Assembly: GCA_937625935.1 (NCBI GenBank)
Contig: OW569362.1
Coordinates: forward strand, 124,001 to 188,000
Direction: 5' to 3'
Source: Tetramitus jugosus
Lineage: Eukaryota; Protista; Heterolobosea
Length of the DNA: 64,000 nucleotides
Below are positions 1 to 64,000 of the stretch, piece by piece (within the stretch, counting starts at the first letter, position 1; the number at the start of each line of letters is the position of its first letter). The position numbers were made by a program, and so were the translations under genes. The notes beneath the pieces are model-generated. The model was given only the letters and a program-made list of their open reading frames with translations. It had not been told where the DNA came from and did no database searches.

Positions 1-266
1 AGATCCTTAAAATCTCAATGAAACGTTTCCTAAAGGTTGAATGGTTAAGAGCACCATCTGTCTCCAGAAAAAGGAAAGTGCATGTCCCCATCTTTCCAAA
101 GGATCCTCTTCTTACTCGTAATCCCAGATCCCTCAAATCACCCAGACATTTTAATTTGCCAAAGAGATATGAAACCGAGGAGAGAATCTCCATGAATGAT
201 CAACGAGAAGAGTACTTTGACTACGTACAAGATTCATATGACGATATTTCCAAGTCATCCATCTAA
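1..266 (+). CDS. Probable 3' end of a gene entering from the left edge (unknown product)
   Basis: Frame is open from position 3 (ILKISMKRFLKVEW...) to TAA at 264-266 and converges on the next gene; no recognisable motif. Confidence 0.35.
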   Translation, partial: ILKISMKRFLKVEWLRAPSVSRKRKVHVPIFPKDPLLTRNPRSLKSPRHFNLPKRYETEERISMNDQREEYFDYVQDSYDDISKSSI

Positions 267-345
267 AACACCTTACACATCTAACCTTATGTCTAGAATA
301 AAATTTATCATCGCAGCAACAGTCTGCTATTCTTCATACACACAT

Positions 346-1473
346 TTAGAACAGAGCGAGAGTCACGAGAGAAACAATGAGCAACATGATGGCTGTACCC
401 CATGCGTGAGCAGCAGGTGCAGCAGAAGTCTCACCAACCTCCTTTCTGATACCAATGGCCAAAGTACCATCACTGCCACCAATTCTACCAATATATGTCA
501 ACTCACTATTCGTATCTCCGTCCCAGGCTGCATTGATAATAGGAGCAATATATACGTGGCATCCATCCTTGTGAAGTGTTCTGTTTGTCACTTCCTTTCC
601 ATTGACAATATCAATAATCGTAGCACTGGTGAGTACACTGTGAGCAATCGTAGACATGCCCGTACTACCCTGCACACACACGTTCACACCAACGGCGTCA
701 ATGTCCTTTGATGTTGTAATGACAACACCAGATGGTAGTGTCAATTGCCCCTTGACGACACCGTAGGCTGAATCTTGGTAACCACAAGTGAAATCAAGCA
801 CGTCAGTTCGGTTCAACATGGCTGATTCACCCACTGGACAACTCGTAGCATTGTCACACTTTGGATTGACCCATTTGCCCTCAATCGACATTCCGCTCAT
901 GATGAAATCATAGCTATCTTGCTTGTACATGTTGGACACAATATTGTCCTGATAGGACGCTTGCCATGCAGAAACCGTAAAGTATGCCTGATACGCTTGA
1001 CCCCAATACTTGATACCAATGCGCTCAGACACTGAAGCAGCAATATCGGCCTCAAATCCCTCACATGTTCCATAATTGGGCAACGTAGTGTTCTGAACAG
1101 ACACATAACCATATCTCTTTGGATAATTGTCCTTGACATTGTTGGCAGCAAACAACAAAAACTTTTTGGATAGAATGTTGGCCCACGTGTCATCACGCAT
1201 CAACTCTTGCTTTGCAGGCCAATCGATAAATGGACAAATGGGATCAGGTGTAGGCAAATCTTGACCATTGCCAAACCATGACTCATAAATTTTCTTGAAG
1301 CCCTTGGATGTGGTCGTGTCGAAGATCATGTCACGAATGGCCTTGCCCATGACTCTCTGAGTCAGACTGTACTTGGAAGTGGCAGAGTGAGTCACACAGA
1401 GGAGAGTGGCGATGGTAGAGATCAACAGTAGTAGTAACAAGAGCGGGGATGATCTATTCTTGTGGGATATCAT
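346..1473 (-). CDS. Secreted, probably GPI-anchored extracellular solute-binding protein (SBP family 3 / PBPb-like)
   Basis: N-terminal hydrophobic signal peptide. Motifs EGFEADIAASV, YDFIMSGMSI, RTDVLDFTCGY and VCVQGSTG parallel the SBP_bac_3 motifs GFDIDLA, DIIxSGMSIT, ERxxxVDFSxPY and VGVQxGT. C-terminal small-residue spacer plus hydrophobic tail. Confidence 0.7.
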   Translation of the reverse strand: MISHKNRSSPLLLLLLLISTIATLLCVTHSATSKYSLTQRVMGKAIRDMIFDTTTSKGFKKIYESWFGNGQDLPTPDPICPFIDWPAKQELMRDDTWANILSKKFLLFAANNVKDNYPKRYGYVSVQNTTLPNYGTCEGFEADIAASVSERIGIKYWGQAYQAYFTVSAWQASYQDNIVSNMYKQDSYDFIMSGMSIEGKWVNPKCDNATSCPVGESAMLNRTDVLDFTCGYQDSAYGVVKGQLTLPSGVVITTSKDIDAVGVNVCVQGSTGMSTIAHSVLTSATIIDIVNGKEVTNRTLHKDGCHVYIAPIINAAWDGDTNSELTYIGRIGGSDGTLAIGIRKEVGETSAAPAAHAWGTAIMLLIVSLVTLALF

Positions 1474-1789
1474 TATTCTTGGTTGTTGTGGCGGTGGTTG
1501 TTTGTTCTGTTGGGAACAGGAAATTCAATCTCCACTTCTGGATTGACAGTCCGATAACGCGATTCAAGAAAAAAATGGCAGATTGGTCTTTTCTCAATTA
1601 TCCGCTCTACAGTCAACATGTTTTGAATTACTGATGGTTCCCAGTGCTTCATTTTTGATCAGTCCCGTCTTCAAATGTTCCAACAGCACAACATGACCTT
1701 CTCAGCCACAATATTGCACCAGGACCGTCCAAGTGAAAACTTTGTTGTAAATATTCTCCGAAGAAACAAAAAATCCTCCAAAATAAAAA

Positions 1790-4696
1790 ATGACAACAAC
1801 ATCACTCGATTGGAAGCCTGTGCACAGGAACTATCAAGAGGAGCATGAACAAATTCAAAAGTCAATGAGTGAGACATTGGAGACTGTTCAAGTGCATCCA
1901 TTGACCGCTCGACAAGTTCAACAACAACAGCAGCGAACCATGCAACAACTACAAAAGCAAAGCACAACATCATCAAAAAAGGTTTTGGATCCATTGTCAT
2001 CATCAGGTGATAGTGAAGACGGATTTACAGATGTGGATCCATTGAGTCCACTGTCCTCTCATCCATCATCATCATCATCATCTGCAGTGAACAAGAAGGT
2101 TACACCAACTGCTATTATATCAGGACAATTGAATAGAACGATTGGACAGCAAGCAAAAAAGGATTACTTGAATTGGAACTTGAAAAAAACAGCTTATTTG
2201 AAAAAGTATACGACAGATAAGAATATTCCGATTATTTCAGTATGTTGTTGCAATGTGTTGTTGCCTGTTTGTTGTTTGTCGTTGTTTCATTTTGTTGTTA
2301 ACACTTTGTGATCATGATGTTGATAGAAAATTGTGACTCATGATGAAGATGATGCAACAAGGGCAATCAAGTTGGAGGATCGATTGAAGATGCGTCTAGA
2401 ACAGTTGGACAAGGAGAACAAGGAACAAAATGTGTCTTATATGACTCAACAAGAATACATTAAGCATTTGGAGTTTTTGAATGAAGATTTGATGCAGGCT
2501 TGGAATGTACAGAATGATCGTGTGCGCTCTCTAAAGATTGTGATCAAGTGTTCCAAGATTATGGCCAAGAATGCTGTGCCCCAATTCTATCCATCCATGT
2601 TTGTGCTTGTGTGTCAAGTGTTGGACACATTTGGAAAGCTTGTGTTTCAGAGAATTAGAGAGAGGTGTCAAGAAGTTGATACAATGACTGGTAGAGTCAT
2701 CTCGAAACTTCCACAAGAGTTCAGTGCCAGAGATGTGACTGAAGACGCAAAGGAAGTCTGCCGAAATTGGTTCTTTAAAGTTGCTTCGATCAGAGAGTTG
2801 ATTGGACGATTGTACGTTGAAATGGCCATCTTGGGATGTACTCGCTTCTTGCGCGATGACAAGAAACAAATGATTGCAGATTTTGAGAGATTAGCGAAAA
2901 CGATTCGGGGTATTGGTGATCCACTGGTCGCTACCTATGCAAGATGTTTCCTTGCTCGCAAAGGACATGAATTAATCCCCGACGAGAAAGGATATTTAAT
3001 GATATTATATGAGGACTTTTTTGCAACTTTGCCGCAAATGCAAACACCTGCATTTGAAAACTTCTTGAAACAGTCACAATTGACGCGAGACCAATATCTG
3101 GATTTGTTCAGTCCAGCACTAGAATGGATCATTGAATGTATTGGATACAATGCAGGTGATGCCATATTCCAACGACTACTCAGGAGCTATGAAGAAAAGT
3201 GCAAACAATCAATGGTCCTCAACCATATTATTTCATCGTTCGATCCTAGTGTTGTTTCGAACTCTGCTTCTATACTAATCTTTATGATCAAGGATTGTCA
3301 AGATGGGTCCTTGCCTCGCTTTAAACTCTTTAGATCATTGGGAGAAAAGTTTTGTGTTTGCCCTCCTCTCGAATCGAACAAATTGGAATTATTGAACGAA
3401 GTTTGGAAGTATGTGACAAAGATGGATCAATTAAGCGATTATGTGCCCGTTGTTGAAGTGTTTATTGAATTTGTTTGCAAGAACTTTGAGTTGAGAGAAG
3501 TGAATATTTTATTGGGGGACTTGTCGCGTCATTTGAAGAGTTCTGGCCAACATGAATCTGTTGAACATGAACTTCAACAAATTTTGTTGACAGTTTTAGA
3601 AAACACAGAAGATTTTGTTCAAGTGTTCAACATGGAATACTTCCTACCAATCTTTGATCTCTTGAAAACTTCAACCCAAGTTGAAGTTAGTAAGGGCATG
3701 TTGTTAGCCTTTGCAAAGAGAGGAGAAAGTTTGCAAGCCGATCCTGTTATTATCAATTCCATTTTTGATTTGGCGAAGACTGTCCATGACTCTGTGAATC
3801 CGCTTTCTGATGATTACGAAAAGAGCACTGTGAAGCAATGCTTGTGTAATTTCATTAACAAGATTGATTTTGGTACAGCATTTGAAAAGCAACTTAACTT
3901 TTATGTTGACTGCCGGAGAGCATTCTCTCAATTCGATGAAGTGCAAGAGGCAATTATCATGCAAACACTCAAAATGATCAACAGAACCTATCAACTTATG
4001 AAAGGAAAACATACCAAGAAGACATCATCATTTGCCAAGGCATGTTTATCATTCTGCCATATCTCGATACCCTCGATTGAGGACTTGTTTAAGAGGCTAC
4101 ACCTGTTCACATTGTGTGGTCAAATGGCTGTGTTAAACAACATGCTACCTCAAGCAGATATTTTATTCAAATCTGCCATTGAGACTCTCATCGAAGTGCC
4201 TACTCTCATTATGAATGCAGACAATACCATGTATGACACTGAGGCTGATCTTGTCTCTTTCGTTCGATTACTCACCAGCTGCCTAATTTCTGTTCCAGGA
4301 CACCCCGAGCATGGTGCATTCTATCTGATACGAGGTCTTTTGAATGCAATCAATAGTTATCCTTGGCAGTCAGGCAGTGACGCGAAAGTCAGATTGTATA
4401 TTATTATGCTTGCTGCGTTTACGGCATTCTATCAAGAGCACTTGCCGTACACTTACGAGGGTGTTGAGAGTAATGACACATTATACATGGGTGGAGATAT
4501 TTATCAGAACGGTTTGCTAGAAATGGGTAATTCACTGCTGGAGCAAGTTTTGAAAGAGATAAATGCCTTGGCAGACCAGGATTCTTCAGTGAATAGAAAG
4601 CAAGCAAGTGCAAAACGTGACTTGGTTGCCTTCCTCACCTACTTCTCTGAACCAAATGAAAAGATCAGCCAGCTCATCCGCACATTATCAAAATAA
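1790..4696 (+). CDS. VPS35L: VPS35 endosomal sorting factor-like (Retriever subunit, C16orf62/UPF0505); 2 exons, intron 2240-2326
   Basis: Motifs RVRSLKIVIKCSK, FYPSMFVL, AKEVCRNWFFKVASIREL..RLYVE, RGIGDPLVATYAR and VPGHPE. A GTATGT...TAG phase-0 intron joins ORFs 1790 and 2333 in frame. Confidence 0.9.
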
Positions 4697-4713
4697 ATCC
4701 GTTTCCTTTAGTT

Positions 4714-6786
4714 CTAACTTGTGGGTGATGCAATGTTTTGATGGAACGAGAGTACTTTGGCCACCGAAATCATGCCTTGATCAACGGCAAGTTCAATAGG
4801 TGTTTTACCCTGAGAATTGGGTGTCGTCAGTACTTTGGGTGAAACAGCGTACTGGGAGTAAATCTTTTCCACCAAGTCAGCTTTGAGTTTGTCAGAGCTC
4901 TGGGGATGTGACTGGCAAGCAAGATGGAAAGCAGAAGCTCCAGTTGGGTCGTGTTCCTCAAATAGTACCTTGAATCTTGTTTCGTCATCAGGAACAAACA
5001 AAGGTGAATCGAGAACTACACCCAGTACATTTGATAATCCCCGAGCACAAGCCAGATGAACAAGTGTCGATCCATTGTAGTATCTCAACCAGTTGGTTCT
5101 ATTTCCCTTCCAAAATTTGGTAATCATTGGAATCAAACTTAAGGGCAATTGATCGATTGTGGTGGTGTTCAGTATCGAATCAACAAGAGTTCTTTCGAGA
5201 AAATCACACCACCATTGTTGACTAACTAAATTAATAAGTTCAGATGTATCATTTGATGTCAAAATAATATCTCTGATAGCCAGCCTACAAAATGTGACAT
5301 GGTTGTTGTTCAGGGCCACATCGAGAAAGCTATCATTAGTAATACTCTTCGCAAAAGGATCGCACTGGTTTTGAATGAGTTTTGAAAAGAATTGATATCT
5401 TCCATCACGTGCTGCATCAAACAAAGCGGTTTCTCCTCTATTATTCACTATATTAAGGGACCGGAATGAGGGACTGTTCATAAGATAATTGACGAATTCC
5501 TCGGACCTCCTTCGAACAGCCAAATGGACAACGCTGTCTCCTGTTGTCTCATCTCTGATGGAAGCGAGATCTATACTTGAAGTGTTACATGAATCCATCA
5601 TGGCCAGGAAAGAAGAATGGTGTGTGCGGTGCATATGTGTAACTAATTCACAAATTCGGTATAAATCGAGAGATGAGGAAACTATTTCCAATAGCGATGA
5701 GTTCCATGATGTAGATTTGGCTGTTTCAATAAATGTCGAATAATAATCGTCTAGTGACTGACTCTCCTGTCTACACTCTTGTAAACAATACTCGATACAA
5801 TTCTGAATTTTGTTACTGTGTGGAAATAGGAACAATAATCCCAACAAGCTATAGGATTGATCATGTAATTCATGTGCCAAACACTTGGAGACAGTTCGAT
5901 ACATTGGCATGATCGATTTGATCAGGCTAATATCTGATTTGATTTGATGGTATAACTCTAAAAAATTAATGACAGGATTACCGGTGACAAGATTCGTAAA
6001 TACTTCGTGATCACATGAGCCAATATCTTTCACGAGTTCATTGTTTTCCTTTGTCCATATCCTCTCAAATCGAGTAGTTTTCATATGCTTCCGCATCACA
6101 GATTCCACTGTGCTTTTCTGCGGAAAGAATGATGTCGAATAGAGCGCGGACTTCAAATGAGTGCCAATATAGACGACATGTTCCAAGGAATGATACCCAG
6201 GAATCAACGAATCCAACATATCATGGATTGTATCGAATCCATACGCTCCAAACACAACCAATTCCTTGGCACCCAGTGTACTAAAGCTCGTGTTCAGAAC
6301 ATGAGAGATCATGAAGCGAGAGGGTACCGAGCTACGAAAGTTTCCAACAATCCAAATTACCTTTTCAAACAGGAAGCGATTCATTTGATCCAGCACCGTC
6401 TGCTGTGTCTTGGACGCAGTTTGATTGTCTCTTATGTCTTTCAACTCTAAATAAAAGTATGGCATTGGTAGCAGGACACTTCTTCTTTTCAATTGCTCTC
6501 TCTGGCGTTTCTTTGAAGATCTGGGAGGAGTCGAACTACTGGTGTCAGCAGTTACTGCTCGTGGTAGCGCAACAAAAGACTGATTTATCACATGGTGCCA
6601 TGTCTTGGAAACGAGACCATAGTTTGTCAAAAAGAAATATTCTGGAACCGCCAGGAAATGAAGAGTGTTGGCAATCAATTCGTTTGGAATGTCATTCATC
6701 TCAATCTTTGTTGCCCGTTTTTCTGTTGTTTTTCTTCGCGATAGCGGAACTCGGGAAAGGAGTCGCATCTTCTGTTGTTTACACAT
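4714..6786 (-). CDS. F-box-like + ankyrin-repeat protein
   Basis: F-box-like IPNELIANTLHFL...LVSKTWH; ankyrin repeats GDSVVHLAV, GETALFDAA, GSTLVHLAC, GASAFHLAC and GKTPIELA. Confidence 0.75.
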   Translation of the reverse strand: MCKQQKMRLLSRVPLSRRKTTEKRATKIEMNDIPNELIANTLHFLAVPEYFFLTNYGLVSKTWHHVINQSFVALPRAVTADTSSSTPPRSSKKRQREQLKRRSVLLPMPYFYLELKDIRDNQTASKTQQTVLDQMNRFLFEKVIWIVGNFRSSVPSRFMISHVLNTSFSTLGAKELVVFGAYGFDTIHDMLDSLIPGYHSLEHVVYIGTHLKSALYSTSFFPQKSTVESVMRKHMKTTRFERIWTKENNELVKDIGSCDHEVFTNLVTGNPVINFLELYHQIKSDISLIKSIMPMYRTVSKCLAHELHDQSYSLLGLLFLFPHSNKIQNCIEYCLQECRQESQSLDDYYSTFIETAKSTSWNSSLLEIVSSSLDLYRICELVTHMHRTHHSSFLAMMDSCNTSSIDLASIRDETTGDSVVHLAVRRRSEEFVNYLMNSPSFRSLNIVNNRGETALFDAARDGRYQFFSKLIQNQCDPFAKSITNDSFLDVALNNNHVTFCRLAIRDIILTSNDTSELINLVSQQWWCDFLERTLVDSILNTTTIDQLPLSLIPMITKFWKGNRTNWLRYYNGSTLVHLACARGLSNVLGVVLDSPLFVPDDETRFKVLFEEHDPTGASAFHLACQSHPQSSDKLKADLVEKIYSQYAVSPKVLTTPNSQGKTPIELAVDQGMISVAKVLSFHQNIASPTS

Positions 6787-6810
6787 CTTTTATGAAATTA
6801 ATATCACTAG

Positions 6811-7701
6811 TATCTCGGTGGGACCGGCACTGTAGCAGTTGACAATGGCACTGTTTTCACTTGGGGCTTGAATGATGTTGGACAATTGGGAGATGGAACA
6901 TTTACGAGTCGAACGCTGCCAATTCCAGTGTATTCGCTGAAAGAGGATCTCCAGTGTCTCAATTGATATCCGGTCGTCATCACAATTTGAAGTTGAGAAG
7001 TGATGGGAGATTGTAGTCTTGGGGTTGGAGCTTTAGTGGGCAATTGGGCGATGGAACGTTGATCGATAGGAAAACCCGTACCAGTTGTTATGAACGGTGC
7101 GTTGAATGGTACAGTGGTCACTCAGATGGCATCAGGCTATGCTCATTCACTTGTATTGACGAATGATGAAAGAATATTTGCATGGGGTGAAAATGATTAA
7201 GCCCAATTGGGTTGTGGTACAACAACGAACACAATCGTACCGGTTAGGAAGTTGGAGATGGAACTTTGATCAAAAGGTTTCCTGTGGCAGTTGATACAAA
7301 TGGAGTCTATCTGACACAACACGCTCATTTTTTCGTCAAAGGATTCGAGTCTCGCATTGTTTCCATGAGCTTTGTCCAGTAAACATGCGCGCAATTCTGA
7401 TTTCATCCTTTCTTCCACCACAAAGAGGATGGGAACAATTTGTACAAAGCACAAAATATATTGAGATAATTATCATGGACGCCCCTTATTCTCGGCATGT
7501 ATACTCGTCGGATTTTACGCTAGGAATGGATATAGTGAGAGGATTGAGACCTGTCTTACGGAGTAATTCACCGAACCTTCCCTTATCTCCATTCCTCCAC
7601 TTGTGCAAGATTTCTACTCCTTAGCAACACGGTGTTGGGATTCAGATCCATCCAAACGACTTTCTTTTGAAGAAATAACCATGTTGTTAGGCACAAATTA
7701 A
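6811..7701 (+). pseudogene. Degraded RCC1-repeat / protein kinase pseudogene
   Basis: Manual translation gives three RCC1 repeats (GTVFTWGLNDVGQLGDGT; DGRL*SWGWSFSGQLGDGT; SGYAHSLVLTNDERIFAWGEND*AQLGCGT) with stops and frameshifts, then a kinase C-lobe remnant (IVRGLRP...LATRCWDSDPSKRLSFEEI*). Confidence 0.75.
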
Positions 7702-7720
7702 TTAATCAGAGAACGGACTG

Positions 7721-10700
7721 TTATTTTTTGGTTGTTCTTCTTCTTTTTCTTCGCCTTGAGCCATCATCTTCATCAGATTCTTCATCTTCGTTCTTTGTAA
7801 TCTCCTTTCTTTTGTCAGGCCTCTTGCCATCCCTTAAGTTCAAGAATTTTTCAACGACATAGGTTGCTGAGTCGCTCATGAGTTCTAAGGGTGTTTTGCC
7901 TTCAGAATCTTTTGTTTCTGGACTGGCGCCAAACACAAGTAGATCATACAGAATCCCTTGTGGTTGCACTGCGGCATAGTGGAGACAAGTTCTACCGACC
8001 TTGTTCTTGGTATTGACAAACTCCGTCAAATCTTTCGTGTTGAGATGATCAAGAGAGGGAAGCTTATTCTGAGTCTGTTTTGGTTGCTTAGGTACAGATC
8101 CTTCCTTGAATTGGTCAACAATAGACAGTAAAATTGAAGACAAGTCCACCTTGGCAACATATCGTGAACCACTCGTCAGCATGTGTAAGAGAGTGTTTCC
8201 TGTTTTGGTGTCAACAGCCTTCAAGGCACGATTCAACAACGGATCATCACTGTTGTGACGAACGAGCCAACTGAATAGAAAGCTAGATCCTCTCGATACT
8301 ACAAGTTGCAATGTGCTCAAAGATTTGATGTCATCACCTTCTTCGGAATCAGCTGCCTCAGATGGTGTTTGCATCAGCAATTCAAGCCATGACGGTTTTG
8401 ATTGCTCCTCTTCAGTTTGAATCACAAGTGAAACAATCTGACTCTCTTGTACTACTGTTATATGGTTTTGGATCAAACCCTTTCGAATAATTTGATGCAA
8501 TTGAGCCTTGGATGGAACTACTCCATGGTTCATGACAGCTTCTAATGCGAATAGATGCTCTTTCTTTTGGAGGGCAATTTGAACTGGGCTATCAAACTGT
8601 GCGGCATAACTATTCATATATGGCCAAAGAATAGAGAAAACTTCGTATTGACTTGAACTACAGGCAATCAGAGCTGCGTTTTTTGGTTTTCGTCCGTCAA
8701 TAGATGGAAGTGGCTCATTAATTAATTTCGATAACTCTGCCTTGTTCTTATACTTTTTCTTCCAATGCTTGATGATACATAGACACAAGGAGGAATCTCT
8801 TTCGGCGGCAATATGTAAAAGATTAGGTTTTGTGTCTTGTGTTTCGTCTCTGACCAGGATATCGGTTGTGTGATTCATCAACTTGTCAAACATTGGAACA
8901 TCTATCGCCACTTCTAATGCGAGATACATGACTGGAATCGGAGCACTTTTCTCTGAATTTTTGCTTGCGAAAACTGGCTTATTGGCAATGTCGCTCAACT
9001 GGATCGATAAGTCATTCAACAAGTATAAACCTTTAGATGCCTCGAGCAAAATTTGAAGAGGACTAACACCAGATATGGATTTCAAGTCTGCTTCTTCTGA
9101 CAGTTCTGATCGTTCATAGAGCATTTCAGGGTAATGCTCCAGACAAAGGAGCGCACAATGTCTTGCGACAGGATACTCACCAACGTGTAAAAGCTTTTGC
9201 TTTTTGTTCGTGTCTGTCATTGACTCCGTTATATCTGCCATCATTCTAACGATAAAGTGCAAAGCATTAAACCCAAGTTGCAATCTTGAACCCAAGAGCT
9301 TTGATAATGGCTGAGAAGATATCGATGGATCTTGGATAATGTAATTGATCAGTTCATAGTTTTTGTTACGAAGTGCTGACGTAATAATAGTTTCTCCCTC
9401 GTTGTTTGTGAGATCCATCTTTGCTCCTGCTCTGATTAATTCGGCGGCACCTTTGTCCACATATTCATTGTGATTGATTAGAAAATGAAAACTTGTGCTC
9501 CGATTGGAAACAACAGACCTACGAATACGGTAGGAATAGAACAGAGGGCTTTCACCCCTCTCATTCAATGAATTTGCATCAAAGCCATTTTTTAGGAGCC
9601 ATTGAATTAGCTGCAGATTCGGAGCTTCCATGGAAGCATGGAGCAAATTACCACACGATGTTCGTAAACTATGCAACGGTTTGCTCTTGAAGCAGGATAA
9701 GTTAGAGATATCTTCAAGGAACTGAATTTGAGCATTAGTGTCAATATGATACACGAACTCGTGAGGTCTGTTGAGTGGAAAGATTTGCTCGATCGGAGTT
9801 TGACCCTTATTGTTTCCTTCGGAGATCAAGCTCTCTGGACACACTGAGAGAAGGAACTGCACTAAATTTGTGTTCCATCTAAAAGCATAGTGAAGAACAT
9901 TGTTTCCATCTTTGTCTACTTGAGTGAGTGAAGCTCCAGCCGTGACCAAATAAATGATATCTTCTAAACTTCCTTTTGAATAAGGTTCAGAAAGGAACAA
10001 CTGGATAAGTGGGAGATCTTTTTGTTGATCGTTAATTAAACCCTCCGAATCTCCAAGGGCGATCAACTCAGGTTCAATCGATAGCAAGTATTTCATCAAT
10101 TTGGTCCGGACCGGAGAGCATGAATTGACGAAAGTTTCTGCGAGGTAATTTCGAACGCCATTCACAACCATCGAAGGATGGTAATTCTCTATAACAGTCT
10201 TAATTAAGGTCAATACCTCCTCACTTATACAACGTGTTACCAAAATACCGAGGATAGTGCGCCGGCTGGAACGTCCTACTTCATGCAGACTGTCAATGTT
10301 CAAGACTAACTCTGGGTATTTCATTCGATCAGGATTTGTTAGCGCCGCCAAAGCTCGAAGTGAAGTGCCCATGTCATTGAAAATAAAATTTGCGTCCAAC
10401 TTCGTACGTGGTTCGAGTAAGACCAAACCAAGATCCAGAAGCGGTTGAAAACATGGATGTTCTTGCACAACAATTTCGATAGTTGCATCAATAATTGAAC
10501 TGGTGTCTGTTCTCATAGAGCTTCCCATGTGCGACAAGAAAACTCCCTCCTTCTTAGACATGTTGTTCAAATAATCAACGTACGACACAACAGGTGCACG
10601 TAGAGTGATTGGATTATTTTTTGACTCGACCATTGACACTTTAAAGTGTGTATATACCGCTTTGATGTCTACCCAATCAACATTCGACTGATAATGTGGA

Positions 10701-11638
10701 TACGGTTGACTAAAAAGTACGTAAGGAAGAGTAAGGCACTGAATGTCCACAGTGATTGGTACGGTCTTATGTAGCGCAAAAAGATAGCGAGACATATCCA
10801 CTGTCGCTCGTCCCTTTTCAGAGAAGATTTGTAACATCTCTAACGTACGATTATAATTGAAAACCACACCGATAAAGTTCAGGTTCTTGGTCGAACTTGG
10901 TAATGAACATGCAAGAGCGCCCAATTCAAATTCGTTGATTGGGGTTTCTTGTCCTGCCCAAGAGTGAGACTTCAAATACGCTTGACGAGTGCCCAAAACA
11001 TCCAATGTTTCCAGCTGAGTAAACTTTGGCAACAGAGTTTCTACACAGACAATGAAGTTTTGCCTAACAATGAAGGAGCCGAGACCCAATCGGAGGTGCT
11101 TCACATTGGGAAACACATTTGCCAAGAACTCAAAAATTGGAATCCTGTTGTAGTTTCGAGTTCTAATACCCAGTTCACTCAACGGGAATCCTTTACCAGT
11201 GGCATCAATTGGTTTGAATTGGACTAATTGATCGTGTCCATGGTCATCCTTACGGAAATAATACTTTGGCCTACCATCATCCACCAGACTCAAATGAGTG
11301 ACATTGCCATATATTTGCTCTGGAAATTCATAAAACCATTGAGAGCACACAGACCTCAACATGAAGTAGTATGGAAATGCTGGAACGAACGACATAATCA
11401 AATGAAAAATGTCTCGGGGAATGGGTTGGCCAGCCAAAACAAAAAAACCCAAAATCTTGTCCCTTTCTTTCTCCGGATCTCTCTGCCAGACGTTGAAGAG
11501 CATAGCATCATCAACATAATCTTGCTCCTGGTGTTCCTTTTTCTCTGCGTTTGGAGAAATGGAAGTACTTGTGGCTTGGTTGTACGTCATCGGCATGTCA
11601 GTATCAGCAGCGTTCCTCAACATCTTTGTTTCTTTCAA
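7721..11638 (-). CDS. F-box-like + LRR-like + multiple ankyrin-repeat protein (1305 aa)
   Basis: IPRDIFHLIMSFV...LRSVCSQW F-box-like; FPNVKHLRL and FTQLETLDV LRR-like; ankyrins GNNVLHYA, GESPLFY, GNTLLHM, GRTCLHYAA and GKTPLEL; basic NLS-like C-terminus. Confidence 0.78.
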   Translation of the reverse strand: MKETKMLRNAADTDMPMTYNQATSTSISPNAEKKEHQEQDYVDDAMLFNVWQRDPEKERDKILGFFVLAGQPIPRDIFHLIMSFVPAFPYYFMLRSVCSQWFYEFPEQIYGNVTHLSLVDDGRPKYYFRKDDHGHDQLVQFKPIDATGKGFPLSELGIRTRNYNRIPIFEFLANVFPNVKHLRLGLGSFIVRQNFIVCVETLLPKFTQLETLDVLGTRQAYLKSHSWAGQETPINEFELGALACSLPSSTKNLNFIGVVFNYNRTLEMLQIFSEKGRATVDMSRYLFALHKTVPITVDIQCLTLPYVLFSQPYPHYQSNVDWVDIKAVYTHFKVSMVESKNNPITLRAPVVSYVDYLNNMSKKEGVFLSHMGSSMRTDTSSIIDATIEIVVQEHPCFQPLLDLGLVLLEPRTKLDANFIFNDMGTSLRALAALTNPDRMKYPELVLNIDSLHEVGRSSRRTILGILVTRCISEEVLTLIKTVIENYHPSMVVNGVRNYLAETFVNSCSPVRTKLMKYLLSIEPELIALGDSEGLINDQQKDLPLIQLFLSEPYSKGSLEDIIYLVTAGASLTQVDKDGNNVLHYAFRWNTNLVQFLLSVCPESLISEGNNKGQTPIEQIFPLNRPHEFVYHIDTNAQIQFLEDISNLSCFKSKPLHSLRTSCGNLLHASMEAPNLQLIQWLLKNGFDANSLNERGESPLFYSYRIRRSVVSNRSTSFHFLINHNEYVDKGAAELIRAGAKMDLTNNEGETIITSALRNKNYELINYIIQDPSISSQPLSKLLGSRLQLGFNALHFIVRMMADITESMTDTNKKQKLLHVGEYPVARHCALLCLEHYPEMLYERSELSEEADLKSISGVSPLQILLEASKGLYLLNDLSIQLSDIANKPVFASKNSEKSAPIPVMYLALEVAIDVPMFDKLMNHTTDILVRDETQDTKPNLLHIAAERDSSLCLCIIKHWKKKYKNKAELSKLINEPLPSIDGRKPKNAALIACSSSQYEVFSILWPYMNSYAAQFDSPVQIALQKKEHLFALEAVMNHGVVPSKAQLHQIIRKGLIQNHITVVQESQIVSLVIQTEEEQSKPSWLELLMQTPSEAADSEEGDDIKSLSTLQLVVSRGSSFLFSWLVRHNSDDPLLNRALKAVDTKTGNTLLHMLTSGSRYVAKVDLSSILLSIVDQFKEGSVPKQPKQTQNKLPSLDHLNTKDLTEFVNTKNKVGRTCLHYAAVQPQGILYDLLVFGASPETKDSEGKTPLELMSDSATYVVEKFLNLRDGKRPDKRKEITKNEDEESDEDDGSRRRKRRRTTKK

Positions 11639-11793
11639 GTACTAGAGTTTCCAGTTTTCTGAGGATCGATCAGAGCGGGAACTTGAATGTCATTACCCGA
11701 AATCTCCTCCACTACTGAAAATCCGCTGAGTCAGGAACTACACGAAGAAGGAGAATAGGTCAAGATGCTGTTTCAAAGTAAAGCTGTACTGTA

Positions 11794-13110
11794 TCAAAAT
11801 TTTTGTCGTGTGAAGAGTGTTTTGAAAAGTTTCCAGGAGATTTGTGGACGAAGAGTCTGAGCATCCAGTCTTGGATCAAACACATTAAAGTTTGCTTTCT
11901 CCAACTCTTTCAAGTAAATCTCACAAACAAACGAGGTGTAAAACAGTGGAAAAACTTGCTTTGGAATAGGTGTCTCTGGATTCGAAGCAAACTCTCGTGC
12001 TGCATCCAAATGACCCTTTGCCAAATCAGCCACCTCGAACACTGCACTTGCCAACTGCTCCGAATTCTGACCCGTGTAGATATCGGACTCTGATACACCG
12101 TGTCGTGCACACAACTCTGCCGGTAGATATGTCTCCGAGTTTTGAGCATGTATGGCTGTGCCTCTGAGCAATTGTGTCATGCCAAAAGCCTTTCCCAAGT
12201 GAGATGCTGCATGATCCGTGTGCGTCGTGCTCTGATCCATCGCACTTAACAAAGTATACAGAATAATGGACTGTGTGTTGTGCGCAAACGTCTCCAGATG
12301 CTCCAGCGTCGGTATCTGTCTCCACTTGAGATCATTCTCTCTCCAGTTGAGCAAATTACGCAGTCGGTGCATCACAATGGCCTTTGGGTGCTTCTTTGCC
12401 AGGTAACTGAGACAAATGAGAACGGGAACTCTGGGCGGGTGACCTCTGATGGCAGACAATATACTCGCTCTCCACCAACTCATTCGTAGCATACCAGTCG
12501 ATGGATTTCCTCTCGTTCTTGACTTGATCTGAGCCAATTCAAAATTGAGTGCATGCAATGTGAAGTACAAGTTCATCAAATCACTGTCCTGTGGAATCTT
12601 GAGACCGAGCATGTACAGTTCAGATATATCACTCGTCGATTTCACAAACTCTCTCACCACATTCATATTCTGAATCAATTCTGCCTGTGAGAGTTGAGTA
12701 ATATCAATGGAATCATCTTGTATCTGCTGCTGTTGTTGTTTACCTCCATTCTTGTTGTTGAACAGTTTTGCTTCTTCTTCTAGCAGTGCTGCTGTTTCAT
12801 TGTCCAATGTTGCATCATGATGATTATGGTGGTTGTGGTTGTGGTGGTGATGGTGATGATCATGTTTGTGATCATGTTTGTGATCAGGATGAGAGCAATG
12901 ATGATCCTTGCATGAATGAGAGTGTTGAAAGTGAGGAGTAGTGGAGAAGGAACACGATTGCGTCGTTGTATGGAGTGATACTGATGTTATTGTTGTTGTT
13001 GTTGTTGTTGTTGGATGAATCATGTGATAATGATGATTGTGAGTACAATGATGATGGAGGGACAATTGTCTCGCGTGCTGGAGTATTCGTCGTGAATTCA
13101 TTGTAAGCAT
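11794..13110 (-). CDS. NDUFAF6: NADH dehydrogenase complex I assembly factor 6 (squalene/phytoene synthase-like)
   Basis: LHALNFELAQI, GMLRMSWWR, DHAASHLGKAFG...LLRG and VFEVADLAKGHL. Likely start is ATG 13110 or 13101, giving a mitochondrial-type presequence followed by a His-rich tract. Confidence 0.85.
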   Translation of the reverse strand: MLTMNSRRILQHARQLSLHHHCTHNHHYHMIHPTTTTTTTITSVSLHTTTQSCSFSTTPHFQHSHSCKDHHCSHPDHKHDHKHDHHHHHHNHNHHNHHDATLDNETAALLEEEAKLFNNKNGGKQQQQQIQDDSIDITQLSQAELIQNMNVVREFVKSTSDISELYMLGLKIPQDSDLMNLYFTLHALNFELAQIKSRTRGNPSTGMLRMSWWRASILSAIRGHPPRVPVLICLSYLAKKHPKAIVMHRLRNLLNWRENDLKWRQIPTLEHLETFAHNTQSIILYTLLSAMDQSTTHTDHAASHLGKAFGMTQLLRGTAIHAQNSETYLPAELCARHGVSESDIYTGQNSEQLASAVFEVADLAKGHLDAAREFASNPETPIPKQVFPLFYTSFVCEIYLKELEKANFNVFDPRLDAQTLRPQISWKLFKTLFTRQKF

Positions 13111-13249
13111 AGAGATGAATGATGAGGTGTGATTGCTTTTTTGGAGCTGTTTGCTAGTTGTTGAGTTTTGATGATGATAAGTTGGCGATTTGTTTGCAGT
13201 GTTGTGTGCAGAGGAAACAAGATGTAAAAGTAACGAGGAGAAAATGATT

Positions 13250-16200
13250 TTATGAATGCAGGGAAAATAAAAGCAAATCCTGGAGAGAATCAACTCCGTC
13301 CATGTTGGTGATGCTCGTGTTCACAAGACAATCGAAATTGGTGGATCTGTCAAATTTGGAAGTAGCACCGAAATTGGTTGCTCTGTGTTCTCTTTGGACT
13401 CGTTCCATGTTGAGTTTGGTTGTTGCGTCCATGAGAGCTAGATCGAGACAGTATGGCTGTCTCTTGGAGTCCATGCCAGTTTTCTTCTTCTTGACAGACA
13501 CGAGACCACTTTCAATCTGTAGGTTATGGTAGAGGTGCATCTTTCCTCCCCGTGTGTGACTATCGAGTACTTCATTCACTTGCTTCAGAGACTCTCTGTA
13601 CGCATCATAGTTCACTTGAGATGATGGAGTCTTTTGAATGTCATCAACACTAGTTGGCTTCTTCTGTTTCAGAGACTTGTGGCACGACATGTGGAAGGCA
13701 TCTCCGTTGGATTTCACGCGAACAGTTCGATCTGGTGTCGACCTACCATACAAGGGACGCTTGCAAATGATGCACTCGTTTGTCGAAGGATATATCGCTC
13801 GAGTTAATTTTGCTTGATATTCGCTTGACAACACAAAGTGATCTGCTTCGAGTAAATTGTTCATAGTCTCTAATACTTCCAGCTGGTCGCTCTGTTTATC
13901 CAATAGTCTTAAAATGATATATCTAATGTGATAGAATTCTCCATTCTTCTGATCGGCAATTAAGTGTTGTGTGACATCAGACACAGGTATGTATTGTACC
14001 ATTCTACGTATGATTAATGCAACAATATTGTACAGAATTTTTTGCATCCACAAGTTTGCGAGCTTGTGTGGATTGGCAGAACTGGAACTGGAGGAGCTCG
14101 TAGCTCGCTTTGCATGTTCCAATTCTTTCAACTTTGCTATAGTTCGTTGCATTTTTTGCTGAGTCATTTTCGCCAATTTAGCCTTCTTTAGGATATCCTC
14201 TTTCAACTCTTGTTTCTTTTCCTCGTCTGTTTCCTCCTCCATTTCCTGTTTCATACTCGACAACTGCTCAAGAAATAGTTTAACTCTTCTCTCATCGTTT
14301 TGATAATCACCACGAAGCTTTTCTTCTCCCTCGGTGGTGTCATCTGACAATTGTTGGTGACTTGGAAGACGATCCCAATATAATTGCTGGTATCGTCCCA
14401 AAGGATCACAAAACTTTTTGAACAGTGTGAACCACAGCTTGTGAGCCAGCTTATCATCAATTGTTTTTCTTTGAGTATTTCTAGCACACATATCAATTAC
14501 CTCAGACAACATATTCATAAGAGAAAGCACTTCAGCTAAATGATCAATTGATTGACCATTAAACTTGGGTAGCTTGTCAAGAGTGCTTCGAACAGGATCT
14601 GTCCGTACATGCTCATCAGTAAGTATGAGATTTTCTGGTCTCATAAAGTTCTTGAACACGTCATCCTTGGGATCTTGCTCCTGTGCTTTCTGCTCAAATG
14701 TTTTCATGATTTCATCGATTAAATTCTGCATATCCGTCAGCCTAAATCCAAGCGCAACAAATATCTCGCCCTTCTTCTCGAGCAAGAGATACTTTGCACC
14801 AGGAATGTGACCACAAATTTGTAAAATATCATCCACACGATTGACTTGGTGTCTAGATAGATAGTCTTTGACTTTCTCACTCTCAAATTTGCACATCAAA
14901 CGAACATAATCGAATAATAAATCATCGTTCAGCTCAATGTTCCTTTGTGCTACATCATCGGAATTATTGTAGTTTGAGAGTAACAGATCCAAGTAGAGAT
15001 ACAATTCTCTTTCATACTCAACACTCATCAAGACATCAACTATATCTTGATGTAAATGATGAAAATGCTCGAGAACAATATTCACACTCGAATGAGCATT
15101 CACTCGGAGCAAATCAACAATATTTGCCAAGATTCCACGATTGATCTGGTTAAAATAGTTTGTTTTCATGTCAATGCTGGTGAGACTGACCAAGTAGTTA
15201 AACACATCACTACCACTAGCCAATAAATAACTTTGGATGGCCTTGAGGAAGTTGTGTTTCTTATTGTACAAAAAGGCAGCCAAATGAAAACATTTACATT
15301 TTTCACTCAAATCAATGTAGTAGTCAAAATCTAATTCGAATCCGCCGAGCAAACCTATTAAAGTTTGGACTATATTCTGAATTTCAATCAAATTTTCGCC
15401 ATTGCTAATATGTGCCAAATGCGTCATAATAAATCTAGTGACGGACTCTATTCGTTTAAAATTTTGATGAATGTATCCAGCATGGAGTAATTTAGCTTCG
15501 AATAGATAAGCTTGAGACAACTGCTCATCTGTCCACTTCTTATCAGCGCGATAAATAATAGAGGATATATGATTGAAAATTTCTTGTCGATCATATTTTT
15601 GACTAGGGATAGAGTTTTGTTCCAATGCAATGAAATCCTCAAAGCTCGTAAGTGCAATATTGTTATCATCAACATCATCATTAGTAAATGGAGATGAGGA
15701 ACTAGAATCGAAGAAATAAATCTCTAAAATATCAAACAATTGCTTTGGGTACATCTCCATCAACTGCAACAAAACTCCAGTCTCAGCAGATTTTCCAAAC
15801 ACAAATTCCAAAGTGTTTTGCTTGATCGATGGTACCATAGCTCTTTCGATCATAAAAACGCTGGATATGGATCTTCCAGATGCACATGCCCTCAAATAAT
15901 CAATAACTGTTGCACCAACACTCTTATCCTCAATAAAAGTAATCACATCCTTAAGGGGAGCAATATATTGATTTTGAAGTGCGTTTTGAGCATAAATATA
16001 CGCTCTCAAAAATACAGAGGGCTTTGAAATGTTGTAAACCGATCTGAGAAGTTCGATATCAAATATTGATTTGTCTAATTCTAGATTTAGTACAGCTGCT
16101 TCAAGCGTGCTTATCAACTCCGTGGATACGGAAAACTGCCGGACAATATCACCCAATAGCTCGTTTTGTTGCTCCTTGTCGCAGAATTTGAAGTTGGTTA

Positions 16201-18493
16201 AGCGCCCTGTCACGAGGCACTCCCTGATCAGTGTTTCGATAAAAATCAACTTTCGACCTTGATCGTTGAATAGTTTGAGTAAAGTAATGATTGCTCTTTG
16301 ACTACCGAACTCAACACAATATCTAAGGCAAGTCTTTGCAAGATCTACTGCTCTCCTTTCATCCAATCTTGTTGCACATGCATCTTGTGCATATTTGGAT
16401 ATAAAGATAGGCATCATTTGCGATATAGAAAGCTTAACTTTCTCCAGAGTGTATGGAATTCCTATTAAAGGAATATCCTGTGACTTCTCTGCAAGTATAC
16501 TGCTCACAAAGTCAAATGCTTCTTGGTACCTGCCTCTTGCACACAATTTCTTAATCTTTTCATCCCATGATAAACACCTAATAGATATCAACCCGCTTCG
16601 ACCAAATAGACATACAGATGAGGAGTCATGAATAACACCTGATCGATACTGAAAGCGGAATTGAATAGAATTTGAGTCGTTGTTGCCTGTTTCCATAAGT
16701 CTTTCAACAGCGACATTGTTGTTCTTGTCGTAGCACTGCAAACGACCCAATGCCATGATATCACTAGTGTATAATACATCAATAGAGCGAATATCAATCT
16801 CTTTCACAACCGATTTCTTTGTAGGAATCACAATTGTGAATGTGCTCAAATCACTGCTCACAACTCCAAGCACATCCTTCGATAACCAAGTTAATTGTAT
16901 GGGAGTGACAGGTAAGGTCATCTCATAATTGGGCATCAATGAAAATTTAACATTCATATGAACATCACTCAATAATTGATAGACTTTGAGCTCTTTGCCC
17001 CAACAGACAGCTATCTTTGGAGACACTCCAAACGGTATGACTTCATCAATCTCATACTGTCCATCAGGAAGTTGATTCTTGAGCCAAGCAACCACAGGAC
17101 TGGACTCAGCCGGAGAAGATTCAAGTGATAATATGGCCACTGTTCTCTGCTCTGGCCTTATGCATTTAATCACTACGTTTTGCTTCGTCGTCAGTGCCAA
17201 CAGCACTACTCGATTCAGAGCAATGAACGCTTCTCCCTTTGGTAGCACACTAATATCACATACAAATGATTCCTTCTTAATGAAATCACCATTATTGTCG
17301 TCAACATCATCATCATCAACCTTCTCACCGTACAAGCGATTGTCATTAAAATCAGAAGCAGCACTCTTAGATTGTTCACCACTCATGGCGACTGGTTCAT
17401 AGACACGAATCGACTCCACACTCGTCGAATATGAAAAGGTGTTGCTGTGCAGACAAATGAGTCTTACTTGACCCGATTGATCCAATGCAACACATGACTG
17501 TACAATACCCGATGATTCAATATCTTTTTGTTGTTGCTGCAACGCAATCAACTTTACAATTGGTTGACTCAATGTTGTTGCCTGAGAGTCCAACAACTTT
17601 AATGGCAAAAATGTCTCTGTACTCCACAGTGCAATCATTCCGCTGCGATACCCAGCAATCAACACTCTTCTCTGTACTGTACTATTGCTCTGTGTTGTAC
17701 TCGTGAGAGAGTGTGCTCCGAATGCGAGTGAAGTTACACAATGATGATTCTTTTCTGCGTCTTCTTCTGCGTCTTCTGCTTCTTCTTTGTTGGATGTCCT
17801 CGTCGTAGTAGTACTACCTGCAGTGGAATTTGAGGCATGAGAAGCTGGATGACCAACAATAGACGTAGATGATCCTAGGATGGCCAACCTTTTTCGTGTA
17901 CTCGCATGATACAATAGAATATAGCCCTTGCTCGTACCGAATGCAATCATTTCACTGCTCGAGTCATCCACGCACATGCATTTGATTTTTCCGATCCGTT
18001 GAAGCAACAATTTGGATGAAGCAGAGGATGATGATTGCAGTGTAATGTTGTTATATTGTGACCCGAGTGCTTGTTGCAAAAGAAGAATGTCTCTATTATT
18101 ATTATGATTATTAAGATTGTTGTTATTGTTGTTGTTGTCGTCTTTGAATGAAAGAAAGTGAGACAATTGATAGAGTTCATCAACACTGTTTTGATCATCA
18201 GTGTCATGATCATTGCCAGTATTCTTGTGACTCTGAGTTGTATTCGTTGTTTCCACTGTTGAAGATGTCTTTGAAGCGAGGAGTGTGGATGTTGATGATG
18301 ATGATGATTGAATGATGCTTCTGTTATTGTTGTTATTTTGAGATATTCCACTCAATAATTGCTCCAATTTGGATAATGTGAGAGATTCAGTGCTTGATGT
18401 TGTTGAAGCTTGTTGAGCATTGTTGGGTCGTGTGTATGATGTCGATGCATCAGCAGTCGTAGTAGCCGAATCATCCTTGGTTGTGGACTCCAT
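13250..18493 (-). CDS. VPS8: Vacuolar protein sorting 8 (CORVET subunit): WD40 propeller, alpha-solenoid, degenerate RING
   Basis: IAFGTSKG, VTSLAF, LIAGYRSGMIALW, KIAVCWG, LSWDEKI, YVRLMCKF...V.DYL, LWFTL and a C-terminal CIIC...HMSC. The first ATG (18493) is taken as the start. Confidence 0.8.
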   Translation of the reverse strand: MESTTKDDSATTTADASTSYTRPNNAQQASTTSSTESLTLSKLEQLLSGISQNNNNNRSIIQSSSSSTSTLLASKTSSTVETTNTTQSHKNTGNDHDTDDQNSVDELYQLSHFLSFKDDNNNNNNNLNNHNNNRDILLLQQALGSQYNNITLQSSSSASSKLLLQRIGKIKCMCVDDSSSEMIAFGTSKGYILLYHASTRKRLAILGSSTSIVGHPASHASNSTAGSTTTTRTSNKEEAEDAEEDAEKNHHCVTSLAFGAHSLTSTTQSNSTVQRRVLIAGYRSGMIALWSTETFLPLKLLDSQATTLSQPIVKLIALQQQQKDIESSGIVQSCVALDQSGQVRLICLHSNTFSYSTSVESIRVYEPVAMSGEQSKSAASDFNDNRLYGEKVDDDDVDDNNGDFIKKESFVCDISVLPKGEAFIALNRVVLLALTTKQNVVIKCIRPEQRTVAILSLESSPAESSPVVAWLKNQLPDGQYEIDEVIPFGVSPKIAVCWGKELKVYQLLSDVHMNVKFSLMPNYEMTLPVTPIQLTWLSKDVLGVVSSDLSTFTIVIPTKKSVVKEIDIRSIDVLYTSDIMALGRLQCYDKNNNVAVERLMETGNNDSNSIQFRFQYRSGVIHDSSSVCLFGRSGLISIRCLSWDEKIKKLCARGRYQEAFDFVSSILAEKSQDIPLIGIPYTLEKVKLSISQMMPIFISKYAQDACATRLDERRAVDLAKTCLRYCVEFGSQRAIITLLKLFNDQGRKLIFIETLIRECLVTGRLTNFKFCDKEQQNELLGDIVRQFSVSTELISTLEAAVLNLELDKSIFDIELLRSVYNISKPSVFLRAYIYAQNALQNQYIAPLKDVITFIEDKSVGATVIDYLRACASGRSISSVFMIERAMVPSIKQNTLEFVFGKSAETGVLLQLMEMYPKQLFDILEIYFFDSSSSSPFTNDDVDDNNIALTSFEDFIALEQNSIPSQKYDRQEIFNHISSIIYRADKKWTDEQLSQAYLFEAKLLHAGYIHQNFKRIESVTRFIMTHLAHISNGENLIEIQNIVQTLIGLLGGFELDFDYYIDLSEKCKCFHLAAFLYNKKHNFLKAIQSYLLASGSDVFNYLVSLTSIDMKTNYFNQINRGILANIVDLLRVNAHSSVNIVLEHFHHLHQDIVDVLMSVEYERELYLYLDLLLSNYNNSDDVAQRNIELNDDLLFDYVRLMCKFESEKVKDYLSRHQVNRVDDILQICGHIPGAKYLLLEKKGEIFVALGFRLTDMQNLIDEIMKTFEQKAQEQDPKDDVFKNFMRPENLILTDEHVRTDPVRSTLDKLPKFNGQSIDHLAEVLSLMNMLSEVIDMCARNTQRKTIDDKLAHKLWFTLFKKFCDPLGRYQQLYWDRLPSHQQLSDDTTEGEEKLRGDYQNDERRVKLFLEQLSSMKQEMEEETDEEKKQELKEDILKKAKLAKMTQQKMQRTIAKLKELEHAKRATSSSSSSSANPHKLANLWMQKILYNIVALIIRRMVQYIPVSDVTQHLIADQKNGEFYHIRYIILRLLDKQSDQLEVLETMNNLLEADHFVLSSEYQAKLTRAIYPSTNECIICKRPLYGRSTPDRTVRVKSNGDAFHMSCHKSLKQKKPTSVDDIQKTPSSQVNYDAYRESLKQVNEVLDSHTRGGKMHLYHNLQIESGLVSVKKKKTGMDSKRQPYCLDLALMDATTKLNMERVQREHRATNFGATSKFDRSTNFDCLVNTSITNMDGVDSLQDLLLFSLHS

Positions 18494-18673
18494 AATTCTT
18501 TTTTTTATCGGGCGGTGTTCTGGATGTTTGACTCCGACTGTCAAAAATCTGATGTTCAATCGTATCAATGAACATGCAAGGGTTCAACGAGTTTCTTGAC
18601 GCAAAAACAAAAATTACTGCGACAAAAGTTTCACACAAAACACACAACACCGCACCACCACACAATACATAAA

Positions 18674-19292
18674 ATGACTGCTGAACCTGCTGCTCCAATA
18701 CTCCCAATCGCCACTCCACTTTCCGAAAAGAAGGCAAAGAATTTTTATAAATTAATCAAGAAAGGTAAACATTCTTTTTTTGTGCTGTAGCCCTCAACAA
18801 GGTGAAAATTTTGCCGCTCATTGAATAACATTGATTTTTAATATATTTGCTGCATTAATGATATGTATCGGCGATTGATATCACAACGAATGAAATTGTG
18901 TGTTTCATCCATGTGTGATGGATAATAATATAAAATAATTTTAATTGTTTTTGATGCGAAAATGAAAAACAAATGAATGAATATCAGGTTTGAAGAAGAA
19001 GCGTGCATTGCGTGGAATTAAGGCCGTGAACAAGTCGCTGCGTAAGAACAGACCAGGTATTGTTGTCGTTGCTGCTGATAGTGCTCCATTGGATATTGTT
19101 TCACATTTGCCTGAATTGGCTGCTGAAAAGAAGGTCCCAATCGTCTGGGTACCAAGCAAGAAGGAATTGGGTGTCAGCTGTATGGCAAAGAGGCCATGTT
19201 GCGCTGTCATGTGCATTATGCCAGACGAGAGCGAAGACTTGAGAGAATTGTATGACAAATGTTTGAAGGTTGCTGAGAAATCTGACGAATAA
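18674..19292 (+). CDS. NHP2: H/ACA snoRNP subunit NHP2 (L7Ae family); intron 18765-18987
   Basis: PIATPLSEKK..FYKLIKK|GLKKKRALRGIKAVNK...IVVVAADSAPLDIVSHLP...WVPSKKELG...KRPCC; a GT-AG intron restores the frame. Confidence 0.88.
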
Positions 19293-19313
19293 ATCACACA
19301 CACATAGTTCTTT

Positions 19314-20877
19314 TTACTTTTTCATCTTTTTGAGCATGCTGTTGAAGAAGTCTTCTGCTTCTTCTTCCAATTTTGTGGTTGCCTGGATATCCATGCTGTG
19401 ACTCGTGTTGGTCTCAAGATGACCCGTACCTGAGCTGTTTCCTGAACCGAGTTGAGGCACAACAATTGCTGTTGGATCAATGTTGCTGAGTGAGCCTGTT
19501 GATGTCAGTCGATGTTTTGTTAATTCCGGTGTTGTTAGGTTGTTACTGCTTCTGGATAACCGAATCGATGATGAATTCACATTGTTGGAACTTCTGCTCT
19601 TGTAGAGAGATTGGCTCTTCACTTGTCGTGCCAGGAAGCTTTGATAATCAATGACAGAAACATATTCACCGAGGTCTTGTTGTGATGATGAGGATTCCTT
19701 CATGTAGCCCTCCAGCTCTACCAAAATTCCTCGCTCCTCAGGTATCAACTCCTTTACGTTGATAAATCTTGCTTCCTCAGTCGTGGAGAACAGCATGCTG
19801 AGGTCTAGAGTATTGATTTTGTCCATGGAATCTTCACCCATGTAAATGCAAGCTGATTCGTAGGAAACTATACTCCTAGATTCATCTTCTAGTTCAATAC
19901 CATTCTCTAAACTTGAGCTCGTTCCATACAGTGTGTGGAAAATATTCTGTCTCAATCGGTCGATGTTTGTACCTTTCACAGAACTCGTGATAAAGAGAGA
20001 TGCGCCATAACTTAACGCCATGCTTCGTAATTTGTACATGATAAAATGCTGATATTGCTGCAATAAATCGATATTCAATCCACAGGAGCTCAAATGATTC
20101 TCGAGCTCATCAGTGGCGAGATCAGATTTTGTTAATAGAAATATGATTGGAATTCCCACGTTCGTTGTGAGAACATTCTCTCCCAGATTTATGGTGTCCA
20201 ACTCTTCGGTCCTCTTGGAAGAATTTTCAGGATTGGATTTGGCCCACAACAGTTTCACTAGTGAATACAGAGTTCTGTTAGATTGGTTAACTCAATAGCT
20301 CATAGAATTCAATCAACATACCGTTTTCTTTTTGAGCTCGATCATTGTTCGAATACAGTTTCTTGACTACATCCACCCACTTTTCTAGCTCCATAAATAA
20401 TTTTCCTGGTCTGCTGGCATCTGCTGTTATAATAATGAGTTTCAAGCTAGGAGGTTGCAAATTGGAATTGTTCTCAATCAAGTTGATCAGGTTATGCTCT
20501 CCAAAGCTCCACAGAGAGATCAAATCTATTTGATGAGTTTATAATCTTGTCGATCATTAGAGACCAAGTTCTTTGTACTACTTACTTTCTCCATAATCTG
20601 CTTTCACACGCATAAAAGTATAGTCCAACACGCTGTTCTCATGTTTCACTTCAGTTACATCCTTACCAATCAATTTACGGATCACACTTCTCCTCCCATT
20701 TCTTTCATCGCCCAAAATCAGAACATTTGCTTCTTGTTTGTCATTCTCTGTCGTTTGAGCGTCTTTAAGTATCCTTAACCAAAGAGAGGAAGAAACAGAA
20801 GGATGCTTCTCCTTGTTCATTGAAACAACTCCCTCTGTTTTGATATGACTTGGACTTTGGATGATACTTTGGGTCAT
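19314..20877 (-). CDS. Dynein light intermediate chain; introns 20526-20585 and 20258-20321
   Basis: SLWLRIL, NVLILGD..GRRSVI (degenerate P-loop), LDYTF, NVGIPIIFLLTKSD, LRSMALSYGASLFITS and C-terminal FFNSML. Three ORF pieces join through GT-AG introns. Confidence 0.8.
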
Positions 20878-20998
20878 TTTATTCACAATAGGACATTCAG
20901 CTTGAGCACAGAAAGAAATCAAAGTTCTTGTCGTTTGTGCAAAGCGGAGAACGAGTCTGTAAATTTTTCGCGCGTTGCTGTTTATGATCTGAAGAGCT

Positions 20999-21699
20999 TT
21001 ACTTTTCCTCAACCTTAAAGATGACACTGATCCTGGGCCTATCTCCCTCCTCGTCCACTTGCATATCAGCTGTTACAAATGCTTCTATTCCCATGTTCGA
21101 TAGAGCACCTCTTATGAGACCACATGGATAGGCAAGATATGGTTTCATGAGCAAGAGACTCTCAGCTTGTGTTCCCACACTCATTCTTGTTAAAAATACA
21201 AATTCATTGTCAGTTAATACATAAGTCCCTCTGTGATTCGTCCTCAGATGATCCACTTGCTTGCCTATTGATCACACACATATACAATTCAAAACGTGTT
21301 AATTCTCCGATGTTGTTCATTGTATGGAAGCAAAAACTGTGTGATGGAAAAAAATACGAGTGTATGCCATAGAAAAAAACAAGCATCCTCACTCACACCA
21401 ACACATGTGTCATTCTTAAAGAGATGTATATACGCACCAAACCAATCATTCCAAAACTCTTTGCACAACACTTTGATCAAATCCAAGTGATCATCACCAA
21501 ATCTAGGTTTGTTCGAAGTCATCCTCTCTGCTGATTTTTGACCTGCAATGAATCCCATGTTCTCAATGATGGCATGACACGTTTCAGTTGAATTCTTGTG
21601 TTTGGATTCGCCAATGACAAATTGTACCATGGCAAAGTGAAGGTGCTCAAAGCTAGAGTATGCCACAGAACGGTTCAGTGTCGATTTTTTGCTGCTCAT
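20999..21699 (-). CDS. TRAPPC6: TRAPP complex subunit 6 (Trs33); intron 21265-21437
   Basis: IENMGFIAGQK..ER, LDLIKVLCKEFW..FG|KQVDHLRTNHRGTYVLTD and PCGLIRGALSNMG. Confidence 0.9.
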
Positions 21700-21874
21700 T
21701 GTTAAAGTTGTTGTTGTTGTTGTTGTTGGTCACACTGGTGAAGAATTGACAAGTTCAAAAACACCTTTTTTTGTTGTTTGTTCTTTCTCGATTGATTTCC
21801 CGACGGAGTAAAATTTCTGCTCTTGGAGTTTGAAAAACAAATAATCACAATCATTTTTTTTCAATCATTCGACA

Positions 21875-22276
21875 ATGAGTAACATCAAGAAGGTTCCATC
21901 TGAATTGCAAAAGGACGAAAAAATTGAACACTGTGTTGAATTGACACTAAGAAAGACCACCATTGGTTTCTTGGCAACTATTGTGCCAGCTGTTTTGCTC
22001 AGTATGTTTTTCCTGGTCACTGCCACTCTCACGTGAGAAAGATTTGAAACGTTTGTTGATCGATTCCAAGCTTGCTGACCTGTATTTTTCAATCTTTTTT
22101 CTCTCTTTTGAAAACAATTAGGAAACAACTATGCAAGAGTTGCTGCTTTGGCTTTCGGTACAGGCATGGGATTCGGAATGGGTTACACAGAGTGCCGCTT
22201 GTTGTATGAGAAGAACATTTCCTTCCAAAAGAAGTATATTGCCACCATTCAAGTCAATGATGACGAATCCAAGTAA
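21875..22276 (+). CDS. MIC10: MICOS complex subunit Mic10 (not in the ORF track); intron 22002-22121
   Basis: Spliced translation MSNIKKVPSELQKDEKIEHCVELTLRKTTIGFLATIVPAVLL|RNNYARVAALAFGTGMGFGMGYTECRLLYEK...; two hydrophobic segments and the GxGxGxGY.EC signature. Confidence 0.85.
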
Positions 22277-22356
22277 ATAAAATTCATAATTAATCGGTCA
22301 ACATCTGATCTGGGTACGTGTGTTGTGAGTGTGCAAGTTGGATCTTTAATGTGTTA

Positions 22357-24348
22357 CTAGGGTTGATCAACATTTGTTGTTGTCACAACATTGGGTGGTA
22401 ATGTTGGTTCGTTGGTTGATCCAAGGAATTGCTGGCCTAGTTCTTGTTTGGCCTGTTCAACTTCCTTCCGATACTCTTCTTCAATTTCTTGCAGTTCCTG
22501 GCTCGAAAGCACATAGGTAGAGCTAGGTTCATTTTTTGCAAGTTCGTCTCGAGTTGCCTCATGTTCTTGAGCCAGCGTGCTCTGCAATTTCTCAAGCATT
22601 TCATCCAATCGACTTAGATCTGTCACTGAATCATGACGATTCTTGGATGAATTCTCAAGGGATTTGACTTGCTTGCCCTCTCGTTCAAGCATTTCAGAGA
22701 AAATCTTCTTTTCATCACTGGATGTTCTCTCACTGAGATCATCACTCAATTCAACAAAACTAACAGATCCGTCGGCAGCTCCCACAGCAACATACTTTCC
22801 AACGCTCGATTTAATTGAATAGAGACCGTGATCACTGAGAGTAAGGCTGACAACTGGGCGTCCTTGATTGTGGCAATAATCCCAAACATCCATCGTGCCA
22901 TCCATCTTCGCAGTAAAGAATACTCCTGGTTTGAGAGGTGACCAACAACCAGATGTGAGATAAGATTCGTGGTATTTCGTCTCCATGATTGGAGACTTCC
23001 AGAGATCGTCATGCCAAATACGAGCTGTCCAATCACCAATTGATAAAAAGTATTTTGGTAAGAATGGACTTCTTTGTACACTGTAGACAGAACCGTGGTG
23101 ACCAAAATACATCCTTTCTGTTTTCTTCTTTGATTTTCTATTCCAACTTACTACCACTCCTTGTTCAGTGCCAATCAAGAATTTGGAAGTGGAATAAGAT
23201 GTGTCATATTCCATAGATATAGCACCTAATATTGCCGATGTACCAACAGTGGCCCCTCCGGCACCACCCTCTTTTTGTTTGAGTGTATGTCGTTCAATCG
23301 GCTGCCCAAGGTTTCTTACGTCCCAAACAAGTATTAACCCATCTGTACTGACACTAACACACTCGTTATTATGCTTACTCTGAACCCACTTCATATCATA
23401 CACAGGATCCCGATGACTCACATGCATATGACTATAATCGACCGAGAAGCTCCCTCTTCGGGTATCAAAAAGGAAAATCGTACCATTGTAAGCTCCACCA
23501 ACGAGGCATGAAGTATCTTTTGGATTATAAGCAATGCATGTAAGGGGACTGGTAGGAGATAAGGTCATTTCTGGTTGATTGGGATTCTGCACATTCCAAA
23601 TATATGAATTCACTAGATCTATTTGATCCTCTGACTTCTTTTCGCTCTGTGGGGCGCAGTAAGAAACTGCGACTCGTGCAAAGTCGTTGGGATACCATGA
23701 AATACAAGATGCAGTCCTCTTTTGAATGAGAGATGAAGGATCCTTGAACACGGTCAAAATAGTGGCTGATGGTTTCTCGTATGACCAATCCATATCATCC
23801 TCATGATGGGAAACTTGATTTGTTGATGTATTTGGTTCGTTTTCTTTACTTGTTCTGCTAGGATAATAATCTTGGTACATGTCGAGCGCAATATTTTGGT
23901 TCAAAACTCCAATAACAGGATCAGTTAGACATTTCAATGTTTTCAAGTATCCTTCCAGTTTTTCAATCTTCTTTTGGTATTGAGTCTTACTTCCTAGATC
24001 CATCGGATTCACATTCTTTGGCCAACCACCTTCCAAGTGAATCATCCCTTGCGATTGATAATCTTTTGTCATAGTATTTGTCTTCATACATCAATTAAGA
24101 GGTGAGAATACAAGAAAATGAAGAAGCCTATTCTCACGAAGTGAAGTACTTACGAAATGCTCGGACTTATCAGGGATAGCTTGGATGGCCTTGTTAGAGA
24201 TTTTTCGTTCTACATATTGCTCACTCAGTAAGGCATTGGGTTTCGAGTTGATGAGTACCGTTACTTCAGTATCTTCAAATTGAACAGGTCTCCCAAAGTC
24301 AGTTCTTTTTTTCTGGTAGTAATTAATAATCGTTTCCTTGTAGTCCAT
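22357..24348 (-). CDS. DNAI2: Axonemal dynein intermediate chain 2 (IC2/IC69-like, WD40); intron ~24082-24153
   Basis: YQKKRTDFGR..F.D, GMIHLEGGWPK, SYIWNVQNPNQP, SHRDPVY, GHHGSVYSVQRSPF.PKYFLSIGDWTARIW and MLERE. Confidence 0.88.
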
Positions 24349-24399
24349 CTCGCTGATCTCACTGTTTTTATTGATTTATGGCGGGAGAAAATGAGCGCT

Positions 24400-26186
24400 T
24401 TAGTTCTTTTTACTTGTGCAGACCAACAAACAATTCTCAGGTGTGATATCACGATCACAATAGTACACTAGGTTTGCATCAAAGTTTTGTTGTTGAAGGT
24501 ATAGAATCCTACCATAGTCACTATTGTACATGGAATGTTAGTTCTAATTGGGTGATCACATAAAAACAAATGTCATGCATAAAGAACACTTACATGATTC
24601 GCTTGCACATAAATCCTAGCTCTATTCGATCTTGAATAGAAAAATTGTTCAGCGTATCACTTTCAGTCACATTTGCTTCTTGGTTCTTGAACTGACAGAT
24701 GGCCCAGCTCGTTAATAATTTAATTTGTTCGAACTCACGTCCGGTAAACCCGTGTTGTTCAAAGAATTTTTGATCTGAGAGGAAGAAATGCAATGAATTT
24801 CATGTTAGAATGAGTAGTACGAGTAATTATTTCATAGATCTGGCATTACTTACTAATATAGGAATTCCAGCTGCACTTGTGATGACAGCACAGAGCAATA
24901 AATAGGCCGGATACATCGCGTTTCGAGTCGGAATCATTGGTTTGGGTGACACATCTAAGTGTTAAATCAGTCGCGATACCACACAAATGTTTGCTTATCC
25001 CAGCACAAGGTCGATTGTTATGTTCAGTATTAATCTGATCAAAATAGAGATGAGCTATATCGATGAGAATGCGATTCACCTTGACAGACGAATCTGGTGA
25101 TACATTTCGATTTTCGGTCGTTCCTCTCTGTTCTGTGTATCTGATATTGTTGTCACATTTTCTCCTTTGATTCGATCTATCAATCAACACATACTCTTGC
25201 ACGGGATGTGTTGTTGCTACTGCTGATGCTTCTGCTGCATCTTTCTCTTGCTTTCTTCGCAAAAGAATTGCTTTTCTAATCATGTACGACAATTCGGCCT
25301 TGCCACATCCAAATTCAAAATAATCCATATCTTCTGACAAACAATTTTGATGCATCATGTGACCAATAATCGAGCATTGCTGTTTCATGTGCTTCACCTT
25401 TGACTGTGCATTTTGATCAGCCAATAATTTGCACAGTTCTGGCTCCTTGTAATCGAAAGGAATCTGTGAATCCAATCGCAACTTCCAATATAAATCCTTG
25501 ATTTTCGCTACTAGTTGCACAAAAGATTCCTGATCGATCGATTTTAACCACTGTCTGAGCATTGATTCCTGTAGTCTCAACTCCTTATCCTTATTTTCCT
25601 TCTCTTCATTATCATCTCCAACAGGATTGACATTTGCAACAACGGCAACATTGCTCCTTCCATGATTGTTACTCGTATTCTCATTTGCCTGATTCTTATC
25701 AAACAAATTCACATTTTCAACATAAAATGGCATGCTCATCCTTGTTTGATCTTGAATGGTCTTGTTGCACGATTTCACATGTTTCTTCAAATTTCTCGCA
25801 TAGATTGTGTGAGATGGATCAACAGGACAAGGTATTCTCTCCTTGTTCTTGGTACTCTTTTTCTTCTCTTTGTCTCCAACAGAAACAGCATCATCATTAT
25901 CATCCTTTTGCATTTCACTTGCATGAACAGGACAGTACAATAGAAACAAATTGCCTTTGTCATCTCCATTGCTGCTGCTTGTTGTTGATGAAAATGTAGT
26001 GGACGAACTTGCAAGTTGATTCCGACAATATCTACTCTTGCTCTTCACATAGTAGTGACAATGAGGAGTTGTCTGTTGTTGTTGTTGCTGGTCGGTTGTG
26101 GTTGCTTGGTGATGGTGATGCAACTTTGCCATTTTTATTGGTGGAGAGAGATCAATGGTATCATTTGTGCATTCTTGTGTTTGCAT
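24400..26186 (-). CDS. TRMT13: tRNA:m(4)X methyltransferase TRM13; introns 24775-24853 and 24521-24593
   Basis: CCCH finger (CHYYVKSKSRYC), RIPCPVDPSHT..HVKSC, EFGCGKAELS, SKHLCGIATDLTL, IALCCHHKC. The manually found last exon is IDYGRILYL...ITPENCLL. Confidence 0.9.
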
Positions 26187-26273
26187 TTCTGTTCTTCTTC
26201 AGTTGTTGTTGTTGTTTGAGTTGAATTTTGTTGTTCTTGTGTTTTTACTTTCTGTGCTTGCAGGGATCTTCTC

Positions 26274-28995
26274 TCAATGCACCAACCATCGTTTCCTTTC
26301 CTCTCCTCTGCACTTGCAAAAGTAGTTGTAAGAGGTCGTGTACTCTGAACAGATTCGAATAATGGCAAGAATCCAGAGATAGGCCACAGATGGAGCCAAG
26401 AACCAAGAATCGGCTCCATAGTACTTGAGGTGAGAGTAAGACACGAGACCTCCTCCGAATACAATCACGAGAGAAAGGATAGCTGTGCTCTTTGTGAGAC
26501 GTAAAAAGTGATACCTATCAATGAAAGGATACCATACTCTTCTCCATAGTCCTTGATTCTTCCAGAGCTCTTCATACTCCATGTCGGTGAGAACAACACC
26601 TCTCTCTGTTTTGATTGTCTTTGCGAAGTGAAGTTTCATCTGAAGCCTCATCATGTCATTATGAGCTGTACAGAGCATAACTGATGGAATGTAGATGAAT
26701 AGCACCAACGGAAATCCATATATGAGAGCCCCAAAAGTATGCAAAGTATGACCATACACTTCGATTCCCCACATGTAGGTAATCCCCCATTTCTGTTGGA
26801 TCAGCGGTCCATAGAAGACCGGTCCAGCAGGAATATACAGTGCTATGCCGAGCATCATAATGAACCACCAGTTTGACATGTGCATATATTTCCATGTGTG
26901 CCACATGAACGATTGAACAATCCAGTTCCATAGGGCTACTTGTGCCCTGAAGATGTTTCTAGAGAAGCCCTTGAGTGGCGAATCCTCATTCATAGAAGAG
27001 GTGGATATCGCTTTGGGTAGTAAGCTTGAACTCTCTGAAACTTGAAGGTGATTGGGCTCCGATGCAAGGGCTGGTACTACCTCTGGGTGAGCTATAGGGA
27101 AATTCAACTCCGACAGTGTGGTGCCGTAGTGTTGATCAGCTGTTGTAACTAAAGGGGTACAAGGAGTAGGTAATATTGAACTGACAACAGGTAAATGTTC
27201 ACTCTCAGCTATTTCTTCCATCAATTCCTTTGTTCCACACAATTCGTATATGTTTCTTTTCATCCTCGCTTTGAAGGAGAGGTAGTACTTCTGGTTGACC
27301 AAATTGAGAACAAGAAGGATCAGTTTCGGAAAAATGAGACAAACACATAGAGTGTACGCGTAGAAAATCGTGAAGATAAACAAGAAGAGCGCCTGCATAT
27401 TAACTGTCAATACGGTGTTCGAATATAAGGTTCCTAATCTTCTCGCTTTTCCTCCCAAATGAAACGTAAAGGACTCAGCTTTGTAGTTGCCCTGTGCATC
27501 TCGGACTATCATTCTAAACTTATGTCGGTCATCATCGAAGTCCTCCGGTTTCCACGAAAATTCAAATAAACCCTTTTGGTTCATTTTCACAGTTCCTGCA
27601 ATCGTGATTCCATCTATCATCGATACGATCTCTTTATCGTCAATAAAGATTTGAATTGTTGTAATGTTGGATGTGGAGAATATGAGAGACCTAATATGAG
27701 TACTTCGTCTCATTCTTTGCCACTTGTCTTTCTGTGACAAATGTTTGTCGTTCTTCGGGTTTGTGACTAGAACGAGAGGCCATTTACCCAATTTTGTGTC
27801 TATGAATGAGAATAAATCATTGTCGTACGCCATTAATCGATAGTAATTATGGAACATGAAGTCTCCAATCTCTAAATCTAGCATAAAATTGTTAGAATCG
27901 TGCATCTTAGCCAAATGCAGGTGACCCGACAAATACGCTGTCGGCCTCCATTCGTCCAGTATCTCATCCTCCAGTTTCTTTCTTCCGTTCCTCAGTGGAT
28001 GACCATATATATTTAACGTACTAAGTGGATAGTGCGACATTAGTATCGTATGATTGTCATTCTTGGTAATTTTGACTTGTTCCTTCAATCCAGTCATGAT
28101 TTCATCTGTGAGTAATCCATAGAAATTCATCGGAGCACTCATACCCACAGGAGGACAGGCATCGAATGCAACAAAACTATAAGTACTATTCTTTTTTGTT
28201 TTGTACGTGTAATTAATTACTCTCGCATATGGATCTGGTCTCAATGAACTGACACTGTAGTTAACAAAATAATTAAAGGGACTGTGAAGGTCGGGTACTT
28301 CGTAATTATCGTGATTACCTCTAAAATCGATCCAAAAATCGGGAGAGTACTTGGATCCCAAACTCTTGTGTAACATTTCAGAGTATCGTTGCCATTGTTC
28401 CTAAGTAAGTATGAATGAAGGAATGTTAATTAATTATTCTCGCTTCAGAAAAGATGAGGCTCTACCACAAACATACAGGTTCATTGTTCGATGGAGTAAT
28501 GGGGTTAAAGTATCCTGTTTGAAGCATTTGATCTGTGATATCACCTGTTACGAACACAAAGTGAGGATCAATTGACTTGAGATCGACTGTCAGGAATTGA
28601 TTGAATCGATCATAGACATGAGGAATATTTCTCGAGAGATGAAGATCAGAAATTTGCAAGAAGTACACCAGTTCTTCATTGTCAAAATGATAGGGAGTAG
28701 TATCATTGTATCCGTCATAAGGGATAACTTGAAAGTGTCGATTCTGGGTCAATAAACTAATTGTGCTTGACCCGATCAGGGCAAGAAGAACAACGAATAA
28801 CACGAGCCACAACAACAAAAAATGGACCGCGTTTTCTACGACACATATTCTCACGGCAGATTTTAGAGTTCTTCCTTCTGTGCCACAACAATAGAGGAGG
28901 TGTTGATAGAGAGAATTATTACTTCTCTTCTCGACACACCTTTCCTGTTCGATTCGATCATCATTCATGTCCAATGTTACATTGTTCTCTTCCAT
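26274..28995 (-). CDS. TMEM62: TMEM62-like metallophosphoesterase membrane protein; intron 28402-28476
   Basis: QISDLHLS, VTGDITD, RGNHD, SHYP, YLSGHLH, LEIGD, YRLMAYDND and WPLVLVTNP, plus multiple C-terminal TM segments. Confidence 0.85.
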
Positions 28996-29177
28996 TCTCA
29001 ATGTGTTTGTATTTTGTTTGGAAAAAGAAGCCTGCAGGAGATACAACGTTTTTAATGTGCCAGAAAAAAGAATTCCCACAGTTGACCAAAGCACAAAAAA
29101 AGGAGGGCCCACAGAAGAATTCTCCGAAGGTAACAACTTTATTCCTCAAGCATAACGGTTACAATTTGGATCCATAG

Positions 29178-30278
29178 CTATTTCTCAGTAACATCAAACA
29201 AAGCCCATCCAACAGAAGGAGAGAGTGTCATCCCATCTTCGGACTTTAAAGCACTCATGTGCCCAGCAAACATTTCAGTTTTGTATTCGATCCCATTGTC
29301 ATTGACAGCAATAGGAACATTCACATAACCCCTTGGAATATTGTCAGTGTCAACGATAGGCCAATCGCTTTCTTCAGCTCCGAAATCAGTCTCTACCTTG
29401 TTTGTTCCTTGCCATTGACCTCTGTCGTTGAAAACACAGAAAGTCGTAATCCAGCCAGACAGATAGCTTGGACCAGATCCTCCACCATGGTAGTTCACAA
29501 TACGATTCCACCACCTAAGATCAGGATTACCTTTTGCGGATTCAACAAACTGATCCAACACTGGAATCAAGACCTTGGTCCATCCAGTCATATACTTTTG
29601 CTCCAAATCGAATTCAAGCAGTTTGGTTGCTCTTTCTCTGATAGTTTCCCAATCTCTAACTTCTCCCAGTAACGTAACATTGGGAAGGCCACACAACATA
29701 TAAACCTTGTAATCAAAGTAACTTTTTGTTACGGACATCAACATCACGGCTGCCACCATTCTTTCATTCTCGGTTGTAGTGGAAAAGCTTGGCATGACCC
29801 ATTCTCTGATAGATGGGTCCTTAATCTTGTCTGCAATTTGATGAGTGAACTGCTTACAAATGTCCCTATAGTCGGCAGTATGTAAGTTAACTCCATCAAC
29901 ATAAACTGACAATTGCTTTTTGCCCTCGAAGTCAACAAATCTATGTCTCAACTGTTCTGAATGGCCATTCACATAATTTGAAAATTGGGTACAGATTGCA
30001 AGCCATACGTCATCAGGCTTGAGTGAAAGATTATGATGGCGAGAGTAGCAGGTAAGGGCTGTTCTTACAAATGAGTTTCCTCCTGAAGCAACAGTTCCTT
30101 GGTCCTCTGAGCATTTGATAAGACTATATGGACTCTTATCACTGGAATTTTCATTGGTCTTCATAGAAGAAAAGGGTGATCGGGACTGTCCCCCAGGGAG
30201 AATAGAGTTTAAAACGAATGGAGGTCTTTCGTCTTTTATTGGAGTGGGAGTTGTGCTGACCTTGAATGTGATTGTCAT
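29178..30278 (-). CDS. DUF4419-family protein
   Basis: [52 protein letters not shown]...DW and [13 protein letters not shown]. Start taken at MTITFKV (30278). Confidence 0.85.
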
Positions 30279-30453
30279 TTCGTTTTTTTTAATGGCTTGT
30301 GAGAGTTGGAGTTGTTTCGATAGTTTTTTAAAAAGAACTGTTCTTTTTCGTTGGAACCCGGAACCGGAACAGAACAACATGACAGATTTGTGTCCAAAGC
30401 TGTAAAACTGATCTGATCGGGAAGCCGCCACACTCAAAAAAAAACAGCCACCA

Positions 30454-31425
30454 ATGAGTCGACAGCAGAGCAACAATGGTATGGTGGTGTCACCACCTTT
30501 ATCCGCGCGCACACTGTTGCCCTTCATCCTTGGCATTCTATCCGTACTGTTCACATGGTACTTGCTCATTGTGTTTCTTCCATGTATCTCCTCATGGGGC
30601 TGGAATGTGCAACAACAACACGGACCAACCAATCGCAACAATCAACAACAATCCAAGTACTTGAACAGCAATTGCACGTGTAATTGCTGGGATGGAAAAT
30701 ACAAGGGAGTGTATGGACGCAGTTCTCCCATCACAGGATCCGAATATCAATTCATTTATTTCAACATGCAGAAACAAACGTGGTACTTGTTTGTGATCGT
30801 GGCACTGTATCTGTTGATGTCACACAAAATGTTTGAACAAATGTTTCGACTCTTGTTGAACAAGCAAGCCAATTATGTGTCTGTGCTCGTGCTGCTCACA
30901 ACCATTTATCCCTCGTGGTTCAACATGTGGACGCACTTTCATTTGATTAATGATCAATATCAGACAATGCATCATCGAGGAACAATTGCTTATCCCTTAG
31001 TTTTTACTCTTTCTGACTGGTTCATGTGCTGTGTCGTTGTGTACTTGTTGGATCATCGAATCGTGTCTCATGTGAAACAAGTGAGTGCTAGTTGTTTGAT
31101 GGTGAGTCATCGCAGCATGTGGTACTTGTGGTTGTGTCTATACATGGCACTGACCCATGTGTTTTACAGTGTCAAAAACAGAGATCAGGTGCGAATGATT
31201 CTGGGCACGGGTGTGTTTCAACATGTGAGACTCCGCAACACGGCACTCCTCCTGTCGCATCTCGCCATATGTGCACTCATGATAATCATGTTGAATGCCA
31301 AGTATCATTTGCAAAATTCAATGACATGGAGATCCATGATGAAACGACTGGTTGCATGCATGATTTTATCTGGATTCTCAGCCTTTATTTTGAACAGGAT
31401 TGTGATGCATTCGAATGAATTGTAA
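30454..31425 (+). CDS. Multi-pass membrane protein with a CxCxCWD motif (uncharacterised)
   Basis: 323-aa ORF with about 7 hydrophobic segments and the motif [14 protein letters not shown]...YQFIYFN. Confidence 0.65.
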
Positions 31426-31434
31426 CCTTATTTA

Positions 31435-32598
31435 TTATTGTTGTTGTTGCTGCTGCTGCTGTTGATATTGTCTCATTGTGTGTTGCATTCGATTCATGAA
31501 ACCTCGCATCCAATTCATCAACTGATGATAGTAGCGAGTAACGATCGAAGGACAGGATGGATGAGTCAACAATTGATGCACTGTAGCACCCAAATCCTGA
31601 CACGTAGCTCTAAAGTGAGTGCTCATTGAATATCGAGCAGTCAAGAACTGGAACAGCATCACTGTTCTCATCAATTGAATATTGCCAAGGAAAATGTTGA
31701 ACACATGAGAGGCAAACAATAGAATCTCAATGCGAGCAATCATTTTCATCATTTGAGGATACGTTTCCTTGTTGGCAATAAAACGGAACCATTGTTTCAA
31801 TCGAATGGCAAGTGATTCATTGATGGACTGAATGTGCAACGGTACCAATTTGGACACCATAATGTTACACATCAGGCACAGTGACAGAACAATCAATAGG
31901 AACATGATGAGATAGGTGTGCGAAGATGATGTGAGAAACATGAGACACAATATCATGTACTGTCCATCCGAGTGTTTCAACATGTTCTTCAATGACGAAA
32001 ATGACAGTGCATTGACAGAAAAGTAGAAACTAGCAAATAGAACAATGGATGATAGGAGAGCTTGCTTGTAACACAGAGAGAACAGTGCATGAGTGGTGGA
32101 TCTACCAGTGAATGCACCAATGAATCCCACAATGGAAGTCACAAAAATCAAACTAGTCAACAAAAAGTGCTGTCCTGGTCTAGTGAACAACAAGCACTTG
32201 AGCAATGGTAGTAGGATCCATGATTGTTGTTGTTGTTGTTGATTATTGTTGTTGTTGCTACTACTACTACTACTATCGGTATTGTTGTTATTGTTGTTAT
32301 TATTATTGTTATTATTATTATTAGTGTTGTTAGTGTTGTTGTTGTTGGATGATGATGATGCAGATGATGATGAAGAAGAAGCATCAGTATTTGTACTATT
32401 CGTTGTGCTATTGTTATTATGACTCACATTGTTGATAAAATCCTGTGGCAGTTCAGCAATTCTTTGATTAAAGTATTTTCTCTTGAATTTTTCAATGAGA
32501 GATGCACTGATGGATGGAGAATCGAATCCACTTAGATTGTTCCTGTATGTGATCCATTGTTGATCATTGTCCCAATCATGTGCCAAGAATTGTTCCAT
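31435..32598 (-). CDS. TMEM33: TMEM33/Pom33-like ER membrane protein
   Basis: HDWDNDQQW...KFKRKYF N-terminus; poly-N linker; QYMILCLMFL, ARIEI, FQFLTARY and HPSCP. Confidence 0.7.
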   Translation of the reverse strand: MEQFLAHDWDNDQQWITYRNNLSGFDSPSISASLIEKFKRKYFNQRIAELPQDFINNVSHNNNSTTNSTNTDASSSSSSASSSSNNNNTNNTNNNNNNNNNNNNNNTDSSSSSSNNNNNQQQQQQSWILLPLLKCLLFTRPGQHFLLTSLIFVTSIVGFIGAFTGRSTTHALFSLCYKQALLSSIVLFASFYFSVNALSFSSLKNMLKHSDGQYMILCLMFLTSSSHTYLIMFLLIVLSLCLMCNIMVSKLVPLHIQSINESLAIRLKQWFRFIANKETYPQMMKMIARIEILLFASHVFNIFLGNIQLMRTVMLFQFLTARYSMSTHFRATCQDLGATVHQLLTHPSCPSIVTRYYHQLMNWMRGFMNRMQHTMRQYQQQQQQQQQ

Positions 32599-32735
32599 AT
32601 TGTATGTGTGATGTTGTTTGGATTTCTTGCAATAGTGATGATTTTCCGCGTGAAACTTTTTGAGCGCAGTATTGGATTACTCCGAAAAACAGAACGTTGA
32701 AAAACCCGCCTAAAAACGTGCTCACATGTGCAGGT

Positions 32736-33279
32736 GTGCAATGATGATGGATTCGATCATTGATCTTTGAATCATGGTTTCAAACACTATTCATCTGATG
32801 CATTTCATTGATCACCGTGATGTGATCATTATTGTTTGGTCACTTGGAGTGTGCATCTCACCTGGTTTCTCGGTTTCTGTTGTTGTTTCATGCTTTCAGG
32901 AGGTTGTTCCATGATGAATTCGGTGGGAAGACTTGTACGGCACTTGTATTATCTCTGATGAAAACTATTGCTTGTTGTTGTTGTTGTTGTGATTGCAATG
33001 ATGATCAAATTGGGTTAAGAGAAGAGATTGGTTGACAGAGATTGGTTACAATGTATGGCGTGGGTTCACTGATGTTGTGCAATTGTTATTTGCAATGGGT
33101 GATCAAAATGATTAGAGCTCTATGTGTCTGGAGTAATCACTTGTGATCCGGGGGAGCAGTGCTGATTATGATGAGACAAGGTGAATATTGTGTGAAGTGT
33201 GCTTGCGGTTGGTTATTGTAATTGTGGTAGTTGTCCTTGTTGTGAAGTGGCCTTGTTTAATCCATCGGTGAAGATTAGT
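32736..33279 (+). ncRNA. Candidate cluster of up to four box C/D snoRNAs
   Basis: C boxes ATGATGA at 32741, 32911, 32998 and 33168, each followed by a D box (CTGA 32795, 32955, 33069; GTGA 33268). Terminal stems: TGCA/TGCA, TTC/GAA, ATTGCA/TGCAAT, GCTGATT/GATTAGT. The region has no credible ORF. Confidence 0.55.
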
Positions 33280-34078
33280 TTGTTCATTCAATTAATTGAC
33301 ACCAGACCCAACCCTTAGTTGTCGATGATGCCAAGGTATTCTGTACTTTGGTATTCAAGTTATTGTAAGTGACAGAAGAGGTTTTTTGTGGAGAATTTTT
33401 CCTTACAAAAAAAATATCTTGCCTGAGTAGACAGACACTTACGCACACAATTATTACAAGAGTAATGGCCACAAACTTCTCCTCATCTTATTCTCGAATC
33501 GGCGCTCTCCCTTTCACTTGATTTGTCATTTTCCATCTGCAAAGAAACAATGTCAAACAGTGGGATATTGGCCAATCAGGACAGCCAGATGGTAGTAGTT
33601 CATCATTGTGACAAGTGATAGAAGAGTCTTGCTTGTGCTTGCTCAGTATCTCGATATCCCACCAATTCTGTTCGACTTACCTGAGCAGTTTTTGTTTTTC
33701 TTCGAGAAATTAGGCACACTCTTTGGGACCAATAATGTGATCGTGATGGCGATGGTGATTCGTAACTTTGAATAGTGGGTCCGTGTCCGTTCTGTGCGTT
33801 AATGGTGGTTGACTCTCTTTCTTTCGAGGTGAAGTTAAGGTTCATGACTGTATTCAGTTGCTCTGAAACGCGGAAGGCTGATCCGTGCCTTTCGAGGCTA
33901 ATCAGTAGGGGTTCGCTTCGTGTCCATCTGCGTGTGATGGGCAACTGTTTTGTTGTGGATCAGCACATTGATACTTCACTATCTCATGTCTTTTCGAGGT
34001 CTCCAACAACGCACGGTTCTAGACTTGAACCACCATTCGATTCACACACCAAACCTTTTTAATCAAAAGAACAGAAGT

Positions 34079-36997
34079 TTATTTTTTGTTGTCCAGCACT
34101 GGTTTCTTGTGACTAGAAATCAGTTTTCTCACCAGGTATCGGCTCGATCGGAACATACTACGGAAGAAGCTCGAGATGACTTCATCTGGTTCCAAGTACA
34201 GTAGCTCTTTCGAACGTTCTTTTGGATTTGGACGCTTACTGTCACACACAATAGAATAGAGATGATCAGCCTCTACCCATTTGAATGCCTCCTTCTCTGT
34301 GGAGTTCACAAACCTACTCTCCGTGTTTACTTTCGTTGCTTGCATCAGCACATCTTCATCAACATATGGCATTCGCATGAGGAAGAAGCGATATTTGCCA
34401 CCAGGATAATATGTGGATTGATTCTTCAATTGCTCTTCGGTCAATCCACGCAGCAATCCCTCAATGTAAGCAATGCTCTGCTCCAACGAGCTCGCATTGA
34501 CATTCGAAATACAGCCTCCCTTTTGAAATACTGCAACGGTCTCTTCGCAGAACTCTCTGGCAGCGGTATGGATGGAATCTCTGTCTGTTCGGTCTCTCTT
34601 GCCTCCAAACTCTGACCAAGATGCAATTCTATCCTTGCCTCTGACTTCCTTTCCCATCAGGAACATCAATTTTTTGGTTGTTGGGTGAATCGTGAATGGC
34701 AGTACACCAGCAGCCTTGTACTGCTCCTCAATTTCACTTGGTGTCCATATCTTGAATCTGCTTGGATTGTTAAAGTTGTCATTGCTGCTACCGCCATTAT
34801 TGTTGTTGTTGTTGCTGTCTCCATTGTGAGAAGAGTTCATATCGCCGCCACTGGTAGTGCTTCCTTCCTCGGCAGCACCACTTGAGGACAAGGCAACAAA
34901 CTTCTTCTTGAGTACCTTGCGAGTTGGTTGCTTATCACTATCACTGACAAACTGCTTTTCCTGTTTCTTGGCCGACAACTTCTTCTTATTGGCTGCCTTG
35001 TTGTTCTTGTTGTTCAAAGTCTGCTTTTGATCGTCAGTGAGTACTACTTCTTGCTGAGAATCGACAACCTTATCATCAGAGGACAGCACCTCTGTCTCAA
35101 CAACTTGACTCACTGGTGCATCGTCCGACTCAACATGTTCTTCTTCTTCCTCCTTGGTGGAAGCAGATTTTGTCTGTTGTTGCTCAAACAACTCCTTTTC
35201 GATGGCATCAATGGACATCATGACTTGATCACCCTCCTGTTGTGCATCAAAGTTCAATGAACCAGTGTGATACAGAATAGGATGATGTGGATGGTGTGGG
35301 TGATGCAATGATGCAGGTGGTGAAACAGGTGTCATTGGTGAGTGAGGATGGTGTGCGTGATGAGGAGGTGGCACGTGGTGAGGGTGTGCATGATGTGGAT
35401 GGTGGTGGGCAGCATGATGCATATGATGATGATGATGATGTGCATGAATCGGATGATGCATGGAAGAGGGAGGTGGTATGTGATGAGGCATGGGCATTCC
35501 CATTGGATAACCAGGATAACCAGCAGAGTGTGGTGGTGGTGGCATCATGTGCATTCCGTGCAAAAATGGAACACCAAACAGTGGACTGGTGGGTGATGTT
35601 GTAGTTGCTGCTGTAGTTGCCTCTTCACTATCCTTGTCTGTTGTTGATTCATCAGAGAGAGCCAACAGTGGTGAAGCGGAAGATGGTGGTGGTGCCATCA
35701 TGGGTGGCATCATCATCAAATGTTCACTCGGTGGTGCCACAACATCAAAATAATAGGCACCATTAATGTTCTGATAATGAGTAGGGTATTTGCCACCAGT
35801 TGTTCCAATATTCCAACCATGTGATGACGTAGTTGCTGCTGCTGTAGCTGTTGCTGCTGAGGAAGCAGATGTTGGTGGTGATCCATTATTGATTTCATTC
35901 AAATGTTGTTCATCTTGATGCACATCCGTAGCTGCTGATGCAACACTAGAGTGACTATTCTTATGATGATGATGATGATGATGCGAATGGGAATGAGAAT
36001 GAGAATGATTGAATCGACTGCTACCCAATGACTTTTGTCTCATCATGGACTGTTGATGTTGACTATTGATTCTCTCTTCATTTCGAATTCTAGATTGAAC
36101 AATGTCATTCAAGAACTCATCGGTATGATCTCTGTTCAGCACTGTGTTCGCATTGCATGAACGACAATGGATGGAGAAGCCTTCTGACAACAACAACGAC
36201 TCTCCTTCTTCAAAAGTGGTACCACCACCACCACCACTACTCTCGTTATCCATGATGGGTTCACCTTCCATCTTTTCAACAGTGGACAATGGTGTATTGC
36301 CTCTCATTTTGGATGATGTATGAATGGATTGACACTGAGGACACTGAACATAATTCTTCACATAGTTTGTCAAGTGATGTTGAATGGTTCCCTGTGCACT
36401 CTTCAAATCATGGAACATCAATACATGATCATCTGCTTGTTGTTGTTGTTGTTGTTGTGCAGATGATGATACATGAATGGATGACATGGATGATTGATCA
36501 GTGTTGCAAGTGTTATGGATGTGACCTACGAATTTGGATTGATGATAATAGCATGTGCATTTCATGGCATGCGACAAGTATTTCATAATGTATTGAGGTC
36601 TTCTGTTGATTTGATTGGACAAAAATTTCACATTCAAGAATACAATATTCATCTTTTGTTGCTGTTCTGCTGTTAAAGATGATGATGGATGATCAGTGTT
36701 TGATTGTTGCTGTTGTGCGATTGCTTCAAATTGTAGCTTTGGTCTAAACTTTTGAATGTCAGCAAAGGTTGAAAAGGTGACTCTGTGATGTGGCTCTCTT
36801 TGTTGTTGTTGATGATGATGCTGGTGCTGGTGTTGGTGTTGGTGTTGGTGCTGATGGTAAGAATGAGGACCTCTGTGGTGAGGATGTTGTTGATGAGTAG
36901 TAGCAGCAGTAGTAGCAGTTGTTGTTGTTGTTGGTTGTGTGGTGATTGTATCGTTGCTATTGCTTGATGTGGTTGTTGTTGTTGGTTGATGTCCCAT
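34079..36997 (-). CDS. eIF2beta/eIF5-type zinc-binding domain + low-complexity linker + Nudix hydrolase fusion
   Basis: IVFLNV..LSNQINRRPQYIMKYL...YVKNYVQCPQC...IHCRSCNA (eIF-5_eIF-2B domain) and AAGVLPF..FLMGKE..WSEFGGKRDRTDRDSIHTAAREFCEET (Nudix box), in one uninterrupted ORF. Confidence 0.8.
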   Translation of the reverse strand: MGHQPTTTTTSSNSNDTITTQPTTTTTATTAATTHQQHPHHRGPHSYHQHQHQHQHQHQHHHQQQQREPHHRVTFSTFADIQKFRPKLQFEAIAQQQQSNTDHPSSSLTAEQQQKMNIVFLNVKFLSNQINRRPQYIMKYLSHAMKCTCYYHQSKFVGHIHNTCNTDQSSMSSIHVSSSAQQQQQQQADDHVLMFHDLKSAQGTIQHHLTNYVKNYVQCPQCQSIHTSSKMRGNTPLSTVEKMEGEPIMDNESSGGGGGTTFEEGESLLLSEGFSIHCRSCNANTVLNRDHTDEFLNDIVQSRIRNEERINSQHQQSMMRQKSLGSSRFNHSHSHSHSHHHHHHHKNSHSSVASAATDVHQDEQHLNEINNGSPPTSASSAATATAAATTSSHGWNIGTTGGKYPTHYQNINGAYYFDVVAPPSEHLMMMPPMMAPPPSSASPLLALSDESTTDKDSEEATTAATTTSPTSPLFGVPFLHGMHMMPPPPHSAGYPGYPMGMPMPHHIPPPSSMHHPIHAHHHHHHMHHAAHHHPHHAHPHHVPPPHHAHHPHSPMTPVSPPASLHHPHHPHHPILYHTGSLNFDAQQEGDQVMMSIDAIEKELFEQQQTKSASTKEEEEEHVESDDAPVSQVVETEVLSSDDKVVDSQQEVVLTDDQKQTLNNKNNKAANKKKLSAKKQEKQFVSDSDKQPTRKVLKKKFVALSSSGAAEEGSTTSGGDMNSSHNGDSNNNNNNGGSSNDNFNNPSRFKIWTPSEIEEQYKAAGVLPFTIHPTTKKLMFLMGKEVRGKDRIASWSEFGGKRDRTDRDSIHTAAREFCEETVAVFQKGGCISNVNASSLEQSIAYIEGLLRGLTEEQLKNQSTYYPGGKYRFFLMRMPYVDEDVLMQATKVNTESRFVNSTEKEAFKWVEADHLYSIVCDSKRPNPKERSKELLYLEPDEVISSFFRSMFRSSRYLVRKLISSHKKPVLDNKK

Positions 36998-37454
36998 AAT
37001 CAATCTTTGTGTATTGAATTTTGTATTATTCTTGTTGTTGTTTTTGTTTTTGTATTCGAAAGATTGTGCAATAACTCTCTAGTGTGTGGTTTGGTTCAAA
37101 AATTGGGAGTATATAGACGAATGCAATTGTGTTTGTTAAATCGCGCAAAATTGTGTATTCTCACTGATGATCCTTTTTGTGTATTATTATTATTGTATAC
37201 GTTGTTGTGTTGTTGTATGTGTGTGAAGAATAGATAAATAAAGGATGATCGAGAGAGATTTTATGATATAGAATTGATCGATCAAAATCAGAGAGTATAT
37301 AGATAAAGAAATGAGAGAGTTAGTAGTTCAGCGGTAGAGCTCTGTTGTTGCGCGGGTGTGTAAAGTTGAAATTCTGTGTGCAATTCAGAAAAAAAGTGAA
37401 AAATTGGCGCGGTTTCACTGGCGAGATTCAACGAATTTATTGATCCCGTTGCAG

Positions 37455-38761
37455 TCATTTACGGTTCCTCGCCTCATGCAGAACATGAATCTGTTGTTGC
37501 ATCCGTTGTAACTGCTCATCATTGACTGAAAGTCCATTGTATACTGTACATAATTGATTCATGATTGGATCTCCATTACTGTTGGAAGTTAGAGTCGTAT
37601 GTGTGGTCTGTATGGTTCGCAGTGAGTGCAACAATCTCTGTAAACGATCAAAATGATCACAGAAGCGCTTGCTTGTCTTTCCTAAATCGATAGAAGCTTC
37701 CATCCCTCCTCTATCCATGCCGCTCTTCTCTTTTCCTCCACCGGTTGGTTCATTTGTTGAAAACAGAGCAAACTCTTCCTTGAATATGTGAGAGAATTGT
37801 TGCATCAACTGGTTCATCTCACCAAACTCCTTTGACAGCTCTATTATGGATTGTTCAAATGAATTCGACTGCTGTTCGTCATCATCATCATCATTCATCA
37901 TCACCATGAGAGGTGATGTATTGGCAGGAGTGACTCTGACAATTGAATCCTTCTTCTTGTGTTCCATGTTTTCCTCCATTGATACAATTTCCTTCCGAAT
38001 GGACAATATTCTCTTTCTCAGCTCAAATATCTGCTGTTCAATGTGTCTGATGGGAGGTGGTCTGTTATGGGAGGTACATTTGAGTCAATTCTGGTTGATT
38101 AGGGCTAAGACAACACGAGTGATTTTCCATCACGTAATTATACATACATGGAAGTAGAGTGGATGGGAAACTGTGAGAGAACGTCTTGAGAAAATAATTT
38201 ACACGAGTGATTAAATATTTGACTATAGTTTTGAGCAATACTCCTCGTAAAGCTCACATCTCTCTCAAATGATTGCTTCAATTGATCCGAATAATTAATG
38301 TTACTGCTCACCTCTTGATTCTCAATCGATGCAGTGATGCTTGCAATTGTATTCCTATTCAGCACTGCCATGTCAATCAACTGATTCATAAACTTGTAAT
38401 TGATGCTCATGTCGCATGCACCACGCACAATAGAGTGCTCATTGGGTTTAATCAGAGCAAGAAGAGCAATCAAACGTGTCAACACTTGTTCTCGTTCATC
38501 GTTCGTATGACATGTATTCTCCAGCTCGTCAACCATGCGACTCGGTATGAACGTGTTGGGTGATATCGTGTGAAAGAATTGGATGACAATGAACTGAAGG
38601 ACATCGCATCTCATTCGTCCACTGTTCCACAACGTTTCCAATGAGAGCATGGAAACAGTTGGATATTGAATCTCGTGGCGCAGACGATTGCACACATGAC
38701 GATGGTATACCAAATGGTTGTTGTTGTTGTTGTCAACGTTTTGTTCAGCAATGTGTGACAT
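37455..38761 (-). CDS. HAUS7: Augmin subunit 7 (HAUS7/AUG7)-like; intron 38062-38147
   Basis: IQYP...LWNSGRMRCDVLQFI, QIFNHSCKLFSQDV and LGKTSKRF....LQRLLHSLRTIQTTH resemble plant AUG7; the GT-AG intron joins two ORFs. Confidence 0.65.
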
Positions 38762-38832
38762 TTGGGCAATCGTTCACTGTTGTTTGTGGCGATGGTTGGA
38801 TGTCAGAAGAAAAAAGAAACGAACGATTTTGA

Positions 38833-38855
38833 GCGGGAAAAACAATTGGCGGGAA
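38833..38855 (-). promoter_or_regulatory. Two E2F-like sites upstream of the HAUS7-like gene
   Basis: The minus strand reads TTCCCGCCAA (38846-55) and TTTTCCCGC (38833-41), about 70-95 bp upstream of the ATG; similar to the TTTSSCGC consensus. Confidence 0.4.
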
Positions 38856-38970
38856 TGAGATTGTATTGGCCTGATGGAGTGATGGAGGAATGTAACAGAA
38901 GAGGCTAAAAAAGAGCTGTGAAGAGAGTGATTCACACAATCAACAACAACAACAACAACTACTACAACAG

Positions 38971-39999
38971 TTACCACTTGTTAATCGCACCAGCACTAGA
39001 GTATGAATCATCAGCAAAGTTTGAAAAATGAGCAAATGGATCTCCATTCGGATTCGAATTATCCAAATCATCATACTCAAAATCAAACAAGTTTCTTCCA
39101 CCAGTGTTTCTGCTATTGTGATGATCACTGTCATGTTCAAAGTCTCCATCATCATGATGTTGATTAATGTTATGGTTACTGCTGCTGCTGCTGCTCATGT
39201 TACTTCCACTTCTTCGATGTTGAGATGATTGTTGTTGATAATTGACAAATGATCCAACCAATACGTTACCACCATCGTTATCATCATCATCATGACTATT
39301 GTGAATCGAGTGATAGACTGCATTTGAGTGATTATCATTGTGATGACCCAAGAGTGATGATACTGCAGAGGCTGAAGAGACGACTCTGTTGGTTGTGTTG
39401 GTGCCACTACCACCACCACCACCACCACCACCACCACCTGTTGATCCTCCTCTCGTTCCGTTTCTTCTTCTCTTGAAAATCTCTTGAATGACCAAATTGA
39501 AGAGCACATGGCCAAACAAGTTACCAAACAACATGGCCATAAACATACCAAAGTTGTATGTCATGACAATGAGCATCAACAGATATCCAATGGCAACACT
39601 AAACATGAATCCAATCGGTTTCAACACATGGGCCATCAATCGAACCAATGGTCTCGTGCGCTTCTGATTCACACTTGTATGGAGAAAGAATTGGATCATT
39701 TGATTGATAAAGGCCAGAGCAAACACGAGGAATGTAGAACTGACATAGATGGTGACATTGTGTGGTCCAATATTCCACTGTTCAAACAGAAAATAGGGAA
39801 TGTTGATGGTGAAGGATTGCTTTGAAAAGTACATCATCATCATCATGTGATGGTTGTTGTTGGCAGTCGAGTGCTGGAATGGAAGTTTGAATAACTCTAG
39901 GAAACTGTCATTTTCAAAATTGTTGTTATTGTTGATGCCGTTGTGATGGTTCGTGCAAGTGGTGCCAGTGCCAGCAGCAACAGGATGATGATTGGACAT
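38971..39999 (-). CDS. Ctr-family copper transporter
   Basis: HHMMMMMYF Met motif, LFEQWNI, TM2 GYLLMLIVMTYN (MxxxM) and TM3 GNLFG (GxxxG); long His/Asp-rich C-terminal tail. Confidence 0.88.
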   Translation of the reverse strand: MSNHHPVAAGTGTTCTNHHNGINNNNNFENDSFLELFKLPFQHSTANNNHHMMMMMYFSKQSFTINIPYFLFEQWNIGPHNVTIYVSSTFLVFALAFINQMIQFFLHTSVNQKRTRPLVRLMAHVLKPIGFMFSVAIGYLLMLIVMTYNFGMFMAMLFGNLFGHVLFNLVIQEIFKRRRNGTRGGSTGGGGGGGGGGSGTNTTNRVVSSASAVSSLLGHHNDNHSNAVYHSIHNSHDDDDNDGGNVLVGSFVNYQQQSSQHRRSGSNMSSSSSSNHNINQHHDDGDFEHDSDHHNSRNTGGRNLFDFEYDDLDNSNPNGDPFAHFSNFADDSYSSAGAINKW

Positions 40000-40352
40000 T
40001 GTTTGCGTTTTCTTTCGACGCAAAATGGCACTCTATTTGGAACGACGAAGTGTGGTTATTTTTTTTGGTCACAGGAGGGAAGCGGTGTTTTTGCACGAGT
40101 GGGGAAATAATGGATCGATGGATATTTCGAATGGATAATAAATGAATTCACATTGGGTTCTCAGTTGTTTATTGATACTTGTTCCGAGTCGTGTGTCATC
40201 AAAGACACTTGTTATTGTACATCTTGTTGTAGTACGATCAGCGGCAGCTTCCAACCTCCTTCAAGGAGATGCTCATGCTGGCCACACACTTGTGATGGTT
40301 GTTGTTCTTCTCATGGATGATATGTGTTTGTTGTTGTGTGCGTGTGGGAGCT

Positions 40353-40682
40353 TTAATTACCAAAACCATAGAGAGTTCTTCCTTGTCTCTTGAGTGCATA
40401 GACAACATCAGTGGCAGTCACAGTCTTTCTTCTTGCGTGCTCAGTGTAAGTCACAGCATCTCTGACAACATTCTCCAAGAAAGTTCTCAATACAGTTCTT
40501 GATTCATCATAGATCAAACCAGAAATTCTCTTGACACCACCTCTTCTTGCCAATCTTCTGATAGCTGGCTTGGTGATACCTTGAATGTTGTCTCTAAGGA
40601 CCTTCTTGTGTCTCTTGGCACCCTTACCAAGACCCTTTCCACCCTTACCACCGCCTTTTCCTCTTCCGCCTCCTGTGACCAT
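40353..40682 (-). CDS. H4: Histone H4 with an extended N-terminal tail
   Basis: [32 protein letters not shown]...[30 protein letters not shown]. Confidence 0.97.
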
Positions 40683-41118
40683 TGTTTACTAAATGTATTT
40701 ATTTATTGTATGGGTAAAGTGTTTGATTACTTTGTTTTTTTTTTGTGTGTTGTTGTTGTATCGAATAAAAAACGTTTGTTTGCCTTGTTGACTTAAAAAC
40801 GGCCACAACGTGATCTAAACTGTAACGGACTTTGCTGCTTCATGAAATTGATTGAAGTGAACAAAATCCATGTTTTTCGATGAAAGTTACTCCGTCGTAA
40901 GTCCAGTCGACCTCGTGGGCTCTCAACAATGGACTCTGCTCATTCTTTTCCCAGTTCACACTCTGAGATGTTTTGAGAGAAGAAAGATGTATGAGTTGCA
41001 ACACAGCTCTCCCCAACTGACTACCGCAGTAATTTTAGCTTGAAAACAAAATAAGCGGAAAAATAAGAAACAACAGAGAATGCCAATAACCAAATTTCAA
41101 ACACAAACGCACAAAAAA

Positions 41119-43075
41119 ATGAGTCAACAACAACGAGAAAGTTATCATGAGGCTCCATCATCCACAACATTAGGAGGAGCAAGTGATCCACAAAAGAAGA
41201 GAAAACTTGAGAATCAAAGCAACAACAGATACAATTATGAAGACAATGATAACGAATACACTCCCTCTGATGACCGCACATTCACTGATGATGATTATCA
41301 CTCGAGAAAAAGAATTAAAAAAATGGATGAATCATCATCAATGACCTCAGCAGCTTCAACATTTAAACCAACACAAGTCGAGAGAAAATCAGTTCAGGTA
41401 AGTCATTTTTTTTTTCAAATGATGTCTTTTGTATCACAATCAACAAACATTTTTTAATTCACACAACTATTGTTGTTTCTCTCTCTTTTGTTTTGTTGTA
41501 CATGATCAGATGATGGATATTCCAATCAATAATGCTTCTCCACCTATTATTACTGCTACCGCTACAGCTGCTGCAACACCTACTCGTGATGACAATAGAA
41601 ATAATAGCACCCATAGGGAATCTTCTTCTTTTTCATCATCTTCATCACACATGAACAATGAACAACAACAACAACAACAACAACACTACAAGACAACATC
41701 TCATGAACCAACACCATCAAGAAAGAGATCAGCTTCCCTACCAGCCAATGCCATCATTCACAATAGTCAATCATCCTATCAACAACAACATCACAATGAT
41801 AAGCAACAACAATCATATTATCAACAATCACCACAACAGCAGAAGCAAGATTATCCATCATCATCCTCTTATCACTCATCATCATCACCATCACCCTATT
41901 CTGTTCATCAACAACAAATGCCAAGTCATGGTCATGCGAATCCCTATCACTCTCATCAACATCAGCAACATCAAAATCAACAACAACAACCACAACCACA
42001 ACAGATGCATGGTTCACACAGTCACCACTATGAACAACAACAACAACAACAACAATCGAATCAATACCCCATGTCACAACATCATCACCAACAGAATAAC
42101 AGCAACAACAGTGCTTATTCATCCTATCATCATCATCATCATCAACAACAACAACAACCATACATGAGCCATAGGCATGCATCACCCAATAGTAACACTA
42201 GATCAATGGCTAGCGGTCAATTCTCTCATCATCATCAACACCATCAACACCATCAACAACAACAACATCATCATCATGGACACAGTCATCGTGCAGGCAT
42301 GTTGGCAACCAATAACAATAATAATAACAACAACAATCAACAACAACAACAACAATCATCTCAAATCAACTTGTACAGTAGAAAGATTTATCTTCCATCA
42401 TTCAGAGAATTTCCCAGTGTTGATTTCATGGCTCTTGTCGTAGGCAGAAGAGGTGCCACAGTGAGACACATTGAACAAGTGAGCAGTGCACGTGTTCAAA
42501 TCAGAGGCAAAGGCAAAAAGAATAAGAGCATTACACCGAGTGCAGATGACTATGATGAACCACATGTGTTCATCTCATCACCTGACAATGAATCACACGT
42601 GTTGAGAGCAGAACAAATGGTTCATCAAATTATTGATCAAGGCAAGAGAGAGTACTATCAGAAGAATGGTATCAACAACAACAACAACAACAATAGTAAT
42701 AGTAATAGTCGGACATCATCATCACCACCATCTTCATCCTATCATGACAATGTCTATCGACATTCACAACAGCCATCTTCATCCTATTATTTATCTGATC
42801 AACAACAAGCATCATCCTATTATAATCAAAGTAACAACAATAATGCTAATAGTAATCCTTACCAATCCAATTTCAATGATCCACGCCTCTCGTCCTATCC
42901 TCCAAGCCATACGAACAATCAACAACAACAACAACAACAACAACCCAATGTTTCCAACATTTTATCACTGGTTCAAAAAGTAACAAGTGCACTGACACAA
43001 CCAACAGCAACAACCAATGCCAACAACAACAACAACAACAGCTATGATCATCATCAATCCTATCGACCTCAATAG
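41119..43075 (+). CDS. Q/N/H/S-rich protein with one SF1/STAR-type KH domain; intron 41398-41509
   Basis: KIYLP...FPSVDFMALVVGRRGATVRHIEQVSSARVQIRGKG...EPHVFI; no zinc knuckle seen; phase-0 GT-AG intron. Confidence 0.8.
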
Positions 43076-43370
43076 TTTCTCCAATGATTGAGGCCCCCAA
43101 TAAAATGTACCAGCCATTCCATTTTTTCCGTCATGTAACAGCGGTTCTTTACAGTGACAGCCAGTTCAACTCGTATTTTGCCCGAAAGATGAAACAACAC
43201 GAGCCTGCCCTATGTTAAAATATCCGTGGCATATCAAGCGTCATTTCCTACAGGTGGGTGTTGTCATCTGAAACACCCAACCAACACACAACACCCAACA
43301 ACAACAACTAACCTTTGGAAAGTCTGAGTCTCAGAATAGGACAGGAAAGAGAAACCCACCAAACCAATCA

Positions 43371-45569
43371 ATGTTCTCTCAATGGGTCAGTTCCATTGTT
43401 TCCTATAGCTCAGAGTCCCACTACTCTGCACCTGCATCAGGCAGTTGGCCCGCCACCAACGTCATTGGGCCATCCAACACCTATCCCAACTATGGAGATT
43501 TGTATACTGCATGGGCACCATCCAAATCCTCTGGTTGTGACGAGTATTTGGAACTGGAGTTTGAGAAGCCTGTTTTTGTGAGAGCAGTGTCCATTTATGA
43601 GACATTTCATCCAGGTTCCATTGTACGCATCACTTGTCGCAGTCCGAGTCACGAATACAATGTGCTGTACGAGGGTGAGTCACATCAGAGAACACTGCCA
43701 CCACAAGCCAGAATATTCAGTCCACAATTGTCCTATGATGCCACTCATTTCAGTGGCAGTGGCAATGCGATACATCAGACCACGGGTTACGTGACACGGC
43801 ACATCATGATTCATTTAGACACCAGATTGAACAAGGGTTGGTCAGAGATTGATGCCATTCTATTGCAAGGTACTCTACCCCATACCATATCACAGACAAT
43901 GAAGCGTCATTATGCATCCTTGTTCTTGAACAGTCATCGTGGTTATGGTGAACAACGACAGGGAGAACGAGACACCAGTGTGCCCTTCTCTGACTTTTCA
44001 TTCACACATTACTATGGTGGTAGTCAGATCAGTGAACCTTGCAAAGATAAAAGCGATCGTTACTTGAAACAGATGAGAGGTGAACTGTACACAGAGTCCT
44101 GCATCACCACATATCACTTGCACTCTGTCATTCTACAGTATAGATGCCCAGATTTGTACCGAGACATGAAGAGGCAACAACAGCAGCAGAAGAGTCATGA
44201 CACAAGAGGATTTCTCAGTCATGTTCATCCATCTGCTCTATACACTCTCTTGTACTTTATCTATTGTGATGAAATAGAAATCTTGAATGAAAAGAGTGTC
44301 ACTCAAGTGTGTTCCGTGTTTGACCAATTGTATCCAGTAGCTGTTCAATATCGGATGGATCGATTGATTCAAATATGTCGAATGTTCCACCACTACAATA
44401 ACAAGATCCATTTGACACAATCGGAACATTATGCCAACTATTCTCAAATTGATATGTCTATTCCCGTGACTTTACCAGGTGATATGACCAAGGCTCTAGC
44501 AGACGCCAACAGTGGAAATGACAGTGAGAACTACAGTCGACCCGATATTTGCTTCATTGTTCGCAAAGCAAGGAAACAAGAACAATGGGAATCAACTGAT
44601 AACAGTCATTTATACACCAAGGTTTTTGCTCATGGAGCAATTGTGTGTGCCAGGAGTGCTTACTTTCATGCGTTGCTCACAAGGTGGAGCAAAGAATTCA
44701 TCAATGAAGAGAGGGATACAATGACTGACGATAGTATCAAGGAAGATGGACAACATGTAGTACAACTGGATGACATTGACGAAGAAATGCTTCGATTGCT
44801 ACTGCATTTCATGTATAGTGGTGAGTTGATGGTATCAATGGAGAATGCAATTCATTTGCTGATGAGTGGCAGGTTGTTGTTGCTCGAGGATTTCGAGGTT
44901 CCTGTCTTGTCTGTGATCAAGGAGGGTATTGATGAGCACAATGTTGTCGATTTATTGAATATGACTCATGGTGATGCATCACTGGCTGACATCATGTCCA
45001 TGTGTTGTGAATTTCTGCTTCACATGCCCAATGAAGACATGGCACATGTGCTTGGAAATCAATTGAGTCAAGAGTTGAAACACACTATGATCCAGTTAGT
45101 ACCAGAGCTACACTACATACTATCCTATGGAGCAAAGAGCGCTCAACAGTACGTACTCTCTGTTACCAATGCCAGTAACAATGAGAAGACGGAGAGTATC
45201 ATTGGGGCTATGAGAAGCTATCCTCCCAGTTTGGGCGAAAGGAGCAAGTATTGGTCAACAGAGAAGGACAGAGGTTCATTTGTTGAACTGGAGTATGCCT
45301 TTCCCATGTTTATCACTGGTGTAGAAGTGTGTGAGATGGGTGATCCAGATACCATTGACCGAATTGCTGTTCTCAATCCATGTACAGGCACATGGGATGA
45401 CATCTATGAGCGAGGAGAAACATTGACCATGACTCCAAAGAACCACATGTGTCGAATGTTTCAAGTACCCAACATCAAGCTCCTAAACTATTCATCAAAC
45501 AGTATCAGAATAATATTTGACGGAATAGCGATCATTGGATCCGTTCAGATCCTAGGGTACCGAATTTAA
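43371..45569 (+). CDS. Double BTB/POZ protein flanked by two FBXL4-N-like (discoidin-like) domains
   Basis: N-domain GPSNTYPNYGD..AWAP..EYLELEFEKPV...IYETFHPGSIVRI...EIDAILLQG, repeated at the C-terminus (FVELEY...VCEMGDP). BTB motifs: HLHSVILQYRC..LLYFIYCD and AHGAIVCARSAYF..LLHFMYSG. Confidence 0.8.
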   Translation: MFSQWVSSIVSYSSESHYSAPASGSWPATNVIGPSNTYPNYGDLYTAWAPSKSSGCDEYLELEFEKPVFVRAVSIYETFHPGSIVRITCRSPSHEYNVLYEGESHQRTLPPQARIFSPQLSYDATHFSGSGNAIHQTTGYVTRHIMIHLDTRLNKGWSEIDAILLQGTLPHTISQTMKRHYASLFLNSHRGYGEQRQGERDTSVPFSDFSFTHYYGGSQISEPCKDKSDRYLKQMRGELYTESCITTYHLHSVILQYRCPDLYRDMKRQQQQQKSHDTRGFLSHVHPSALYTLLYFIYCDEIEILNEKSVTQVCSVFDQLYPVAVQYRMDRLIQICRMFHHYNNKIHLTQSEHYANYSQIDMSIPVTLPGDMTKALADANSGNDSENYSRPDICFIVRKARKQEQWESTDNSHLYTKVFAHGAIVCARSAYFHALLTRWSKEFINEERDTMTDDSIKEDGQHVVQLDDIDEEMLRLLLHFMYSGELMVSMENAIHLLMSGRLLLLEDFEVPVLSVIKEGIDEHNVVDLLNMTHGDASLADIMSMCCEFLLHMPNEDMAHVLGNQLSQELKHTMIQLVPELHYILSYGAKSAQQYVLSVTNASNNEKTESIIGAMRSYPPSLGERSKYWSTEKDRGSFVELEYAFPMFITGVEVCEMGDPDTIDRIAVLNPCTGTWDDIYERGETLTMTPKNHMCRMFQVPNIKLLNYSSNSIRIIFDGIAIIGSVQILGYRI

Positions 45570-45654
45570 GGTGGCGGTCCACTGTCGATCAAACCATAAT
45601 AAAAAAATTATGATTTCCCGAGAAGACACCTTAACGCTCCTACATAATCGGGAC
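45566..45654 (-). ncRNA. Candidate Fanzor omegaRNA scaffold / element right end
   Basis: Lies directly 3' of the Fanzor stop. TCCCGA/TCGGGA stem (45616-21 with 45648-53); 10-bp hairpin (45591-45616); GTGG/CCAC hairpin (45571-82); 8-nt complementarity TTAAGGTG/CACCTTAA (45627-34 with 45566-73). Confidence 0.6.
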
Positions 45655-47541
45655 TTACATAGCAGCTTGATGGAGTGAGCCTTGGAGGTGTTCCACCATT
45701 TTGATTAATTCTTTTGCGACCTTTTTCTTCCTCTTGAAAGCATCGGGACGTGACTGTCCATCCATTTCTGTTCTCAGTAGATGGAGCATGTTCTTGGCCG
45801 CATTGATGTCTCTGTTGTGAGTCACTAAACATTTAGTGGTTGCACACTGTTTAACTCCTCGGACGACAGAGACATTCAACGTTCCATTCTTGTCTATTCT
45901 CTTATGCTTGACTGGCTTGAGTTGACAATGACAGCCATTGCAAATCTGAGAAGTCTTATACTCATCCACCATATGGACTTGGAAATGCTCAGTCATTCTC
46001 TTCAACAATTTGACTTTAGGACTAACCATGTTACCCTTATAACTATTCTTGAATCCACCATTGCCCATCCCAATCAACATACTTCTTCCTTTCGACTTCT
46101 TTTTCAAATCATTCATCACACCAGAAAGAGTCTTGTCTCTCATCATGTAACTGTCCCAATTCAGTTTCTTCACCTTTGAAGAACAATAAAAGTCCAACAA
46201 ATCTTCCTCGACTTCCAAAACCGAATCAATATGTTCTAGGTACAAGTCATTAGACGAGACATTAGAAGTCTTGATCGAGTTGTGGAGTTGATCAACATTC
46301 TTCCCACTCTTCTCATTCCACTGCTTTTGGAATTTCAATAATCGTTTCTTGTTCTTGGAATGGTGAGAGAGGTGATGGTAGGTCTTGTTACTCAACTCCC
46401 ATTTGTTACCGTCATTATCAACACAAGACAATAAGGTAACAATACCGGGATCAATGCCCACCAAGTATTCGAATTGAGGGATTGGAGGTTTTGGATCAAC
46501 CTTTTTCTTCTTGGGTGCCTTTTCCTCTGACTTCTTCTTTTTCACCTTGTGGTTCACATGGTTATCAATCAATTGATGTCTAACAACCACAGAGGCCTGT
46601 ATACCATCTGTTCTCACAGAGTCAATCTGCAACTTCCTTGAACCGACATTCAAACAATCAAGGTTGTATGAAAACACTGGGCCTTTTTGGATCTTGTCTA
46701 ACAATTTTTGAAATTCTTTGGTTCCAATTTCGATACATCTACACCTAAAATGACACTGTGGCAACAAAGTAAATGATTTCCTGTCTTTAGAGATCAAATA
46801 TTTTTGAATGTGCCAGTAAAGTTTGAGAATTTGATTAGGATTCTTTTCGATGTAATCTTCACTCATTGGTTCTTTTGTGCCAACAACGTCATTCACTTCT
46901 TTGATCAATTGAGGGATTAAATAAATCAATTCTTGAGGAGGCAGTTTTTGAAAGTCATACACCTCAGCCGTAAAGATTAATTTTCTAATGATGTAATCAA
47001 TCACTCTTCTTTGTTCACTTTTTGGAATCTTTAAAGATGGATCAATCAATTCTTCCATTCTCAGTCTCAAATAGCGCTTCAATCTTTGCTCCAAAGTGAA
47101 TTGAAACATATTAGAGATATTAGTGGCCAATGATTTGGCAACATAATTGAATGAATCTGAATAGCCATTGTATATTTTTCGCAACTTTTCGATTTCATCA
47201 TTCATGTTGATGGTGGCATTGATTCTTTCAACATTCTTGGTTCTATCAACAGAGTTTCTTCCAAAAAGGACAGAACAAATTCTTTGAATGAAGCCTTGAT
47301 TCACCTCAGGAATATTCACTCGTGATTTCAAGCACTTCAAAACAAAGGAATTGAGGAGCCTAGAGATTCTAATAGCTGCTCTAGTAATTCCTTTTGCTCT
47401 ATCTTCAATCACTGGAACTAAAGAAGGATGATTCTTCAATAGAGATTTCAAACCAACCTTGATGACATAATGAGAAGAATAGTTTTCCTTATTGACTCTT
47501 GTTCTCTTCCTCTTCCCACTCTTGGGTACTCCTCGAGGCAT
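45655..47541 (-). CDS. Fanzor1: Fanzor (eukaryotic TnpB-family RNA-guided RuvC endonuclease), Fanzor1-like, 628 aa
   Basis: RuvC-I VGIDPG (D364), relocated RuvC-II VDEYKTSQ (E527), zinc finger CNGC...CATTKC, RuvC-III HNRDINAAKNM (D578). Fanzor1-type motifs VIKVGL, FTLLP, RTDGIQASV, IGMGNGGF and terminal RPDAF. NLS-like KRKRTR and KRKKK. Intronless. Confidence 0.9.
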   Translation of the reverse strand: MPRGVPKSGKRKRTRVNKENYSSHYVIKVGLKSLLKNHPSLVPVIEDRAKGITRAAIRISRLLNSFVLKCLKSRVNIPEVNQGFIQRICSVLFGRNSVDRTKNVERINATINMNDEIEKLRKIYNGYSDSFNYVAKSLATNISNMFQFTLEQRLKRYLRLRMEELIDPSLKIPKSEQRRVIDYIIRKLIFTAEVYDFQKLPPQELIYLIPQLIKEVNDVVGTKEPMSEDYIEKNPNQILKLYWHIQKYLISKDRKSFTLLPQCHFRCRCIEIGTKEFQKLLDKIQKGPVFSYNLDCLNVGSRKLQIDSVRTDGIQASVVVRHQLIDNHVNHKVKKKKSEEKAPKKKKVDPKPPIPQFEYLVGIDPGIVTLLSCVDNDGNKWELSNKTYHHLSHHSKNKKRLLKFQKQWNEKSGKNVDQLHNSIKTSNVSSNDLYLEHIDSVLEVEEDLLDFYCSSKVKKLNWDSYMMRDKTLSGVMNDLKKKSKGRSMLIGMGNGGFKNSYKGNMVSPKVKLLKRMTEHFQVHMVDEYKTSQICNGCHCQLKPVKHKRIDKNGTLNVSVVRGVKQCATTKCLVTHNRDINAAKNMLHLLRTEMDGQSRPDAFKRKKKVAKELIKMVEHLQGSLHQAAM

Positions 47542-47942
47542 ACTAATGGTTGTTTGGTTTGATAAAAATGAGATATGATTGTTATTGTATTTGTTGTATG
47601 GTGTATTTGTTGTGTGTTGTATTTGTTGTGTGAGTTGAATCAAACAGCGAAAAGACAGCGCTTTTTAAACCGAGGTAGATGGCCGTTGTCGTTGTAAGGA
47701 CAGTCTCAACGGAAATTTTTACAACTGCACCAATTCCGCAGCTTAGAGGAAACTGATACAACATTTATTGTATTTTTTTATAATATATCCACCTATCTAT
47801 CCAATCTTGAACCAAACGAAAGACAACGAAAAACTTTCTCTCTGACACGACAACAACAACAACGAAAAACACAAGTCGCACAACGAACATCAACAACAAC
47901 AACCAAATCAATCAAAAAAGATGGAGAGTCGACAAGAGGTGT

Positions 47943-48596
47943 CTATTTGCAGTGTGCATTGTAGATTCTCTGAGCAAGTTTCAAGTAGGAGAATACAAGC
48001 GGTACCAATGTGTATTGAATTCTCTTGACACCACCCTGACCAAAGTGCTTTCTGGCTGCGGCCAAAACTTTAAACAATTGATCAGTATCGCTATTATCAA
48101 ACAAATGAACCAATCTGGCAATCAAGTTCTGTTCTTCTTCGAAATCTTCGAGCAATGTTGCAGCTATTGGTGAGTCGTCAGAAGGTGAGAATGTTGTTTG
48201 GTCTTCATCCTTCAACAGTGGACGAATCAAATCAAACAGTTTGTTCACTTGTTCAAATGTTGAAATCTTGTGTCCATTGTCAAGTGCGCATCTCACAATG
48301 CTCAGTGCAATAAACTTTCTCTGTTCATATCCAAGAGAATGAATAATATCACCATACTTCTCCAACTTCAAAACTGTTAGCACATTGTTGTATGACTCGA
48401 GTGGCACCAACAACAATCGCTTCAACATGTCTACAATTTCATCTGAAGCTAGTGCAGTGCTATTCAATTGACTAGCAATGTTATTAATAATCTTGTTGAC
48501 ATAGTCAGTGTTATCAGGATATGTTTGAAGAGCAAGTGTCATCAATAAGATCTGAATACTCAAGTTATCGGACAATTCGGACAATTCAACATCTCT
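47943..48596 (-). pseudogene. VPS35: Internal fragment of retromer VPS35, truncated at both ends
   Basis: ALQTYPDNTDYVNKI, LLLVPLESYNNVLTVLKL, FEEEQNLIARLVHL and ARKHFGQGGVKRIQYTLVPLVF match mid-VPS35. Only ~215 aa of a ~800-aa protein, with no other VPS35 exons nearby; preceded by an acceptor-like CATTAG. Confidence 0.75.
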
Positions 48597-48869
48597 CTAA
48601 TGGTATCAATAGGACAGAATTTGACAAACTTCAGAAAACTCACACTCATCATCAGGTCACTCGCATTCACGATGTCCTTCAGAGTGTTTGTTTTCTGTTT
48701 TTTGCAAGTTTTTTTTGATGAAAAAAATTCGTGAACAAATGGGAAAACAAGGAAAAGGCGCCAAAAGAAGACTTAACCAACAATTGGTAAAGTTGCACCA
48801 TTGGTGCAAGTTTGGAGTCAAAAGAAAAGTAAGAATAACCGATATCCATATTGATTTATTTGTGTATCT

Positions 48870-49697
48870 AGTTGGTTCGTTCCTTGGTGTAGAAGATGTG
48901 TTGAATTTGGTAAGGATCTGAGGAGAATCGTATTCCCAATCATATTCAGGCTCAATCGATGTGGATCTCAAGATCAACAATGGTTGACCAATGTGGGAAG
49001 AGTATTTACTCAACTCCAGAGTTCATCAACTCAAAGATTTGATGGTCCTGCCTCAGATAGTGGTGATATTTTTATTAATGTTGTCTCTGGAGAGTTAACC
49101 ACGTACCCTATAACAACAACAGCACAAGAGTGGATTAACAAGTACAGCATACAACCACCATACTTTTGGGCAAACTTCAGTCCATCATTCACCCAGACAG
49201 CTCTGGCAATGGAGAGCGTTCGATACACGGATCCTCTGTCACACACTTATGCAGATCAACATACAAAGCCGGTGCTAACAATGCAAGGCACATTGGATCC
49301 TCAAACTCCGTACTCCTTTGTCGAAGCTTGGAATCAGCACTACAACCGAAATAACAACTATTTTGTTAGTTTCCCGAATGCAGTTCATGCAACAGCATTC
49401 AGTACTCCAACTTCCTCTCAGACTCAATATATTAACAATTATTGTGGAAGTGTGGTAATGCTAGAATTTATCAAGAATAACAATGGAGTTACCACCAGTT
49501 GTGTATCACAAACTGAGGATGCTACTTTTAACTTTAACGTCCTTCCACAATCTGTAGCTGCTATGACGGGAGGTTTGCCGCTGTGGGATGATAGTGGAAC
49601 AAGCCCAACAGTATCACCCAGCGGTAGTAGCAATGCGGTTCGAGCTTCCATGCCTTTGGTCGCAGTGTTGATGTCTGTTATTCTCCTTTTATTGTAA
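48870..49697 (+). pseudogene. C-terminal part of a GPI-type alpha/beta hydrolase (TAP-like/S33 peptidase), apparently 5'-truncated
   Basis: IIFRLNRC, PVLTMQGTLDPQTP (Asp), FPNAVHAT (His), CG..VMLEFI and a hydrophobic tail. No nucleophile GxSxG exon, signal peptide or ATG-initiated N-terminus seen upstream. Confidence 0.6.
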
Positions 49698-50095
49698 ATA
49701 CAAACAATCAGATTTGCTCTTCCCTTGCATTTAATTGTTCGCGCCATTTTCCCCAAAATCAAAAAAATGATAAGGAACAAGAACAACAACTTGGTGGCGT
49801 CACTGTTGCACAGGAAATCACTACGACGTAGGTGGTGCTCCCTCACAACAATTGTTCAGATCGGTACCTTTTGTGAAGTTCATCTATTTTCGATCGTTGA
49901 ACTTTATTTTGACATCGATCTCCTATAAAAAATTCCGAGTGAACCAGAGATCTACCAAAGATCCATGAAGTCCAGTCAACCCGCAGCTCTCTGCACAACC
50001 TTCAAGTAGTTCTGATCTCACAATATTACCGTTAGTAAAACAAAGTCACACAAAACCTTTTCAACAACACGTTTAGACATACTCATACAGATACA

Positions 50096-51466
50096 ATGGT
50101 TGAATCAGGAATTCTACAACAAGGTGCTCAACAATTCATGGGAGATAGAGTACTAGGCAGTACTACGGCATCCACTTTGGGAACAACAGGCTCTTTCCAG
50201 CAAGTTCCACAACAACAGACATCAGGATTGATGTCGTCTGGTGTTCAACAACCCCCTGGTGGTAGCAGTGGAATCATGGGGTCTCTCTCCTCGTTGGGAC
50301 AACAACAAAGTGGACTGCAACAGCAGGGTGGACTACAACAGCAGGGAGGACTACAACAGCAACCAATGCAGCAACAATCCTCACTTGTTGGACAACAACA
50401 GTACCCAACTTCCTCTGGATTGACAAGCGGAACAACTGGTCAAACCTCTGGCTACTACTCCACTCCATCTCAACAGCAGTTCCAACAACAGCAACCTTTG
50501 GGCAGTGAACGTTTCTACACTTCTCAACCACAACAAATCTCCTCCTCAAGTGGCATCGGTGGAACATCAACCTTCCAACAACCACAGCAACAGCAACAGC
50601 AGTTCCAGCCACAACAACAACTCCAACAACAGCAGTTCCAACCACAACAGCAGTATCAACAACCTATCCAGCAGCAGCAGTTTGTGACTCCATTGACCTC
50701 CTCCACTACTTCTACATTCAGGCAACCCATCACTTCTTCAACTAGTGGTGGCATCTTGTCAAGCAGTGGTATTGGTCGTACTACTACTGGTGGTGGAGTG
50801 CAACGCACTGGTGAAAAGTTGGATGGATTTGACATGTTGTTACAAGATCAAAAGGACATTTTAGAGCTCTATGAGAATCATTACTTGCTCGAGAGAGACA
50901 TGAGTCACAAGAAACAAATTTTGAACTTGTTGATTGAAGAATTGTGTATTCACTCCAGTGTGGATGAAGTCATTGTGTTCCCCTTGTTGGAATTCGTTCT
51001 ACCAGATGGCAAGAGATTGGCCGAGAGAAACTATTGGCAACACTTGCTCAATCGTATCCACTTCCAGAAGATTCTCGAGATGGACACCAATGACAAACTG
51101 TTTGAATCCAGTGTGGAGCACATGATGATCTACATGAAGGACCAATTGAAGATGAACGAGTTTGACATTTATGCCAGAGCAAGACAACGAATGTCCTCGG
51201 ATCAGTTGGCTGTGTTGTACAGATTGGTTGAAGCAGCACGTCAATTGGCACCTACTACTCCCAGAGATAACCACTCATGGTTCAAGGGCAGAATTGTGGA
51301 AGTGTTTGACGATTTGAAGTGTCAGTTGAAACAAAGCTGTGGTAGTAGTGTCGGTGGTAGTGATTGGAAGCAGCAACAGCAACAACAGCAAGGATACTCT
51401 TCATCATCATCTTCCTCCTTCGCATCCTCCTCTGGTGTGGGTGGCAGCAGTCTCAGAAGAATTTAA
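50096..51466 (+). CDS. Q/G/S-rich protein with a degenerate hemerythrin (HHE)-like domain
   Basis: DGFDMLLQDQKDI...LIEELCIHSSVDEVIVFPLL...QH...NEFDIY...APTTPR; N-terminal GGLQQQ and QQQFQPQQ repeats. Confidence 0.7.
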   Translation: MVESGILQQGAQQFMGDRVLGSTTASTLGTTGSFQQVPQQQTSGLMSSGVQQPPGGSSGIMGSLSSLGQQQSGLQQQGGLQQQGGLQQQPMQQQSSLVGQQQYPTSSGLTSGTTGQTSGYYSTPSQQQFQQQQPLGSERFYTSQPQQISSSSGIGGTSTFQQPQQQQQQFQPQQQLQQQQFQPQQQYQQPIQQQQFVTPLTSSTTSTFRQPITSSTSGGILSSSGIGRTTTGGGVQRTGEKLDGFDMLLQDQKDILELYENHYLLERDMSHKKQILNLLIEELCIHSSVDEVIVFPLLEFVLPDGKRLAERNYWQHLLNRIHFQKILEMDTNDKLFESSVEHMMIYMKDQLKMNEFDIYARARQRMSSDQLAVLYRLVEAARQLAPTTPRDNHSWFKGRIVEVFDDLKCQLKQSCGSSVGGSDWKQQQQQQQGYSSSSSSSFASSSGVGGSSLRRI

Positions 51467-51686
51467 ATCATGATGGTAAGAAAGAATGTGTGACATAATG
51501 ACACTACACACTTGTAAATAATTGAAAACAACAATAAAAAGCAACTCGTTGAATACAACCAAACTTCAATTTCGATTCTTCCAAACCAAAAGGAAATCGG
51601 AACAATTGCGTTAAAAATACCTTTGACAACCCAAAACCACAAGCACAACGAAAAACAATCAACCCATCAACCCAACAAATCAACAA

Positions 51687-52810
51687 ATGGTCACCATTAC
51701 CAATGAAGAACTGCCCTATCATAAAACTGTGGGTGAATCAGTTGTCATATTAAAAGACATTTATAAGCATTATGTGATTAGTGGTCGAAATGAATCTGTG
51801 AGAGCACTGGAGCACATTACTCTATGTGAGAATGATGATGATGATGACAATGATGATGGGAATGAAAGTAACAATGGTGATGAATTCTTTGGAATTAAGC
51901 GAGGAGAGTTTATCATGATTAGAGGACCATCTGGTGGAGGAAAGGCAAGTAGTAGTCGCAGTCGCAGTTGTAGTAGTGCTGCTGTTTCTCATGATGATTG
52001 TGTAAAAACACTTGAACAATATTTCTAACACTTGACTTGTTGTGATCACACCCCACACTATCCATCCCACACTATCCATCCCATCCCATCCATCCACCCC
52101 ACCCCACCCTATGCATTATTATACTCACTCTACCTGACTGACGATTGACCGTCAAAACAAAATCAAAAACAAAAACAACAACAAAATACACACTCATACA
52201 GACGACTCTGTTGAATATTATTGGTACGATTGATAGACCGAGTGGTGGAACATTGGAGATTTTGGGACAGGTGGTGAATGAAAAGTCATCGGATGCCTAT
52301 CTGGCTGATTTGAGATTGAAGCGCATCGGGTTCGTCTTCCAGACATTTAATCTGATTGCAACAATGAGTGCGTTTGAGAATGTGGAACTGCCCATGACTC
52401 TCCTGGGCAAGTACAATAAAAAGGACCGAAGAGCACGTGCAAAGCAATTGTTGAGAATGGTGGGACTGGAGGATCGAATGTCTCACTTGCCCAGTGAATT
52501 GTCTGGTGGTGAACAACAACGTGTCACAATTGCACGGTCATTGGCCAACGAACCAGAAATATTGTTGTTGGATGAGCCGACGGGTGATTTGGACACGAGG
52601 AACACGGTGGAGATTATGGATTTGTTGTTGAACATTAATCTCAATCAAAAGACAACCATGATTATGGTGACTCACAACCCAGATGTCGAGTGCTACGCAG
52701 ATCGCATCCTGTACGTCAGTGATGGCAAATTTGTGAAACAGAGCTTGAACGAGATTCAAACACCGCTGCTATTTGAAAAGTATGATGCTTTCCTCAAGAC
52801 CAAAAAATAA
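51687..52810 (+). CDS. Stand-alone ABC ATPase of the LolD/MacB (ABCH-like) type; GC-AG intron 51945-52201
   Basis: Walker A GPSGGGK|TTLL, IGFVFQTFNL, LSGGEQQRV, LLLDEPTGDLD and VTHN; no TM domain. Confidence 0.9.
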
Positions 52811-53188
52811 AAGTTTTGTTGAATACAAACCGACGTTCAATATGATGTTGTATTGTCAACATCTCACTACTCCATGTCTAAGGGTATGTTCTTGTGGGAC
52901 GAGGGATGATCTAAGGTATGTACCTACATATGCAATCAACGATCATCAGATTTTCTATACAGGCAACTTCGGACTGCCACTTCGTACCGTTTTCCACTCA
53001 CTGAGTTGTTCGTGTCAGGTCGTGAATGGATTAATAGTATCAACAAATCAAAGGTTGTCATTGCGTCGGAGTTGAGGGGAAAATACACGGAACTGTACAG
53101 TTTACAGTGGCATCAGCACAGGTCATCCTATCAGTTAAATGTCGAAAAACGATGAGAGTTTGAATCAAAGAATCCACAGCACCAAAAC

Positions 53189-54508
53189 ATGAAATTACAA
53201 TCTATCATAAGAAAACTCAATCCGCGAGTGAGAGCTCACACAACTATAAGCCAATTCCATACGCCAGACCTCAAAGTTGTGAGCTACGATGAATCCAATG
53301 ATGAACCTTACTTCTTTACTAATGATGAAGATGAAATTCCACCCAGGTTGCACGGTGTGGTAAATACTCACGACAAGATTCCGAAGTATCCTCCAAAGAT
53401 TTCCTCACTCTCCAATTCAAAGGTTCCCAAGGTCTACGCTGGAAACAAACAGAGATTCACTTCAGGTAAGAGGGTACCTAGCAACTGGTTGGAGAAAATG
53501 GAGAAGGGTATGGAGGCATCATGGATAGTGTACGTGATATACAAGTTTGCTGGTGAATGTAATGATTTGGTTCTTGACACAGAGTCCTATTGTCTTGTGC
53601 CTCCTTTTGAGTATGAGGGGGCATTAAATAAGTCTGGTAAACAAATTAGTTTTACTGCAAGTGCTTTTCAAGTCACCCCGTACTATGACAAAGATGATAA
53701 GTTGATACTGGCTACTTGTTCTCATAGTATTGTACCTCTCATCAAGAACAACAACAAAATCTACACATTATCAGAAATTATAGCATGTAATGTTGATAGC
53801 CGAGAACTTGATTATCCAAGTGTGATCTGTGAAGTGTTGAAAGATGGAAACGTTGATCAAAAAGCTCATGTGGCTAGTTCTCACGACTATGCTTTCCTAA
53901 TTGCAAAGGAAGTCCCATCAGACCATCCTGACGAAAATGTTGACCACAACAATACCTTTCCCAACTTTCTCATCCCCAGACCAATATCAGCTGTGATAAA
54001 CAGTGAAGAGAAGAAATCGATTGCAGATAATCCTACCGATGGCTATGACCATGTTGTTATAGGTTCTCCAGCACCGGTTAACAAGACTTTCGTTTCCGAA
54101 TTGAACAAACAATTTAAGTCCAAGTACTCCGCCAAACGAATCAATTATCTCCTAGGAACAGATTATCGATCAGTATCCTTGGGACAAGTAGTAGATCATC
54201 ATGGTGAAACATACAATCACACCTCAGGTACTAGTCCAGGCAGTTCAGGTTCGGCCACGATTGTCCTTGAAAGCCCGATTTTCGAGAAATCTAAGTCACC
54301 CTTTCCCGAAATCCTTACCTTCCAAGGAATTCACATTGGGGGAGGGACGTTGAACTATGCCTTCTCTGTTTGCAACAACAATTTTCACAGCGATTACTTA
54401 GAGTATGTGGTTAACAATCTCACAGAACGACAACTTGGGAAATTCAGCACAGATCAGCTCCAGCTGCTGAAGGAGTATATTCAACTCCACTCAGAGAACA
54501 GAGAGTAG
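53189..54508 (+). CDS. Trypsin-like serine protease (divergent)
   Basis: Triad motifs ATCSH, HDYAFL and TSPGSSGSA, followed by QGIHIGG; intronless. Confidence 0.7.
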   Translation: MKLQSIIRKLNPRVRAHTTISQFHTPDLKVVSYDESNDEPYFFTNDEDEIPPRLHGVVNTHDKIPKYPPKISSLSNSKVPKVYAGNKQRFTSGKRVPSNWLEKMEKGMEASWIVYVIYKFAGECNDLVLDTESYCLVPPFEYEGALNKSGKQISFTASAFQVTPYYDKDDKLILATCSHSIVPLIKNNNKIYTLSEIIACNVDSRELDYPSVICEVLKDGNVDQKAHVASSHDYAFLIAKEVPSDHPDENVDHNNTFPNFLIPRPISAVINSEEKKSIADNPTDGYDHVVIGSPAPVNKTFVSELNKQFKSKYSAKRINYLLGTDYRSVSLGQVVDHHGETYNHTSGTSPGSSGSATIVLESPIFEKSKSPFPEILTFQGIHIGGGTLNYAFSVCNNNFHSDYLEYVVNNLTERQLGKFSTDQLQLLKEYIQLHSENRE

Positions 54509-55207
54509 CTGATTCACCCATATTAAACTTTACCTTTTCAAGTCAAAAAAGTAACTCCTCGTTTCAGGAATTATTATGTTTACTACACAGCCAGTCAGAT
54601 AAATGTTGGGCCAAACACCGACAACGCAACAGGGACACTGTAGAATCAGGATCTACGATGCACGAACAGCTCTGAATCGACACGGAACTGAAATACTTCG
54701 TACAGCTCAATATTTTGTTACACGAACATTCGTTATTTTAATGGAATTATTTATGTAATATTTTATAAAATCATAATTATGATTACTTATATAATTGTGT
54801 AATAAGATTATTATGTTAATTTCTCTTGTGATATTACTCGTTTTTAATCATTAATCTTTCGCTTCTCTTTCTTCGTTGTGTTTTCAGAGGGATTATCAAG
54901 GATATTAAGTTCTTACTTCCATGACGGACTCTCCCCAATGGGTATGTGGTGGACTGAATAATGGAACTGACTCGTGTTCGGTCAACTCTCGCTGATACAA
55001 CGCAGTTTACAGACCTATTGCCCACCAAACCTGGTACAAGGCCATGTCTTTGTTATCAAGATATCAGAGTGATCACCAACAATCATACAATCATGGAACA
55101 TACTAAGATGAGGAACAAAACCTAACTATGTGGTGGTTGATTTTTTTTATTAAATGAACTATCTGAGTGATGGACGGGTCGAGGAGAAGGATATTTGTAA
55201 AGTATTT

Positions 55208-56230
55208 TTATGCTTCGTCGTCCTCCATGGAGTCAGTCATAGTCGTATGAGTCGCAGCAGCAATAGTAGTAGTGGTAGTTGTTCTTTGAATGATTTGTTG
55301 TTGTTCCTCATTGCAGCATAGTTGATGCATGTATTCTGCAATGTAATCTCTGTAGGGAACAAGTTGGTTGTGTGGTGTCATCGCACTACTACTTTGATGA
55401 TTGTTACTACTACTACTACTACTAAGACTCTTTGATGATGACAACAGTGTCGACAATGAATGAGAAGAGTAAAGAGATTTAAGAATGTGCGTTCCGTCAT
55501 TATTACCACCACAACAACTATCACTATTGTTGTTGTTGTTGTTGTGAGAATAAATGAGAGCCAATTGTTTGCATGAAGATGATGAAGATGGTGGAGATGA
55601 TGCTGTGGATGATGATGAAAGATTCAATCGTCCCAGTTGAATCGCCATATCTTCAGTCAACAATCGTTTTGCATTGTGTTCATATTCACTCTTGTATTCA
55701 TCGTTCATATGAATCCTCTCATCTTCTCTCCTCAATGCATCAAATGATCTCTTCTTTCCTCTACTACTACTACTATTACTACTATTACTACTATTACTAC
55801 TATTACTACTACTACTACTGGTATGTGGATGAATAGCATTATTATCATTATTATTCATAGTATGAATAGTATTATGTCTACTCTTACTAAGACTACTATT
55901 GCTTCTATTGCTTCTATTACTATGACAAGTGAACTGATGAGGATTCATAGCACTAGTATTTTTGCTATCGTTGTTGTTGTTGATCCAGTGATTGGTAGTG
56001 GTCGTACCACCTGTCGATGTTGTTGACTGATCTGATGATACACTATTATTGATAATATCAGATGAGGATGATGAGGATGGTGAGGATAGAATCTTTGGAT
56101 GGTGGTGAATAACATTGTTATGATATGGGTGATATTTTGTATTGTTCATGTTTGTATTGTTGTTATTGTGATGATTCCACATGACTCCCCCGACTACCCG
56201 ATTCGTTGTTGCTGTTGTCAAAATCTTCAT
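55208..56230 (-). CDS. Low-complexity S/N/H-rich protein of unknown function
   Basis: 340-aa ORF with genome-typical repeat codons and short ordered motifs GKKRSF, KRLLTEDMAIQLGRLNL and QLVPY. Confidence 0.6.
   Translation of the reverse strand: MKILTTATTNRVVGGVMWNHHNNNNTNMNNTKYHPYHNNVIHHHPKILSSPSSSSSSDIINNSVSSDQSTTSTGGTTTTNHWINNNNDSKNTSAMNPHQFTCHSNRSNRSNSSLSKSRHNTIHTMNNNDNNAIHPHTSSSSSNSSNSSNSSNSSSSRGKKRSFDALRREDERIHMNDEYKSEYEHNAKRLLTEDMAIQLGRLNLSSSSTASSPPSSSSSCKQLALIYSHNNNNNNSDSCCGGNNDGTHILKSLYSSHSLSTLLSSSKSLSSSSSSNNHQSSSAMTPHNQLVPYRDYIAEYMHQLCCNEEQQQIIQRTTTTTTIAAATHTTMTDSMEDDEA
55762..55818. repeat. TAC/TAT trinucleotide microsatellite (encodes an S/N run on the minus strand)
   Basis: Direct reading: tactactactactattactactatt...; explains the spurious poly-Y ORF on the + strand. 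Confidence 0.9.
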
Positions 56231-56592
56231 TTAGTCACTTGTGCTTCTGTTGTTCAGCTGTTCTGTAAATACAAGTATGTGTATGATTCAATCTCAAATG
56301 ATACAATGAGAAGAACTGGAATGGAGAGTATCAATATCACTTTTTGTATTATGATCTCTCTCTATCGTGTCGTGCACCACTATTGTGTGTTTCTCTCTTT
56401 TTGTGTCTTTCTCTCGTCTCGGTTCACATGTGGCAAAGAGTCACAATAGCAAGTTGCTCAGGAATTTTAATTGTTTTTTTTAGTCTTATTAACTTTCCTT
56501 TATTCCGACAATTTTCAGAGTTCTCCTTCCCATTGAAGTTACTGCGCAACAACAACATCCAAGCTTCGGAGGGAAAAACGCAAATCATCACC

Positions 56593-56908
56593 ATGGTTGA
56601 GGAATCATCATCATCATCACCATTATCACCACCTTCATCACAAGAACAACAACATCAATCATCATCATTATTATGGTGGCAACAAGAAGAACAACCTGCA
56701 CATGATCATCTCATGAGTCAATTGATGATTCATTGTCCTCGTCTCGTTCCCATTGTTGAACGATCATTGCACATTATAGATGAAGCATTGGATAGATATG
56801 AATTGGATGAGATGTGTATTGGATTCAATGGTGGAAAAGATTCTGTCGTATTGTTGAACATTGTATTGTTGGGTGTATTCCGTAGATATCATCATCATTA
56901 TCATATTC

Positions 56909-56942
<34 letters not shown>

Positions 56943-57651
56943 GAAGAATAAGACATTAACAGATAATGATACAACTATGAATCATCAAGACAACAATAGC
57001 AATACGAATCATCAAATCATGCAACAATACTTTAATAGAATACTGTGTTTTCACTTGTTTCAACCAGATGAATTCCCAGAGATGGTTCAATTCTTACTCG
57101 ACCAGATTCAACTCTATCAATTGAATATGAAACTGGTGAATCATGAATCATCAGCACAGTCATCACAATCATCACAATCATCATCCTCATTCAAATCACT
57201 ACTGTCCTATCTGTTGCAAGAGAAACCGAGATTAAAAGCAGTGTTCATGGGAACGAGACACAATGATCCACATGGTCAATACGTTTCCAATTTCTCTCCC
57301 ACGGATCCCACTTGGCCTCAAATGATGAGAATATCACCCATATTGCACTGGAACTATGAAGACATTTGGGACTTTACCAACGTGTTGCACATACCGTACT
57401 GTGTATTGTATGACAGGGGATATACGAGTATTGGGAGTGTAAAGGACACGATCCCTAATCCTCACTTGTTGCTGTCCATGGATGTATCATCATCAACAAT
57501 AACAGAAACAACAATGACCAATGATGATCATGATGATGATGATGAGAAACCGACGAGGAGGTACAAGAGAGCATGCATGTTACACAATGGAAATGAATAT
57601 GAACGATTCTCTCGCTTTAATTGCACGAATAAAGATCTGACTAATAAATAA
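56593..57651 (+). CDS. FAD1: FAD synthase (FMN adenylyltransferase, PAPS-reductase fold)
   Basis: FNGGKDSVVLL, AVFMGTRHNDPHG, FSPTDPTWPQMMRISPILHW and YCVLYDRGYTSIG; start taken at ATG 56593. Confidence 0.9.
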
Positions 57652-57895
57652 ATAATAAATCTCTTTGAATTCCGTAGGACTACGGACCCGAAGTGAATGT
57701 TGTCTTTGCATTCATGCATGAACAATGCACCACACAATCCATGCTATTCCTTTCCATTGGTATGTCACATGTGTTCTATTGTCTCTGTCTCTCTCTCTCT
57801 CGATTTGATGTTCTCATTCATTCATTCATTTGTTCCAACATGAAACTTACTTACATTGAGTAAGGTGTAGATGTACTGGTTGGTGGATATATGGT

Positions 57896-60020
57896 TCAAT
57901 AGGGATCCATGTCCTGCTCTCGTCCATCATCATCATCACCAAAATCCACAAAATCATCCTTCATCAAATCATCAAAATCTGAACCAGTGATCGGATGCAT
58001 GTCTACTAGTGGTGGTGGTGTAGGTGACGTGGTAGTGGTGGTGGTGGTGGTGGTGGTGGGTGATGCAGGTGATGTTGACACGGATGGTGATCCACGATGA
58101 TGATGATCATTGCTACTACTACTACTACTACTACTGCTATGATGATTATTGAAAGGATTGACTTGATTGTTGTCCGTAATGTTGATAATGTTCACATGAT
58201 GATTGTGATGATTGGGATGATGATTGGATGATTGATCAAGTAGTGATGATGATGATGATGATGATGATAGGAATGTTGTTGAGTGATGAGACTTATTGTT
58301 GTTCTTATGAGATGAAGAGGATGGTGGAGTAGTAGTAGTCGTACTATTATTACTACTACTATTACTACTACTATTACTACTTGGTGGTGTGGTTGTTGTG
58401 GTTATTATTGTATTGGATGAGGATGAATGAGAGGGAGAGGGTAATGATTGTTCCGAGAGTGGTGACATGTTGAGTGATGATGATGATGATTGTTGTTGTT
58501 GTTGTGGATCAGTAGTTGTGATAGTTGGTGAAGAAGAAAACTTTTGTTGCTGTTGTGCAATGGCACTCGTCAATTCATTACTCGTCTGACAATACTGCAT
58601 CAACAGTGCTTGATAATTGATGACATCGTTGAATTGAAGTATTTGATCCTTGAGTGACAATAAAATGTTGTAAACGTTGAAAAAGGAAGGATTTTGTTGT
58701 TCCAGTTTTTGCCATGCTACAGTGAAAGTAGAGTGAGTACATACATGTCACATGAACAGTTTTCATGAAGATCAATACAACAACAATCAAATAACAATCA
58801 ATCACAAATAACAATAACATACTGAGATTGACAAATCCTGGTTCAATGTGATCATATCGACCACACAGGTACGATATAGTCTCACTCTTTGTGAGATACG
58901 ATTTGAGACATTGTTCAATCAATTGTTGAACGAGTTTGATTTGCTCCACTGAGAATCTTCTCATGTTATTACTACTACTATTGTTAGTACTATTGTTATT
59001 GTTAGTACTATTATCATTCATGTTTGTGTCACCACCACCACCACCACCACCACCATTGTTGTTGTTGTTAGTCGTAGTCGTAGTAGTAGTCGTAGTAGCA
59101 GTGGGGTTGTTGGGACTGCTCGTTGTATTGTTATTGTGACCTTGGATCAAAAAGTGATGAGTATGGTTGGGATTGTTTAATTGTTGTTGTTGTTGTTGTT
59201 GTTGCGTGGAAAGTGGTGTACTACTGGTACGACCATTTGTCATTGCAGTAGTAGCAGTAGCAGTAGCAGTAGCAGTAGCTGTTGTAGTTGTACTCGGAGT
59301 GGGAGTAGCAGTCGCATTCATTGTTGGTGTTGTGTTTGTTGTATGACTCGAGAGTGCAGTCGTTGGATGATTGTTTGTATGATGATATGGATTGAGGGGC
59401 ATGTGTTGTTGTTGTTGTTGTTGTGCTTGTTGTGCTTGTTGTGCTTGCCTCGTTGTTGTTGTTGTTGTTGTTGTTGTTGCTCCACTATGATTGATGGTGA
59501 CATGACTCACAGAAGCAGTAGCAGTAGCAGTAGCAACTGTATTCGATGAGGATGAGGATGACAATGGAGATGAAACAATGGAGGAGGAAGAGGGCTGCTG
59601 ATGCATGTGATGAGAATGTGAATGATGCTGCTGATGGTGTGGATGATGACTCATATAATGATGTGCATTGTGTGGATGATGCTGATGAGTCATAAACATG
59701 GGATGATTGCCTTGATGACTGACAGTGGATGGTGTGGTTGTTGTTGTTGTTGTTGTTGTAGGAGTCATCATTGACTGATTGCGCTGTTGTTGTTGTTGTT
59801 GTTGTTGTGATGATTGTGATGATTGTGATGGTGGTGACAATGATGACTGTTGTTGTTCTTGTTGAGGGTTATGGTGATGCATCAGGTGTGTAAAGTGTTG
59901 TTGTTGTTGCTGGTGTGACTGGTGTTGTTGTGGAGGAAAATTGTTGTGGGTGCCTCGTTGTTGTTGTTGTTGTTGTTGATGCTGTTGATGTTGGTGGTGG
60001 TGTTGTTGTTGACTCATCAT
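57896..60020 (-). CDS. Low-complexity protein with a TIGR01589 (A_thal_3526)-like domain; intron 58717-58822
   Basis: Spliced IKLVQQLIEQCLKSYLTKSETISYL...IEPGFVNL|TWQKLEQQNPSFFNVYNILLSLKDQILQFN matches the family pattern VQ.LIE.CL..YM...E....IEP.FT..VWQKLEEEN..FF.AY...L.LK.QI..FN. Confidence 0.8.
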
Positions 60021-60293
60021 TCTTGCGATGATATGTTGGTTAGCTTCTCGTTGGATTATTTACTTTTGATTGGCTTCTGTGAATGCGTGTATCTGCTGTT
60101 TGATAAACACCTTCTTGTTGACACAGAGGATCAATCACACAACAAAAGAAAAAAAAACGAGTTTCAAAAGTCGAAAACAGTTTCAATATTGTTTTTGTTT
60201 TTTATGGTGAGTTTTTTCCTCCGCGAAAGTGAATTCATTCCCATAAATGACAATCGGACTCGGGGGCGGACCATTCCAATCCGATACGAGAAG

Positions 60294-62249
60294 CTATTGT
60301 TCCGAGGTATTCCCAGCTGTAGGGTGGTAGGTTGATTGTATAAGAGTGAGACTGGTTGGTTTCTTTCTCAGTGGAGATTGGTTCTTTCGAATGGATTTTG
60401 GTGAATGACTGAACATGATTTCTTCTTGGTTGGTGGTGTGCTTGTTGTTGGATCTGAAGCCATGATGGGGACCAGGGAAGGAAGAAATGATGGGAGATTC
60501 CGTGTACTGTTGACTCCAGAGTTGAATGGGAGATATAGGAGTGTTATGGTGAACAGAGGGTTCATCTTCTATCAATCCCGTTCTTGTTCCAAGAGGAGAA
60601 CCTCTGTTGTTTGGATCCCGATGGAAATTGGAACGAGAATCCAACACAGGAGAATAATTCGGATTAAAGGACTGGTGATTAAGTCGTTCGTATGCTCTGT
60701 AGTCAACTTCTCTTAGGAACGAAGTACAATCTTTGAACACTCTCTGGGTGATATCATTGTGCTCCCCTAGCCTGTTTTTCGCTATTTTAAGGGCATTTAA
60801 GTGATACTTCTTTGCTTCTTTCCACTTGTTTAGATATTCATACTCTGTTGCTATGTTGCTACACGAAACCACTAGTGAACAATAGAAGGAGTCCACTTCT
60901 CCTGTTTTAAGTACATCATTGTTGGCATAATTTGAAATCTCTTCTTCAATACCATGATACTCACTCGGGATGGAATTAGGTTGATCAAACAGTGATTGTT
61001 CGGGACCATTCACAAACCGAAGTGAGATTTTTAGTGCGTGCATTGCATACTGCAGAGCTGCTTCATGTTTCCCCATTTTACTCAACACAGCTCCCATAGT
61101 TAAAAACGAATCGGCCACTAAACTTGAATCTTCGACTATTCCTCCAGTTTCCTCAACAACAGATATTGATTGAGTGGTTGTTGAATATTTGTCTTCAAAC
61201 ATATCCTTCACATATCCCTCTGGACTCTTGCTCTCCAGAATTATCGGTTCTTTAGGATGATAGTGCTTAGGTATCACTGCTAGGAGTTTGAAAGCATACT
61301 TGAGAGCAATCTTGTATTTTCGTTTCAGCCTGTAACTATAGCTCAAATTGTTACAAGTCACATGATAGATAGACCCAAATTGATCAGGGAATTGCAAGAG
61401 AAATTCGGCGGCTACTTCTTCCGCCAATTTTAGAATAGCAAACTTTGATTCTTCGTCAATAAGGCCCTTTTGCTGATGAGATTTGGATATATTCACATAT
61501 TGAGCAAAGTGAGCTTCAGTATTCGACCTCGTTGTCTCTGTGATATTGTTCATTGCAATCGCATTACACATGTTCAAAAATAGTTTGCATTGATGAGTTA
61601 GCTCCGAGTTTCCTTTTCTCTCCTCGAACATGTTGTCGAGTGTGTATCTTAATTTGTTTGCTGTTAGTTCTAAACTTTCGAGATATCTTTCTTGTTTCAC
61701 TAAATGTCGAATCTGTTCTTCCATTTCCTTCACTGTTATAGTCGCCACAGATATCTGATACTGTTCCGCAATCCTCTCTTTCCTCACAAGACTCGTGGAT
61801 ACTATCCTATTGACCTTGTTCTGAGTCTCAGCAACTTTTTTCGGAGACTCAAACGATGGTGGAACAACTTGATTGAGGTCAAGAGTGGGAGAGTGACTTG
61901 AAGGAGCTAATGATTTAGGTTCGTTCTCTTCACATTCTGAAAGGATACCGAATTGCGTATCGTCCTCAATTCTTCTTTCAATTCTCTTCGAGCTGTACAT
62001 TCTTGAGTAAGTGACAGGTTGGAAGGATGAAACCCTAACTGAATCAGGCACTTCGTTTTCCAAGCGAGAACTGAAGATTGGAGGTATATTTTCTGAATAA
62101 TGACGAGAGTTTTGTACGGCAATGCTTGTCGGTGCAAGGATAGGAATTTGTTTTTCAATGTCTCTTGCTGATGCTGTTTCCACTTTTCTCCTATAGACAC
62201 GACCCGGTGTTGTTGAGGAGCTCACATAAGTGTTCTTGATTTGAAACAT
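60294..62249 (-). CDS. TPR-repeat protein
   Basis: TCNNLSYSYR...ALKYA, ADSFLTMGAVLSKMGKHEAALQYA and SNIATEYEYL..WKEA..YH..ALKIA..LGE. Confidence 0.75.
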   Translation of the reverse strand: MFQIKNTYVSSSTTPGRVYRRKVETASARDIEKQIPILAPTSIAVQNSRHYSENIPPIFSSRLENEVPDSVRVSSFQPVTYSRMYSSKRIERRIEDDTQFGILSECEENEPKSLAPSSHSPTLDLNQVVPPSFESPKKVAETQNKVNRIVSTSLVRKERIAEQYQISVATITVKEMEEQIRHLVKQERYLESLELTANKLRYTLDNMFEERKGNSELTHQCKLFLNMCNAIAMNNITETTRSNTEAHFAQYVNISKSHQQKGLIDEESKFAILKLAEEVAAEFLLQFPDQFGSIYHVTCNNLSYSYRLKRKYKIALKYAFKLLAVIPKHYHPKEPIILESKSPEGYVKDMFEDKYSTTTQSISVVEETGGIVEDSSLVADSFLTMGAVLSKMGKHEAALQYAMHALKISLRFVNGPEQSLFDQPNSIPSEYHGIEEEISNYANNDVLKTGEVDSFYCSLVVSCSNIATEYEYLNKWKEAKKYHLNALKIAKNRLGEHNDITQRVFKDCTSFLREVDYRAYERLNHQSFNPNYSPVLDSRSNFHRDPNNRGSPLGTRTGLIEDEPSVHHNTPISPIQLWSQQYTESPIISSFPGPHHGFRSNNKHTTNQEEIMFSHSPKSIRKNQSPLRKKPTSLTLIQSTYHPTAGNTSEQ

Positions 62250-62424
62250 TATTAGATAATATATTTTGAAGACAATGATATAGCATCAGACCATAAAAGT
62301 ATGCCTGATTTCTTTCTTAACGGTCAATTAAAACCGCCGAGTCTTCTACAATCAAAAAGACCTAGAAAACCATGAGGTCGCACAATCTCGATAAAATACC
62401 GATACCAACTGCGCCGTTGTTGAT

Positions 62425-64000
62425 ATGTTGAAAGAGAATGGTCCTGGAAGTCAGAATACACAACTATCCAAAGAAAGGAGTCAGTTTCTCCCGACCATAA
62501 AGAAAAAGAGAAACTATTGGATTAACAAAGAAGAGACCACGATGAATACTCAGCGAAGAATTTATCGAACTAATCAAGCTGACGAGATTAGTCAACACAA
62601 TGGAATTCTTTCTCTAATCAACAAGCGTCAGATTTCCAAGTCTAGTGACTTAGTCGCCCATATGTTACATTCGGGATCTGCTATTATGCATGTAGAAAGA
62701 ACAATTATCTATCCAGGGCTCAAACAATTTGAGAAACGACAGATTCATACAATAGCGGAGTATGGTGCTGATTATTCGAACTTGAAATTTGATCATGATA
62801 ATCCCAACAGTTCTCATACCCACCGTAAAACCAAGAACCCAAAGTATGATCCACGACAAACACCAGTGAGTGTTGTTCCCTTCGGAGAACAGGTTCAAGC
62901 AACTATCTATTCAAGAAAAGAAGAAACAGGTTTATCATTTCCGAATCTACAACCTCCACCAGAGAGCATTGCTGATGGTATCACCAGCTCAGAATCTTCT
63001 CCAAGGAGCACAGAGAAAGAAAATCCTTTTCCAAGAAGATATGGGGAGTTACTTGATGAATATTCCCTTCATGAAATAATTATTAGGAAAGGGACTACGT
63101 TGACTTCAACCCCAGAATATATGTCGTTTAAGAGAAAGTACAAGTACAATTGGAACTCAATATCTCTAATCATCAACTTGCTCCAGATACTAATGAATGA
63201 ATTGCATGTTCCCACGGCTTATGTTGATGGAAAAGCAGTTGCTCGTCTTGCCCAATGTCGTCAAGAAAGAATTTCAGTTGACCAGTTACTCGATTGCTTA
63301 ATCAACTATGATACTGTAAAGCCATTGGTGGATGTTTCTAAATACAGAGACTTGAAGGGTTCGAGAGCTTGGGCGAGTACAATAATTAGCAAATACTGGA
63401 GAATGCATTCAGCAAAGAAAATGTTAAAACAACTGAAACAGCTAAACAGTTTCGCTACAACAATTCAGAAATGGTGGAGAATCAAACTGGCCTATGCTTT
63501 CACTCGACGAACTACAGAGAGGGTGAGGATAGCAGAAGAGATTGGATGGAAGAACAAAATGTCTGAATTTGTGAAGAATTGGAATACTATTAAGCGCCAA
63601 GGATATGTCGCTTTGCATATTCCATCTCACTCGTTTGATGAAGATGTGAGGAAAGGAATTGTTAAACTTTCTCAGAAACAAAATTCTCAAATACTAAGGT
63701 TGTTGGATCTTGTATTCAATTCTCAAATACTGCGAATCATTTACATTTGCAGTGTTCCTTGTGATGACCAATTCCTTAAATATTTTTTTCATTTACTACT
63801 GCTACATTGTGCGACTTCTGAAGGAAACACTGAGAAAGAAACAAAGAGTAGGGAGCGAAGAATGATTCAATCCTTCAAAAAGAAGATTTCATTCATCCAT
63901 CCCAGCGAGTTCAATCGTCTTCCTCAGTACTACTCCCTCTGCCAAAAACTGTTCCTATCGGAACGAAGTCTGAGATTGCTCCGAACTCAAATTATGTTAG
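62425..64000 (+). CDS. IQCH: IQ-motif-containing protein H-like, running off the right edge (not in the ORF track)
   Basis: Open frame from ATG 62425: GILSLINK, YGELLDEYSLHEIIIRKGTTLTSTPEYMSFKR, AYVDG, IQ-like IQKWWR, LHIPS and QNSQILRL. Confidence 0.75.
   Translation, partial: MLKENGPGSQNTQLSKERSQFLPTIKKKRNYWINKEETTMNTQRRIYRTNQADEISQHNGILSLINKRQISKSSDLVAHMLHSGSAIMHVERTIIYPGLKQFEKRQIHTIAEYGADYSNLKFDHDNPNSSHTHRKTKNPKYDPRQTPVSVVPFGEQVQATIYSRKEETGLSFPNLQPPPESIADGITSSESSPRSTEKENPFPRRYGELLDEYSLHEIIIRKGTTLTSTPEYMSFKRKYKYNWNSISLIINLLQILMNELHVPTAYVDGKAVARLAQCRQERISVDQLLDCLINYDTVKPLVDVSKYRDLKGSRAWASTIISKYWRMHSAKKMLKQLKQLNSFATTIQKWWRIKLAYAFTRRTTERVRIAEEIGWKNKMSEFVKNWNTIKRQGYVALHIPSHSFDEDVRKGIVKLSQKQNSQILRLLDLVFNSQILRIIYICSVPCDDQFLKYFFHLLLLHCATSEGNTEKETKSRERRMIQSFKKKISFIHPSEFNRLPQYYSLCQKLFLSERSLRLLRTQIML

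Follow-up and report, generated by a model that had tools for sequence, protein, structure and literature searches.

The free-living amoeba Tetramitus jugosus harbours a young, multi-copy, transposase-less family of Fanzor elements, and one copy, in the 64,000-nucleotide stretch of DNA analysed here (the window), ends in a left junction that is best read, and probably correctly, as the remains of aborted Fanzor-driven homing, the cleavage being deduced from scars. A broader interpretation, to which we give slightly less than an even chance, is that a Fanzor borne by a Kolobok-type carrier cuts in vivo in this eukaryote and drives one-sided homing, of which these junctions are the record, and that the same right-end-first repair shuffles parts: two Fanzor bodies with differing TAM-reading domains on one omegaRNA scaffold, one scaffold on two end types, and pieces of host genes acquired via template switching. 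The amoeba family bears on the part that Fanzors play for eukaryotic transposons; the homing experiments in a 2026 review concern bacterial TnpB and IscB only (PMC13565253). Of what follows, we regard as established the fold and catalytic residues of the protein, the ends and copies of the element, the empty allele and the anatomy of the junctions.

The Fanzor1 ORF (45655..47541, minus strand) runs from an ATG at 47541 to 45655, stop-free and without introns, and encodes 628 amino acids. Alignment to SpuFz1 places the RuvC acidic residues at D364, E527 and D578; the motifs FTLLP, RTDG, IDPG, VDEYKTS and NRD begin at residues 257, 310, 363, 525 and 576, respectively, and the zinc finger comprises C534, C537, C566 and C571. 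Triad, finger residues and motifs are invariant or almost so across 97 aligned homologues. The catalytic glutamate, E527, stands about six residues ahead of the finger at C534, a spacing used as a criterion for Fanzor1 (PMC13565253), and basic runs, putative nuclear localisation signals, occur at residues 10, 334, 344 and 603. The ORF matches SpuFz1 in sequence (E 3e-16), and its predicted structure (pLDDT 91) resembles those of SpuFz, PpFz and GtFz (TM 0.60–0.68, with SpuFz1 at 0.68 and GtFz1 at 0.60) far more closely than those of mimivirus Fanzor2 (9b0l; TM 0.21) or TnpB (TM 0.23–0.27), the enlarged REC and overall predicted fold lying nearer Fanzor1 than either. A Fanzor2/IS607-type protein, with a smaller TnpB-like fold and a serine recombinase partner, was rejected on the low TM to 9b0l and on ends that consist of inverted repeats with TTAA duplication. 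From sequence and structural model, the product is a Fanzor1 OMEGA nuclease with intact catalytic residues, for which cleavage is predicted. The original prediction had described this intronless ORF with its three RuvC residues, four-Cys finger and basic stretches, and had preferred Fanzor1 to Fanzor2; all of this holds, and the structural comparison with SpuFz1 that it proposed agrees.

Twenty full-length copies of the element are present in the T. jugosus genome, the ORF being open in 19, and dN/dS of the ORF among family copies is ~0.14, indicating purifying selection. The phylogeny is a tree of the family's own copies. Three copies (C19, C6 and C1) form a minority lineage and 17 the majority. 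Codons 1–541 of the window ORF (45919..47541, minus strand) are of the minority lineage, with ~60% amino acid identity to the majority and saturated synonymous sites; codons 542–628 (45655..45918, minus strand) are almost identical to the majority family, and this majority-type 3′ stretch continues down to 45591 with one mismatch to locus L035. The ORF, which shows a recombination switch at 45918/45919, is by its sequence a chimera with a minority-lineage body. That the gene has been domesticated or immobilised in the service of the host is scarcely credible: an intact ORF in a copy without its left end would suit such a role, but the other allele is empty in three samples, near-identical (99%) sisters occupy complete or mobile-type elements on other chromosomes and about 20 copies are dispersed in the genome. 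The search for copies and empty sites that had been suggested thus found both, and because of these and the sisters the earlier idea of domestication fails; that of immobilisation applies to the window copy, which has lost its left end, and not to the family.

The right terminal inverted repeat of the window copy (45570..45582; type A; its last two bases on the element strand are CC) adjoins a TTAA target site at 45566..45569 that is single in the empty allele. The repeats are short (13 bp) and of two types in the family, A and B, each GG..CC; ends are paired A–A in 12 cases and B–B in six, with none mixed. A search of the genome with the ends gave 56 exact matches (controls 0), and nine complete copies have TTAA on both sides. 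Both the TTAA target-site duplication and the 5′-RR..YY-3′ termini with inverted repeats are those of Kolobok elements, and the best explanation of these sequences is that the carrier is a non-autonomous, TTAA-duplicating, Kolobok-type cut-and-paste element. In those parts of the literature available here no Kolobok-type element is named among Fanzor carriers, to which the amoeba element would add a transposon superfamily.

Protein searches of the genome found no intact transposase for the family, only broken remnants, and no transposase whatever for type A ends, the kind carried by the window copy. A broken ORF with DxD and DxxH motifs, a candidate DDE transposase, adjoins a type B end at L066 and is 89–93% like the frameshifted remnant L070, which has HDQD and DPGH; Atlas look-alikes (0.95) carry PF20700. 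The remnant itself had no Pfam match, a homologue search with it found nothing, and a PF20700 scan for an autonomous partner gave no match, its controls being likewise blank. The earlier view, trans mobilisation of a copy that has no transposase close by, is supported by a non-autonomous family with inverted repeats and TTAA duplications. The genome contains piggyBac transposases; a piggyBac carrier was rejected, 5′-YY..RR-3′ termini being expected of it in place of GG..CC. Helitron or IS607 ends were ruled out by the paired inverted repeats and the duplicated TTAA; nor are the 25 nt in which the end types differ a fixed guide, since they hold the two repeat types. A scan of viral contigs gave two short, weak matches only.

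The locus had originally been delimited as 45566–47541. Its first boundary coincides exactly with the right-end TTAA; the other fell too short, for element-derived DNA extends to 48912 and inserted DNA to 49865. Upstream of the ATG lies an element-borne leader and upstream region (47542..47945, minus strand), 95–100% identical among copies; the leader is CAA-rich as described earlier, but it belongs to the element and does not stem from the host at this locus. Position 47756 marks the point at which a short subfamily changes to a different left arm. Beyond are a captured Vps35 gene fragment (47946..48584, minus strand; 213-codon frame), found in ~20 copies and 99% identical to its likely host source at G000:C22:83281-83910, and the surviving rest of the long left arm (48585..48912, minus strand). 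The copy is cut off at 48912, without a left inverted repeat but with its right end and predicted omegaRNA scaffold. Here begins a 948-bp piece (48911..49858, plus strand), a 95% copy of the 3′ portion of a gene for an alpha/beta hydrolase on another chromosome (source G000:C16:300340-301289), joined via 2-nt and 5-nt microhomologies. It is followed by a scar (49854..49868, minus strand), in which the right flank of the same copy (+1 to +23; 45543..45565, minus strand) reappears at the left junction as a damaged remnant: +5 to +10 and +15 to +23 are kept, the TTAA and +1 to +4 are deleted between GGT microhomologies, and +11 to +14 are also deleted. The original left flank occupies 49866..49900.

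On the other side lies a host BTB/POZ gene (43371..45569, plus strand), whose TAA stop codon is contained in the TTAA insertion site; the element is antisense to the gene and parts it from its original 3′ flank. In the empty allele, found in three runs/samples, 45569 is joined to 49866 with one or two A between and a single TTAA. A repeat fused to a copy of another chromosome does resemble a mis-join, and none of the contigs listed bridges the 48911/48912 junction. We nevertheless consider it very improbable that assembly error produced the left junction with its C16-derived piece: contigs from three runs bridge the 49858–49866 junction, the piece and its source are 5% different, and the matching assembly was made from long reads.

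The predicted omegaRNA scaffold (45566..45690, minus strand; 5′ limit approximate) overlaps the stop codon of the ORF. Its predicted hairpins lie at 45641–45661 and, the inner one, at 45594–45613, and in its long stem a 5′ arm at 45627–45634 would pair with the terminal repeat and TTAA, an architecture as in PMC10711439. A Fanzor1 scaffold is expected to lie at the right end, to take in repeat and duplication and to lack a pseudoknot; the nested terminal stem folds in the window copy and in relatives of 55–57% identity (z −1.65, −3.5 and −5.4), with covariation not above shuffles (matched by 26–55 of 500). An Rfam search gave no match; one soil RNA run yielded contigs on 45623–45782 that are not assignable to the window copy. 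The guide, positioned by Fanzor1 architecture, is predicted to be the first 15–20 nt of the right flank. The base before the left TTAA is A or T in 13 of 14 copies, that after the right TTAA in only 15 of 31 (p 0.007), and the TAM, read from the genome, is predicted to be W-TTAA. Since such a TAM would consist of the left TTAA and the preceding A/T, the element's own end, with CC before TTAA, would be spared.

Scars were counted over seven truncated and ten complete copies by a junction-centred test whose scoring was fixed after the first cases had been viewed, and the numbers are small. The left junction matches the copy's own right flank in the window copy (p 0.002), L068 and L069 (0.0005) and L050 (0.005); flank duplications are present in four of the seven truncated copies against none of the complete ones (Fisher p 0.015), three of the truncated junctions lacking a clear scar. 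Three of the four scars end at +18 to +23 and one at +6 to +9, the cut positions of SpuFz1 being after 16–17 and 20–21. None of the four scarred copies retains a whole TAM and target at its left junction. Of the solo ends, at least 11 are right and two left (p 0.02), and no mirror scar was found at the latter.

In the mechanism that we propose, a DDE transposase acting in trans would insert the element at a TTAA; transcription of the right end would give an omegaRNA that has the TTAA within its folded scaffold and carries the next 15–20 nt of flank as guide, and the left TTAA with its preceding A or T would serve as TAM. At a post-excision site or empty homologue, Fanzor would cut ~18–23 nt beyond the TAM and repair would copy the element back, starting at the right end. 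In the window copy, synthesis would have run 3.3 kb and then jumped to the hydrolase gene on a different chromosome, where it copied 948 bp, the aborted copy being joined to the far side of the break, where target up to +23 remained; two small deletions would afterwards have removed TAM and seed. Against homing count the empty allele that accompanies the filled one in three samples, though it is the expected target, the unscarred junctions and the scar at +6 to +9; scaffold covariation at shuffle level and the failure of the searches to find an intact transposase also weigh against this best explanation.

It is unlikely, if far from negligible, that an active Kolobok-type element instead carries Fanzor1 as a passenger and that truncation and flank duplications arise, without any RNA-guided cut, when ordinary breaks are mended or when gap repair aborts after transposase excision. 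In this as in many other cut-and-paste families, internal deletions, host captures and mosaics are frequent; the empty allele is still present, three of seven junctions are unscarred and the A/T bias could reflect an asymmetric transposase preference. A transposase break would, however, fall at the TTAA and not 18–23 nt within one flank, a passenger does not predict the solo-right-end excess, the absence of mirror scars or the damage to every left target copy, and purifying selection acts on the Fanzor ORF.

Target-primed reverse transcription typically gives 5′ truncation together with duplications of 13–27 bp, as seen here, and the truncated copies might be retro-insertions of Fanzor transcript or omegaRNA, reverse-transcribed by a LINE enzyme at a nick, possibly a Fanzor cut; L067 and L068 retain 107–117 nt, about one scaffold. 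This origin seems quite improbable, however, as the right ends all lack poly(A) and foreign donor flank, the window copy extends 1.3 kb beyond the ATG on its upstream side and changes over to an unlinked gene, and among the loci read the flank of L068 or L069 is not shared by any complete copy. For aborted homing, our preferred reading, the family offers a cultured host with filled and empty alleles at one site and a predicted TAM, guide and cut position that are readable from the genome. Its two natural Fanzor1 proteins, sharing one short scaffold, are also candidates for tool testing.

The available part of its description (PMC10432273; PDB 8gkh/9cey) shows Spu-1 of Spizellomyces punctatus, the element of SpuFz1, to share with the amoeba element the Fanzor1 fold, a RuvC triad with the glutamate just ahead of the zinc finger, a single ORF between inverted repeats with no transposase inside them, ~20 full-length copies and TAM-extending flank bases upstream of the duplication (CA + TA in Spu-1, W + TTAA predicted in the amoeba). 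Structural identity between the two proteins is 18–19%. Spu-1 repeats are 30 nt long, whereas the amoeba element has 13-bp repeats, TTAA duplication and GG..CC ends; captured host genes and two end types set the amoeba family apart, as do its junction scars, none being described for Spu-1 in that part of the paper. GtFz1 of Guillardia theta (PMC10432273 and PMC11423790) has a similar fold at 15% identity and a tested TAM of TTAA, that of the amoeba being predicted; its loci are reported without inverted repeats, unlike the amoeba element.

The Kolobok superfamily, known from Naegleria, has the same TTAA duplication and 5′-RR..YY-3′ termini (PMC9587614), and the candidate broken DDE transposase at the type B end has DxD and DxxH motifs; Kolobok accessory proteins comprise KolX, exonucleases, RecQ and a His-Me finger nuclease, but no Fanzor (PMC9587614). 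PiggyBac, listed as a Fanzor carrier (PMC13565253), also duplicates TTAA, but the element examined has unrelated repeats beginning with C in place of GG..CC. The amoeba carrier would be a duplication-making DDE type, unlike IS605/IS607, and restorative homing by TnpB has experimental support in bacteria only, whereas the amoeba case is read from scars; the predicted logic is that of TnpB homing in IS605/IS607, in which the empty site is cut and repaired from the filled copy (PMC13565253).

The Fanzor ORF of the window occupies the minus strand from 47541 to 45655 as an intronless frame of 628 aa, as the original prediction had it, and the residues D364, E527 and D578 lie at the positions then given; C534, C537, C566 and C571 make up the four-Cys finger. 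A Cas12f1-like TNB domain is found above the Pfam cut-off and SpuFz1 is the sole significant sequence match among solved structures (E 3e-16). An AlphaFold model built from 97 homologues (pLDDT 91) was compared with SpuFz1 and other solved structures: its top fold matches are the three solved Fanzor1 proteins (TM 0.60–0.68), against 0.21 for Fanzor2 and 0.23–0.27 for TnpB. By predicted fold and motifs, the ORF is a Fanzor1.

The gene belongs to a transposon family rather than standing alone. A search of the assembly (56 pieces totalling 26.35 Mb, none longer than 0.70 Mb) for further copies identified 64 matches to the Fanzor protein, 20 of them full length and 19 of these 20 open with all motifs. 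Complete copies have short inverted repeats with TTAA just outside, begin with GG and end with CC; the combination of TTAA duplication with RR..YY termini defines Kolobok and sets it apart from piggyBac (PMC9587614). The repeats are of two kinds, with 37 exact matches to type A, 19 to type B and none to reversed controls, and exactly matching end pairs, spaced 2.5–4.6 kb, are always of the same type (12 A–A, 6 B–B). Two metagenomic relatives at 55–57% identity terminate in a type A repeat and TTAA, and one at 39% identity has a type B terminus. No transposase was seen within the element copies read. On contig C47 a type B right end adjoins a broken ORF that is 89–93% like a frameshifted C1 remnant with DxD and DxxH motifs; its Atlas look-alikes carry PF20700. 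An intact partner was not found in the genome, and for type A ends no partner was found at all.

Several other loci were noted. The C47 end with its transposase remnant (L066:89-2600) follows ankyrin-like fragments, which are found again at many other places, several of them on C52; this is a further cargo-carrying family. Two Fanzor relatives at 55% identity (L062, 1-14521, and L063, JGI 3300042923) lie on gene-dense contigs, possibly of giant-virus origin, that encode thioredoxin, ubiquitin-RING, PP2C, DUF4326 and BTB proteins; the right ends of these relatives lack inverted repeat and TTAA, the shared sequence stopping ~35 nt past the stop codon, so close Fanzor kin ride a different carrier. 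A piggyBac-type element (L071:1125-3059, on G000:C18, with a twin at C39) contains a frame of 582 codons, and its inverted repeats, 19 bp long and perfect, start AATT rather than TTAA. One copy (L054:250-1500, on G000:C12) keeps both ends but has its ORF interrupted by a PP2C-like host fragment, judging the sequence by eye, and a strongly deleted short-subfamily element in a metagenome from another sample (L077:1-335) consists of left arm, small ORF piece and right end.

The full-length copies fall into a majority lineage of 17 and a minority lineage of 3, and the window ORF is a chimera of the two: codons 1–541 are of the minority lineage, which shares ~60% identity with the majority copies and is saturated at synonymous sites, and from 45918 onward the sequence is nearly identical to that of the majority. 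Between the lineages dN/dS is ~0.14. REC and WED, the TAM-reading parts in solved Fanzor1 structures, fall within the divergent body. The right ends of the three minority copies are type A in two and type B in one, and majority clades also contain both. A third Fanzor lineage (~40% identity; G000:C32:2808-4866 and L075:2025-2107) has a type B end. In L075 this end base-pairs with an internal strand of the same element, an indication that type B belongs natively to this lineage and that the main family acquired it by a graft at the inner hairpin.

The final 125 nt of the element are predicted to form a long stem as well as a hairpin across the stop codon; at the base of the stem an internal UUAAGGUG would pair with the terminal repeat and TTAA, and the predicted guide runs from 45565 downward. 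This predicted fold shares the architecture of the reported Fanzor1 omegaRNA, in which the scaffold includes the repeat and duplication and has no pseudoknot (PMC10711439). The same nested stem is predicted in relatives, with folding z-scores of -3.5 and -5.4; the score is -1.65 in the window copy and 0.05 in one divergent copy, and scaffold covariation is weak, no better than in shuffles. RNA-run contigs on 45623-45782 and 46107-46400 indicate presence only. Contigs of the soil RNA run, which may stem from either the cargo or the host gene, cover the captured Vps35 piece (47946-48720) but not 46546-47900 of the Fanzor gene. Solo right-end pieces occur at L067:84-191 (107 nt), L068:3815-3932 (117 nt) and L069:3912-3957 (~35–45 nt); the first two approach the scaffold in size and, like the Spu-1 ghost loci, might still give rise to guide RNAs. 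L068, L069 and the window copy all sit at host stop codons.

In the window copy the right terminal repeat (45570-45582) is intact, and the adjoining TTAA (45566-45569) takes in a host BTB gene's stop codon. A captured Vps35 fragment, common to ~20 copies, lies upstream of the Fanzor ORF; it matches its likely C22 source at 99% identity. Element DNA ends at 48912, the left terminal repeat is absent from the entire window, and a 948-bp piece follows that shares 95% identity with the 3' part of a C16 hydrolase gene. In the empty allele, one or two A separate 45569 from 49866, and the TTAA is single. Contigs of this allele were found in three runs (groundwater, soil and culture, the last possibly the source study), and the filled junction 49858-49866 is bridged in the same three. 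Each run therefore contains both alleles, most simply explained by heterozygosity. Junction 48911/48912 is bridged by no contig among those listed. Further along, 50096-51466 encodes a protein rich in Gln, Gly and Ser that matches hemerythrin weakly (E 0.011) and whose upstream region is the insertion's original left flank. The ORF at 53189-54508 spans 439 codons, matches nothing in Pfam and has related stretches on C19 and C47 (74% and 68% DNA identity); from its GSSGS motif it may encode a trypsin-like protease.

Set against the empty allele, the window copy's left junction retains the left flank and has lost the TTAA and the first four target bases (+1 to +4), a deletion bounded by two GGT microhomologies; +8 to +10 are retained, +11 to +14 gone and +15 to +23 retained, and the C16 copy is entered via a 5-nt microhomology. 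The junction matches the copy's own right flank (p 0.002 versus random pieces). Plainer scars of this kind are seen in three sister copies, L068 (TTAA plus 18–20 nt, two mismatches), L069 (TTAA plus 21–22 nt, 1-nt deletion) and L050 (TTAA plus 6–9 nt). Three other truncated copies have no clear scar and ten complete copies nothing beyond the 4-bp duplication (4/7 truncated versus 0/10 complete, p 0.015). Solo right ends number at least 11 against 2 solo left ends (p 0.02), and neither of the latter carries a mirror scar. The cuts of SpuFz1 fall after bases 16–17 and 20–21.

From scars of this length and polarity we infer a cut, a donor and an order of events, and regard aborted Fanzor-driven homing as the probable origin of the window copy's broken junction. 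Fanzor would cut the empty site 18–23 nt past the TAM and the distal break end would copy the element starting from its right end; copying would abort (in the window copy once it had switched to C16), the resulting DNA would be joined to the TAM-side end, and later small deletions would remove the target. The persistence of the empty allele in three samples counts against homing, and repair independent of Fanzor, the main rival, retains a real if distinctly smaller likelihood. Retro-insertion, for which poly(A) and donor flanks are missing, is improbable.

At every filled site the right end itself presents TTAA with a perfect target, and a TAM of TTAA alone would therefore be self-destructive. 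A or T precedes the left TTAA in 13 of 14 copies read and follows the right TTAA in 15 of 31 (p 0.007); a genome-wide pattern count brings the left-side figure to 16/17, where the background is 0.67 (p 0.011). At the element's own end C occupies the base before TTAA, so a W-TTAA TAM would spare filled sites, and W-TTAA is the TAM that we predict, although the bias could instead reflect transposase preference. The prediction follows the logic of SpuFz1: there, two conserved bases upstream of the repeat lie within the CATA TAM and likewise extend it.

The Fanzor carriers named in a 2026 review are Mariner, Sola2, MuDR, Harbinger, Helitron, Crypton, hAT, EnSpm and piggyBac, with Kolobok absent (PMC13565253), and a full-text literature search returned no other paper pairing Kolobok with Fanzor; neither a Kolobok-type carrier nor genomic footprints of Fanzor homing were found in the literature searched. 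Fanzor1 on non-autonomous inverted-repeat elements is already known; peculiar to the window locus are its empty allele, twice-deleted target, C16-templated piece and minority-lineage body.
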